Source: the human T2T-CHM13v2.0 reference genome, Homo sapiens
Strand: one strand, 5' to 3'
Length of the DNA: 64,000 nt
NCBI RefSeq assembly: GCF_009914755.1
Contig: NC_060931.1
The notes under the pieces are model-generated. The model did not search any database, was not told where the DNA came from, and saw only the letters and a program-made list of their open reading frames with translations. Every line of letters starts with the position of its first letter. The first letter of the stretch is position 1. A program made the translations under genes and the position numbers. Shown here piece after piece: positions 1 through 64,000 of the stretch.

Positions 1-400
1 AATTGTAAATATTTAACCATGTAGGTCTGTTTAGATATCTATTTCTCCTGTCCATTTTGTTAAGTCGTATTTAATAAAAGTATGGTCATATCTTCTATAT
101 GTTCATATGTATTGGCATAAAATTGTTTCTAATATGTTGATATAGTCTTATTTACTGTTATATTGCCTTGAAAATCTCCAGTGACGCCACCTTTTCCAGC
201 TCTGATACTCTTATATTTGTGCCTTCTCCCTTTTATTGATTAGTCTTATTAGATGTTATCAATTTTCAACAAACCACCTTTTTTGTTGATTTTAGTTGTC
301 AGAGACTCATTGTCTACTTCACTAATTTCTGCCCTTATTTTTCTTATTTCCTTTCTTGCGCATTGAGGTTGATTTTGCAGGTTTTTGTCATAACTTTTTG
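1..400 (-). mobile_element. Ancient LINE-1 (L1M) ORF2 fragment
   Basis: T-rich degenerate antisense L1 ORF2-like text (e.g. ctaatttctgcccttatttttcttatttcctttctt). Confidence 0.55.
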
Positions 401-457
401 AGACTTCTGGTTTAGCTATACCAAGTAAAGAGCGTGGAGGTTGTCACTCCCATTCTT

Positions 458-764
<307 letters not shown>

Positions 765-1809
765 CCCCATTCTTAACTCAAGAAAAAAATCGGACACACT
801 GGAAATCATTCACTTTTCCTGGACCCATCTAGAGTGAAGACCATGGGTGGCAAACTGCCACCCCAACATCTGGAGAGACAAGTGTATCTGGGGAGTCACA
901 GCTGAGATCTGCTTAGGTGAAGCAGAGGCCGTTAAAGTCAGAAACACTTAAATGATAATTTTGACTCATTGCTAGAGGCTGAGTGTGGACTAGTGTAATA
1001 GTGAAAATCTCTTGGGGGCCAAAGTCTTAGGGGGTGTCCTACACTGTCATTGGTTTTACCTCCAGAACTTCATCAGGTTCTCATAGCAAAGATCCAGGAA
1101 ACATTCTCTTCGTTGTGAATTATCCTCACATGCTTCTCCATCACAAGATAGTTCTCTGCAGGGGAGGGAATTTGCCAGAGCCTCATCCCATCTAAGAAAA
1201 GGGCATTCTTCCTTCAGCCTTCTTGCCTTACCTAAGGGGGCTGGGCTTCAGGGAAATAAACTAGAACATCATAGCCAGAGAAGGAAGTAAGGAGCAGAGG
1301 GAAAAAAGAAGCCTTACCACTAGAGAAGTACTTGTGAAAGTCATAGCTTTGAGACATACATCCACTAAAAGACTGAGATTTAATCATAAGATTATAGAAG
1401 GCTTCCCCTCCCTACACGTTACCACCCTACCAACAGGGCTGAGGTAGAATAACAGCAGACGGCAATTGTTAGGAGCTACAAGACACAGACTTTCTGAGGA
1501 AGAGTACTTTGGGAAGCCCAAAGTGCAAAGGGAATACAAAAACAAGGAAACTAAAGGAACTCAAAGGCTCTGGCACCTATAGTTACAGCAAGCATTAAAC
1601 ATAGCTCAGCTCCTAGCCAGATGAACACAAATCCCAAATCCACACACTGAAGGTCAGTTTACTCCAGATCCTATAACCCAATACAACATGTCTAGCTTTC
1701 CAAAGAAAATTATAAGGCATGACAAAAGGCAAGAAAAAATCACAGTGGCAGTGACAGGCATTCATTAGAACCAGACTCAGCTATGACACAGATGTTAGAA
1801 TTATCAGAC

Positions 1810-2115
1810 TTGGGGTGGGGTGGGAACAAGGAATTAGTCAAAGGACACAAAATTTTAGTTAGATAGGAGGAATAAATTCAAGAGCTTTATTGTACAACAT
1901 AGTGACTATAGTTAATAATATATTGCATTCTTGAAAAATGCTGAGAGTGGATGTAAAGTGTTCTCACCACAAAAATAATAACTATGTAACATAATGCATA
2001 TATGTTAATTAGCTAGATTTAGTCATTTCACAATGTATATATAATTTAAAACATCATGTTGTATGTGGTAGATACATTCAACTTTGTCTGTCAATTTTAA
2101 AGCTTTTTTTAAAAG
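1810..2115 (+). mobile_element. 5'-truncated L1MA (approx. L1MA7-9) 3' end inserted in the older L1M
   Basis: L1MA 3'UTR motifs (gataggaggaataaattcaagag...tgttctcaccacaaaa); TSD gaattatcag at 1798-1807 and 2116-2125. Confidence 0.8.
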
Positions 2116-2269
2116 GAATTATCAGGGAATTGAAAATTACAATTAATTTATGTTCAAGAACTTAATATATTCAGGACACTAATTTAAAAAAGTAGACAAT
2201 ATGTAAGAGGCTTAGTTATCACCCATTATACTTACTTCATTAAGAAGGTAAAAGTTTACTTACTTTTCT

Positions 2270-2738
2270 ATGTTTAGTAGTAGTTTAGGTGGTATTGGGA
2301 CTATCTAATCTTTAACATTTTGTGAAATTTTCTAGAGGAATCATCTGGGGTGGATGCTTTCTTTGTGAGGGCACTTTGAAAATGTCTCTGTTTCTTCTAA
2401 GGCATATGGGCTGTTTATATTTTTATTGCTACAAAGGTCACATAAAAATTATATTTTCCTAAAAAGTTATCCACATATATCTGGAAATATATATAGAAAG
2501 AGAGTTTTAATTTTCCTTTTGGCAACTTTAAAAGATATAGAAAAGTACAAAGAATAATATGACAAACACATATGTTCTCACCACCATAATTAGCAACTGC
2601 TAACAATTTTATATTTTCATTTTACACTTTAAAAATGTACACAGAGCATTGCACAGACCATAAGGGCAGAACTCAATAAATCATCTCAGCGTAAACACTC
2701 TTGTATAACCACCACCCAGATCAATAATTACAACATTA
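2270..2738 (-). mobile_element. L1ME-type fragments; the 3'UTR piece resumes at ~13049 after a 10-kb insertion
   Basis: ataaccaccacccagatcaataattacaacatta continues as aaacattactcaccatttc...ggtaactgctattctcacttct at 13041. Confidence 0.65.
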
Positions 2739-2740
2739 TA

Positions 2741-3124
2741 AGTTTTGGATTCAGTGGATTTGGAAGAGGAGGGAGCAGACAGAGAGCACCAAATGGGAGG
2801 GAATCGAATCTGGAAGGTCCCAAGTCTAGTGACATGGTGACATTGAAAAAAATTCTGTAAAGAAAGTTTCCCTCTCCACCACAAAAATGGCACCTCAGCT
2901 GTACTGGAATGGAGAGTGCTAGACTCTGAGGAGAACCCAGCAGCTCTCCTTGCCCCTGCCTAAAGGCTGACCAGACTGCATCAGTGAGGAAGTTACTTGT
3001 GATTTCATCTTATATACACAGGAGAGAAAGTGACAAAGGAAAAATTCTGATGGCAACTATATGATAGAAGCTATATAAAGGCAAGTGTCTGTATATTCTT
3101 TCAACTATATTTGAGCATACCCAG
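2741..3124 (+). other. Retrotransposed cellular 5'UTR fused to the L1 5' end; resembles GULP1 non-coding exons 1-2
   Basis: Non-L1 sequence inside the L1 insertion boundaries. CpG-decayed GC-rich block 2741-2988, then an AT-rich block ending ttcaactatatttgagcatacccag, which I recall as GULP1 5'UTR. Joined at AG| to L1 ATGG. The identity is recalled, not searched. Confidence 0.6.
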
Positions 3125-3204
3125 ATGGTGGGTTAGACACTTTTAGTGTGCCTCAGACATGTGGAAATAGCAAGATAGTGCATAAAGCTCAACATTTGAG
3201 CTTT

Positions 3205-5472
3205 TTATTTTTTGTGGGTACATAGTAGGTGTATATATATTGGGGGTACATGAGATATTTTGATACCGGCATAAAATGCAGAATAATCACATCAGGGTCA
3301 ATGGGGTATCCATCACCTCAAGCACTTATACTTTTTTGTGCTATAAAGAATCCAGTTATACTCTTTTAGTTATTTTTAAATGTACGATAAATTACTGTTG
3401 ACTGCAGTCACCCTGTTGTGCTATCAAATACTAGATCTTATTCATTCCAACGATATTCTTTTGCCTATTAACCATCCCCACTTACCCCAACCCCACCTTT
3501 CTCAGCCTCTAGTAACCATCATTCTACTCTCTATCTCCATCAATTCAATTGTTTGAATTTTGAGCTTCCACAAATAAATGAGGGCATGTGAAGTTTGCCT
3601 TTCTTTGCTTGGCTTATTTAACATAACATAATGTCTTCCATCCATGTTGCAAATAACAAAATCTCATTCCCTTTAATAGCTAAACAGTACTCCATTGTGT
3701 ATATGTACCACATTTTCTTTTTCCATTACTCTGTTTGGCTTTTTGTTTGTTTTTCAGACAGGATCTCACTCTGTCCCCTAGGCATGTTCATGGCTCACAG
3801 GAGCTTCAAACTTCCAGGCTCAAGCAATCCTCCTACATCAGCCTGCTGAGAAGCTAAAACCACAGACTCATGCCACCATGCCTGGCTAATTTTTTTAATT
3901 TTTAATTTTATTTTTAGAGATGGGGTCTCACTATGTTGCCCAGGCTAACTCCAAATACCTGGGCTCAAGCAATCTGCTCCCCTTGGCTTCCCAAAGTGCT
4001 GGGATTACAGAAGTGAGCCACTGTGCCTGGCCCATTTGTCTGTTGATGGACACTTAGGTTGTCTCCAAATCTTGGCTATTGTGAATAGTGCTGGAATTAA
4101 CATGGGAGTGCAGATATTTTTTAGATAGAAGATTTCCTTTCTTTTGGGTATATACCTAGGAGTGGGATTGCTGGATTGTATGGCAGCTCTGGGTCTCACC
4201 CAAAGCCTACTGTCATCACTGCCTGGCTACCACTTATGTTCACTCAAGGCCCAAGGGCTCTGCAGTCATCAGTGGCAAATCCAACCAAGCTTGTGTTCTT
4301 CCCCCTTCAGTGCAGTGAGTTGCTCTAGCCCCACTCAGGTTCAGAGATGCTGGTCTGGGAGCCAGGGCCTGGAGGGGGAAACCTTAAGAATCTAACTGGT
4401 GCTCTATTCTACTGTGGCTGAGCTAGCACCCAAGCTGCAAGACAAAGTATTTTTCCCTCTTTCCTCCCTTTTCCTCAAGCAGAGGAGTCTCTCCCCATGG
4501 CTACCACCACCCCAGGCTCACAGCAAGTACTGCCTGGCTACTGCTGATGTTCATTCAAGCCCCAAGGGCTCTTCAGTCTGCTTGTGGTGAATGCTGCCAG
4601 ACCTAGGTCTCTCCCTTCAGGGCAGTGGGCTCTGCTCTGGCCTAGGGCAAGTCCAGAAATGCCATCCAGGAGCCTAGGCCTAGAATTGAGAACCCCAGGA
4701 GCCAGAGGATTTGGGGTGCCCTACTCCACTGTGGCTGAATTTGTACCCCAGCTACAAGCAAAGTCCTCTTTACTTTCCCCTCTCCTCTATTCAAGCAGAG
4801 GGAAGGAGTCTCTCCCAGAGTTGTGAGCTAAGCTGCCCAGGGTTGGGAAAGGGGTGACAACAGTACTCCCTTGGCCACTCCAGCTGATATCTCACTAGGT
4901 TGTGTGCACCCAAATCCTCTGGCTTTGAGCCCAGCCCAACACAGCACCAACCAGGACTTAGCCAGGAATTGGAGTCCTCGTTGCCTAGACTGCCTTTGAA
5001 GTTTATTTAGGACCTCAGAGCACTTTAGCCCATGGTGGAAGGGCTTGCTGGAACTCGGGTTCTGACCACTAAAACAGGTGACTTGCCTCTGGGGTAAGGC
5101 AGATCTGAATGCTCCCTCGTGGGTGCTGGCTGAATTCTGCCCCATGTTGCTTTCCTCCGTGACAGAGAAATTTGAGTTGCAATGCAAAGTCCCACAGTCA
5201 CTGGGTTCTCCTTCCCCCAAGGGCACAAATTTTCTCTCCATACTATATAGCTGCTACCAGGTGATTAGGGAGGGGTGGATAGGCATTTCAAGAGTGTCTT
5301 TCCTACCCTCTCAGTGCATCTTTCCTTAATATGATGTTAAAACCAGGCACTGTGATTGCTCACCTGGTGTTTTGATTCTTATGAAGGTGCTTTTTTGTGT
5401 GCATAGCTGTTCAATTTGGTGTTCTTGTGGGAGGGATGATTGCTGGATGATTTGGTCATCTTGCTCCATCTA
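3205..5472 (-). mobile_element. Internally deleted L1MA (L1MA1-3-like): 3' end joined directly to the 5'UTR
   Basis: 3205-4187 is an antisense L1MA 3' end; 4188-5470 is an antisense L1M 5'UTR ending catcttgctccatc (= GATGGAGCAAGATG); TSD tgagcttt at 3197-3204 and 5492-5499. Confidence 0.8.
3736..4032 (-). mobile_element. AluJ
   Basis: Diverged dimer with J-type ggctcaagcaatcctcc; degenerate TSD cattactctgtt / catttgtctgtt. Confidence 0.9.
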
Positions 5473-6099
5473 CTCATTCCAAATCTCTCTGTGAGCTTTA
5501 ATTCAAGAAGGAATATGGGAATCCACCAGAATCATTAAGGACATCCCAGATCCCAGGGAGGAGTATGTGGGCAGTTAGCCCTGTGGTGGCATCTAGGTGA
5601 TAAAAGTGAGTGAAGCCTCAGTATGTGAGAGAGGCAGAGAGCCTCCCTCTGTGACTCACCATTCTATTGGAGATCCAAGCAACCCAGGCCTAGGGATAGC
5701 ACTTTGCTTCTCCCAAGCCCTTGAGGTAATTTGGGGAGAGTCTTGGAGATGCTGTGAGGGAAAGACACCGGGAAAAGCTGCAGGCATTTTCCCAGAACTG
5801 GGACCAAGAACATCATGCCAGTTTTAATCTGGGTGCATATAAAGTCAGTCATTCTTTGATGACCCAGAAGTGTGGCTCTGCAGGCATTTTATTCTCAAGC
5901 CAAAGACTAGAGGGCTTGCTCTTGAGGAGAGTAGGGACCTCCAAAGCCATAATTGTGGAAAGCACCTTAGCAGTATGGCTGGAATTGCACACTCTCCCTA
6001 ATTGCAAGCCTGGGACAGGAGGAGAGCTGCTACAGCTGTGGTTTCTTCTGGCTGAGGAGACTTGCAGCCGGGGCCAGCTTGACAACCTGGCACTGTTCT

Positions 6100-6970
6100 G
6101 CATGTGTCATTGCTGGGTGCCCCAGCCTGCTCCCCTGAAATTGTGGTGCAGGGGGGCCTCTCTGATCCACTCCTAGGCAGAACTCCAGGAATTTAGAGTA
6201 CATACTTTCCTGGACCAGAAGCCTCAGTCACCCCACCCTTTCTGTGAAGAGATCGGGGTAAAGCAGGCCCTCTCCACTCTATGCCTAGGCAGAACTCATG
6301 ACATTCAGAGCACCTGCTCACCCAGCACCAGTCACCCCACCCTTCCTGTGCAGACATTGGCATGTAGGGGGCACCTCTCAGCTGCACACCCAGGCAGATC
6401 TCCAGGCAGTAGGAGCACCTGCTCTCCTGGTTCAGCAGCCTGAGTCACCCACCCTTCCTGCACAACGAATATGGTGCAGCAGGGCCCTCTCCAGTCCACA
6501 TGCTGGTAGATCTCCAGTCATTTGGAGCACCTGCTTGCCCAGATTGGCATCCTGACTCACTCCAGCCTTCTTGTGCAGTGATCAGCATGCAAGGAGCCCT
6601 TCTCAATTGCACACTCAGGCAGATCTCTGTATAGTAGGAGCACCCACTTGCCTGGTCCAGCAGCCTAAGTCACCCCTACTTCCTGCACAAAGATCATGGT
6701 GCAGTAGGGCCCTCTCTGCGCCACATCCAGGCAGATCTCCAGGCAGTCAGAGCACTGAATAACCTTGATTAGCAGCCTGGGCTGCACCACCCTTCCTGTG
6801 TAGAGATTGTGGTGCAGTGGGTCCCTCGACAATCCGTGCCCAGGCTGATCTTTAGGATTCTGGAGCACCCACTTTCCTAGATTAGGAGTTTAGGTTGTAC
6901 CTCCTTCCTGTGTGGTGAACTTGGGGCCAAGGAGCTTTCCCAGCTCCATGCCAAGGCACACTTCTGGGTG
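6100..6970 (+). repeat. About 8 degenerate ~112-bp tandem units in the L1 5'UTR
   Basis: aggcagatctccagg-like core recurs near 6175, 6287, 6392, 6504, 6617, 6729, 6842, 6953. Confidence 0.8.
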
Positions 6971-8758
6971 CTTGGTGGCTATGCACTGAATTCTCCCTCA
7001 GAACTGGTGTTTGTGCCTGCCATCAAGGGACTTGTAGGTGGGCCTGCCCAGTCTGTCCTCAGCCATCTTTTCCCCTACCTTCCTGGGGCTGAGCAGGGAG
7101 CTCACACTACTGTGTACTCCACAGTTCAGTCCATTGCCTGAGGCAACAGAGAGCCTCTCCTGGTAAACCAAGATCAAGTATATACCCAGCCACATTGACT
7201 GCAGCCAGCTGTTACCTGTAAGAATCATCTACTGGCTTGTAGGTCAAACTGCACAGCTCAATATAAAATCTGCTGAAAGAAACACATAGGGCTATAGAAG
7301 TGAAGGCAAAAGACCTTGACCAACATTTTCTACATTCATATCCCCCAGGGAGAGGGGAAAAGGGAAAAGGAAAGAAGAAAACCCTCCACAATAATATAGG
7401 AAAGAAAGAAAAAGAAAATATCCTACCCACAAGAAAATAATTACAACAATTAGAAATGCCAGCATCTCCAGATGAGAAGAAATCAGCATAAAAATTCTGG
7501 CGCTATGAAATATATGAATATAGTTACAAGACCAAAGGATTACACTAGCTCTCCAGCAATGGTCCCTAACCAAAATAGAAACTTAGAAATGACAAATAAA
7601 AAATTCAAAACATGGATTGCAAAGAAGCTCAATGAGACCCGAGACCTGATTGAAAATCTACACAAAGAAACTTCTAAATGAATCCAGGAAATTAAGGAAG
7701 CAATAAACACCTTAAAAAGAAACCAACCAGAGCTTCTGGAATTGAAAAACTTGCATAAGAAATTTTAAAGCAAAATTAATAGCTTTATCAATAGACTAGA
7801 GCAAGCAGAAGAAAAAATTTCACTCCTTAAAGACTGGTCTTTTGAACTAACCAAGTCAGACAAAAATAAAAAGAAAGAATTAGGAAAAATGAAAAACGTC
7901 TTGAGAAATGTGGGATTATGTAAAGCAACAAAACCTACAAATTATTGACATTCCTGAGAGAGAAAGAGAAAAAATAAAACCTTGAAAACAAATTTAAGGG
8001 AATAATTCAAGAAAATTTCTCTAATCTTGCTCAAGAGGTAGACATCCAGATACCAGAAATCCAGAGAACACCTGCCAGATCTATACAAAATGAACATCTC
8101 CAAGGCATATAGTCACCAGAATGTCCAATGTCAACACTAAATAAAAATATCTTAAACGCAGCTGCAGAAAAAGGCCAGATCATGTACAAAGGGAGCCCCA
8201 TCAAGCTAACAGTGGACTTCTCAGCAGAAACCTTGCAAGCCAGGAGAGACTGGGGGCCCATTTTCAGCACTTTTAAAGAATGGGGATCCCAAGAATTTCA
8301 TATCCCACTGAAATAAGCTTCATAAGCAAAGGAGAAACAAAATCTTTTGCCAGACAAGCAAGTGCTAAGGAAATTTGTTACCAGTAGACTGGCCTTATAA
8401 GAGATCCTTAAGGTAGTACTAAATATGGAAACAAAAGCACAATATCTGCTACCACAAAAACACAATTAAGTACACAGCCCACAGACACTTTAAAGCAACC
8501 ACACAATAGAAATTACAAAACAACCAAGTAATAATTTCATGATAGGATCAAGACCTCACATTTCAATATTAGCCTTAAATGTAAGGCAAAAGATTGCACT
8601 TAAAGGCAAAGGGTTGCAAGTCAGACAAAAACAAGAGCCATTCATCTACTGTCTTTGAGAGACCCATCTCTCACACCCATAAGCTCAAAGTAAAGGGCTG
8701 GAGAAAGATGTAGCAAGCAAATGATAAACAAAAAAATATATAATGGGTCACTATTCTT

Positions 8759-9062
<304 letters not shown>

Positions 9063-11459
9063 AATGGGTCACTATTCTTATATCAGATGAAGCAGATTTT
9101 AAACCAATAACAGTAAATAGGACAAAGAAGGGCATTACATAATTAGAAAGGGTTCAATTCAACAAGAAGTCTTAACTATTCTAAATATATACATCCAACA
9201 TTAGAGCATGCAGATTCATAATATAACCACTTCTAGACCTATGAGAAGAGTTTTAAAAACCGCACAATAATAGCTGGAGATTTCAACACCCCATGAACAG
9301 TGTTAGACAGATCATTAAGGCAGAAAACAAATTCTGTACTTGAATTAGACACTTGACCAACCGGATCTAATAGCCATCTATAGAAAACACCATCAACCAC
9401 AGAATGTACATTCTTCTTGCCTGCACATGGAACATACTCCAAGATCAATAACATTCTCAGCCACAAAGCAAGTGTCAATAAATTTTTAAAAAATAGAACT
9501 CGTACCAACCATACTCTCAAACCAGAGTAGAGTAACAATAAAAATAGAAATCAATACTGAGATGATCTCCCAAAACCATACAATGACATGGAAATTAAAC
9601 AACTTGCTGCTGAATTACTTTGAGGTAAATAATGAAATTAAAGCAGAAATCAAAAGGTTCTTTGAAATAACTGAAAGGAGGGACACAGTGTACCAAAATC
9701 TCTGGGGTGCGTCAAAAGAAATGCTAGGAGGAAACTTTATAGCAATAAACACCTAGCTCAAAAAGTTAGGAAGAGCTCAAACAAATAATCTAATGTCACA
9801 TTTAGAAAAATCAGAAAAACAAGAACAAACTAACTTCAAAACTAGCAGAAGAAAATAAATAACTAAAATCAGAGCAGAACTGAATGAAACCGAGACCCCA
9901 AAATCCATACAAAGAATCCGTGAAACCAAAAGTTGGTTTTTTGAGAGGGTAAGCAAGATCCATAGACAACTAGCTAGATTAATAAAGAAAAAAGAGAGAA
10001 GATCCAAATTATCACAATCTGAAATGACAAAGGTGACATGACAACCAATGCCACAGAAATACAAAAGATTCTCAGAGACTATTTTGAACACCTCTATGTA
10101 TACAAACTAGAAAATCTAAAGGAAATAGATACATTCCTGGAAACGCAACCTCCGAAGATTGAATCAGGAAGAAATCAAAACCCTAAACAGATCAATGTCG
10201 AGTTCTGAAATTAAATCAGTAATAAAAAACTTAAACAAAAAAGCCTTGGACCAGATGGATTTACAGCCAAATTATATTAGACATACAAAGAAGAGCATAC
10301 AATCCTACTGAAGATATTTCAGAAAATTGAGGAAGAGGGACTCTTTCCTAACTCATTGTACAAAGCCTGCATTGCCCTGATACCAAAACCTGGCAAAGCC
10401 ACAACAAAAAAAAGATAGGCCAATATTCTTGATGAATATAGATGCAAAAAACCTCAAAAAAATGCTAGCAAACTGAATCCAGCAGCACATCGAAAAGTTA
10501 ATTCAGCATGATCAAATTGGCTTCATTCCAGAGATGCAAGGTTGATTCAATAAATGCAAATTAATAAATGTGATTTACCATGTAAACAAAATTAAAATTA
10601 AAATCCATATAGCCAGAGCAATCAGGCAAGAGAAAGACATGTAAGGTATCAAAATATGAAAAGAAGAAGTCAAACTATCTTTATTCACTGATTATACAAT
10701 TGTATACCTAGAAAACCCTAAAGACTCCAGCAAAAGGCTCCCAGAACTGATAAATAATTTTGGTAAAATTTCAGGATACAGTATCAATGTCCAAAAATCA
10801 GTAGCATTACTATACACCAATAACATTCAAGCTGAGAGCTAAATCAAGAATCAAGGACACAATCCCATTTACAGTAGCCACACACACACACAAACACACA
10901 CACACAATACCTAGGAATACATCTAATCAAGGAGGTGAAAGATTTCTGTAAGGATAACTATGAAACACTGCTGAAGGAAATCATAGATGACACAAAGAAA
11001 TGAAAAAACTTCCATGCTCATGGCTTGGAAGAATCAATACCATTAAAATGACCATACTGCCCAAAGCAATCTACAGATTCAATGCTATTCCTATCAAACT
11101 ATCAATGATGTTTTTCACAAAATTAGAAAAAACTATTCTAAAAATTATATGGAAATGAAAAAGAGCCCAAATAGCCAAAGCAACCGTAAGCAAAAAGAAC
11201 AAAGCTGGAGGCCTCACATTACCCATCTTCAAGCTATACTATAAGGCTACAGTAACCAAAACAGCATCGTACTAGTACAAACATAGACACAGGCCAATGA
11301 GACAGAATAGAGAATCCAGAAATAAAGTCACACACCTACTTCCACTGGATCTTTGACAGAGTCAACAAAAATAAGCAATGGTGAGAGGACCCTCTATTCA
11401 ATAATTGGTGCTGGAATAGCTGCCTAGCCATATACAGAATAATGAAACTGGGTCTCTAC

Positions 11460-11827
11460 TGATATGGTCAGGCTTTGTGTCCCCACCCAAATTCTCATCT
11501 TGAATTGTAACCCCAGGTGTTGAGGGAGAGACCTGCTGGGAGGTGACTGGATCATGAGGGTGGTTTCTCCCATGATATTCTTGTGATAGTGAGTGAGTTC
11601 TCACGTGATCTGATGGTTTTACAAGGGTCTCTTCTCCCTTCACTTCCTATACGTGCTCTCTCTTGCCTGATGCCATGTAAGACGTGCCTCTTCCCCTTCC
11701 ACCATAATTGTAAGTTTCCTGAGGCCTCCTCAGTCATACAGAACTGTGAATCAATTAAAACTCTTTTCTTCATAAATGATGCAGTCTCGGGAGGTATTTC
11801 ATAGCAGTGTGAGAAAGGACTAATACA
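11460..11827 (+). mobile_element. THE1-type (ERVL-MaLR) solo LTR inside L1 ORF2
   Basis: tgatatgg...tgtgtccccacccaaa start, ...ggactaataca end; the L1 reads through on both sides. Confidence 0.9.
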
Positions 11828-13048
11828 CCTGCCTTTCACCATATACAAAAATTAATTCAAGATGGATTAAAAATTTAAATATAAGATCTCAAACTATAAG
11901 AGTCCTAGAAGAAAACCTAGAAAACACCATTCTGGACATTGGCCATGGGAAATAATTTATGATTAAGTCCTCAAAAGCAATTGCAACAAAATCAAAAATT
12001 GACAAATGGTACCTAATTAAATTAAAGTTTCTGCACAACAACAGAAACTATCAACAGAGTAAACAAAATGGGAGAAAATATTTATAAACTATGTATCCAA
12101 CAAAGATCTAATATCCAGAGTCTACAAGGAACTTAAATAATTCAACAAACAAAAACCAAATAACCCCATTAAAAAGTGAACAAAAGACATTAGCAGATAC
12201 TTCTCAAACATAGGTATACACGCATCCAACAAACATATGAAAAATGCTCAACATAACTAATTATTAGAAAAATGAAAATCAAAACTATCTCACACCAATC
12301 AGAATGGCTATTATGAAAAAGTCAAAAAACAACCGATGCTGTTGAGGCTGCGGAGAAAAGGGAACACTTATACACTGCTGGTGTAAATGTAAATTAGTTT
12401 AGTTTTTGTGGAAAGCAGTATGGAGATTTCTTAAAGAGCTTAGAACTACCATTCGACCCAGAAATTCCATTACTGGGTATATACCCAAAGAATATACATT
12501 ATTCTACTAAAAACACATATGCACTCATAAGTTTATTGCAGCACTATTCACAGTAGCAAAGACATGGAAGCCATTTAGGTGCCCATCAATTGTTGATAGG
12601 ATAAAGAAAACCTGGTACATAAACATGATGGAATACTATGTAATCATAAAAGACAATAAAATCATATCCTTTGCAGCAACATGGATGAAGCTGGAGGCCA
12701 TTTTCCTAAGTGAATTAACAGAGGAACAGAAAACCAAATACCACATATTCTCATTTATAAGTGGAAACTAAACATTGGGTATTCATGGGCATAAAGATGG
12801 CAACAATAGACACTGGGAACAACTAGGGGGGAAGGGAGAGAGCGGCTAACCACTGGCTACTATGCTCATTACCTGGGTGATGGAATCATTTGTACCCCAA
12901 ACCTCAGCATCATGTAATATACCCATGTAACAAACCTGCACGTGTATCCCCTGAAACTAAAATAAAAGTTGGAATTCTAAAATATTAAAATTTTAAAAAA
13001 TTAAATACGTATTGTTTTTGGAAGAAAAAAGAAAGGAAGAAAACATTA

Positions 13049-14200
13049 CTCACCATTTCGGAAGCTGGCTTTTAATCACTAACTTTTTTCTTCTCCCAAA
13101 AGGTAACTGCTATTCTCACTTCTATCATCATAGGATAGATTTGCTTATTTCTTTTAACTTTATATAAAGTAATTATACATCATATATTACTTCGTGTCTT
13201 GTTTCTTTTGCTTGCTGTTTGCTATGTTAATCTATGTTGTCATAGATAGTGTATTTCATTTATTTGTATGGCTGTGTAGTAGTTCTTTCTATGGCTATGC
13301 CAAAGATCATTTAGCCTTTCTATGGTTTTCGGACATTTGGGTTATTTCCAGTTTGGAGCTATTACAAACTATTACAAATAATGCTACCGTGAATATTCTT
13401 GCATATGACTTTGGTGCCCAATTACCTACATTTCTGTTACGTATACATTTGGTAGGGAAATTGATGGGTCATAAGATAAACATAGTGAGTTTTAATAAAC
13501 AATGCCAGTTTTCCAAAGTGTTTGTATCAATTAACACTTTCATTGGTAGTGACAAGCATTCTTGTTTGCTTGTTCACCTATCTGGTCATGCGATGCTTAA
13601 CAATGGGGATACATTCTGAGAAATGCATTGTTAGGTGATTTTGTTATTGTGCAAACATCACGGAATGTACTTGCACAAATCTAGATAATATAGCCTACTA
13701 CACATCTAGGTTATATGGTACAGCCTACTGCTCCTAGGCTGCAAACCTGTGCAGCGTATTACTGTACTGAATACTGCAGGCAATTGCAAGACAATGTTAA
13801 GTATTTGTGTATCTAAACATAGAAGAGATATAGTAAAAATAGGGTGTTATAATCTGATGGAATCATCATTGTACATGCAAACATCAAAAGGCAGCACAGG
13901 ACTGCATTTGTTATTTTCAGTCTGTTTCAGCCATTCTGGTGGTAAGTAATGTTATCTTATTATGGCTTTACTTTGAAGACTACTGAATTGAACAGATTTT
14001 CGTGTTTAAGAGCATTTGGATATCCTAGTTGGGAAATGCTCATTTGAATCTTTTGACCATTTTTGTTGTTGTTGTTGTCTTTTCCTTATCAAAAATCTTT
14101 CTATATTGAACAAGAGCCTTTTATCTGTTGTATGTGTTGTAAATATCTTAACCCACTCTATGGTTTTCATTTTTACTCTCTTAGTGCTGCTACCTCTTGG
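13049..14200 (-). mobile_element. L1ME-type 3' region (continuation of the ~2640-2738 piece), interrupted by Tigger3a
   Basis: ggacatttgggttatttccagtttggagctattacaaa...gccagttttccaaagtg antisense L1M 3' motifs. Confidence 0.7.
13582..13905. mobile_element. Tigger3a/MER7-type TcMar MITE
   Basis: gtcatgcgatgcttaacaatggggatacattctgagaaatgc...gcctactacacatctaggttatatgg. Confidence 0.85.
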
Positions 14201-14409
14201 GAAGATGATGTGTAACTAACTGGTTATCTCATGCTCTGTTCTTCTCTATTTTTAGAAAGACATTGCTTAAAATTGCTTCTGCTTCTTCCTTAAAATTTGT
14301 TTGATAGAATTCACCAATTAAACCATCTGAACCAGGAGTTTTCCTTCTGAGAAAGTAATTAATTATCAATTTATTTTCTTTAAGACATATGCTAATCAAG
14401 TTATCTTGA

Positions 14410-15595
14410 AGTTTTTTGTGTTATTGCTTATTTTTAGGTCCATATTCAATTTCCAGTTATTTTTTATACAGTGTGCAATAAAGGTTGGGATTCATTTATT
14501 TTCTTCATAAGGATATTTAATTGATCTAGCACAGTTTATTAACAAGAATTTTTTCTCTATGAAGTTACTTTGACAATGTTGTCAAAAATCAATTGTCCAT
14601 ATATTTGTGAGTTTACTTCTGCTCTCTATTCTGTTCCCTTAATCGAAGCTATCCATACACCAATATCATATTTTCATTACTGTAACTTTATGTCATGAAT
14701 TCAAGTGAAGTAAGTCTTCCAACATTGTTCTTTTTCAAAATTGTTTCTATTATTCTAGATCCTTTGCAATCTTTACAAAATAGTTATCTATTTAGGCCAT
14801 CTTTAATTCCTCTCATCAATGCTGTGTAATTTTTAGTATACAGTTTATAAACATACTTTGCTAAATGTATATTTAAATATTCCAGGTTTGTTGATGCTAT
14901 TATATATGGCACTACATTTGTTTTTATTTCTAATTGTTCATTACTATTATTAATATATAGAAATAGAGTTGACTTTTGTATATTGACCTTGTACCTGTGA
15001 CCCCACTAAACTCACGTATTAGTCCTAGTAGGGTTTTTTTTGTAGATTCTTTAGGTGATGATTCATAGGCAATCATGTTTTCTGCAAGGAAAGGCAATTT
15101 TTCTGTTCCAATCTCTTTGCCTTTTATTTTGTTTAAGTCTTATTGCACTGGCTAGGACCTCCAGTATAATATTAAATAGAAATGGTGATAGAAGCCATTC
15201 TCACATTATGAGGAAGGCATTCAGTCTTTCAGCATTAAATATGATGTTAACTACAGATTTTTCATAGATGCCCTTTATCAGGTTGAAGGAAGTTTCCCTC
15301 TATTACTATTTTGAGTGTTTTCATTATGAATGAATGTAGAATTTTTTGTGAAATGCTTTTCTGTATCTATTAGAAAGATCATATAGTATTTCTTTTATAG
15401 TTTTTTAATATGATGAATTATAGTCATTGACTTTTAAATGTCAAACCGACTTTCTATTCTTGAGATAAACCCAACTTATTTATGATGCATCATCTTTACA
15501 GATTGCTTGATTCTACTTGCAAATATTTTTTAAAGGAATCTTGTTTCTATGTTAATAAAATATATTGGTCTGTAATTTTATTTTCTTACAGTATC
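14410..15595 (-). mobile_element. Old L1M ORF2 (RT region) fragment
   Basis: Antisense ORF2 motifs (ctggctaggacctccagtataatattaaatagaaatggtg; ttgcaaatattttt...attggtctgtaatttt). Confidence 0.75.
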
Positions 15596-15599
15596 TTAC

Positions 15600-16130
15600 T
15601 TTAGATATAAAGACGTGTCACTTAAAAGCAAAAGGCTAGAAAGAGATTTATGATGTAAATATTAATCACAAGTAAGCTGGAGTAGCTATATTAATGTAAG
15701 ATAAATAATCATCCAGAACACTGCATATTACTATGAAAAAAAGGGACATTTCTTAATGATAAATAAATAAATTCACTAATAATTTATAATAATAATTAAT
15801 ATGCAAGCACTTAATAACAGAGCTCAAAATCCATGAAGCAAAAATTGGTCATATTGAATGGAGAAACAGACACATTCAAAATTGTAGTTGGAGATTACAA
15901 TAATTGAAGGAGGAATTATACAAAAAATCAGTAAGAATATAGAAGGTTTGAACCACATTAACAATGAACATAATCTAATTGATATTTATATAATACTACA
16001 ACCAACAATAGCAGAATATATATTATTTGGAAGTAGTATGGAATTCACAAGGATGCACCATACACTGGGCCACAAAACAAATGTCAATACATTTAAAGAA
16101 CTGAAATCATTTAGACTATCTTCTAATTTA
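15600..16130 (+). mobile_element. Old L1M ORF2 endonuclease-domain fragment
   Basis: ORF 15888 (...LIDIYIILQPTIAEYILF...HTLGHKT) is L1 EN-like; aagctggagtagctatattaat motif. Confidence 0.75.
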
Positions 16131-16451
16131 TGGACCATCAAAAAAAACTAGGGCTAGACTTCATTATTCAAAAGAGAGCATTATTCAAAAATCTCTAGTA
16201 TTTCTTCATTCAGACAAAAAAGACAAACACATAAATATACTTTCTAATCCACAAAAACAGTGCCATTAAGAATCTATTTCCCTAGATTCGTTCCCATAAA
16301 TAGTATAACTACACTGAAAAAAAACTTGAAAAATCTTAAAGTTTGCGTGCTGCTGTAGGACCATATGAGACTGAAAATCAAATACATAGTCACCCCAAAA
16401 CTGCCAAGCGCTCAGCTAGGCATAACATAACTGACGGCTAGGAGAGAACCC

Positions 16452-17514
16452 TGTTATAGACAAATTAGAAGCCATGTCACCAAATAAAGACTGAGGTGTG
16501 GTCTGTTGTCGGGAAGGTTTGTGCTCCTAAGGAGACGATATGGAGGGGAAACACCTGGCTTCAGTACACTGACACCAGGACCCATGACAGAATTCATATA
16601 CTCCACGTGGGGCAGAAAAAGAGCCCCCCTTCTCTCTGTGAGGAGAAATTGGAGATGAATGATAAAGAAGAGAAAGAGGAAAGTGACATGGGAGCCCAGG
16701 AATCCTCAACCTTGGATAAGGATGGTGTAACTACCGCCCTAAGAAGAGGGGGAGACCAGGCCACTTGCACAGATTTAAATTTCAAGCTGGTAAAATTTAA
16801 GCGTGGTGAACTTAATCAGTGTGATGAGAAAAAGCACTAAGAAGAAGGTGCGGTGTTGTTAGAGATGAGTGGGTGGTCCAGATTTTGAAGCAGAGGACCA
16901 AAGAACAGTTCTTTGCAGACGGTAGAGGGAAATCTAACCAAGATCTTATCTGACCTGTGATGAGCGGGATGAGCCTATGGGGCTCACCGCACATCCTGCT
17001 CTCCCCCATCCCTCACCCACTTATTTCTTAGCCTTGAGTAGAGCTTCAGGCTGAGAAGGAAAAGGGGCTTTTTTCTTCTTTGTCTTTTTAGCAGAACCCT
17101 GACAAAAGTTACGCTAAATGAGGTCAATATGGCAGTATGAAGGTATTGAGTTTTCATGCAGATTCCATTTGCCCCAAATGAGTAACAATCTGCAGATTAA
17201 GGAAAAGGAGCCAGATTCTGGGGAAAAGGATGAAAAAGAAAAAATTACACATTCTTGATTGAGTAAAGAAGAAGGAAGATTTTTCCCTCAAGGCTGACTA
17301 AGGCTTGGACGTTTGGGATAGTCTTGTCAGCCTGGATAAAAGGATACACACATACCAACTAGCTGTGAGGACAAACTGAAGAGAGCAAAGGTACCACTTC
17401 CAAATCCCTACACTCCTCTAGATTCATTTAGTGTTGGAAGATATGGCTTAATCTGAAATAAAGAACATTTGTTTACATTCTATTGGACTCGTGTGTGTGC
17501 TTGTCAACTGAACA
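16452..17514 (+). mobile_element. Possible ancient solo LTR (Gypsy/ERVL-like; family not assigned)
   Basis: TG...CA-bounded GC-richer block in AT-rich flanks; TATA-like gataaaagg ~17336; AATAAA 17457-17462 about 50 nt before the terminal ACA; no TSD visible. Confidence 0.35.
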
Positions 17515-17787
17515 AGAAGTCAGTTAATAATTATTTAATACTTGCTTAATAATTTACTATACCACCCCTACTTCCACTATTAAAGATGTTGTATTAGACT
17601 AATTACTAAATATCTCCTAAAAATAATATCCTTGACAGCATACGAGACTGTGTGTTTATCAACTTTCTGCCATCTTACATTCTATACTCAGCATTATTAT
17701 TGTATTTTTAAAACAAGTTATTGACCCTACTTTTGGATCAGTAATATCTGGAACTTTTCCAGACTCTAGATTTAGGAATTAAAACAT

Positions 17788-18232
17788 TGTGGCAGAGACA
17801 GCCAATTGTCCATCAGAACACAGATCGCTTTCTGTATGATTGACTTGCACCTGGGTCTTGGCTGCTCTGCTAGAAATGACATTTCCTGGCCCCTCTTTCA
17901 GCTAGATGTGGTCACATGACCAAGTTCCCTAGTGAAGTGTGTATAGAAGAGACATGTTCTGCTTCAACATCTAGGTGATAAGACACTGAGCTTGTACACT
18001 CCTTTCATGTGACCCAGCTTCTACCACACATAGGAAGACTGGGATCTGACAAAACCAGAGGTTGCAAGGAACCTGAGGGAGTGCACACCTTGAGCACAGG
18101 TCCCTGTTGTCCACTAGCCTGACTGCTCACCTCAGCCATATAGCATGAGAGGAATGTGCCTCTGTTGCCTTTAATCCACTGTATTTTGGAACCATTTGAT
18201 TATACTGTTCCAACCTTTGACCAAACTTATAA
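17788..18232 (+). mobile_element. MLT1 (I/J-like) MaLR solo LTR
   Basis: tgtggcagagac start; cagctagatgtggtcacatgacc core; tttaatccactgtattttgg near the end. Confidence 0.7.
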
Positions 18233-20567
18233 AGCAAATTTTAGTAAAAGTAGAGTGACTTGGCAGGTGTGAGAGTTTTACTTTTTTCTGATTTTCCATT
18301 TAGTAAATTAATAACCTAAATGATTAACTCTTTTTTTTTCAAATTAACAAAGGCATCATAATTTTTCACAGTTCAAAATGGAATAGAAGTGCTTCTTAGC
18401 ACCTCTTGGAATCATGAGATTAGTTCTTTTTAAAAAAATTCTAAATGACAAAGGAAAATTGTATATGTTTATTGTACATAACATGATGTTTGGATATATG
18501 TATATATTATGAAATGCTTTAATTAAGCTAATTAACCAATGTATTACTTCACATACTTATCCTTTTTTGTAGCGAATCATTTAAAAATCTATTTCCTTAG
18601 CAATTTTCAAGTATATGAGAAACAGTTATTAAATATAGTTACCGTGTTGTAAAATAGATCTCTTGAATGTAATCCTCCTGATAAACTGAAATTTTTTACC
18701 CTTTGAGCAATGTCTTCCCAATCTCCTCCTCTATCCCTCCAACCCCTGGCAACCATCATTTTTCTTTTTTTTTTTTTTTTTTTACTCTGTGCTAGTATGA
18801 GTTCATCTTTTTTTAGATTCTGCATATAAGTAAAATCATGCACCATTTGTTTTTCTGTGTCTGGCTTATTTCATTTAACACAATGTCCTTCAGATTCATC
18901 TATGTGGTAACAAATGACAGAATTTTTTTCTTTTTAAAGGATGAATTGTATTCCATTGTGTATATAAGCCACATTTTCTTTACTCATTCATCCACTGATG
19001 AACATTTACATTGTTTCCATATGTTGACTATTGTAAATAGTGCTGTAATGAACATGATAATGCTGATATCTCTTCAACATACTGATTTTATTGTGTGTAC
19101 ATATGTATACACATATATAAGTAAATATATTTAATTAGCAGTATTTATTTAAGTCTTTAATCCATTTTGAGTCTATTTTTGCATATTGTGGGAGAAGAGT
19201 CTAATTTAATTCTTCTGCATGTCGATATCCAGTTTTTCCAACACCATTTATTGAAGAGACTGTCCATTCCTCACTGCGCGTTCTTGACATCTTTGTTGAA
19301 AATCAATTGGCCATAAATTTGTGGATTTATTTTTAGGTTCTCTATTCTGTTTCATTGGTCCATGTGTCTATTTTTATGCCCATACCATGCTATTTTGGTT
19401 ACTATAGTTTTGTAGTAGATTTTGAAATAAAGTAGTGTGATGCCTCCAGCTTTGTTCTTTTTGCTCAAGATTGCTTTGACTATTCAGAATCTTTTATGAT
19501 TCCACACAAATTTTAGGATTATGTTCTTCTATTTCTGTGAAAACGTCATTGAAATTTTGAAAGAGATTGCATCGAATTTGTAGATCACTTTGGATAATAT
19601 GGACATTTTAACAATATTAACTCTTCCAATCTATGAACATGAGATATCTTTCCATTTATTTGTGTCTTCTTTAATTTCTTTCATCAATGCTTTATAGTTT
19701 TTAGTGTACAGTATTTCATCTTCTTGGTTATACTTATTCCTAAGTAATTTATTTATTTTGTAGCTCTCGTAAATGGGTTTTTTTATTTCTTTTTTGAATA
19801 GTTCATTGTTAGTATGCAGAAAGGCTACTCATTTTGTATGTTGATTTTGTATCCTGCAACTTTACTGAATTCTTTTATTAGTTCTATCAGTTTTTTGTTA
19901 GAGTCTTTAGGGTCTCTTATGTGTAAGATTATGTCATCTGCAAACAGAAACAATTTAACTTCTTTCTTTTCATTTGGGATGGCTATATTTCTTTCTCTTG
20001 CCCAACTGCTCAGGCCAGGGCTTCCAGTACGTTATTGAATAGAAGTGATGAGAGCGGGTATCCTTGCTTCATACCAGGTCTTACAGGAAAAACTTTCAAT
20101 TTTTACCTGTTGAGTATGATGTTAGCTGTGGGCTTGTCATACATGGCCTCTATTGCATTGAGGTACATTCCTTCTATACTTAATGTGTTAAGAGTTTTTA
20201 TCACAAAAGGGTGTTGAATTTGTCAGGTATTCTTCTGTATTTATCGAGATATCATATAGTGTTTGTTCTTCATTAAGTTAATGTGGTATATCACATTTAT
20301 TGATGTATGTTTGTTGAAGCATACTTGCATCCCGTAAATCCCAGTTGATCATGGTGAATGATTTTTAAAATGTGCTATGGCATTTGCATTCAGTTTGCTA
20401 GTATTTTGTTGAGGGTTTTGCATCTGTGTTTATTAGAGATGTTCGTCTATTTTCTTTTCTTGTAATGTCCTTGTCTGGCTTTGGTATCAGGGAAATCCTG
20501 GCCTTGTAATATGAATTTGGAAATATGCATCTTCAATTTTTTGAAAGAGTTTGAGAAATATCAGTAA

Positions 20568-20963
<396 letters not shown>

Positions 20964-22737
20964 TTGATGGAATACTTTCTATAACTAATTCAATCTTCTT
21001 ACTAATTATTGGTCTACTCAGGTTTTCTATTTCTTCGTGATTCAGTCTCGGTAAAGGGTATATTTCCAGAAATTTATCCATTTCTTCTAGGTTACCCAAT
21101 TAATTGGTGTATAATTGTTCATAGCAGTATCTTACGGTCCTTTGTATTTCTGTGGTATCAGTTGTAATGTGTCCTCTTTAATTTCTGGTTTTATTTGTTT
21201 GAGTCCTCTCTCTTTTTCTCTTGGTTTAGTTAAAGATTTGTTGATTTTATCTTTTTTGTTTTTAAGCAACTTTTAGTTTCATTGATCTTTTCTGTTGTTT
21301 TTCTAGTCTCTATTTCATTTATTTCTGGCTCAATCTTTGTTATTTACTTCCTTCTGTTAACTTTGGGCTTAGTGTGTTCTTCTTTTTCTAATTATTTGAG
21401 GTGTAATGTTAGGTTGTTTATTTGAGATCTTTCTTCTTTTTAGATGGAGACATTTATTGCTATAAATTCCCTCTTAGTATTGCTTTTGCTGCAATCCATA
21501 AGTTTTGGTAAGTTGTGTTTCCGTTTTTACTTGCCTCAGGATATTTCTTTAATTTCTCTTTTTGTTTCTTCTTTGACCCATTGGTTGTTCAAGAACATGT
21601 TTAATTTCTATGCATTTATGAATTTTCAGAAATTCTTCCTATTACTAATTTTTAGCTTAATCTGTTATAGTTGGAAAAAATATTTGATATGATTTCAATC
21701 TTCTTAAATTTATTAAGAGTATTTTTGTGGCCTAACATGTAATCTATCCTGCAGAATGTTTTGTGTGAACTCTAGAAGAATATGAATTCTACTGCTGTTC
21801 AATGGAAGGTTCTGCATATGTCTGTTAGGTCTTTTTGGTCTAAAGTACAGTTCAAGTCCAATGTTTATTTATTGATTTTCTGTCTGAATGATCTGTCCAT
21901 TGTTGCAAGTAGAATACTGAGGTCTCCTACTATTATTGTATTGCAGTCCATCTCTCCCTTCAGAGAGATATTTGCTTATTATATTTAGGTGCATGTTGGT
22001 TGAATGTATATATATTTGAAATTATTTTATCTTATCAAGGAATTGATCATCTTATTATATATGGACTTTGTCTCTTTTTACAGTTTTTGACTTAAAGTCT
22101 TTTTATCTGATATCAGTATAGCTATCTCATTCTCTTTCAGTTTCCATTTGCATGAAATATCCTTTTCCATCCCTTCACTTTCAATCTATGTATGTCCTTA
22201 TAGGTAAGGTGAGTCTTTTATAGGCAGCATATATTTTGATTTTAAAAATTTAACCTATTTACATTCAAGATAATTATTGATAGGTAAGGACTCCCTACTG
22301 CCATTTTGTGAATTGTTTTCTGGTTGTTTTGTAGATACTTTGTTCCTCTCTTCCTCTCTGCTGTCTTCCTTTGTGATTGTGATTAGATGATTTTTTGTTA
22401 ATGATATGCTTTGATTCCTTACTTTTTATCTTTTGTGTAATATAGATTTTTGCTTCATGGTTATATGAGGCTTACATAAAACACCTTTCATTTATGATAT
22501 TTCAAGCTGATGACAACTAAATATCTCTTGCATATGAAAACTTTGCACTCTTACTCTTCTCTTCCACATTTGTGCTTTTGATGTCATAATACACATCTTT
22601 TTATATTGTGTATTCCTTAACAAATTATTATATCTATTATTATTTTAATAGTTTTGTCTTTTAACCTTCATACTAAAGATGTAAATGATTTATATACCAA
22701 CACTAAAATATTGGAGTATTCTGAATTTGACTGAGTA

Positions 22738-23074
22738 CAGTTGTCCCTCAGTATCTGTGGTGGATTGTTTTTCAGGACTCCCCATGGATATCAGAATCCA
22801 TGGATGCTCAAGTTCCTTACAAAAAATGGTGTATTATTTGCTTATTACCTATGAACATCATCACATATACTTTAAATCATCCTTATGATACTTATAACAC
22901 ATAATACAAGGTAAACACTATGTAAATAGCTGTTGTACTGATTATTTTTGGAATAATGACAAAGAAAAACGTCTGTTCATGCTCAGTACAGATGCTTTTT
23001 TTTCCCTAACCATTGTTGATCCACAGTTAGTTGAGTCCATGAATGCGGAACTCCTGGATACAAAGTGCCAACTC
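22738..23074 (+). mobile_element. MER2 (TcMar-Tigger MITE)
   Basis: TA-flanked cagttgtccctcagtatc...gatacaaagtgccaactc terminal inverted repeats. Confidence 0.85.
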
Positions 23075-24493
23075 TACTTGTTTTTATACTTTCATATGGT
23101 GGTATGTTACTAATTAGTACCTTTTTTTCTTGGCTTGAAGAATTCCCTTTAGTATTTCTTGTAAGGCAGGTCTAGTAATGATGAACTCCCTCAGCTTTTG
23201 TTTGTCTGGGAAAGTCTTTTTCATGATATCCATTCTTGTCAAATCATAGAACCATCAAATTTTATAACCTTGTTGCTGGAAGTGACTAAAGAAGTGTAGT
23301 GTCCTCAGTGAGGAGGTGACTTGGCCAATGTCTCAAAAATTTGCTCAAAAATAAATATTAAAAGTGATAGTATCTTCCTACCCACCCAGGTGCACCTTCC
23401 TACCTACCAGGTGCACTTGTGTGGGCATGTGTGTGTGCTTGTGTGAACACACACACACACACTTTATCTTTCTCACTTCTTCACAGAAAAAAGCCCCTCC
23501 TCTCCGCCATTTAGGAAAGGTCAAAACTTTCCACAAAGAGAAGGCCAAAGGTTATTACACAAATGAAAAAAAAATGAAAACTGAAAAAAAAAAAGTGTAG
23601 ACTGAAGTTAAAAGAAGCTCTATCCTAAGAGGTCATTTTTAGTAAGTGTAGTTTCCACTGACTCTAGAAACTCCATTCTCCATTGGCTTTGTAATTGTTA
23701 ATCATTCATAACTACTGTCAGGCAGCTTGCTGCTAGAACTGATATGTTTTTCTTCCTTACCACCCACTGCTACAAAGGAGTCCATAAACATTGTTTGTGA
23801 GTCTGACCATGTTTCAGATTCAAAGCTGGTGTAATTTTGAAGACCACCATTGGTAGGAATACAAACTTCGACATTGATGCCTGACTAATGTCTTAAAAAG
23901 GGCCAGTGCATATAGCAGAGGCTGGGGATGCAGTGCAGTGGGTGGAGTGAAACCACGGGAGGGAGGACAAATACAAAAGGCACAGTATCATGGTTAGTGG
24001 GAGGCCAGAGACCTAGGCTAATCATCCAGGACAAGAGTAGGTGGCAGGGAGAAAATGGCTGAAAGTGAATGTCGGGGGGCACTCTGAAGATGTAATTGTA
24101 TCATTGTGTCCTGCTCATTTTACCCCCTCGCTGTACTTATCGTCTTGGGTTTAATGTGCTGGTTTTTACTGTCAGTGCCCCAGGTTTTGATTTCTAGAGA
24201 GACGGCTATCAAGAGGTGTGTTTGTGTTACTATGGGGTAGCTTTTAGAGACTCCTTCTGACATAGAATATTATATATATATTTTTTCTTCCTTTTAGTGT
24301 CTCTTGAAGTAATTATGTTTCTCCACTGCCTTTTTGTGCAGCTTTCTTCCTTTAACACTAACAGCTGAACAGCTGTTACTATTTTGTCTTACCGTCCTCC
24401 AAAATCAGAAACAGAGAATTAAAAAAAAATACCCCCTGGTGAAATGAAAATCTATTAGAACACAGTTCTAAATAATAAAGTCTTCACAAAATT

Positions 24494-24655
24494 TAATGAT
24501 AGTGCTCATAGTGTATGTGAATGTTTTCTAAGTGCTTCTTATGTGCTAACACATTTAATTTTCAGGCCAATCTAGTGAGGTGGGTTCTGTTAACATCCCC
24601 ATTTTACAAATGAGGAACTTGAGGCACAAAAAAACTAATCTGACTGAGGTCAAGT
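24494..24655 (-). mobile_element. MIR
   Basis: ccccattttacaaatgaggaacttgaggcac core. Confidence 0.75.
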
Positions 24656-24769
24656 AAATATTTATTGTGGCCCAAATTACAATTCTGATAAGTTTGTGCA
24701 TGAAACACAGCTCTGTTTCTTGGCTTTAGCAGACCTGATAAAACCCCAAAGTTCGTTCCATGATGGTTG

Positions 24770-24920
24770 TATAGCAAGTGAAGCATTTGAGCTCTTTTAT
24801 CAAACATCTGAGTTAGGTTCTGGCTTTACTTATTACAATCTGTGCAATTTTGAGCAAGTCACTTAACCTCTCTGAGCCTCAGCTTTCCTCTGTATCAGCC
24901 ATGAAATAACGATAATGGTC
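24770..24920 (+). mobile_element. MIR
   Basis: gcaagtcacttaacctctctgagcctcag core. Confidence 0.75.
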
Positions 24921-25084
24921 TCTAATACACCAGGAAGAGCTTAGCAGTACTAGAAAGCTGTATCTCTGTTGTCTGGCATATGGTAGGTGCTTCATCAGTA
25001 TTTATGCTAATTTTAGAGTTTCCTGACTACCTGTCCCTTTTCTGTTTGTTTTCTGTTTATTTGGAACTTCTTCCCAGGACACTT

Positions 25085-25120
25085 TCTCTCTCTCTCTCTC
25101 TCTCTCTCCATCTCTCTCTC
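25085..25120. repeat. (CT)n microsatellite, interrupted
   Basis: Seen directly. Confidence 0.9.
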
Positions 25121-26809
25121 CCCCTCCACTCTATCATAGAAATAAAATATAAAATATACTCATTGGATTTGTTGAACGAAACTTGGATTCTACTAATTTG
25201 TTGACCTGAAATGTTTCAGAAATGATTTTTCTCAAAATACACAAATGTATTTTTATTTATAGTTCTTTTACTGTAAAGAAAAAAAGACTTTTAGACTCTT
25301 GATGATAATTCACCCGATTTAACATGATTCTCTATGACCTTATTTATATTTGACAAGTTAGAATGTTAAGAAAATATTTGAACAGTTCAGCAATTTATCT
25401 CCATCAACATGAGCCTTTTATAGGTGCGAGGGGAAGTTTAACTTGAAAATGATGAATATTAAGAAGATCAAAGTGATAAAAGACATCAGTTTTAAACAGC
25501 CTGTGATATTTAATCTTCTATGACTTTTAGTCCATATGGTAAGAAAATTTTAGTAAAAAACAGTCTAGTTAAAAAGAAACTTAATTATAAATTCACTAAC
25601 AAAATATAAAAAATTAAAATTGAGTTTTAAAAGTACTCTGAACAATCATTTATTCACTGGTATTAAATAGTTTTATGCAAGCTGAAAAAAGAAAAGCAAA
25701 AAGTGACCGCAAGACCAATGACAAATGGAAATACACAAATTTTTAAAAATGTTTATGAATTATCCTTTATCAACTTCAGACCATTATTCAAAATTCACAC
25801 ACACATACATATATATTTGCAACAATAAAGGGTCCAATCTAAAATATCAATTTGGACATCTTTCAAAATTTGGCAGACACATCCAAGAGGCAAAGAAATG
25901 GTTCTTTTCTTAAATGAGACCATTAGGACATTAAAGTCTTCCTTGTGTGCAAATTGGTTTTCATGATAAAAACTTAAATGAAAAGAGGATCTCTTTCTTT
26001 CAGTATCCTCTCATAAACTATTTAAACATATTTTACAGTTAGGCCACATATTTTTAATATCATCTGGTCAATAATGTGAATTGTATCATCCTCCACAAAG
26101 AATTTCACCTTAATACCTAGTAAAAGTAGAAGAAAAAGGACTGGGGGTGGCAAGGGCACCACTGGCGACCTGGCTCTACCCCCTCATCATTAGCAGGAAA
26201 GCATCTCCCCGGAGGATATACTTGGAGGTTATACTGCCCCAGATGAGTTCCAGGGAAGACTGTAGTATATTATTATAAGATCCCTGGGGAGGGATTTCTT
26301 CATGGCTCATTGCATCTCAGTGGAGCCCTAAGTGGTCTGTGCTGGATGTAGTGTTCAGGAGAAGAACACAATACATGGTATTTATCCAGAGAGGAAGAGG
26401 GCACAATTATCGTCATTCATCCTGGCTTCATCCTTATCCTTTGTGTGCCTTATAACAAGGAGGTGCAGCACCTTACCCATTCGAAGCTTATTGTTCTTAA
26501 TATCCACTATCGTTCCTAATACCATAACCACTGTCAACGGATAAGATTTAGTGTATATTTGAGGAGTTTTCAAAAGGAAAACGCTTATAAGAGAAACTTC
26601 TGTTGTTTTTCAATGACTTATTGCTGTCACTGAACTATTCTGGGTATCTGGCAGATGTGTTGCAACACATAACAAATATTCATCATAGAGCCATTAAAAA
26701 TAAGGTTACATTCAAAAGAAAAAATGTTATCATGTAATCACTCAAAATATCCACCATTAATGTTCTGGGGCAACTTTTCAGTCTTTGTTTCTATCCACAC
26801 CTATATACT

Positions 26810-27060
26810 AATAACAATATCTAATATTCATTTAGAGTTTACTTGGTTCCAATCACTATACCAAGTTCTTTATGAACATAATTTCATTTAATTCTTATTA
26901 CAATCTCAACCGATGGGCACTATTATGCAGATTTTACAAATAAAGATATTGAGGCTTAAAGAGTTTAAGCAATTTGCACAGAATCACACAGCTAGTTAAT
27001 CATAGGAACTAGTTTTAATCCAGGTATGCATGACTCCAAAGCTTGAGTTGTTAACCCCTA
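26810..27060 (-). mobile_element. MIR
   Basis: attttacaaataaagatattgaggcttaaagagtttaagcaatttgc...gactccaaagc. Confidence 0.7.
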
Positions 27061-28118
27061 TGTAATATCTCTGATTTATAAATTCCTTTAATGCTAGAAA
27101 ATACAGTTTGTTATTTTATACAAGCTGTTTTATAATTCTTCTTAAAATATAACTCTATAATGAAGCAGGCATAAGAAGGGAGAGAATTAAATGGAAGCAC
27201 ATAATGTATAAAATATATATTCTAAAACACAAGACATATCTGGATTTCACTTATCAAATAGTCAAATGACATTAAAAGTTAGCTCACAAGGAATAACAAA
27301 TAGTGAAGCACTACAGAAAAATTCTCAAACTTCCTGATTAAAGGCACATACACAGTACCTATATATATGTTAAATTATCTGTAAATAAATGCAGATGACT
27401 TACATGCTTTTCCACTTTTTAAAAAGGTGTTGGGAGAACTATGGCAGACAGGTGTATCACTCTTCTATTAGGATTAATCATTCCAAGGAGCAGTTACAAG
27501 AACTATAAAGTATGTTTCTAGGCTATAATCTAGAGAAGTAATGTACCAAAATTGTGGTTTATTTTTCGACAAGGTAGGTTTATTTGATTTCTAGAAATAT
27601 AAATGTGAAATAATAAATATCAAGGTATAACATAAAGAAAGTTATACACACTGATTTCACAGCTCAGAAAAATAAACGTTTATATTTAGACAATGATGAA
27701 AAATGAATTGAAAACTACATGAAGAATTTATATTTATAATCATTAGATTTCTCCCTATAAGTTTAAGTATTTAAATTGATTTTTCAAAGATGTAAAGATT
27801 TTTGGTTTTGTTGCTTAGGTTATTTTCCTGGTTGTATTTTATTATCAATTGTTAAAAGCATGCATTTTGGCTTAGCATTATCCTTGAAAGAAAAGCTGCT
27901 GGAAGGAAACATAAGGATGAGGGGAGAGAAGAGAAGGTGAAGACATATGGAGGCAAAAGTGAAGAGGATGGAAATAGGGTAATTAGAATACAATTGTATT
28001 TCAAAGATAGGTAGTTATAGCATAACTAGAATTGTATTTGGAAATTATCTAACAAGCATTTAGAAAAATCTAAAACCACGTAGATATTTCTTACTTTCCT
28101 CTTTCAAAACTGAAGACA

Positions 28119-28120
<2 letters not shown>

Positions 28121-28164
<44 letters not shown>
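28121..28164. repeat. Perfect (GT)22 microsatellite
   Basis: Seen directly. Confidence 0.97.
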
Positions 28165-28166
<2 letters not shown>

Positions 28167-28924
28167 AAGCACCAGTTAATGGATAGTAAGTTAGGAATTT
28201 GGCCAGCATATTTTGTCATAGCTATTTAACCTCTTCTTTGAGCTTTTCTTTTGACTTTAAGAGCAATGACTAGATTAAGAGGTAAAACGGGTACATTTGC
28301 AATGAGCAGTATTTAATTTGTAAATAGCTCTTAGTACATATTTTATTAAAAACTTATCAAAGATCTTTTCATTTTAACCTCAATGTAACTGCTGTCTCTG
28401 AGGTAGGCTTGAGACTGAGTGATGGTACATAGCATTTCAGATTCGACACGCTTTCTTATAGGAGTAAAGGGGCTGATGCTAGGATTGAGAAATGTCAATT
28501 TGCATGGGAGAATTCCTCTCTTTCTCATTCTCATGTCCCTTTTCACCGCATCAAAGTGTCCATCATTTATGGGAAATTTAGTATTTGAAAATCTAACATG
28601 CAAGTTGGTGGGTAATTATTTATAATACACAAGGATTCATCACAGAATTGTAGATTATCAGCATTGTACATCAATTTATGTAATCAAAATACGATTAGAT
28701 TGAACTTTCCAGGTTGTTAAATAAAGCAAGATCCACTATTTTTAATGCACTACTCCCCAACCTAGTGCAAAGGCCACTTTGGGTTGTAAGACTAGAGGTG
28801 TGTAGTTGTAAACAACTAGATTGGCCAGCACCACATGATAGTGCTTTTAAAACCTCTCCAATTGAATATCAAATCAAAGGAAAAATATATGTTTCAGATA
28901 GTCTTTTCAAGAAACAGTGATGAA

Positions 28925-31900
28925 TTTTTAAAAATCAAAACCTTATTAAATATTTTCTCAGACCACAGTGGAATAAAACTAACAATCAACTCTAAAAGGA
29001 ACCTTCAACAGTATACAAATATGTGGAAATTAAACAACCTGTTCCTGGATGATTTTTGGGTTAACAATAAAATCAACATGGAAATTTAAAAATTCTTTGA
29101 AATGAATGATAACAGTGGCACAAGCTATCAAAACCTCTGAGATACAGTGAAAGCAGTGCTAAGAGGAAAGGTTATAGCACCAAATTCTTACATCAGAAAG
29201 TCTGAAAGTTCACAAATTGACAATCTAATGTCACACCTCAAGGAACTAGAGAAACAAGAGCAAATCAAACCCAAAGCTAGCAGACAAAAAGAAATAACAA
29301 AGGTCAAAGAAGAACTAAATGAAATTGAAACAAAAAAATATACAAAAGATCAATGAAACAAAAAGTTGGTTCTTTGAAAAGATAAAGAAAATAAATAAAA
29401 CATTAGCTAGATCAACCAAGAAAAGAAGAGCAAATATTCAAATGCGCTCAATTAGAAATGGAAATGGACACATTACAACTAAAATCACAGAAATATAAGA
29501 GATTATTAGAGACTACTATGAACACTTCGATATACACAAGCTAGAAAATATAGAAGAAATGGATAAATTCCTGGAGACATACAACCCTCCTTTGTTGTAT
29601 CCCTTCCTTCCTTCCTGCTTGAATCAGGAAGAAAGAGAAATCCTTAACAGGACAATAACATGAAGTAAGATTGAATCAGTAATGCAAAATTGCTAAGAAG
29701 AAAAAGCTCAGGACCAAATGGATTCACAACTAAATTCTACCTGGCATTCAAAGAAGAATTGTTACCATTTCTTCTGAAACGATTCCAAAAGATTGAGAAA
29801 GAGGAAATCCTGTGTAGTTCATTCTATGAAGCCAGTACCACTGTAATACCAAAGCCAGGAAAGGACATAGCAAACAAAGAAAACTACACACCAATATCCC
29901 TGATGAAAATAGATGCAAAAATCCTCAACAAAATACTAGCAAACCAAACCCAACAGCACATCAGAAAGATAATCCACCATGTTCAAGTGGATTTCCTCCC
30001 AGGGATGCAGGGATGGTTCAACATACACAAGTCAATAAGTGTGATTCACCTCATAAACAGAATTGAAAACAAAAATTATATGATCATCTCAGTAGATGCA
30101 GAAAAATGTATTTGATAAAATCTAGTATCCCTTTATGATAAAAACCCTCAACAAACTGTGAATAAAAGGGACATACCTCAAAATAATAAAAGCCATATAT
30201 AGCAAACCCAACATTATACTGAGTGGGGAAAAGTTGAAAGCATTCTCTTTAAAAACTGGAACAAGACAAAGATGTCCACCTTCATCACTTCTACTCAACA
30301 AAGTACTGGAAATCCTAGCGAGATCAATCAGGCAAGAGAAAGAAATAAAGCCCATTAAAATTGGAAAAGAGGAAGTCAAACTATCTGTTTGCCAATGATA
30401 TGATCCTATACCTAGAAAATCCTAAACACTCCTCTAAAAGACTTCTAGATTTGATAAAAGAATTCAGTCAAGTTTCTGGTTACAAAATCAATATACACAA
30501 ATAAGTAGCACTGCTATACACCACCAACAACCAAGCTGAGAATCAAATCAAGAACTCAATCCCTTTTATAATAGCTGCAAAGAAAAAAACCTCTAGGAAT
30601 ATTCTTAACCAACGAGGTGAAAGCTCTCTATATGACTAACTATAAAACACTGCTGAAAGAGATCACAGGTGATACAAACAAATGGAAATACATCCCACGC
30701 TCATGGGTTGGAAGGATCATTATGTTGAAAATGACCATACTGCCCAAGGCAATCTACAGATTCAATTCAATTCCTATCAAAATACCAACATCATTTTTCA
30801 CAGAACTAGAAAAAAATTCTAAAATTCACGTTACCAAAAAAAAGACCAAAATAGCCAAAGCAATCCTAAGAAAAAAGAACAAAGCTGGGGGCATCACATT
30901 ACCTGACTTCAAATTATACTACAAGGCTATAGTAACCAAAACAGCATGGTACTGGTATAACAGTGATACACAGAACAATGGAACAGAAGAGAAAACCAGA
31001 AATAAAGCCAAATACAACCAACTGATCCTTGACAAAGCATACAGAAAAATAAATTGGTGAAAGGACACCTTACTCAATAAATGGTGCTGGGAAAGCTCGA
31101 TAGCCACATGTAGAAGAATTAAACTGGATCCTTAATGCTCACCACACAAACAAATCAACTCAAGGTGGTTTAATCTTGACTTAAATCTAAGATCTGAAGC
31201 CATAAAAATTCTAGAAGAAAGCCAAGAAAAAACTCTTCTGGACATTGGCCTAGGGAAAGAATTTATGACCAAGACTCCAAAAGCAAATGCAACAAAATGA
31301 AAATAAATAAATGGGACCTAATTAAACTAAAAAGATTCCACACAGAAAAAAAATTATCAGAGTAAACAGACAACACACAGAATGAGAGAAAATATTTACA
31401 AACTATGCATCTGTCAAAGGACTAATATCTAGAATCAACAAGAAACCCAAATACATCAGCGAGAAAAAAGATGCCATCAAAAGGCAAATGACACGAATAG
31501 ACAGCTCTCAAAAGAGGATATACAAGTGAGCAACAAACACATGAAAAAATGCTCAACATCACCAATCATCAGGGAAATGCAAAATAAAACCACAATGAGA
31601 TACCATCTTACCCCAGTCAGAATGGCCATTACTAAAAAATCAAAAAAACGATAGATGTGGGCATGGATGTGGTGAAAAGAGAATGCTTATATACTGTTAG
31701 TGGGAATATAAATTAGTAAAACCTCTATGGAAAACAGTATGGAGATTTCTCAAAGAACTAAAAGTAGACCTACCATTAGAACTACCATTAAATCCAGCAA
31801 TCCCACTACTGGGTATTTACTCAAAGTAAAAGAAGTCATTATATAAAGACACCTGCATGTATATGTTTATTGCAGCATAATTCACAATTACAAAGATATG

Positions 31901-32310
31901 GAACCAACCTAAGTGCCCATCAACCAATGAGTGGGTAAAAAAAAATGGTATATGTACAATATGGAACACTACTCAGCCATTAAAAGGAACAAGATAATGT
32001 CTTTTGCAGCAACTTGGATGGAGCTAGAGGCCATTGCTCTAAGTGTAGTAACTCAAGAATGGAAAATGAAATACCATATGTTCTCATTTATAAGTGGGAG
32101 CTAAACTATGGGTACTCAAAGGCATACAGAGTGGTATAATGGTCATTGAAGTCATTCAGAAGTGGAGATGATGGGAAGGGAAGTGAGGGAAGAAAAACAC
32201 AATATTGGGTACAATCTACACTACTCAGGTGACGGGTGCACTAAAATCTCAGACTTCACCACCGTACATTTCATCCATGTAAACAAAAACCACCTGTACC
32301 CCAAAAGCTA
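28925..32310 (+). mobile_element. 5'-truncated L1PB (L1PB2-4-like), lacking its poly(A) signal and tail
   Basis: ORF2 pieces 28835-31060 (SDHSGIKL..., [34 protein letters not shown]); L1PB 3'UTR gggtgcactaaaatctcagacttcaccac...ccccaaaagcta ends abruptly. Confidence 0.9.
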
Positions 32311-32566
32311 GGTAGCTTCAGTGGCACACTCATAGCTCACTGTAACCTCCAACTCCTGGGCTCAAGTAATTCTCCTACCTCAGCCTCCTGGGTAGCTGGT
32401 ACTATCATAGCACTCCACTCTGCCCAGCTAATTTTTAAATGTTTTTTGTAGAGATGAGGTCTCGCTATGTTGCCCAGGCTGATCTCAAACTCCTGGCCTC
32501 AAGCAATCCTCCCGCCTTGGCCTTTGAAAGCATTAGAAATACAGATGTGAGCCACCACAACTGGCC
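32311..32566 (-). mobile_element. AluJ lacking its tail and 3' ~40 nt
   Basis: catagctcactgtaacctccaactcctgggctcaag...ctggcc. Confidence 0.85.
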
Positions 32567-32720
32567 TGCTTACAGGATCACAACCTAGGAGCAATAGGCT
32601 ATACCATCTAATCTAGGTATGTAGTAGGTTATACTACCTAGGTTTGTGGAACTACACTCTGATATTCACATAGTGATAAAGTTGCCCAAAGATACACGTC
32701 TCAGGATGTATCCCTGTGAT
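32567..32720. mobile_element. Tigger3/MER7 fragment, opposite orientation to the 13582 copy
   Basis: cctaggagcaataggctataccatc...gtagtagg is the reverse complement of the motif at ~13690-13740. Confidence 0.75.
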
Positions 32721-32910
32721 TACTATACTTAAAGTCATCTCTAGATTACTTACCTAATACATTGCAAATGCTATGTAAATAGTTGTTATACTGTGGGGAT
32801 TTTTGTATTCTTTTTTTACTGTTATATTATTATTTTTTCCAAATATTTTCTATAAGCAGTTGATTGAATCTGAGGATGCATAACCTGTGGATACACAGGA
32901 CCAACTAGAC
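32721..32910 (+). mobile_element. MER2 right half
   Basis: atgctatgtaaatagttgttatactg...gttgattgaatctgaggatgcataacctgtggatac, similar to the 22738 copy. Confidence 0.75.
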
Positions 32911-33355
32911 TGTATGCAATATGATTCCAACCATATAACATTCTGGAAAAGGCAAACCTCCAGAGACAGTATAAAAATCAGTAGATTCCAGAGGATCGGA
33001 AGGAGAAAGAGAGGGACAAATGGGTAGAGCACAGAGGATTTCTAGGGTAGTGAAACTGTTGTGTGTGTTATTGTAGTGATGGATACATGATATTATGTGT
33101 CTGTCAAAAACTCACATAACTGTACAACACAAACTGTGAACCGTAATGTAAACCATGGACCTTAGTTAATAATAATGTGTCAATAATGGCGCATAAATTA
33201 TAACAAATATACCACACTAATACAAGATGTTAATAATACTGGAAACTAAGAGGGAGGAGGGTTAGAGAGAGGGTAGTGTATGGGAACTCTCTGTACTTTC
33301 TGTTCAATTTTCTGTAAACCTAGAACTGCTCCAAAAAATAAGGCCTATCAAAAAA
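32911..33355 (+). mobile_element. L1MC-type 3' end
   Basis: acattctggaaaaggcaaac...tgggaactctctgtactttctgttcaattttctgtaaacc. Confidence 0.8.
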
Positions 33356-33442
33356 GAGAGAGAGAGAAGTATATGCCTCTTTTTCTGCTTGATCTCTAAC
33401 CCCATTCTCAAATACCATCATCATTTGTTGAAACATAGCTAA

Positions 33443-33799
<357 letters not shown>

Positions 33800-35829
33800 T
33801 GAAAGCATTCTTAATTGGAATTTACTTTTCCTTTTTCAATCTTTCATGGCAAATGTCTGCCATTATTGTACCTTTGTTAGTCTGCTTGGTATTAAAAGGC
33901 AATTACGTGTTTTCATTAGATTTTGAGCCTCTGGAAGATAGAGAACATCCATTTCTTATTCATTTCTAGGCCCGTAGTCAATATTTGTACCATGCCTGTG
34001 TACACAAAAATTAAAATAATTTAAAACTTATTTATTGTCATAAAAACATAACACTAAGTTTACCAACTTAATCATTTTAAAGTGTATGGTGCAGTAACTT
34101 TAAGTACATTCACATTGTTGTGCAACAAACCTCTAGAATTGTTCACCTTGCAAAACTGAAATTCTATACCCATTAATCACTAATTCCTCCATCCCTTTAC
34201 CCCCAGTCCTTGGAAATTACCTTTATACAGGCGTACTTCATTTTACTGTGCTTACCAGAGACTGGCTTTTTTCCCCTACAAATTGAAGGTTAGTGGCAAC
34301 CCTGCATTGAGGGAGTCAGTTGGTGCCATTTTTCTAAAAACATGTGCTTTCTTTGTGTCTCTGTGTCACATTTAGTAATTTAATACTTTGAAAAAATTTT
34401 CATAATTTTTCAAAATTTTTCACTATTATTTTATGTTATATTGATATATTATCAGTGGTCTTTGCTGTTACAATTCTTTTGGGGTACCATGAACCATGCC
34501 CACAAAAGAGGGTGAACTTAATCGATAAATATTGTGTGCATTCTGACTGTTCCACTGACCAGTCATTCTACTATGTTTTTCCCTCTCCTTGGGCCTTCCT
34601 ATTTCCTGAGATACAACAATATTGAAATTAGGTGAACTAATAAACCTACAGTGGCCTCTAAGTATTCAAGTGAAAGGAAGAGTCACATATCTCACTTTAA
34701 ATCAAAAGCTAGAAATGATTAACCTTAGTGAGGAAGCTATGTTGAAAGCTAAGACAGACTGAAAGCTAGGCCTCTTTACACCAAATAGGCAAGTGTGAAT
34801 GCAAAGGAAAAGTTCTTAAAGGAAATTAATAGTGCTACGCCAATAAATACAAGAATGACAAGGAAGTGAAATAGCCTTATTGCTGATATGGAGAAAGTTT
34901 TAGTGGTCTGGATAGAAAATCAGACCAGCCACAACATTCCCTTTATCCCAATCCAGATCAAGGCCCTACGAAGGCTGAGAGAGGTGAGGAAGCTGCAGAA
35001 GAAAAGTTGGAAATTAGCAGAGGTTGGTTCAGGAGGTTTAAGGAAAGAAGCTGTCTCCATCACATAAAAGTGCAAGGTGAAGCAGCAAGTGCTAAAGTAG
35101 AAGTTGCAGCAAGTTATTCAGAAGTTATAAAGATAAATGATAAGGTGGCTATACTAAACAACAGATTTTTAATGTAGACAAACAGCATTGTATTGGAAGA
35201 AGATGCCATCTAGAACTTGTACAGCTAGAGAGAAGTCAATGCCTGTCTTCAAAGCTTCGAAGGACAGGGTGATTCTCTTGTTAGGGGTTAATGCAGCTGG
35301 TGGCTTTAAATTGAAGCCAGTGCTCATTTACTATTTGAAAATACTAAGGTCCCTAGAATTATGCTAAATTTACTCTGCCTATGCTGCATAAATGGAATAA
35401 CTAAGCCTAGATGACAGTACATGGTCAATGGTTCACTGCATATTTTGATCCCACTATTGAGAACTACTGCTCAGAAAAAAGGATTCCTTTCAAAATATAC
35501 TGCTTATTGACAATGTACCTAGTCACCCAAGAGCTCCAATGAGATGTACGAGGAGATTAATATTGTTTTTATGCCTGTTAACACTACATTCATTCTGCAG
35601 CCCATGGATCAAGGAGTCATTTTGACTTTCAAGTTATATTACATAAGACATATATTTTGTAAGGCTACAGCTGCCATAGATAGGAATTCTGATGTATCTG
35701 GGCAAAGTAAGATGAAAACTTTCTGGAAAGAGTTCACCATTCTAGATGCCATTAAGAACATTCATGACTCATGGGAGGATGTCAAAATATCAACATTAAC
35801 AGGAGTTTGGAAGAAGTTAATTCCAACCC

Positions 35830-36246
35830 TGTTATGGTTTGTTTATTTGTCCCCTCTAAATCTCATGTTAAATTGTAATCTCCAATGTTGGAGGTAGGGC
35901 CGGGTGGGAGGTGTTTGGATCATGAGGGCAGATCTTTTATGAATGGCTTGGTGCCCTCCCCATGGTAATGAGTGAGTTCTCACTCTGAATTCACAGGAGA
36001 TCTGGTTGTTTAAAAGACTGTGGCACTTTCCTTCTCTCTCTTGCTCCCACTCTATTCATGTGATGCATCAGCTCCCCCTTTGCTTTCTGCCATAATTGTA
36101 AGGTTGCTGAGGCCCTCACCAGAAGCAGATGCCAGTACCATGCTTCTTGTACAGCCTGCAGAACCATGAGCCACAGTAAACTTCTTTTCTTTATAAATTA
36201 CCCAGCCTCTGGGGTTCCTTTATATCAATGCAAATGGACTAATACA
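35830..36246 (+). mobile_element. MSTB-like MaLR solo LTR inside Tigger1
   Basis: tgttatggttt...ggactaataca; perfect 5-bp TSD aaccc at 35825-35829 and 36247-36251. Confidence 0.92.
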
Positions 36247-36593
36247 AACCCTCATGGATGACTTTGAGGGGCTCAAAACTTAAGTGAAGGAAATCACTGA
36301 AGATGTAATAAAAATAGCAGGAGAACTAGAATTAGAAGTAGAGTCTGAAGATGTGACTGAATTGCTGCAATCTCATAATAAAACTTCAATGAATGAGAAG
36401 TTGCTTCTTATGGAAGAGCAAAGAAAGTGATATACTGAGATGGGAACTACTGCTGGTGAAAATGCTATGAACATTGTTGAAATGATGACAAAGGATTTCG
36501 AATATTACATAAACGTATTTGATAAAGCAGTGGCAGGGTTTGACATAGTTCACTTCAGTTTTGAAGGTTCTGTGGATAAAGGGCTACCAAACA

Positions 36594-36671
36594 CACACTG
36601 CATGCCTGTATCAAAATGTCTCCTGTACCTCACAAATACTAAATACCTTCTATGTGCCCATAAATTTGTTT
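36594..36671 (+). mobile_element. ~78-bp extreme 3' tail of an L1MA1-3, inserted in Tigger1
   Basis: catgcctgtatcaaaatgtctcctgtacc...tatgtgccca matches the reverse complement of 3210-3275; degenerate TSD aaagggctaccaaaca / aaatgctatcaaaga. Confidence 0.75.
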
Positions 36672-38061
36672 AAATGCTATCAAAGAGCATGACATGCTAC
36701 AGAGAAATCTTTCATGAAAAGAAGAATCAATGGATGAGGCAAACATCATTGTTGTCTTATTTTAAGACATTACCACAGCTACCCCACCTTCAGCAACAAC
36801 CACCCTGATCAGTCAACAGCCATCAACATTGAGGCAAGACTCTCCACCAGCAAAAAGATTACAACTCACTGATGGCTCAAATGATTATTAGCATTTGTTA
36901 GCAATAAAGTATTTTTAAATTAAGACATGTATATGTTTTAGACATAATGCTATTGCACACTTAATAGGCCACAGTATAGTGTAAACATAACTATTATATA
37001 CACTAGGAAACAAAAAAATGTGTATGACTCACTTTTATTGTGATATTTGGTGATGTGAAACTGAGCTCACAATATCTCTGTAGTATGCCTGCATTTTCTT
37101 TTTCTACAATTTTGACTACTTTAGATACTTCATATGAGTGGAATCATACACTATTTTACTTTTTGTAACTGACTTATTTCACTTACGACAGTGTCCTTCA
37201 AGTTCATCCACACTGTAGCATGTGACAGGATTTTCTTCCTTTTTAAATATAAAATTTTACTGTATGCATATATATTCCAAATTTTCTTTACTTATTCATC
37301 TGTTCATGAACATTTGGGTTGCTTCCACCTCTTGGCTATTGTGAATAATGTTGCATTGAACATGAATGTGCAAATATCTCTCTGAAATCCTACTTTGAAT
37401 TATTTTGGTTAAATACTGAGAAGTGATAATATTATAACTAACTTTGAAATTGAGGGCTTAATTTGCTGTGGGCATACATTACAGGCTATTTGTCATGAAT
37501 ACAACTTGGCAAACTCAGGCCTTTTAAATCCTGACCTGGATTCTTTGAATGAACTTTAAACTTGTCTCTTAAGCTTTTGCTTGTTCAATCCTCTACCCGA
37601 AGATAGCCCCAGATGACTCTTCCCAAGTGTCATTCTCTACTCAAAGGCCTTTAATGATTCTCCATTATCTGCTCTACAGCCCTTCTCAAGGCCCCAGTTG
37701 GCTCTCCCATGAGTCTGTCATGATCCAAAAAGCTGGCCCACTCACTATTTGCTGAGTACACTTTGTTCTTTCTCTTCTTTGGAGCTTTGTTTACGCCTGA
37801 AAATGTTCTCTGCTCTTCATTTCTGCTCTAAAACCCTACCTATTTCAATACTATCTATTGTCATAATTCTAATTTCCTCCTTCCATCTCATCCACCCAAA
37901 CCATTGTACTGCTTTGGGTATTTCCTTATTGTTTGTCCTTAATTATGTTGCCTTTACCTATCCTTGCACCTCCAACTGGATTTTAACCCCTTCAAGAAGA
38001 GGGATTATATTCTCTTTTTTAAATCATGTGAAGCTCCAAGCACAATGCTTTGCAGGTTGTG

Positions 38062-38541
38062 TGCAATGCAGTACAGGGGAGCCCCCAAATTAATTGGAGC
38101 TTAGCTCGCAAAGGTTCTTGGCTTTGCCCAGGAAAGAATTTAAGGGTGAGCCAGTGGTAGGGTTGAAAAGTACAGCTTTGTTGAAGTGGCAGTGTTACAG
38201 CTCTGATGGTGTTACAGCTCTGTGACTGTTCCTGCAGTGCAAGGCTACCCCACAGGCAGAAAGTAACAGCTCAGGGTAGTTTTGCAGTCATATTTGTACC
38301 TACTTTAATTACTTGTAGATCAAGGGGTAGTTTATGCAGAATTTTTAGGGAAAGGGTAGTAACTTCTGGGTCATGGGGTCATTGCCATGGAAGGGAGTGG
38401 TAACTCCTGGGTTTTGCCACGGCAGTGGTAAATTGACATGGCACACTGGTGAGCATCTCTTATGGAAAGCTGCCTCCGCCCCATCCCTGTTTTAGCTAGT
38501 CTTCAATTTGGTCCAGTGTCTAAGTCCCAGCTCCTACTTCG
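38062..38541 (-). mobile_element. ERV1 (MER4-group) solo LTR inserted in an L2 tail
   Basis: ggttcttggctttgcccaggaaagaatttaagggtgagcc and catggcacactggtgagc motifs; L2 3' end (cacaatgc...ggcactcaacaa) split around it. Confidence 0.7.
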
Positions 38542-38566
38542 TGGGCACTCAACAATGCCATGTTGA

Positions 38567-38893
38567 GGCCAGGCATGGTGGCTCACACCTGTAATCCCAG
38601 CACTTTGGGAGGCTGAGGCAGGCAGATCACTTGAGGTCAGGAGTTCGAGACCAGCCTGGCCAACATGGAGAAATGCCATCTCTACTAAAAATACAAAAAT
38701 TAGCCGGGCTAGGTGGTGTGCACCTGTAATCTTAGCTACTCAGGAAGCTGAGGAAGGAGAATCGCTTGAACCCAGGAGATGGAGGTTTCAGTGAGCCGAG
38801 ATTGTGCCACTGCATTCCAGCCTGGGCATCAGAGGGAGACTCTGTCTCAAAAAACAAACAAACAAACAAACAAAACAACAACAACAACAAAAG
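38567..38893 (+). mobile_element. AluS (Sx/Sz) with (AAAC)n/(AAC)n tail
   Basis: TSD caatgccatgttg at 38553-38565 and 38894-38906. Confidence 0.93.
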
Positions 38894-39639
38894 CAATGCC
38901 ATGTTGGAAAGACCAAAATACAAAGTAGTTAAAGTACAAGCTGCAGATGAATGGGAATTCAAATCTCAGCTAGATCACTCAGTGGTTATGGAACTTGGGC
39001 AAGGGAGTTAACTTCTTTGACTCAAGTTCCTTTTCTGGAGGCATGGCATTCGTTATATGTACTACATAATGTTATAGAAAAGTTAAAGAAAAATGTATGT
39101 AGAATTGACATGTATTAAATATTCAGTCACGGTAGTGGCAAATATTTATTTCCTAGATTTTTCCTTCTGGAATACCTTGAATACCTTCTACCTAGACATT
39201 TAACCTCTTCATTTCTAGCCATAGTTACAATCGCAGTAGATTAGCCAGGGAGGCCAAAGTTTTAGAATAAGGATGGCCATTTACAGATGAGTATGTATTC
39301 ATACTGTATTCATACTAGAATCTGTATTTATTTTGAAATTACTGTAGTACTTGTGAATTAATAAGTTCATAAATATTTACTGAGTACCCATTATATATCA
39401 GAATGCTGTTCTAGATACTAAGAATACAGCAGTGAACAAGATAGCGTCCCTGCCCTCCACTAATTTACATTCTAATGTGTAAAAATACACCACAGATGTG
39501 CAAGAAATATGATGAAAAGCTCATCTATAAAATGATACCAAACCCCCTAACATCCCAAACTCAATTTTTTGGCCTTATAACTTAGCTGTTGTGGCAAGCT
39601 TGTTTTTTGCAGAGTCCAATAATAGTTACCCAGATTTTT

Positions 39640-39986
<347 letters not shown>

Positions 39987-39987
39987 C

Positions 39988-39998
39988 TACACACACAC

Positions 39999-40029
<31 letters not shown>

Positions 40030-40038
40030 CACACACAC
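39988..40038. repeat. Compound (CA)n microsatellite ~430 bp upstream of the putative TSS
   Basis: Seen directly. Confidence 0.9.
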
Positions 40039-40244
40039 TTAATTCTTTTTTCTTCTAGAAAAATTGGGATCAATCAGACCTATAAGTCATTGTGTACAAC
40101 AGGTAGATCTGAGCTTTATTTCTATTTAAATGACCTTAAGAAGTGTAGTTGCCTGGGAGTGAAAGTTGTTCAATGGTGGCATTTCAGCAGGAGCTCCCAG
40201 AATATTGAAGCTCTTCTCTTTGCAGCAACTGAGGTCTAAGTCCT

Positions 40245-41350
40245 ACCGACGGCAGAGGGATAGACGAATTGACCTTTCCAGGTCCTCTGCTCGCCACCAG
40301 CCTACGGAGCGGCGCCACCCCCTCCTGGCGAGACCGGGCGCGGAAGACGCGGAGCGGAGGCCCTCCCTCAGGAGGGGCGCGGGCGTGGAGGGCGTGGGCA
40401 GGGGGCGGGGCGAGCCCCGCAGACTGAGTGCTCCGGGGAGCTGTCAGTGTCAGGCTCTGGGAGAGAGGAAGTGATCGCTCCCGGAGGAGCGCGAGCCGAG
40501 CGGCCGGCGCAGCGTGAGACAGCACATCCTGCCCGCGCCGGCCCCGCCACCTTCGGGAGCCGCCTGCACCAACGCTGCCGCCGCCCAGGAGCCGCCGCCG
40601 GCTCGGGGAGCCCAGTTCCGCCGCTGCCGAGCGCGTCCAGGTAAACTGGAGCGGGATGTCGCCGCTCCCCGGACGGCCGCCTCCGCACCTCTCCCCAACC
40701 CTCCCCACCCCGGTGTCGTCTGCGCTGGGAACCAGGCTGGAGCCGAGGCCCCTGCAGCCGCAGCCGGACCCTTGTCCTGGCCCCCTGCCCAGGCTCCTGC
40801 GTGCTCCGCTGAGCCCGAAGGCGGCCAAAGCCCCCCAGTGACACCCCCCTCTCGGCAGAGCCGAGAGACTAGGGCAGAGAAGGAAGGGTCGTGGTGTCAC
40901 CACCTGGTCGCCCACCTTGTGGGCTGGGAAGGGCGTCCCAGTGCGCCCCGCCTCGGTCTTCCCCGGGGGAGCAGTGGGCGAGCGGCGCTGAAATCTGCAC
41001 CCCTCTGGGCCACCGGCTGACTGCCCCTGGAGGAGGGGGAAAGCTGCAGAGGGAGGGGAAAGGATGCTGTTTGATTACATTTCGAGCTGTCTGCAAAGCT
41101 CTTAGATGTTGTCACTACCCTGCAAGTCGGAGGGAGCGAATTCACTTCCAGCAGGGCATTAATTAAACACTTCAAAGCGAGAAGATGCCAGTTTCTCTCT
41201 GCTGCGAAAAAGTGTGGCTGGGGGATGTTGTTTTGGTAAACACCTTCACGGCCGCCTGGCTCTCCTTCCCCCGCTCCCATTCGGAATCGCTCTGGCCTTA
41301 TAAATCCGTGCGTCGTCATCATAAGGGCAGTGATCCTGGCAGCGCTGATG
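40245..41350 (+). promoter_or_regulatory. CpG-island promoter
   Basis: The only CpG-dense non-Alu segment in the window; GC box ggggcgggg ~40402-40410; ETS-type ggaagtga 40467-40474. Confidence 0.92.
40467..40640 (+). other. LRRC8B: Non-coding first exon (5'UTR) ending at donor CAG|GTAAAC; tentatively LRRC8B
   Basis: ATG-free GC-rich segment within the island, followed by a good 5' splice site at 40640/40641; no coding exon seen in the next 23 kb. The gene name rests only on recalled 5'UTR sequence; the TSS is approximate. Confidence 0.5.
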
Positions 41351-42874
41351 GGAACTGAGTGTGCGGGAGTCTCATGACTTGTACCTTGGCTAATAAGATT
41401 AAACAGAAGCCCAGGATCAGGACAGGAAATTACATAGGAGATCAGAGACTCAACAACATGCAGAAGATGGAATATATTCGCTATTCTGGCCTCTACTAAT
41501 CCTAGGTAAGGGGCAGGAACAAGTAGCCAGCCATTTTCTTGCTTGGAATGCCTTTCAAGTGGGCATTGTAGACTTATTGTAGTTCAGAGTTGTGAAGAAT
41601 TGCTTCCAAATATTCCAGATTAGCAAAAAGTATAGCTAACAGTAAGGCATAGGCAACTGCAGGTGACAACCCAACGCCTGATGTTAACACAGACATGGGT
41701 AACCAGTCTGTGTACATACTTTAATTGTGGAAATTATAGAGATATACGTTGATCAGTGTTAGTAAATTTGAAAAGGGAATATTCAGTGCAATTTGCAAGC
41801 TGAGGGTACTGGTGAGAATGTAATACTACCTCTAATTATTTAAAATGCCAAGTTTGTTCAAAAAGGTTTGGTGTGGAAAAAGGGGTCCTAACTCAGCTCT
41901 TTTGATCATATTTCTCAATAAAATAAAATCTGAAACACCTGCCACTGAGTTACCACATGTTCTCTTCATAAGAACTAACTCTCGAATATTTGTTTAGGTC
42001 TGAGGATCCAGTGCTCCAAGACCCATTCCTCTTAAAACCTCTAGCACCATCCTTGGGAAGTTTTTAGAATACAGTTGGGGGTCGAATGCAGGCTTTTCCA
42101 GCCTGTCAAGCTCTTAGCCCTGTTTCTGGCCCACAGCATCTCAGCATTTTACTTTGTCTTCCTTGTCTCAGGCCTCAGATACAAATGCACTTGCTTCCTC
42201 CTTCTTTGGACCTCTGAGATGCTGCAGCCGCTGGTACACAGTCCCCTGGAGGAGGAGGGGCTGGCTTGCAGTCCTTCCCCACCCCCAGCCTTTCCTCCCT
42301 CTTTGCTATTGAAAACATGCATGATTGTTTTACTGTTAAAGCTTTAGGTAAATCACCAGTAGGGATATGAGCAGAGAAAATAAACTCGACCCGCAGGAAA
42401 AGGGGCAGAGTTCTTAAAGTAGTGGTCCATGGTCTTCAGTTTCTGACTAACTTCGAAGAGAGTAAGAAGTCACTTGGCATTTCAGTCACCATGTTTTATA
42501 TCTCAGAGAAGGCTCTAGGGTCTTTCTTCCCAATCCCTCTGCTTCCAAAAATACTCCTTCCCGAGTCTACGTTTAATAAATGAGCCTTGCCTTTGATGAC
42601 AGTGCTGAGTCAAGGATCCAGCCTGGGTGCTGCTCTGTCCATAAAAACAGCGATGTAGACCAGTCTTGTAAAATGCATGCCAAATCTGAAATCTAGGTAC
42701 CCCTCTTAGTACAGACAGTGTGCACCGGCTTCATCCTGTTACCGTTTTCTCCAGTTTCTTTGTTGTTTAACGTAGCATCAAATGAAAAGGTCACATGCAT
42801 CTGTTTCAAAATCTGTTTCAAACAAATATATTCCTTCATTACTTTATTCTCCCTACACTTGAAACAAAGATTGA

Positions 42875-43110
42875 TAACAGTAGCTAAAATATATTGAGCA
42901 CTTTACCAGGCATTGCATTTTAAAATACTTTCACAGGTGTTAACTTATTTAAACATCACAAAAATCTTATGAGGCAGATATTGTTTGTAATCCTGTTTTA
43001 CAGATGAGGAAACTAAGACACAAAGGTGTCAAGTAACTTTTGCTCAGCTACTAAATTGAGCAAGGCAGCATTTGAATCAAGGCCTGACTCCAGGCCAGGA
43101 GTTTTAACCT
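42875..43110 (-). mobile_element. MIR
   Basis: ttttacagatgaggaaactaagacac core. Confidence 0.8.
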
Positions 43111-43830
43111 CTCTCTTCCGTACTATGAAACAATTACACTGGTTAATTTTCATATATTGAATACCAAGCTCTTCTCTTATCTCATTTTAATTCTTATATT
43201 AATCCTATGAAGTAGACATTATTATCCATATTTTCCAAATAATTAAATGAGTTAAATGACATACTCAACATCATTTAATAAATGGCAGAGGTAGGATTCA
43301 AATGAGATCTCTCCAAAGACTCTAAAACTAGGACCCATCCATTTTGGCTATTGTGCTGTGTGAGAGACAAAAAAGCGAGTGTATGTCTGTATCTTTCAGG
43401 TTTGCTCTCCAATTTCAGTGTGATCCATTGTTATTTTCTTAAAGCCACAAGTATAGCCGCACTTTTTGCCAGTTGATTGGTAACTGTGAATAATATATGC
43501 ACACTCAAAGTAGACCCATGGCCCCTTAAAATAAATTATGGCATTGTTTTTGTCTCCTTAATGAAAGTAGCTGTTATACTTTGTGGATCTCAAATGCTGT
43601 GTAAATAGTTGCTACCTTAATCAGGGATCTCTTTTACTAGAAATCTTTGTGGCTTCTGCATCCCCTAGAGCATGTGAGAACATATATTCTCCTGGGAACT
43701 GTGCTGGAACTAGGAACTTCTAGAGTTGACTTTTTTGTTTTGAGAGTTAACTCAAATTAATTCAACTCTCATTTTTCTTCTTTGCAATGTATAAACCCTT
43801 GACGAGGTCCATGTAAAAGTTATTCCTCTT

Positions 43831-44073
<243 letters not shown>

Positions 44074-44689
44074 TTATTCCTCTTGACAGAGACTTTTCAT
44101 CAATATCCTGGACTTGTGTTCCTTGATTCCTCTCTGAGTGAGGCCTGGCCCCAGAATCTCAGAGTGAAGTTTCCATCGTAACATAGATACCTCTGCCTAG
44201 GTGCTAATCCTCATGAGCTCACATATTCATAAAACATCCTTGATTCTTTGTTGGAGGAACCTTCTTAAACAAAAACCCATAGATACTGTAAAAGGGAGGC
44301 ATACGAATGGTTTTCAGATGGTCATTGAACCCACTAAAATTGAGGCAAATTTTCATGCATTTGTGCATAAATGTAGTTTTCTAGGGAAAAAATGGGGATA
44401 TTGCTAACTAAAAATACAGGAAGAATCACTGGTTTACATATGCTGTTTAAAAAAGGGGAGAGGAGCAGAGGTCACTCTGCTGAAATGTATCGAAGACAAA
44501 GCCAAGCTATCCTACCAGTGGCAGGCAAAAATAAAATGTTCTTGGCTATCAGGACATTTTTGTGGCATTTCACCAGGAGTCCAGGTGGCAGGTATAGCAA
44601 ACATCAACTGACACTGAGTCAGGCCTGCAACTGAGTCAGGCCTCCAGGCGTGGCAGGCAGTCCTAGCTTGGCTTGTCATTCATTGAGAA

Positions 44690-44920
44690 TCTCCCCTGTG
44701 CATAATCAGTGCTTTATAGATGTGTTAGTTCATTGAATCATCCCAACATCCCTGTAAGGTGGACATTTTTCTCTTTCTTTGACAAACAAGGAGATGCTTG
44801 GAGGGATTAAGTCACTTGGTCAAGGCCATATGGAGCCAGATAGTGGAAGGGCTGGATTTGAAATGCAGGTGGGCCTGATTCCAAAGTCTGTTTCTTCTCT
44901 TCCTACCATAGCTCATAGTT
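44690..44920 (-). mobile_element. MIR
   Basis: atcccaacatccctgtaaggtgg...attaagtcacttggtcaaggcca...ctggatttgaa. Confidence 0.65.
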
Positions 44921-46509
44921 TCTCTGCCTGTGTGGGACACCAAAAAAAGTATTGTTTAGTGTAGCTTTTTATTGTGGCAGGACTAAGAGTCCCTCAAGAA
45001 ATATGTTCACACACTGATAGGAAAAGCCTAAAATATTATCAAAGGAACAACAACAAGTTGTATGTCTCCCAGAGTGGCAGAAGAAAAGCAAGCCCTGCTT
45101 TAACTTAAGGTGAGTTGAAACTCCACACTTTTGCTTCCCCCATCGCCAGGTGTCTTGCCGAGTACCAAATGCACAGCAGCCCCCACCTAACACAGCCTGA
45201 AAACTATCTTGCAGGGGTAACTGTAAATCAAAACTTTATTCACTGCAAAGATGAATTTACTTTAAGGCTGTTCTGTCCTCTGAGGCTTCCCTGATACAGC
45301 AGCTGTGTCATGATCCGGAACACTGACTTGCTTCTAAATCCTGGGAGGGGCACTACTTACCAGATGACTTACGTGCTCTTTAGTTTTCAGTTCATACTGG
45401 TCTTGAAATCCTCTTTAGCAGCTGTTCTTGCTTCCAAATTATTATTTAAGCGCTAACAGTTTTCCGCTTACCTATATTCTTGCTATGATCGCATAGAACA
45501 ACCCACTGTTTCATTTTGGGGGTTCAGAACAGCTAATGTCATCAATGTGGCAAACACACAAAGCAGAAATTTCGGTCAGAGTTGAGGGTATTCATAATAA
45601 AAATAATGAATCTCAAGCACTATAGAGGACGATTGTACTTGATCAACAGACCTGCCTGGTAACCGTTCCAGTGTGCTTCATTATGCTTTAACTCAGTGCT
45701 CTTCCAACATTTTTTTTTCTCTTTTATAATCCCTCAAGAATTTTTTAAAAATTCTGCAGCTCCATCACCTCCACACATTTAAGGTTATATCTAATGCTTT
45801 TCATCATAAATTTATAGAATCACAATTAATGTGATTTTCAGAATGTTGTAAACTTTGACAGTTAAAAATAAAACCGTGACATCATTCTTTGAATCCAATT
45901 AAAATCTAAATACCAACTTCAATTTAAAATGTATGTGAAGAAGCTCTTTTCACAAAGGGATGTTTTTATATCTTGCAGTTAAGCACCACAGTAAAATTTG
46001 GGATTTCTTGGGGTTTTGTTTGTTTGTTTAGTTTATATTTGTCTTTAACCTTATATGGCAGAAGGCATTTTGTGAAAATGGAGATGGAAAAAGGGGCCCC
46101 GAATAATTCTACAACCACAGGCACATTCTCCGGTAGATAGTTTTAGGAAAACATACAGGCAAAAGCTGCGGATCTGGAAATTAATGCCATTAACTTTTCC
46201 CTTGCCTGCAGGCTCTTTAGAAAGCCACTGTGGAGGCCAGGGGTATGCAAATGCCAGTTTGAAGATTGCACATTTATCTAGCACAGGTGCTGTGTGTTAT
46301 GGGTCAGTGTGGCACAGCTACTGGCAGTCAGGCCCATTGCCTTTTGTGTATGGGACTCAAATTAGAGGTGAGTAGGGCCAGAAGGAGCTGCACAGAGGCT
46401 GGTCCCATTTTCTGCTCTCAAGTAGTGGTGACTGGGAATAGCTGTCTTTTATCTTTCTTCTATTTAATGATTTTCAGTACAAGATGGGCTAATTCCAGTG
46501 CTTTCTTTT

Positions 46510-46830
46510 CTTTTTAGTTTTATTTATTTATTTATTTATTTATTTACAAACAGGGTCTTACTCTGTTGCTTAGGCTGGAGAGCAGTGGCATGATCATAAC
46601 TCACTGCAACTCCAACTCCTGGGCTCAAGCAGTTCTCCCAACTCATCCTTCCAAGTAACTGGGACTACAGGCATGTCCCACCACACCAGCTAGTTAAAAA
46701 ATTTTTTTTTTCATAGGGATGGAGTCTTGCTGTGTTGCCCAGGCTGGTCTTGAACTTGTGGCTTCCAGCAGTCCTTCTGCCTCAGCCTCCTAAGTGTTGG
46801 GATTACAGGTGTGAGCCATTGCACCTGACC
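46510..46830 (-). mobile_element. AluJ with (TTTA)n tail
   Basis: catgatcataactcactgcaactccaactcctgggctcaagc. Confidence 0.88.
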
Positions 46831-46847
46831 CCAGCAAGTTTTTAGAT

Positions 46848-47059
46848 CAGTTGTTCTTAGCCAGGAGCAATTGTCTTCTCCAGGGGACATTTGACAATGT
46901 CTGGAGACATTTTTTATTATCTCAATTGGGGAAAAGGGCTGGCATCTAGTGGGTAGAGGTTGGGACTGCTGCTGAACATGCCACAAAGCACAAGACAGCT
47001 TCCACAACAAAGAATTATCTGACCCAAAATGTCAATGATGCCGAAATTATGAAACTCTG
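46848..47059. mobile_element. MER20 (hAT-Charlie)
   Basis: ccaggggacatttgacaatgtctggagacattttt...ggcatctagtgggtagagg; 8-bp TSD-like ttttagat / ctttagaa. Confidence 0.9.
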
Positions 47060-47204
47060 CTTTAGAAGTTCTAGTTTTCTCATTGAAATCTTCCCTGTTT
47101 AAATAATTTAAGTCAATTTTTTTGTCTTTACAAGATAGTAAAAAGCACAACATCTAAGAGCATCTAGGAGGCATGATAAAGTAATGAGAAGAAGAGATCA
47201 GATA

Positions 47205-47345
47205 TCCCACTTACTGACTGTGTGAGCCTCAGTTTCTTCGTCTGTAAAATGGGGAAAATGATGCCTGGCTTGCAAAGTTATTGTGAGGATTGCAGACAAT
47301 CAGTGTACAGGCCCCAGTCATGGTACATGCTAAATACCATAATTC
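47205..47345 (+). mobile_element. MIR
   Basis: gagcctcagtttcttcgtctgtaaaatgggg core. Confidence 0.75.
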
Positions 47346-47592
47346 TTTTTACGATCAAACAGCAATTATGTCACTCTCTAGTTTATCTGGGATGTGTGTG
47401 ATCTTGCCTTCCTTTGAACCAAAGGTATGCTTTGTTTTTTTATAACAAAAAATTGTCTTGATTTGAATTTACTCATTGACGTTCGTCTTTCTCCTAGACT
47501 TTAGGCTCCTTCAGACATCATTGTGTCTTCCAGCAGAGAACCTTACTCATGGTGAATACTCAACAAGCTTTTGTTGACCTGAAATATTAGCC

Positions 47593-47795
47593 AGAATAAA
47601 TCCTACTTAATTTTCCTTTTCTTATAAGACTGAGTTCTTTTTCCCCTTGGAGCATTTTAATGTGTTTAGTAAAAACATTCACTTCCTGAAATGTAGCGCC
47701 CATTTTGTGTCTGTGCCCAAGATGAATGTGTGCTTGGTAATACCTAGAATCCTGGAAGTCTTGCTTTCCTGAATCAGGATCATGCAGAGCATTTC
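47593..47795 (+). repeat. Copy 1 of a ~200-bp diverged direct duplication
   Basis: Aligns end to end with 51795-51994. Confidence 0.85.
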
Positions 47796-48126
47796 TGCTG
47801 GGGGAAGGGGAGTCTTGAGGAGGACAATATTTCATTGAAGAAATGACGGGCAGCATGGTTTGAATCTGGTGTTTTCCTTTTTGAACCCCTTAGGCTAATC
47901 CTTTTCGTCTGGCTTTGGTCTGACACTGTCCGATGAGCAGTCCAGTACATTGGCTTCTTTCTGGTAGAAGGGACATTTTGATTCCTTACCAGGTTTATAT
48001 TTTATTCTAATGTCCAAAGTGAAGCGAAGTAATGAGTATATTTTCATTGAATAAATGAAATATTCATTCATTCTAATGAATAAATGATGACACAATGTTA
48101 TACATCCTTTGCCTACAATCACTTAA

Positions 48127-48443
<317 letters not shown>

Positions 48444-49784
48444 TCACTTTCCCTTTTAGAATACATGCTAGATTGTTTACTCTGACCTGAAATAGTACCC
48501 ATTTCTTTGTCAAGATGAAGACTTCACTAATTGTAATGGAAAGAAGTCCTCTCTTTCTGAATGCAGTTTTAGATCCTACAGCACACCATGTGGAAGTCTT
48601 TAAATGTTTATCAAGTTGTTGAATGTTAAAATGAGCCTGAGTGCAGGGGATGACCCTGAGACTCTGTCTCAGAACCAACTTGTGGAATGTCAGTTGGTGG
48701 GTTTGGATGATGGAAAAGGAAGCAGGCCCTGTGGGGAATGTGTGTTTTGACACAATGTTCCCTTTTAAAACGACCGTGCGTCTACTGTTTCACCATCTGC
48801 CCGTTAGTATCAATATAGCAAGAGGTTGTGGGAATTGGTGTGTATTTTGTGGAAGAAAGAATAACAACAACAACAAAAAAAACCTTCTCTGCCGGCTTCC
48901 TTGAAAAGTGTGACTTTGTTCACTTTCAGAAGGTATAGGTTACAGCTGATTTGGAAAGAGGATCCTCCCTCTTTGAATGCCTTCAGGCTCAGAGGAAAAT
49001 GAGAATCTATTTGGGTAAGTTAAAAATGCCAAACTAAATCTCCCAATGCAAATATGGACCACCCAGGGACACTGTAAAAGGCCAGATTTGGGGTTTTGAA
49101 TATTTACACATTTTCTTGCCTCCTATTTTAAGCTTTTTAATATTTGTCAAATGCTGCTGAAAAGTAATTGGCATATCAAGCAAGGGTGAAATCCCATATC
49201 TTATGCCAGAGAATTTAAAGCCAGGGGAACTGTGCTCATTTTCCTTGAGTATCCCTTGTTTTTAAAAATGAAGAAATGTGAGTTCAAAAAATTCTAAGAC
49301 AATAAATTAGAGACCTTAAAGTAGATAGAAAAGTTGGTTACAAAACTATTGTCGAGGAGGAGGAAGATATACTATCTTTGAGTGCTCCCTTTCCCTGGTA
49401 TAGTCTGCCCTGACTGAGCCATTTTTCTCAGTAAATTGGGCAAAAGTTCATTTTTGACGATGGGTCAGGGTACTGGAAACATCACCCTATAACACTGTCA
49501 ACACCACCGCTACCTTCCCAAATGCTGGAAAGGCAGATCTGGGCAGCACATGGAAAAAGTGTTTTCTAAACTTCCTGGAGGAAAATACAGAAAGTTGCTT
49601 TAACCAGGGCACATGCTCTGGAGACTGTGTGGTTAATAATGACATTTAGTACTTTCTTATTCTTTACACCCTCCTCACGGGGCATTCCATAGCACTTTAA
49701 GATGGGGATGGTAAAGGAGGGGTGCTTGAAGATGTCAACGCTGTCAGGGAAGGTGAAAAGTAACCAGAATTCCGACTCATTGGA

Positions 49785-50152
49785 GTGAATTTGATCAGGC
49801 TAGGCTGTGTCATGATGCAACAAAAAATAACTGCCAACCTCGGTGGACCAACACAACAAAAAAATTTTCTTGGCCACGTTACATGTCCAGTGTGGGTCAA
49901 CAAGGGTCTGTGTTCACCATGTTCACTCAGAGGCCCATGCTGCATGAGGCTTCCTCTTGATATATACTTTTACAATCCCTGTGGTAAATTGCATACTGCA
50001 TATTAAACCTCCTGGAAGTGACATATGACACCTCTACTCATGTTTCATGAGCCAAAAGCAGTTGTGTGGCCATTCCTGACTACAGTGGCATCCTTAAGTG
50101 TAGTCCTATGGGAAGGGAACTGGAATTTTCGTAATAAACTCAAATGACTATG
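49785..50152 (-). mobile_element. MLT1-type MaLR LTR
   Basis: caggctaggctgtgt...; cctggaagtgacatatgacacctctactcat...gagccaaaagcagttgtgtggcc. Confidence 0.65.
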
Positions 50153-50314
50153 GAAGGGAAGGACTTCCATGAAGTCTGCCTATTCCTGCTAATAACTACA
50201 GTCTCTATGGGGCACCCCTAGGGACACTGACTGATATGTAACCACATATGTAGTGGTTTCAGCCACCAACTCTACAAGTTAATTGGGAGAGTTCCCTGAG
50301 CCATTTGTGGGACT

Positions 50315-51041
50315 TGCAATAGAGGTGTTGCTCATTTGCTCAGCCACTGCATGCTCAAACCCTGTATGGGATGGGGAGCATGCAGACAGGCAGGTGCAGG
50401 AGCCAGAATGAGCACTTTTGGGCCCCAGCCCCATGGTAGCATCGAGGGATGCATTGTAATTAATGCTCTTTTAGCAGTTATTGTCCGTAGATGGCTAAGT
50501 ATTAAACCAGCTTGTGCAGAGATAAGGTGACAGCCTTTTAACCCTGTCCTCTTGGTACCTGCATACTTGTCCGGCATCCAGGAAGAATCAGGTCACACAT
50601 GGACTTGAAGGATGGTGAACATAGTGGTTTTATTGAGTGGTGGAGGTTGCTCTCAGTGGGATGAATGGGGAGCTGGAAAGGGGATGGAGTGGGAAGATGA
50701 TCTGCCCCTGGAGTTCAGCCATCCTGTGGCCAGTCAGCTCTCTGACCTTCCCCAGCCGAACTCCTCTCGATGTTCAGATGTCCCTTCTCTTCTATCCTTC
50801 TCTGGTGCTCCTCTCTGCCACTCTGCCACTCTTCTGCTCATGGAGCCTGAGGTTTGGGGTTTTTGTGGGTACAGGATGGGGGCATGGCAGACCAGAGTGG
50901 TTTTAGAAAAGGCGACATTTGGGCATGAAAACAGAAATGCCTGTTCCCATTTAGGGCCGTTGGTTTCCAGGCTTGAGGGTGGAGCGTTTGCTGGGAACCA
51001 CCCTCTTCTACCCAGTATTTCCTTGCCTCCTGTCCATATCA
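50315..51041 (-). mobile_element. ERV1 solo LTR (LTR1/LTR27/MER52 group)
   Basis: Right end reverse-complements to TGATATGGACAGGAGGCAAGGAAATACTGGGTAGAAGAGGG; ttttatt (minus-strand poly(A) signal) ~50629. Confidence 0.8.
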
Positions 51042-51624
51042 CTAACACCTGAATGAATGCCCATTAAAATATAAAATGCATTTGCATGATTTTAGCATCA
51101 TAAGGAATAACAGGTTCCCAGAAAACTGAGCTTACAAATATAAATTTTACTGATAATGAATAAAAGAAATACATATGGGGTGCAAATTAGCTTCCTTCCG
51201 TAGTTGTTCAATTCTAGTCAAGAATATTCATTTAGAACTTATGGAATGCCAGCCATGAGTGAGACTGAGTGCTTGGTGGGCACATGAAAATGAAAAAGTT
51301 ACAGATCGTAGGGGCCAATGTCTAATAGAGGGAAAATAGAATAATTTATTACCTACAATGTGGTTATATGTTATCAGATATCAAATGATTATCACATATG
51401 TTAAAATGGGATAAATGCCTCAGAGATATAACAAAGTACAATGTGGATTCAAAGAAGGGTAGTGATTAATAATTAAGTGAATAATCACTTCTTTCAATTT
51501 GCAGACTGACCAGACATCAGTGTTACACAGACAAAAACATTTCAATTAATGTTTTACCTTCATCCTCCTCTTTTGTTTTTGGACCTGATTTGATAACAGA
51601 AAAAATGTGATTATGGTTAAGAGG

Positions 51625-51795
51625 TAGTATAAAAGCATGACCTCTGGAAATAAGATTCGAAGCTGAGTTTCACCATTTACTAGCTATGCAATCTTGACAA
51701 GTTAACTTTGCTTGCCTGTACCTAATTTTCTTCATCTGTAAAACAGGATTCATAATAATAGTATCTACTTCCTAGTGTTGTGCTGTGGTTTGAAA
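51625..51795 (+). mobile_element. MIR
   Basis: atttactagctatgcaatcttgacaagtt...ttcatctgtaaaacaggat. Confidence 0.75.
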
Positions 51796-51994
51796 GAATA
51801 AATCCCACTTAATTTTCCATTTCTTACAGGATTTAATTTTTTCCCCTTGGATCATTTTGAAATGCTTAGTACAAACATTGACTTCCTGAAATGTACCACG
51901 TCTTGTGTGTCTGGGCCCCAAATGGATGTGGGCTTAGTAATTCCTGGGATTCTGGAAGACTTGCCTTCCTGAATTAGGATCGTGGGAGTGTTTC
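51795..51994 (+). repeat. Copy 2 of the ~200-bp diverged direct duplication
   Basis: Aligns end to end with 47593-47795. Confidence 0.85.
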
Positions 51995-53006
51995 AGGGTC
52001 AGATGTTCAGTCAGTATTTTCCCTGGTCTAGAGAGCTCTAGAGTGTCAATCTGGCTTCTATTCTGATAGATCTGGTAATTCAGGTCTATCGGGGGTACAT
52101 TTCCTAACTCCCCTGTTCCCACCCCAGCACTTCAAAGTCATGTTAAATTAAATTAAAATTTAATGTGGTATAAATGAATTGTGACTGAATCATGGAGGCA
52201 TTCTGCTTGTTTGATTCCAGAATGTTAAAATGTCCATGTGCTTGGGGCCAGTGCCGTAGCAAAGGACTGACGAGCTAGAGTCTGGGTACGATGGAGGGGA
52301 GTCCGTGAAGCTCATCTTGGTAGATGCTCACCTTCTCTCCCCTCTGTTTTTTCTTTGCCTCTCCCACCCACTCCTTGAATGCAAAGTGGGGGCAACTTGA
52401 GGTGATGCTGCAGAGCTTGTGGGCTGTAAACTGGTGAAGGGGTGGGCATGAAGACTCTGTCTTTGGCAAATAGTTATGAGGACACTTACCTGCTGTAGCC
52501 CAAACTTGTTGTGAAAAACAGAGTTAATATCCATGTAATAGAGAACCTTTGATTGGTTCAAGCTGTTCAAAAAATGGGCTGGGCTGTCTGTGAGGTAGGG
52601 AGTTCCCAATGCCTAGGGAAGTTCAAGCATGTCACCTCCTGTGAACATTGTCTGTAAACAGACTTATCAGTGAGAGGTCAGAGAAGCTCTGGTAATTTCT
52701 ACATAATTTTCCTCAAAATTTAAGAATCTCTGATCCTTTGTAATGAGACAGAACTTTGTATTATTCTTTCTTTTGGCCAGGTTCTGCCATTCACTTGGGG
52801 CCAGCATAAACAAGGGGGCAGGTGCCAAATTGGGAAAATGTAACAACTTTTGCCTATTTCCTTTCCCATGGGACTGTTTAAATTGTAACATTCATTCATT
52901 TGTGCCTTCAAAAAACATTTATAAATTCCTCCTGCCAGACAATGGGAATGCTATAGTAACTTCAGGGAGTTTAACAGCCTGTGACAGCCATTAAAAACAA
53001 ATAAGA

Positions 53007-53305
53007 GGTCTGGAGCAGTGGCTCATGCCTGTAATCCCAGGCTGAGGCAGGTAGATTGCTTGAGTTCAGGAGTTCGAGACCAGCCTGGACAACATGGTAA
53101 AACCCCGTCTCTACCAAAAAATACAAAAAATTAGCCAGGCATGGTGGTGCGCATCTGTGGTCCCAGCTACTTAGGAGGCTGAGCTGGGATGATCACTTGA
53201 GTCTGGAAGGCGGAGGTTGCAGTGAGCCAAGATTGCGCCATTGCACTCCAGCCTGGGCGACACAGTGAGACTCTATCTCAAACAAACAAACAAACAAGCA
53301 AAAAC
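53007..53305 (+). mobile_element. Old Alu (J/S), short left-arm deletion, (AAAC)n tail
   Basis: cctgtaatcccag joins gctgaggcagg (cactttggga missing); otherwise a full dimer. Confidence 0.9.
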
Positions 53306-53564
53306 CAAGAAATGTTGCTAACTTAATTCCAACTTGACCAAGCCACCATGCATTTAATGGCTCATTCTTTCACCAAATCCTTTATTCATTCATTCACTCA
53401 GTAATCTCCTAATGTACTCTGACGGTTTTTATAATCTGATCCTCCTTCCCAAAAACAGAGAGTAGACAAATATGCCATTTCAAAGGTATGTGCCAGAAAC
53501 CCCCAATACCATATACATATATATTGTATATAATTAACAAAATCTATGCCTTCATTGCAACTTT

Positions 53565-53637
53565 ATATATATACACTGTTGTATATATATGTGTGTGTAT
53601 GTATATATATATGTGTGTATGTATATATATGTGTGTA

Positions 53638-53690
<53 letters not shown>
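53565..53690. repeat. Compound (TA)n/(TG)n microsatellite
   Basis: Seen directly. Confidence 0.92.
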
Positions 53691-55462
53691 ACAGTATGAG
53701 GAACAGAAAATGGAGAGATTACTAGGGGTATGGAGTTCTCACCCTGAATGCATATCTTATGCAAAGAATGTATGTATTGCAAATGCTAAGGTATCTATTT
53801 TGAACACTTAATTTCTCACTCATTCTATACAGCAAAAGTGTGATATGTAAGAAAAGTGTTAATTCCAGTAGTTTGCCTTGATTAGCACATTTGAATAGAC
53901 TGAATTGGTTTAACATGGAAATTCTTGATATTTTTTCAAGACTCTTACATGTTCTAAAAATAAATAACTTTCTTCTGAAGCAGGGCAGGACCAAAGGGCA
54001 GAAAAAAATAGCCCTGGGTCAGTTATGTCCTGAGAGTGTGGCACCAAACATTCCCCTTTCCAACTTGTTCCCCATTGCGCCCTGCCACCTCAAACCCATT
54101 TGACCATATGCTACAGTCCCATTGAACTGTGCTATTCCCCAAACATCGGCCACTTCCATAGGAAATGATCCCCAGTTCGCATCCTACTCGCATGTCAATG
54201 TCTGGCTCTCACTGCTCCTCCTTTAGGAAGCCCCCTCTGTGCTCCAGCTCTTGCAAGCACTCTTTAGTACGTTATACCTTTGTCATGCATGTATCCCATT
54301 TCACCTGCAATGTTGTTAGTGTTTTCAGACCCTCCCATATTACATGCTTTTTGAGACAGACTCTATGTTGATCATTTGTGTAAGTCCCACAGTACCCAGA
54401 ACAGCACTGTGTGCTTTGTAGGGGCTCAGTAAAAAGACTCATTATACCGAATTAACATAAAGATAAATTTAGCATTGTGGAGCCAACTACTTAGGCTTCC
54501 TGACTCTTAGCAAATTAAAAATTTTGGTTGATTAGTGTGCTTCTCCCTGCTTTAGAAACATATGGAGGACCTTGCTCAGAAACCCAAGGTAGTCTCCCAT
54601 TTCCTTCCATCAAGGTAAATTATCCCATCCTCCTTCCCCTTGGCCCCACCACTCCATTCCTGCAAAGTGTCACAGTGTAGCAGGGACTGGAGCAGTGGGG
54701 AGAAATGCGCTCTGATCTGCTAAAGGAGTTTGGGGTTATGTGACTGTATATGGACATGTGTGTGGGTACACACTCGTGCTGAAAATAACCCGGTGACACT
54801 CTTGAGCATCAACATTCTTACCTGTAGTCAGCTATCATACTGCAGCTGATCAGGACCAGCAGTTAGCTATACAGATGGGCAGAATTAAGGTCTGAATCTT
54901 ACTTTTGAGTGTCTAGATGTTAGATTGTTCTTAGGTAGCCCACATTCTCTAGCAACTTACTGATGGGTAAACATGCAACCCAATGTAAGTATATGTTATA
55001 TGTTAGGTCCCCAACATAAAATGCCAACTTACTAACTTTGCCAAGAGAAACCTAACTTCCCACTGGATCACAGTGCCCTTGCTTATAGGTCAGTATTCTG
55101 AACTCTGCTGAGAACTTGAGTTTCTGGGCCCTTGGTTTGGGCTAGGCATGGCTGGGACAGGACTAGTGTGAGGTTATTAAGGATAATCTTAAAGGCTGAG
55201 TCTAGAGGCAACCTGGGCATTGAAAAATCAAGCTGGTGGTCCAATTATGTTAATACATTCAAAAGGACTGGGAAGGGAGGCAGAATCTAGGTGTGGCAAT
55301 AATATGGCAATTGAGGGCACCAAAACAAAGCAAAAGGGTTGAGAGGGAGGGTGGGGAAACAGATCTAGGGGAATCCTAAAACCAATGGAGCGTTGACACT
55401 TTTTATAGTACATAAGGCTAGGAACAGGGAAAGGAGTTCACTCAGACACATTTTTTGCAGCC

Positions 55463-56330
55463 ATATTTATTCATTCATTCAACAAATATTATCTACTCTG
55501 ACCAGTCACTATCCTAAGTATTGCCAATACATCGGTGAACAATATGGACAAAATCTATGCCTTCATTGGAGGTTAACGTCTAAAAGGAGAGACAAACAAC
55601 AAAAAATACTGAAATGTTAAGTCTAATATATATAATGAAGAAAAACTTAAGGCAGCAGAGAAGATGGCAATGCAGGGACAGTGGGTGGGGAATAGTTTGC
55701 ATTTTAAATAGAATGGTCAAGTAAGACCTCAATGAGATGAAATTTGGACTAAGTCTTGAAGAAGCAAGCCATTCAGATATGTAGGGGAAAATGCGTAACA
55801 GGCAGAGGGAATAGGAGGTGCAAAGACCCTGAGGTGGGTGTGTACCTGATGTGTTTGAGGAACAGTTAGTAGGCCAGAATGTCTGGGGATGAGATCAGGA
55901 AAGTGATAGGGTTGTGTTGTGTAGGGCCATGGAGGCTATTACAAGGAATTTGGCTTTTACTCTGAAATGGGAGCCATTGGAGAACTTTTTGCAGAGAAGT
56001 GACATGACTTGACTTGTGTTTTAATGCATTACTATAGCAGCTGTGTGGGAATGGGCTGCAAGGGAGGCCAAAGATAGAAATGAGAAGACCCATTAGGGGG
56101 CTTCTGCAGAAATATGGATGACAGATGATGGTGGCTTTGACAGGGTGATAGCAGGGGAGGTGGTGAAAAGTGGACAGATCCTGGAAATGTTTGGAAGGAA
56201 GAGATAATTTGCTGATAGATTGGATGTGGGTTTGATGGAAAGGGAAATCAGAGATGGCTCCAAGACTTTTGGCCTGAGTAGCTGGAAGCAGTTGCCTTTG
56301 AAGTGGGGAAGATCAAAAGCTGGATGCACA
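55463..56330 (-). mobile_element. L2 LINE 3' region
   Basis: attcattcattcaacaaata tail; gtgcaaagaccctgagg; ggctccaagacttttggcctgag. Confidence 0.85.
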
Positions 56331-58026
56331 TGAAGCCAGAGTCCAGGGAACATTTGTCACAGCTAGTGCTTCCAGGTGGTGTGCTGGCGCCATTGAGGTG
56401 ACTCTCCTACCAGACACACAGGAAGGGTGATGTGAGTTGGTCAGGGCGATGTCAGTTGGTCGGGACACCTTTTCGCGGCACACACTGGGGAAAACCTGAA
56501 AACTTCATCCCCGTTTTTGTATGGTTTAAGACTCTGTTCTCCTTCTATTGTAATAGGTTTTGCAGTTGATTACCACTAATTATGTGGTGGTGGAGAAATA
56601 GCTTTTATGTCTCCACTCTGCTACTTCCCAAGGCTGTGATTGGGTGGGAAAGGTATAATTGCAGTACCATTCAATAAAGGAATGTTCTGGAATATGGGGC
56701 AACCTGACAGGTAGAAAAGGAGGCAGATGTATTCATGTAAATTATTACATACTTTGGATATTTTGTGACCCCTTAGCATGCATGGTCTTGAAAATTTAGA
56801 TATAATTCTTCCTCCATTTTAATTCTTTCTTCCAGAATTGGTTTTCTTTAAAAGCTAATGTATACATGCCTGCATCCTATTTTCACTCAAAGTGACAGAT
56901 GGTTGAAACCGACTCTAGCTACATTTTTTAAAAAGTCTTGAATTTAAAAAAATACACATGAGTATCAGAAGGGTTTAAGCCTTTTAGAACTGGTTGAGAA
57001 ATCTGCTCTGAATGCTGCTTCATACCACTGAGTTATCCATTCGTGTACAAAATGCTGTGTGCTGGGCCAGGGTAGGGAATTTGCAGCCAAGCTTTTCAGA
57101 TGGGTATTTGCTTTCTAAAAGGAATATAAAGGTTGTGCTGATGGGGCAAATAGCAAATATCCAAATCCAAGAGCGGCATTTAGCATTTGTGTTGACATGG
57201 TCTGCAGGGAATATGTGATGGTCCTGCATTTCAGGCAGTATTGATTTTCTACACTCTTATCTGCATAGTAAGGTAGCTGGAAAAGTTGATTAATCTTTCG
57301 AGAACACCCACTTTGATGTGTTTGTACTTTGGAGTATTGAGGGACTTATTTTATGTTTTTTTCTCTTTAATCGTCTGGTAGATTTAAACAAATAGAGTGG
57401 AGTTTGCTTTGGTCATTCTGTGATACAGTTTTCCTGCCAGTGCTCTGTGAATACATTACAGGTTCCATGTATACCCAATGTTAATTTCTTGGCAGCACTC
57501 AAGGTAATCAGAGCCTGGTAAGTCTCCTGTGGTAGTGAACACCTTTCTCTGTTCACCCTAACATACCTTGCAAATGTCATCATGATCTGTGGGTGTCATG
57601 ACATGCAAAATGTTGGCTGAGAAAGGATAAAGGTAGAGATAAATTTAGAATTAAAAATTTTTCAGTTTAAGAATTGATGTAGCTCAATATATTTCAAAAG
57701 TTTAACTGCAAGTAACAATTATAAATAATATGTGTATGTAACAGTAAATGTATGTATGTGTGTCCAAAACAAGTTTCTTACCATGTGCAGTACATTCTAA
57801 TAATTCTAAGCTGTTACATCACAGAAATGGCTGCCTGTGACCACTGACTTGATTTTGTAACTCACCAGTGGGTTGCAACCCATGTTTTAAAAGGCTGATG
57901 TAGAGTGAATTACACACTAGGAATTAATTATCTTGTCTTGTGCTTGCTCAGATCCTTCTGTGTTTCCCTTCTGCGTACAGAGAAGTTCAGACCCCCTTAA
58001 AGCATGGCATAGCCAACTTTTGGCTA

Positions 58027-58139
58027 TAGGGTGACCAATTTGGCCAGGTTTGCCTGGGACTTTCCTGGTTCTAGCACTGTACATCCTGTGTCCTGTGTAC
58101 CTCTTTATTTATGTGCAAACTAAGATGGTTGCTCACTCA
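58027..58139. mobile_element. MER81-like hAT-Blackjack MITE
   Basis: 113 bp with TIRs tagggtgaccaa / ttgctcactca; internal ggtttgcctgggactttcctgg. Confidence 0.8.
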
Positions 58140-59924
58140 GTCTTTGGAATCTGGTCTCTGACTGCCTTTCCATTTGCATCTTCCTCCACCCCATTTTGTA
58201 CTCACTGTTCCATCCATATCTCATTACTTGTCCCACAAACTGGTCATTCTTCTTACCTCCCACCTTTGTCCATGCTTCCCCCTCTGCCTGGGAGCACCAC
58301 TCACCTGTGCTTTCCTCAGGTCTGGTCTTCCTCCATTCTGATTTGTTGAGTCAACCTACTTTTTGGAAACTTTCTTTCACTGCTTTCTTGTGAGCAAGGT
58401 GGTAACCACAGACTACATGGACTTATGGAATCTTTAGTAACTCTGTGTTTTCCTCAGCTGTTATATTCTTTATCATCTGTTGAACAAACATTAGAAGGAA
58501 AACTGCTGACATAAAGTGGGTGACTATGGCGAAGAAAGAATACAAGATAAGTAGAATAAATCAATAGAGATGATATGGCCAACAGAGTGGGGCAAGAGAA
58601 GATGCAAAAAAACACAACTACAGGCTTATGCAGTGGCTAAGTGGCTGAGAGCATGTGCTGTGGAGAATTTGGGTTTGAATCCTGGATCTTCACATGCCAA
58701 AGTTGTTTGCTTTGGTTGTGAGGATAGAGTATTACCTTAGAGGCCTCTTCTCTGCATGTGCTTTTCCACTCATCATGACCCCAACAGGGATTGGTGGTCC
58801 TTAAAATTAGGTAGGCTTAATTACAAATTCATACGTATTTTGTAGTAAATTTGAGAGAGAATTAAGTGGTCTTAAGATGTGAAGATATTCTTAATTTATA
58901 GTTTTAGAAGATTAGAATAAATTGATTTTTTGTGAGCATGTGTAATGCTGATCTATTTTAGGAAAATCTAATTTTACTTTATTATCTGAATTAAATAATA
59001 TTTAAATTTATTATTGAAATTAAAATTATTCCTTCATTGTGATTAATGTATCTTGATAGAAATTTCCTTTAATATGATAGTTTAAATTTGTGCTCACTTG
59101 GGGGTTGCAAAAACAGCTGGATGGCTTAAATTTGCCTGCATCCTCTATCGAGAGAGAGTGCCCATTTCAGGCAGGCCTACTGGCCCATGTTGTCTTGATT
59201 TAACTTTGTTGCACAGAGAATCTGGCTCCTTTATCATACAGCAGGCCAAGGACTCAGAGTCAAAGCTAAAGCTAGTCATATCTAAAGATTTGCTTGTTAT
59301 CAGTTATTTTAAAGATCAGTCTGCCAGGTTACCTGAGAGTAGTTTATTTTTAGACATGTTCATTTATCATCTTAGCAACTCAGAGAAAACAGCTCCAAGC
59401 GCAATAGATGGCTCTGTTCTAAAGCATAGATTATTTTTACATCACTGTTAAAGAGAAAGCCCAGCCATCAACATGATAATTTATCCTCAAGGAATTTGGG
59501 GCAATAAATTCAAGACTGCTGAATTTATTCGTTGAGATAATCAATAGAGATTGTCAATTATAAATTAATGGATTTTGCTAAATCATCCTTTTAGAGTCGG
59601 AAAACAGAGATTAAAAATGTAAATCAGGCAGGAAAAATTATATCAATAGATATATAATGGTAGTGATTTAGTAAAAGATAGTTGAATGGATGAGACAATG
59701 TTAGGAGTATGTGTTTGTTGCACATTTGTACTAATGAGTGAGACAATGACTCTCCCCCGCCATTCCCTATGGGAAGAAAGATTTGTTGCATAATGAGGAA
59801 AAATTTCTCTGATTTTCGTCCTTTAAAAGCATAGAATGCTGAGTCAATTTATTGATGATTGGAAAGTTCTCAAAATTTTAGTGAAAATATGCACAATATG
59901 GACATAATGTCTCCAATAGTTGTT

Positions 59925-61146
59925 TAGCAATTCAAGAGACATTTATTGAGCACTCAGTGCTAGGCACTAAGGTACAGAAGTAAATTAGACATGGCCCCTG
60001 TCTTAAGAGCTTTAAGTCTAACAGGAGGAGAAGAATCACATTAACAGAGTGTAGTCATGCACTATGGTACATGTTCCAGCAGAACTACGTGCAGGGTACT
60101 CTAACAGCACCGGTGAGGGGTGCATGATCCAGTCTTGTGCTGGGATTTAGACATGGTACCCCAAAATAAGGCACCTTGGCATATTGAATATTTTAAGCTG
60201 AAGGAACTTGAGAAATGGCATGTGCAGGAAGGTCTCTCTGACCGTCCCCTCCCCTTCTCTGAAGCAAGTCAAAGGACCCTCATGTGAGAGGGAGGGTGCA
60301 TCCTTATCTCTGAAAACACAGGATACAGAGAGGAATCTGAATGAAGAGGCCAGGCTATGCTTCCCCTAGTTGCTACTCTTAGATAATACTTGTTTTGGCC
60401 AGTCAATGTTTTCCCCACAACTCTTCATTCTTCATGAAGCCTACTACGAAAGCATTCAGGTTTAACTGTTTCTTTGGGTCTTCATTTCCTTATGAAGCCT
60501 CCCATACCATGTAAAACTTACATTAAATAAATTTGTATGATTTTCTCCTTCTAATCTGTCTTTCATTACAGGAGTCTCAGCCAATGAACCTAAGATAAGT
60601 AGAAGGAAAAGATATTTTTCCTCCTCCACACTGGATGCCCTAGGAAGGCTTTCTGGAGGGGATGTGATTGAGTTGAGACAGAAAGATGAATAGGGGGCAT
60701 CAGGTTAAACATGGTGAGAATAACATTTCTGGAATTTGCAAAGGTACAAAGGCAAAAAAAAACCACTTGGTATGCGCCAGTAAATTGTGAACTAGGGAGT
60801 GGAAGGATATATGGATGGAGAGGTGGGAAATAAGAGCATCTCATGTGCCCATGGTAAGGAGTTGGGACATATTTTCTAACAGTGTTTTAAACAGTGTTCT
60901 GTCACCCAAATCTGATGGGTACACTACCATCAGATTTGGTGATAGAAAGCTCACCCTGATATTGCGTGGAGGACGTATCATCAGGGCGCAAGTTTAGCAG
61001 AGGAAGATGAGTTAGGAGAGTATTGCAATTGTCAGAAGCAATGATGAAGACTGGCCTCATGCAATGTGAAAGGACATGGATCAGAGAGGGCAAGCTGGTA
61101 AATATTAGGTGGTCAAATTGGGAGGACTTGAAAATTGGTTGTGGGG
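59925..61146 (-). mobile_element. L2 fragment split by a MER34 LTR
   Basis: acatttattgagcactcagtgctaggcac...; resumes as ggaaggctttctggaggg. Confidence 0.7.
60138..60630 (+). mobile_element. MER34-family ERV1 solo LTR
   Basis: accccaaaataaggcaccttggcatattgaatattttaagctgaagg; aataaatttgtatg; ends ttcctcctccaca; flanks cttg / ctgg. Confidence 0.8.
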
Positions 61147-61668
61147 TGTGGTGAGTTCGAGGATTTGGGGCTGACCAAGGAAAAGACAAGATGGCAGCAT
61201 TACAAAACAGCTTTATTGGGTGGTACTTGGACAGGACTGGATGAGAGGAAGTCTCTCGTGGCAGACCTCCCAAAGACAGCAGCATGAGGCCACCACCCAG
61301 AAGTGGAAGAGGAAAAGGGAACTCCCAGGGCAGAAGGGAATGGAAGTTGCGGCCTATAGGTCTAGGTGATGTTGCTCAGCTGCAAGGTGGGGAGTCTCTG
61401 GGTCAGAGAGTTCCAAAGAGCAACAGCAGTTTAGAATTATTTCTATAGCCACAGGGTTTGTATTATCTATGGCTAGCAGATGTTGGTTGCACACAGAGTC
61501 TAAATGGCTAAAAATATGCTTATTTGAACTCTATTTTAACCAATTGGATGTGTGAGAATTTGTGTTTTATGCCAGTGGGTTATGAGCTAATGGTCCCAGC
61601 CTGCTGTGAAGAAGTAAACAGCATAGGGACCAATGTCCAGGGGCCATCTTTAACTCGTTTACGTAACA
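61147..61668 (-). mobile_element. Old ERVL-type solo LTR (family uncertain)
   Basis: TG...CA-bounded; ctttatt near the left end (minus-strand poly(A) signal); ends ttacgtaaca. Confidence 0.5.
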
Positions 61669-63311
61669 GGCAATGTTTACTCAGTGCCTACTATGTGCCC
61701 AATGTGATGCTGAAGAGCCACCGTGTGAGTTCCAAAGGAAGCTGTGTGATGCTCTATGGAGGATCCACCCCTTTCTATGTGCTCCTTGGGAGTGCCGCTT
61801 GAGATGGAGCAGCTCCTTTCTACTCAATGAATGTTTTAGAACCTCTAGGCGCACAGATGCATAATTTCCTGTTATATAAAGTGCAGTCATGGTAGCTTTC
61901 TTTGTTTGGCTTCTTTGCCTGATACTTGGCCTAAGTATACGATTTATCTTTCCTATCTGTTTTGACCTAAGGTTGTGTGTTTCCTGAGGATCCTGTTGCA
62001 AGTCCTTACTTCTTTCTTCATGTAGTTATCCTTGTGACAGTGCCTAGAGGGCTCCCATCTCCTTTCTTCTGATTCTGTTTTCCGGTTCCTCTTCTGCCCT
62101 AATTTCCAGTGACCCAATTCCAAAATACTGCTCTCTAGTTGTCCAAACTGTTCCATCTTTAGTTTTATACTCTTTCAAGGATTCTACTTGAGATTCTCAT
62201 TTCCTAAGGACTCTTGATATCATCTGAGTGTTTCTTGAAGGAAGATACTCTAAGAAATGAATGGCTGATTCTGTTAATTGGGGAACAGTTTCCTTTCCAA
62301 AGAGAAGCATATTGAATCTCTAAATTGGTGGAATGCACCATAGGGGTCAGAAATTAAACAAAAATTTTCCAAACTTTTTGGCAAAGACGACAGTGGCTTT
62401 TGAGTCCTTTAAGATTTAAGAGCTCTCATCTCTACTCTGTTAACTAGATGAGAGGGCAGATACCCTATGGATTGATTTTTCTCTCTAGCATAATGGGCCT
62501 CTGTACTGAGGGCTCGAGAGCCTCTCCTGTTTAATGTGCTGCAATTGCCAATGCTCAAGTTACAGTTAAAGTAGTACAATTTGGGTAGCTCAGAATCATA
62601 AAACAGTGAAAATAGGACTAGAGACAATATGTAGACACAACAGTCTTAAATACATGTCACAAATTCAGCAAGAGTGATACTAAAGGCTTAATTTTAGAAA
62701 AATTTCTGAATTTCCTAGTCAAGAATTTACCCAATATGAATAAAATTGAGAGGAACCTAGAAAAATCAACATAATGTTTCAACTGTGTGTATGGATTGAG
62801 ATAGTTTTTCCTCCAAAATAGTAGTTCTCTACAGCCACAAATAGGTCCTTCCTATGTAAATGAAACTCCTGCAGTGCTTGGGACTACCCAGTATTGGCTT
62901 TGATGGGGTGTATGGGAATTTCAGAGGAATGCTTTTCCTTCTGGTGTCAGCTCTCTCATGCAATTTACATGTGATGCCACCAGGTGGTGATACAGAGGGA
63001 TAGCAAGACTGGACCGGAAGTAGACTGATCAGCATCCATCATAACGGCTTTTTGTTTAAGAGCTTTCTTTGGATTTAAATTAGTAAAATCTTGAATAAGT
63101 AAACACTGGAAGGAAAGCATTATTTAATGAAAGTGCCCAATAATGAGGAAGTCTGACATTTCCATTTTAACTCTTCCATTTAATGGTTGTAAATGTGTAT
63201 GACTATATCTGTTTCCCTATTTATGGGTAAAATGCTGGTACTGGATTATATAATCCTTGAAGTTCTTGTTTTGAAATGAACATGTATAATTGTAATTATT
63301 AAAGCAGTCTA

Positions 63312-63770
63312 TTAATGCTATTCACAATAGCAAAGACAGCGACTCAACCTAAATGCCCATTAATGGTAGACTGGATAAAGAAAATGTGGTATATGTATGC
63401 CATGGAATATGATGCAGCCATAAAAAAGAACGAGATCATGTCCTTTGCAGAAACATGGATGGAGCTGGAGGCCATTATCCTTAGCAAACTAACGCAGGAA
63501 TGGGAAACCAAATACCAGATGTTCTTACTTGTAAGTGGGAGCTAAATGATGAGAAGGCATAGACACATAGAGGGGAGCAATACACACTGGGCTCTGTTGA
63601 AGGGTGGAGGGTGGGAGTAGGGAGAGGATCAAGAAAAATAACTACTGGAAATTAGGCTTAATACCTGGGGGATAAAATAATCCATAAAACAAGCCCCCAT
63701 GTCACAAATTTATATAAGAAACCTGCACATGTACCCCTGAACTTAAAAATAAAAGTTAAATTTAAAAAAG
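63312..63770 (+). mobile_element. 5'-truncated L1PA (approx. L1PA10-13) 3' end
   Basis: ORF 63315 LFTIAKT...WIKKMWY...MELEAIILSKLTQE; aaacctgcacatgtacccctgaacttaaaaataaaagtt. Confidence 0.9.
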
Positions 63771-64000
63771 TAAAATGAATTAAAAATGCCTCTGTGAACA
63801 AAGATGATGGTTTGCAAACTCCTCAGTGATATGAAGAAGCCTACTAGATATAATTGAGGTCTGTAAAAATCACCCTTTGTTTTCTCTTGTAAAATTAAAT
63901 ATAATTAAGACCAAAAAAAAAGCAGCCTACAGCAAAATTAGGACAAAGGAATAAAAAAAATCACACAAACATAAATCTATAGTTCATTAACAACTGTCTT

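What the first reader, a model, noticed from the sequence alone, without database searches (positions are those of the whole stretch)
2741..3200. Candidate chimeric LINE-1 that captured a host promoter and spliced 5'UTR (GULP1-like exons 1-2)
Seen: an L1ME is broken after 2738 and resumes at 13049 (shared aacatta), so everything between arrived as one insertion plus later nested elements. Yet recognisable L1 starts only at 3125. The ~380 bp before it are not L1-like: a purine/GC-rich block full of TG/CA (decayed CpG island), then an AT-rich block ending GAGCATACCCAG, fused to ATGGTGG. That is exactly where the L1 start (...CAAG|ATGGCGG) offers an AG acceptor. Recalled, unverified: both blocks resemble the GULP1 mRNA 5'UTR, with CATACCCAG at an exon end. 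Inference: a source L1 lying sense in a GULP1 intron was transcribed from the host promoter, spliced and retrotransposed. This parallels the MAST2 exon capture that created SVA_F1, but in an early-primate L1. If multi-copy, it is a host-promoter-driven L1 sub-lineage and a route to L1 5'UTR replacement. It may already be hidden inside a repeat-library 5'-end consensus.
Basis: partly seen in the sequence, partly recalled or inferred. Interest (0 to 1): 0.88.

Follow-up and report, generated by a model that had tools for sequence, protein, structure and literature searches.

The report
GULP1 exons spliced onto old LINE-1
An ancient LINE-1 jumping gene on chromosome 7 carries, fused to its front end, the first two spliced exons of the GULP1 gene from chromosome 2; it is a real single-copy example of a host-exon capture that was first catalogued in print in 2026.

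Summary
Window 2741-2988 matches the 5' part of a CpG-island exon at chr2:188,780,706-188,780,939. Window 2993-3124 matches an exon 91.6 kb downstream at chr2:188,872,559-188,872,685. Both matches lie on the + strand of the GULP1 locus. The second block ends exactly at a CAG|GTAAGA donor.

It abuts ATGG of a multi-copy L1 5' end. In 26 other genomic copies that ATGG follows a T-run, a C-run and AAG, which looks like a built-in 3' splice site. One AACATTA duplication (2732-2738 and 13042-13048) encloses the exon blocks, the near full-length L1 and its A-rich tail.

My reading is that a GULP1 exon1-exon2 transcript was spliced onto an L1 and retrotransposed in a single event. The exon-2 block occurs only twice in the genome (this copy and the gene), so there is no sub-lineage. 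Only transcribed CpG-island sequence was carried, not the upstream promoter, and it has lost its CpGs (22 in the gene, 1 here). I found no source L1 in the parts of GULP1 I could scan.

The class is published: Law & Burns 2026 list 17 mRNA/lncRNA-L1 chimeras. This one is not in their Table S5. It is a new member of a known kind.

The parts
2732..2738 (+). 5' copy of the target-site duplication AACATTA, inside an old L1M-type repeat. With one mismatch it extends to 9 nt from 2730. The bases before it (..aatt|acaa) resemble an L1 endonuclease site.
   Evidence: sequence; the chrX copy of the flanking repeat spans the empty-site junction.
2739..2740 (+). Two extra bases (TA) between the TSD and the exon-1 block. 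They match neither the flank nor chr2.
2741..2988 (+). Retro-copied GULP1 exon 1. It equals chr2:188,780,706-188,780,939 and starts at the A of a CCAGTTT initiator-like motif. CpGs have decayed (22 in the gene, 1 here). It carries a 15-nt insertion and two small deletions.
   Evidence: 70.75% over 253 columns, E 2e-36; next best hit E 0.96; 178 of 230 aligned columns identical.
2989..2992 (+). GAAG. Four bases between the exon-1 and exon-2 blocks that present human splice sites do not explain.
2993..3124 (+). Retro-copied GULP1 exon 2. It equals chr2:188,872,559-188,872,685 and ends exactly at the chr2 donor CAG|GTAAGA.
   Evidence: 115 of 127 aligned columns identical; no CpG in either copy.
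3125..3201 (+). First piece of the outer L1. It starts at ATGG, directly after the position of the family's terminal T-run/C-run/AAG, which is missing here.
3202..5488 (-). Later nested insertion: a minus-strand L1 with poly-T at 3202, a 3'-end segment and a 5'UTR-like segment. An antisense Alu sits at about 3740-4033. It is flanked by an imperfect ~8-nt duplication (ATTTGAGC / CTGTGAGC).
   Evidence: sequence; six reference copies jump from about 3193-3204 to about 5487.
5489..12969 (+). Rest of the outer L1. It has about 2 kb of 5'UTR with ~110-bp tandem repeats (about 6140-6900), ORF1 remnants (about 7450-8400) and ORF2 remnants (about 8500-12770). All frames are broken. Nested inserts lie at 8718-9090 (Alu-like) and about 11400-11810.
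   Evidence: frames. (alignment to six copies). Pfam L1 ORF1 domains PF17490 (E 1e-6) and PF02994 (E 0.004, below its cut-off) at 8113-8313. ORF2 and 3' pieces hit other L1 copies. ORF2 frames and the Alu label were read by eye; no family search hit them.
12970..13041 (+). A/T-rich degenerate tail after the L1 3' end. It has no other match in the genome, so no 3' transduction could be mapped.
13042..13048 (+). 3' copy of the target-site duplication AACATTA. The old repeat resumes at 13049.

Best explanation
This is one retrotransposition event of a chimeric RNA. Transcription began at the GULP1 start site on chromosome 2. Exon 1 was spliced to exon 2. The exon-2 donor was then spliced to the AG that sits behind the T-run/C-run at the extreme 5' end of an old primate L1, instead of to the next GULP1 exon. 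The L1 lay either in a GULP1 intron (cis) or on another read-through transcript (trans).

The chimeric RNA still encoded the L1 proteins. It was inserted by target-primed reverse transcription into an old L1M on chromosome 7. The insertion left a 7-9 bp duplication and an A-rich tail. By divergence and recalled neutral rates this happened very roughly 25-65 million years ago.

The new copy left no daughters. Its CpG-island part became methylated and decayed, and later elements nested in it.

Shown: the two-exon intron-less structure, the donor-exact junction, the acceptor-like L1 terminus, the single TSD pair, and single-copy status. Inferred: splicing as the joining step, cis versus trans, the date, and self-mobilisation.
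For: -: block 1 matches chr2:188,780,706-188,780,940 (E 2e-36) in the only CpG island of the 200 kb searched. In chr2 it is followed by GAG|GTACGG.
- block 2 matches chr2:188,872,557-188,872,685 (117 of 134 columns). It is bounded by a pyrimidine tract plus AG and by CAG|GTAAGA. The match ends on the last exon base.
- the same strand carries a GULP1 PTB exon (46 of 47 residues identical to PDB 6itu).
- of 26 other copies of the L1 5' end, 21 have AG directly before ATGG. 18 have at least 11 of 14 pyrimidines at -17..-4, against 0 of 26 for a control tract 40 nt upstream. 19 have a T-run of 5 or more.
- one TSD pair encloses the exon part plus the L1. There is no poly(A) between them.
- the L1 runs from its 5' end to its 3' end and has ORF1 domains.
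- CpG count is 22 in the gene copy and 1 here, which fixes the direction of copying.
- Law & Burns describe the same architecture in 17 human loci. Six end exactly at donors, and they favour splicing.
- in their TPK1 row the L1 part also begins at ATGG. That comparison is my reading of their table, not their claim.
Against: - Four bases (GAAG, 2989-2992) lie at the exon1/exon2 junction. Present human splice sites do not predict them.
- No sense L1 with this 5' end was found in intron 1 or in the first 50 kb after exon 2.
- None of 113 family 5'-end motif hits lies in chr2:188.78-189.09 Mb. That motif search is insensitive: the window's own copy only just passes at 3 mismatches.
- The exon end ...CCCAG resembles the L1 terminus ...CCCAAG. 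The break could therefore lie up to 5 nt earlier and reflect microhomology. One of 26 ordinary copies (L003) also reads CCCAG|ATGG.
- No cross-species alignment was available to show that both parts arrived together.
- Exon numbering and the annotated start site of GULP1 are recalled, not checked.
Confidence: 0.8

Rival explanations
1. Template switching during reverse transcription. The L1 reverse transcriptase reached the 5' end of an ordinary L1 RNA, jumped to a mature GULP1 mRNA at the CCCA(A)G microhomology, and copied it to its cap. No splicing between GULP1 and L1 was involved.
For: - The exon-2 end (CCCAG) and the L1 terminus (CCCAAG) share 5 of 6 bases.
- The L1 part is missing only its terminal T/C-run, as expected if the RNA started near there.
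- No source L1 was found in GULP1.
- Chimeras made by template switching are known (recalled; mentioned in PMC13174262).
Against: - The chr2 match ends exactly on the last base before GTAAGA. That would be a coincidence in an mRNA several kb long.
- A switch primed on CCCAAG should leave CCCAAG, but the window reads CCCAG. This needs an extra 1-nt loss or a rare source variant (1 of 26 copies).
- Template-switch chimeras usually carry 5'-truncated L1s, and Law & Burns do not favour the mechanism when a splice junction is present.
Confidence: 0.1
2. Two separate events: a partial processed pseudogene of GULP1 (exons 1-2 only) inserted first, and an L1 landed immediately 3' of it later.
For: Nested and adjacent insertions are common in this region.
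Against: - There is no poly(A) or A-rich stretch at 3100-3124, and no TSD around 2741-3124 alone.
- The only duplication found encloses both parts.
- The exon part stops exactly at a donor, and the L1 lacks exactly its T/C-run.
Confidence: 0.03
3. The 384 bp are simply part of an L1 subfamily 5'UTR that is already in repeat libraries, and the likeness to GULP1 is chance or reflects an older shared repeat.
For: L1 5'UTRs differ greatly between subfamilies (PMC13174262).
Against: - Block 2 has only two places in the genome: this one and GULP1.
- Block 1 has none other than itself at that search's sensitivity.
- 26 of 26 other copies of this L1 5' end have unrelated sequence upstream of the T/C-run.
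- The chr2 blocks are 91.6 kb apart and are bounded by splice sites.
Confidence: 0.01

Closest known systems
mRNA/lncRNA-LINE-1 '5' transduction' chimeras of Law & Burns 2026 (Cell Genomics, PMC13174262), e.g. MAP3K13-L1PA5, FHIT-L1PA4, CREM-L1PB1, PALLD, TPK1
   Same: The first exons of a gene lie in sense orientation, already spliced together, and end at a splice donor. They are fused to a near full-length L1. One TSD pair and a poly(A) tail enclose the whole. No source L1 was found in the gene, and the downstream intron region is long. I read sections 13, 14, 20, 22 and 23 and the whole of Table S5.
   Different: This locus and GULP1 are absent from their Table S5 and from the other three readable tables. 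Their PDF supplements could not be read. The L1 here belongs to an older family with a ~2 kb 5'UTR. Its own terminus carries a T/C-run plus AG, which gives an explicit acceptor for a junction within the first bases of the element. The authors report no L1 splice site for junctions of that kind.
RAP1GDS1-L1PA2 chimeras (same paper, section 14)
   Same: Host exons 1-2 are spliced towards an L1, and a host promoter drives the retrotransposed RNA.
   Different: RAP1GDS1 has a source element in intron 2, several daughter insertions and RNA reads. Here there is one copy, no source was found and there is no RNA evidence.
SVA_F1 (MAST2 exon 1 captured by an SVA; recalled, no paper seen here)
   Same: A CpG-island first exon of a host gene is spliced onto the 5' end of a retrotransposon and mobilised by L1 machinery.
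   Different: SVA_F1 founded a multi-copy subfamily and the element is non-autonomous. Here an autonomous L1 made a single dead-end copy.
Template-switch chimeras such as U6/L1 (recalled; mentioned in PMC13174262)
   Same: A cellular RNA lies 5' of L1 sequence inside one TSD pair.
   Different: Those join at RNA 3' ends or at arbitrary points, usually to truncated L1s. Here the join is at an exon donor and an acceptor-like AG, to a near full-length L1.
SpIREs, spliced integrated retrotransposed elements (Larson et al. 2018, PMC5860796; only the search listing and the start of the abstract were seen)
   Same: Splicing of L1-containing RNA is recorded in the genome by retrotransposition.
   Different: SpIREs use donor and acceptor sites inside the L1 and lose 5'UTR sequence. 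Here the donor is a host exon and only the terminal T/C-run is lost.

Membership tests
Spliced host-exon/LINE-1 chimeric insertion (Law & Burns 2026 class) | Unique non-L1 sequence lies directly 5' of the L1, in sense orientation, and maps to the first exons of a gene with the intron removed. | tested here: met
   two blocks 91.6 kb apart on chr2, + strand; the locus is GULP1.
Spliced host-exon/LINE-1 chimeric insertion (Law & Burns 2026 class) | The exon-derived part ends exactly at a canonical splice donor of the gene. | tested here: met
   the match ends at CCCAG, and chr2 continues GTAAGA.
Spliced host-exon/LINE-1 chimeric insertion (Law & Burns 2026 class) | There is a splice-acceptor-like site in the L1 at the junction. 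| tested here: met
   21 of 26 copies have AG before ATGG. 18 of 26 have at least 11 of 14 pyrimidines upstream, against 0 of 26 for the control tract. Actual use as an acceptor was not tested.
Spliced host-exon/LINE-1 chimeric insertion (Law & Burns 2026 class) | One TSD pair, an endonuclease-like target and a poly(A) tail enclose the exon part plus the L1. | tested here: met
   The TSD is AACATTA (7 nt; 9 nt with one mismatch), the tail at 12970-13041 is A-rich, and the target reads ..tt|acaa. The TSD is short and empty-site support rests on one other copy.
Spliced host-exon/LINE-1 chimeric insertion (Law & Burns 2026 class) | The L1 is near full-length and protein-coding at the time of insertion. 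| tested here: met
   the L1 runs from 5' end to 3' end and has ORF1 Pfam domains. ORF2 was read by eye and by hits to other L1 copies. All frames are now broken.
Spliced host-exon/LINE-1 chimeric insertion (Law & Burns 2026 class) | Both parts arrive at the same time in cross-species alignments. | not testable with these tools
   No other vertebrate genome is held.
Cis-spliced intronic source (RAP1GDS1-type) | A sense L1 of the same family lies in the intron after the last captured exon. | tested here: inconclusive
   none in intron 1 or in the first 50 kb after exon 2; none of 113 motif hits lies in the gene. The source may also have been lost.
Host-exon-driven retrotransposon sub-lineage (SVA_F1-type) | Several independent insertions share the same exon-element junction. 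| tested here: not met
   the exon-2 block has 2 places in the genome (itself and the gene); the junction motif matches only itself at 0-1 mismatch; the four places at 2 mismatches were not inspected, and none was a candidate.
Reverse-transcriptase template-switch chimera (U6/L1-type) | The junction is unrelated to splice sites, typically with a truncated L1. | tested here: not met
   the junction falls on a donor and on an AG, and the L1 lacks only its terminal T/C-run.

The most novel reading that the evidence does not exclude
The T-run/C-run/AAG at the very 5' end of this old L1 family is a working 3' splice site. It made the family prone to being spliced onto upstream host exons whenever it was read through. 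Under this reading the GULP1 chimera is one fossil of a recurrent process by which L1s try out host first exons as new 5' ends, and junctions 'within the first 10 bp' in younger L1s (such as the TPK1 case, which also starts at ATGG) use the homologous AAG|ATGG site.
Probability: 0.2. Interest if true: 0.6.

Novelty: new member of a known kind. Interest (0 to 1): 0.4.

Why it matters
This locus is a clean, datable fossil of an L1 that was transcribed from a host gene's start site and carried that gene's first exons to a new place. That route has been proposed for how L1 replaces its 5'UTR and escapes silencing.

The class is already described, so the locus mainly adds one apparently unlisted and older case. 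It also adds one mechanistic detail. The L1 family's own terminus looks like a 3' splice site. That would explain exon junctions at the very start of the element, and it argues that the spliced L1 RNA was a read-through transcript carrying upstream flank rather than an L1-promoter transcript.

The copy left no descendants and lost its CpGs. This shows that such captures usually fail.

Tried and rejected
- Self-comparison in the window found no second copy of 2741-3190.
- The whole-genome DNA search with block 1 found only itself. That search was too insensitive for the 71%-identical CpG-island exon. The exon was found only after I fetched 200 kb upstream and ran a local blastn.
- I searched for a source L1 with window L1 pieces against 200 kb upstream and 50 kb downstream of exon 2. 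Only antisense or older, 5'-less L1 fragments turned up. A 38-nt family motif gave no hit in GULP1. The remaining ~108 kb could not be fetched.
- I looked for a 3' transduction that might locate the source. The tail 12966-13041 matches only itself.
- The junction motif search gave 177 places at up to 3 mismatches, against 21 for the control. None except the window itself has 0-1 mismatch, and four have 2 mismatches. I did not inspect those places. None appeared as a candidate when the exon-2 block was searched.
- A Pfam scan of nine further frame fragments, including two across the exon-derived blocks, gave nothing.
- Khan et al. 2006 on L1 5'UTR turnover was not held under the id I recalled.
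- The subfamily could not be named because no repeat library is available. The L1 starts printed in Table S5 for CREM (L1PB1), ZNF681 and CNOT1 did not resemble this 5'UTR by eye.
- Paper searches for GULP1 with LINE-1 gave 8 papers, none relevant by title or abstract start. A search for GULP1 with retrocopy terms listed 10 of 429 papers, and none of the 10 holds GULP1. Neither gave a prior description of this locus.

Full report
**What is in the sequence**

An old L1M-type repeat runs up to 2738 and continues from 13049. AACATTA is present at 2732-2738 and again at 13042-13048.

Both flanks are repeats. The left flank matches one other place, on chrX. The right flank matches 11 other places at 70-84% identity. 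The chrX copy (L057) reads straight through...CCACCCAGGTCAAGGAATAGAATATTA is followed by sequence like the window's right flank, and the heptamer-equivalent occurs once. I joined the two window flanks inside a script as a hypothetical empty site. L057 aligned across that junction in one HSP (query 10-117, junction at 100/101, 71.6% of 109 columns). Two other copies aligned only to the right side. Everything from 2739 to 13041 therefore lies inside one short duplication. The support is one spanning copy plus the duplication itself.

**The 384 bp in question are two exon copies from the GULP1 locus**

- A search of the window's own genome with 2741-3190 scored 40 of 120 candidates. It found the window itself and one hit for query 251-384 at chr2:188,872,557-188,872,685 (+, 87%). 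The other 38 hits cover only query positions from about 380 to 450.
- The local alignment has 117 of 134 identical columns and stops at ...GAGCATACCCAG.
- In chr2 this stretch follows ...ttatatttttctttttag and is followed by gtaagaataaatg. That is a pyrimidine tract with AG before it and a consensus donor after it.
- The genome search with 2741-2995 found only itself. I then fetched the 200 kb upstream on chr2 and ran a sensitive blastn.
- Block 1 (query 1-249) aligned to chr2:188,780,706-188,780,940 at 70.75% over 253 columns, E 2e-36. The next best hit had E 0.96. The match lies inside the only CpG island in those 200 kb, at about 188,780,301-188,781,900.
- The chr2 sequence continues ...CAGTGAG|GTACGG after the match, so the block ends at a donor.
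- The match starts at the A of CCAGTTT, which fits the initiator pattern. That pattern is recalled, not tested.
- The two blocks are 91.6 kb apart on chr2 and adjacent in the window.

**The locus is GULP1**

A genome scan with Pfam PID (PF00640) gave a hit at chr2:189,030,011-189,030,157 on the + strand, E 7.8e-8. Its translation is 46 of 47 residues identical to PDB 6itu chain A, 'PTB domain-containing engulfment adapter protein 1', E 1.7e-28. The two blocks lie 249 kb and 157 kb upstream of that exon on the same strand. I checked only the splice sites, the CpG island and the gene identity.

**Direction of copying and age**

The gene's exon 1 has 22 CpGs and the window copy has 1. Of 52 mismatches in 230 aligned columns, 17 are simple CG>TG/CA changes at gene CpGs. 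Exon 2 has no CpG and differs at 12 of 127 columns.

The chr7 copy is therefore the methylated, decaying retrocopy. With recalled primate neutral rates, 9.4% divergence suggests very roughly 25-65 million years. This is an inference. The L1 start differs by 12-18% from 26 other copies.

**What follows at 3125 is the true 5' end of a multi-copy L1**

- Six copies with 1.5 kb of flank align to window ~3120-3204 and then jump to 5487 onward, where they continue through about 2 kb.
- The outer L1 is thus split by a nested insertion (about 3202-5488) that starts with poly-T and antisense L1 3'-end sequence.
- Downstream come ORF1 remnants. Pfam finds the L1 ORF1 dsRBD-like domain (E 1e-6) and the RBD-like domain (E 0.004, below its cut-off) at 8113-8313.
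- ORF2-like frames follow up to about 12770. I recognised them by eye, and their DNA hits other L1 fragments.
- An A/T-rich tail runs up to the second AACATTA.
- A 38-nt motif from the L1 start has 113 places in the genome at up to 3 mismatches, against 0 for the reversed control.

**The junction**

In 26 other copies the sequence upstream of ATGG is unrelated between copies, except for the last ~15-20 nt. Those read T-run, C-run, AAG. The counts are:

- 21 of 26 copies have AG directly before ATGG.
- 18 of 26 have at least 11 of 14 pyrimidines at -17..-4. A control tract 40 nt further upstream gives 0 of 26.
- 19 of 26 have a T-run of 5 or more.

The family therefore ends in something that looks like a 3' splice site. 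The window copy lacks exactly that T/C-run and carries the last bases of GULP1 exon 2 in its place. A donor-exact end on one side and an AG-exact start on the other is what splicing predicts.

Because the pyrimidine tract is at the very start of the element, a branch point would have to lie in upstream flank. I infer that the spliced L1 RNA was a read-through transcript, in cis from a GULP1 intron or in trans, and not an L1-promoter transcript.

**Points against, and the rivals**

- GAAG (2989-2992) sits between the exon-1 and exon-2 blocks and is unexplained. The gene may have lost 4 nt at the start of exon 2 in a way that keeps an AG, or the retrocopy may have gained 4 nt. The alignment has five other indels.
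- The exon end CCCAG resembles the L1's CCCAAG. One ordinary copy (L003) reads CCCAG|ATGG. A microhomology-guided template switch is therefore possible.
- That rival needs two things. The homology must sit at the exon's last base by chance, and one A must have been lost. I give it 0.1.
- Two separate insertions are unlikely. There is no poly(A) at 3100-3124, no TSD around the exon part alone, and the only duplication encloses both parts.
- A library 5'UTR is excluded by copy number. Block 2 occurs twice in the genome, here and in the gene.

**Sub-lineage, promoter and source**

- The exon-2 block search had only two candidates, itself and the gene. The junction motif has no other match at 0-1 mismatch. 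This is a single copy, not a lineage.
- The copy starts at the transcription start, so the upstream promoter was not carried. Only 234 nt of transcribed CpG island came along, and its CpG loss argues that it did not stay an active, unmethylated promoter.
- No sense L1 with this 5' end lies in the 91 kb of intron 1 or in the first 50 kb after exon 2. Only antisense or older 5'-less fragments are there.
- None of the 100 listed motif hits is in chr2:188.78-189.09 Mb. By the sort order, the 13 unlisted hits fall on later chromosomes.
- About 108 kb before the PTB exon could not be read.
- The tail gave no 3' transduction.

**Comparison with print**

Law & Burns (Cell Genomics 2026, PMC13174262; also a 2025 preprint) report 17 hg38 L1 insertions with mRNA or lncRNA sequence fused 5' of the L1. 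Most are in sense orientation, from first exons, and joined to near full-length L1s.

- Six end exactly at donors. Acceptors were found in some L1s, but none when the L1 part starts within the first 10 bp.
- 15 of the 17 gene loci hold no intronic L1, and the authors discuss trans-splicing.
- RAP1GDS1-L1PA2 has a source element and several daughters.
- They speculate that such chimeras drive 5'UTR replacement.

I read sections 13, 14, 20, 22 and 23.

Their Table S5, read whole, lists ZNF681, ENSG00000291032, SATB1-AS1, FHIT, CDC42, MAP3K13, RAP1GDS1 (twice), RPL21, PALLD, CREM, FHIP1A, ENSG00000257948, ANKAR, ENSG00000233928, TPK1 and CNOT1. GULP1 occurs in none of the four readable spreadsheets. 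No coordinate there begins with 9571-9574, which is where I place this locus in hg38 using a recalled offset. Three PDF supplements could not be read.

In the TPK1 row the L1 part begins at ATGG, the homologous position. That comparison is mine, not the authors'.

Eight papers hold both GULP1 and LINE-1, and none is relevant by title or abstract start.

**Verdict**

The event is a spliced host-exon/L1 chimera inserted once. It is a new, apparently unlisted and comparatively old member of a class now in print, and it left no progeny.

The one added point of interest is the acceptor-like terminus of this L1 family. It offers a concrete explanation for exon junctions at the very start of L1 and is open to a simple splicing assay.

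Noticed in passing
window 3202-5488 (minus strand): The nested element has an L1 3' end with poly-T at 3202. On the minus strand it has an L1-start-like motif at 5454-5467, followed by about 1.3 kb of 5'UTR-like sequence. Without its Alu (about 3740-4033) it is only about 2 kb long. It is therefore an L1 with both ends but no ORFs: an internal deletion, or possibly a spliced (SpIRE-like) L1. About 21 nt of unassigned sequence lie between its start and the duplicated target (ATTTGAGC / CTGTGAGC).
   Followed up: partly
window about 6140-6900: The outer L1's 5'UTR holds an array of ~110-bp tandem repeats. It appears as multiple offset alignments to six other copies and as repeated peptide strings in the frame list. 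Other copies also carry it, so it is a family feature with possibly variable unit number.
   Followed up: no
loci L003-L008 and L030-L049 (26 genomic copies of the L1 5' end): The family's 5' terminus is a T-run of variable length (5 to 16 or more), then 2-5 C, then AAG, then ATGG plus a decayed CG. L033 has a G-rich insert between the T-run and the start. L045 and L046 end in AA instead of AG.
   Followed up: yes
window 2843-2857: A 15-nt A-rich insertion in the exon-1 copy relative to the gene. It may be a later slippage or insertion in the retrocopy, or a deletion in the gene lineage.
   Followed up: no
window about 11400-11810: About 370 nt interrupt the ORF2 frame between two recognisable ORF2 stretches. 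A further nested repeat of unidentified family is likely.
   Followed up: no
chr2:188,878,654-188,883,448 (L051/L052): An antisense L1 (68-76% identical to the window's L1 body, ORF1 to 3' end) lies 6-11 kb after GULP1 exon 2. It is in the wrong orientation to be the source.
   Followed up: partly
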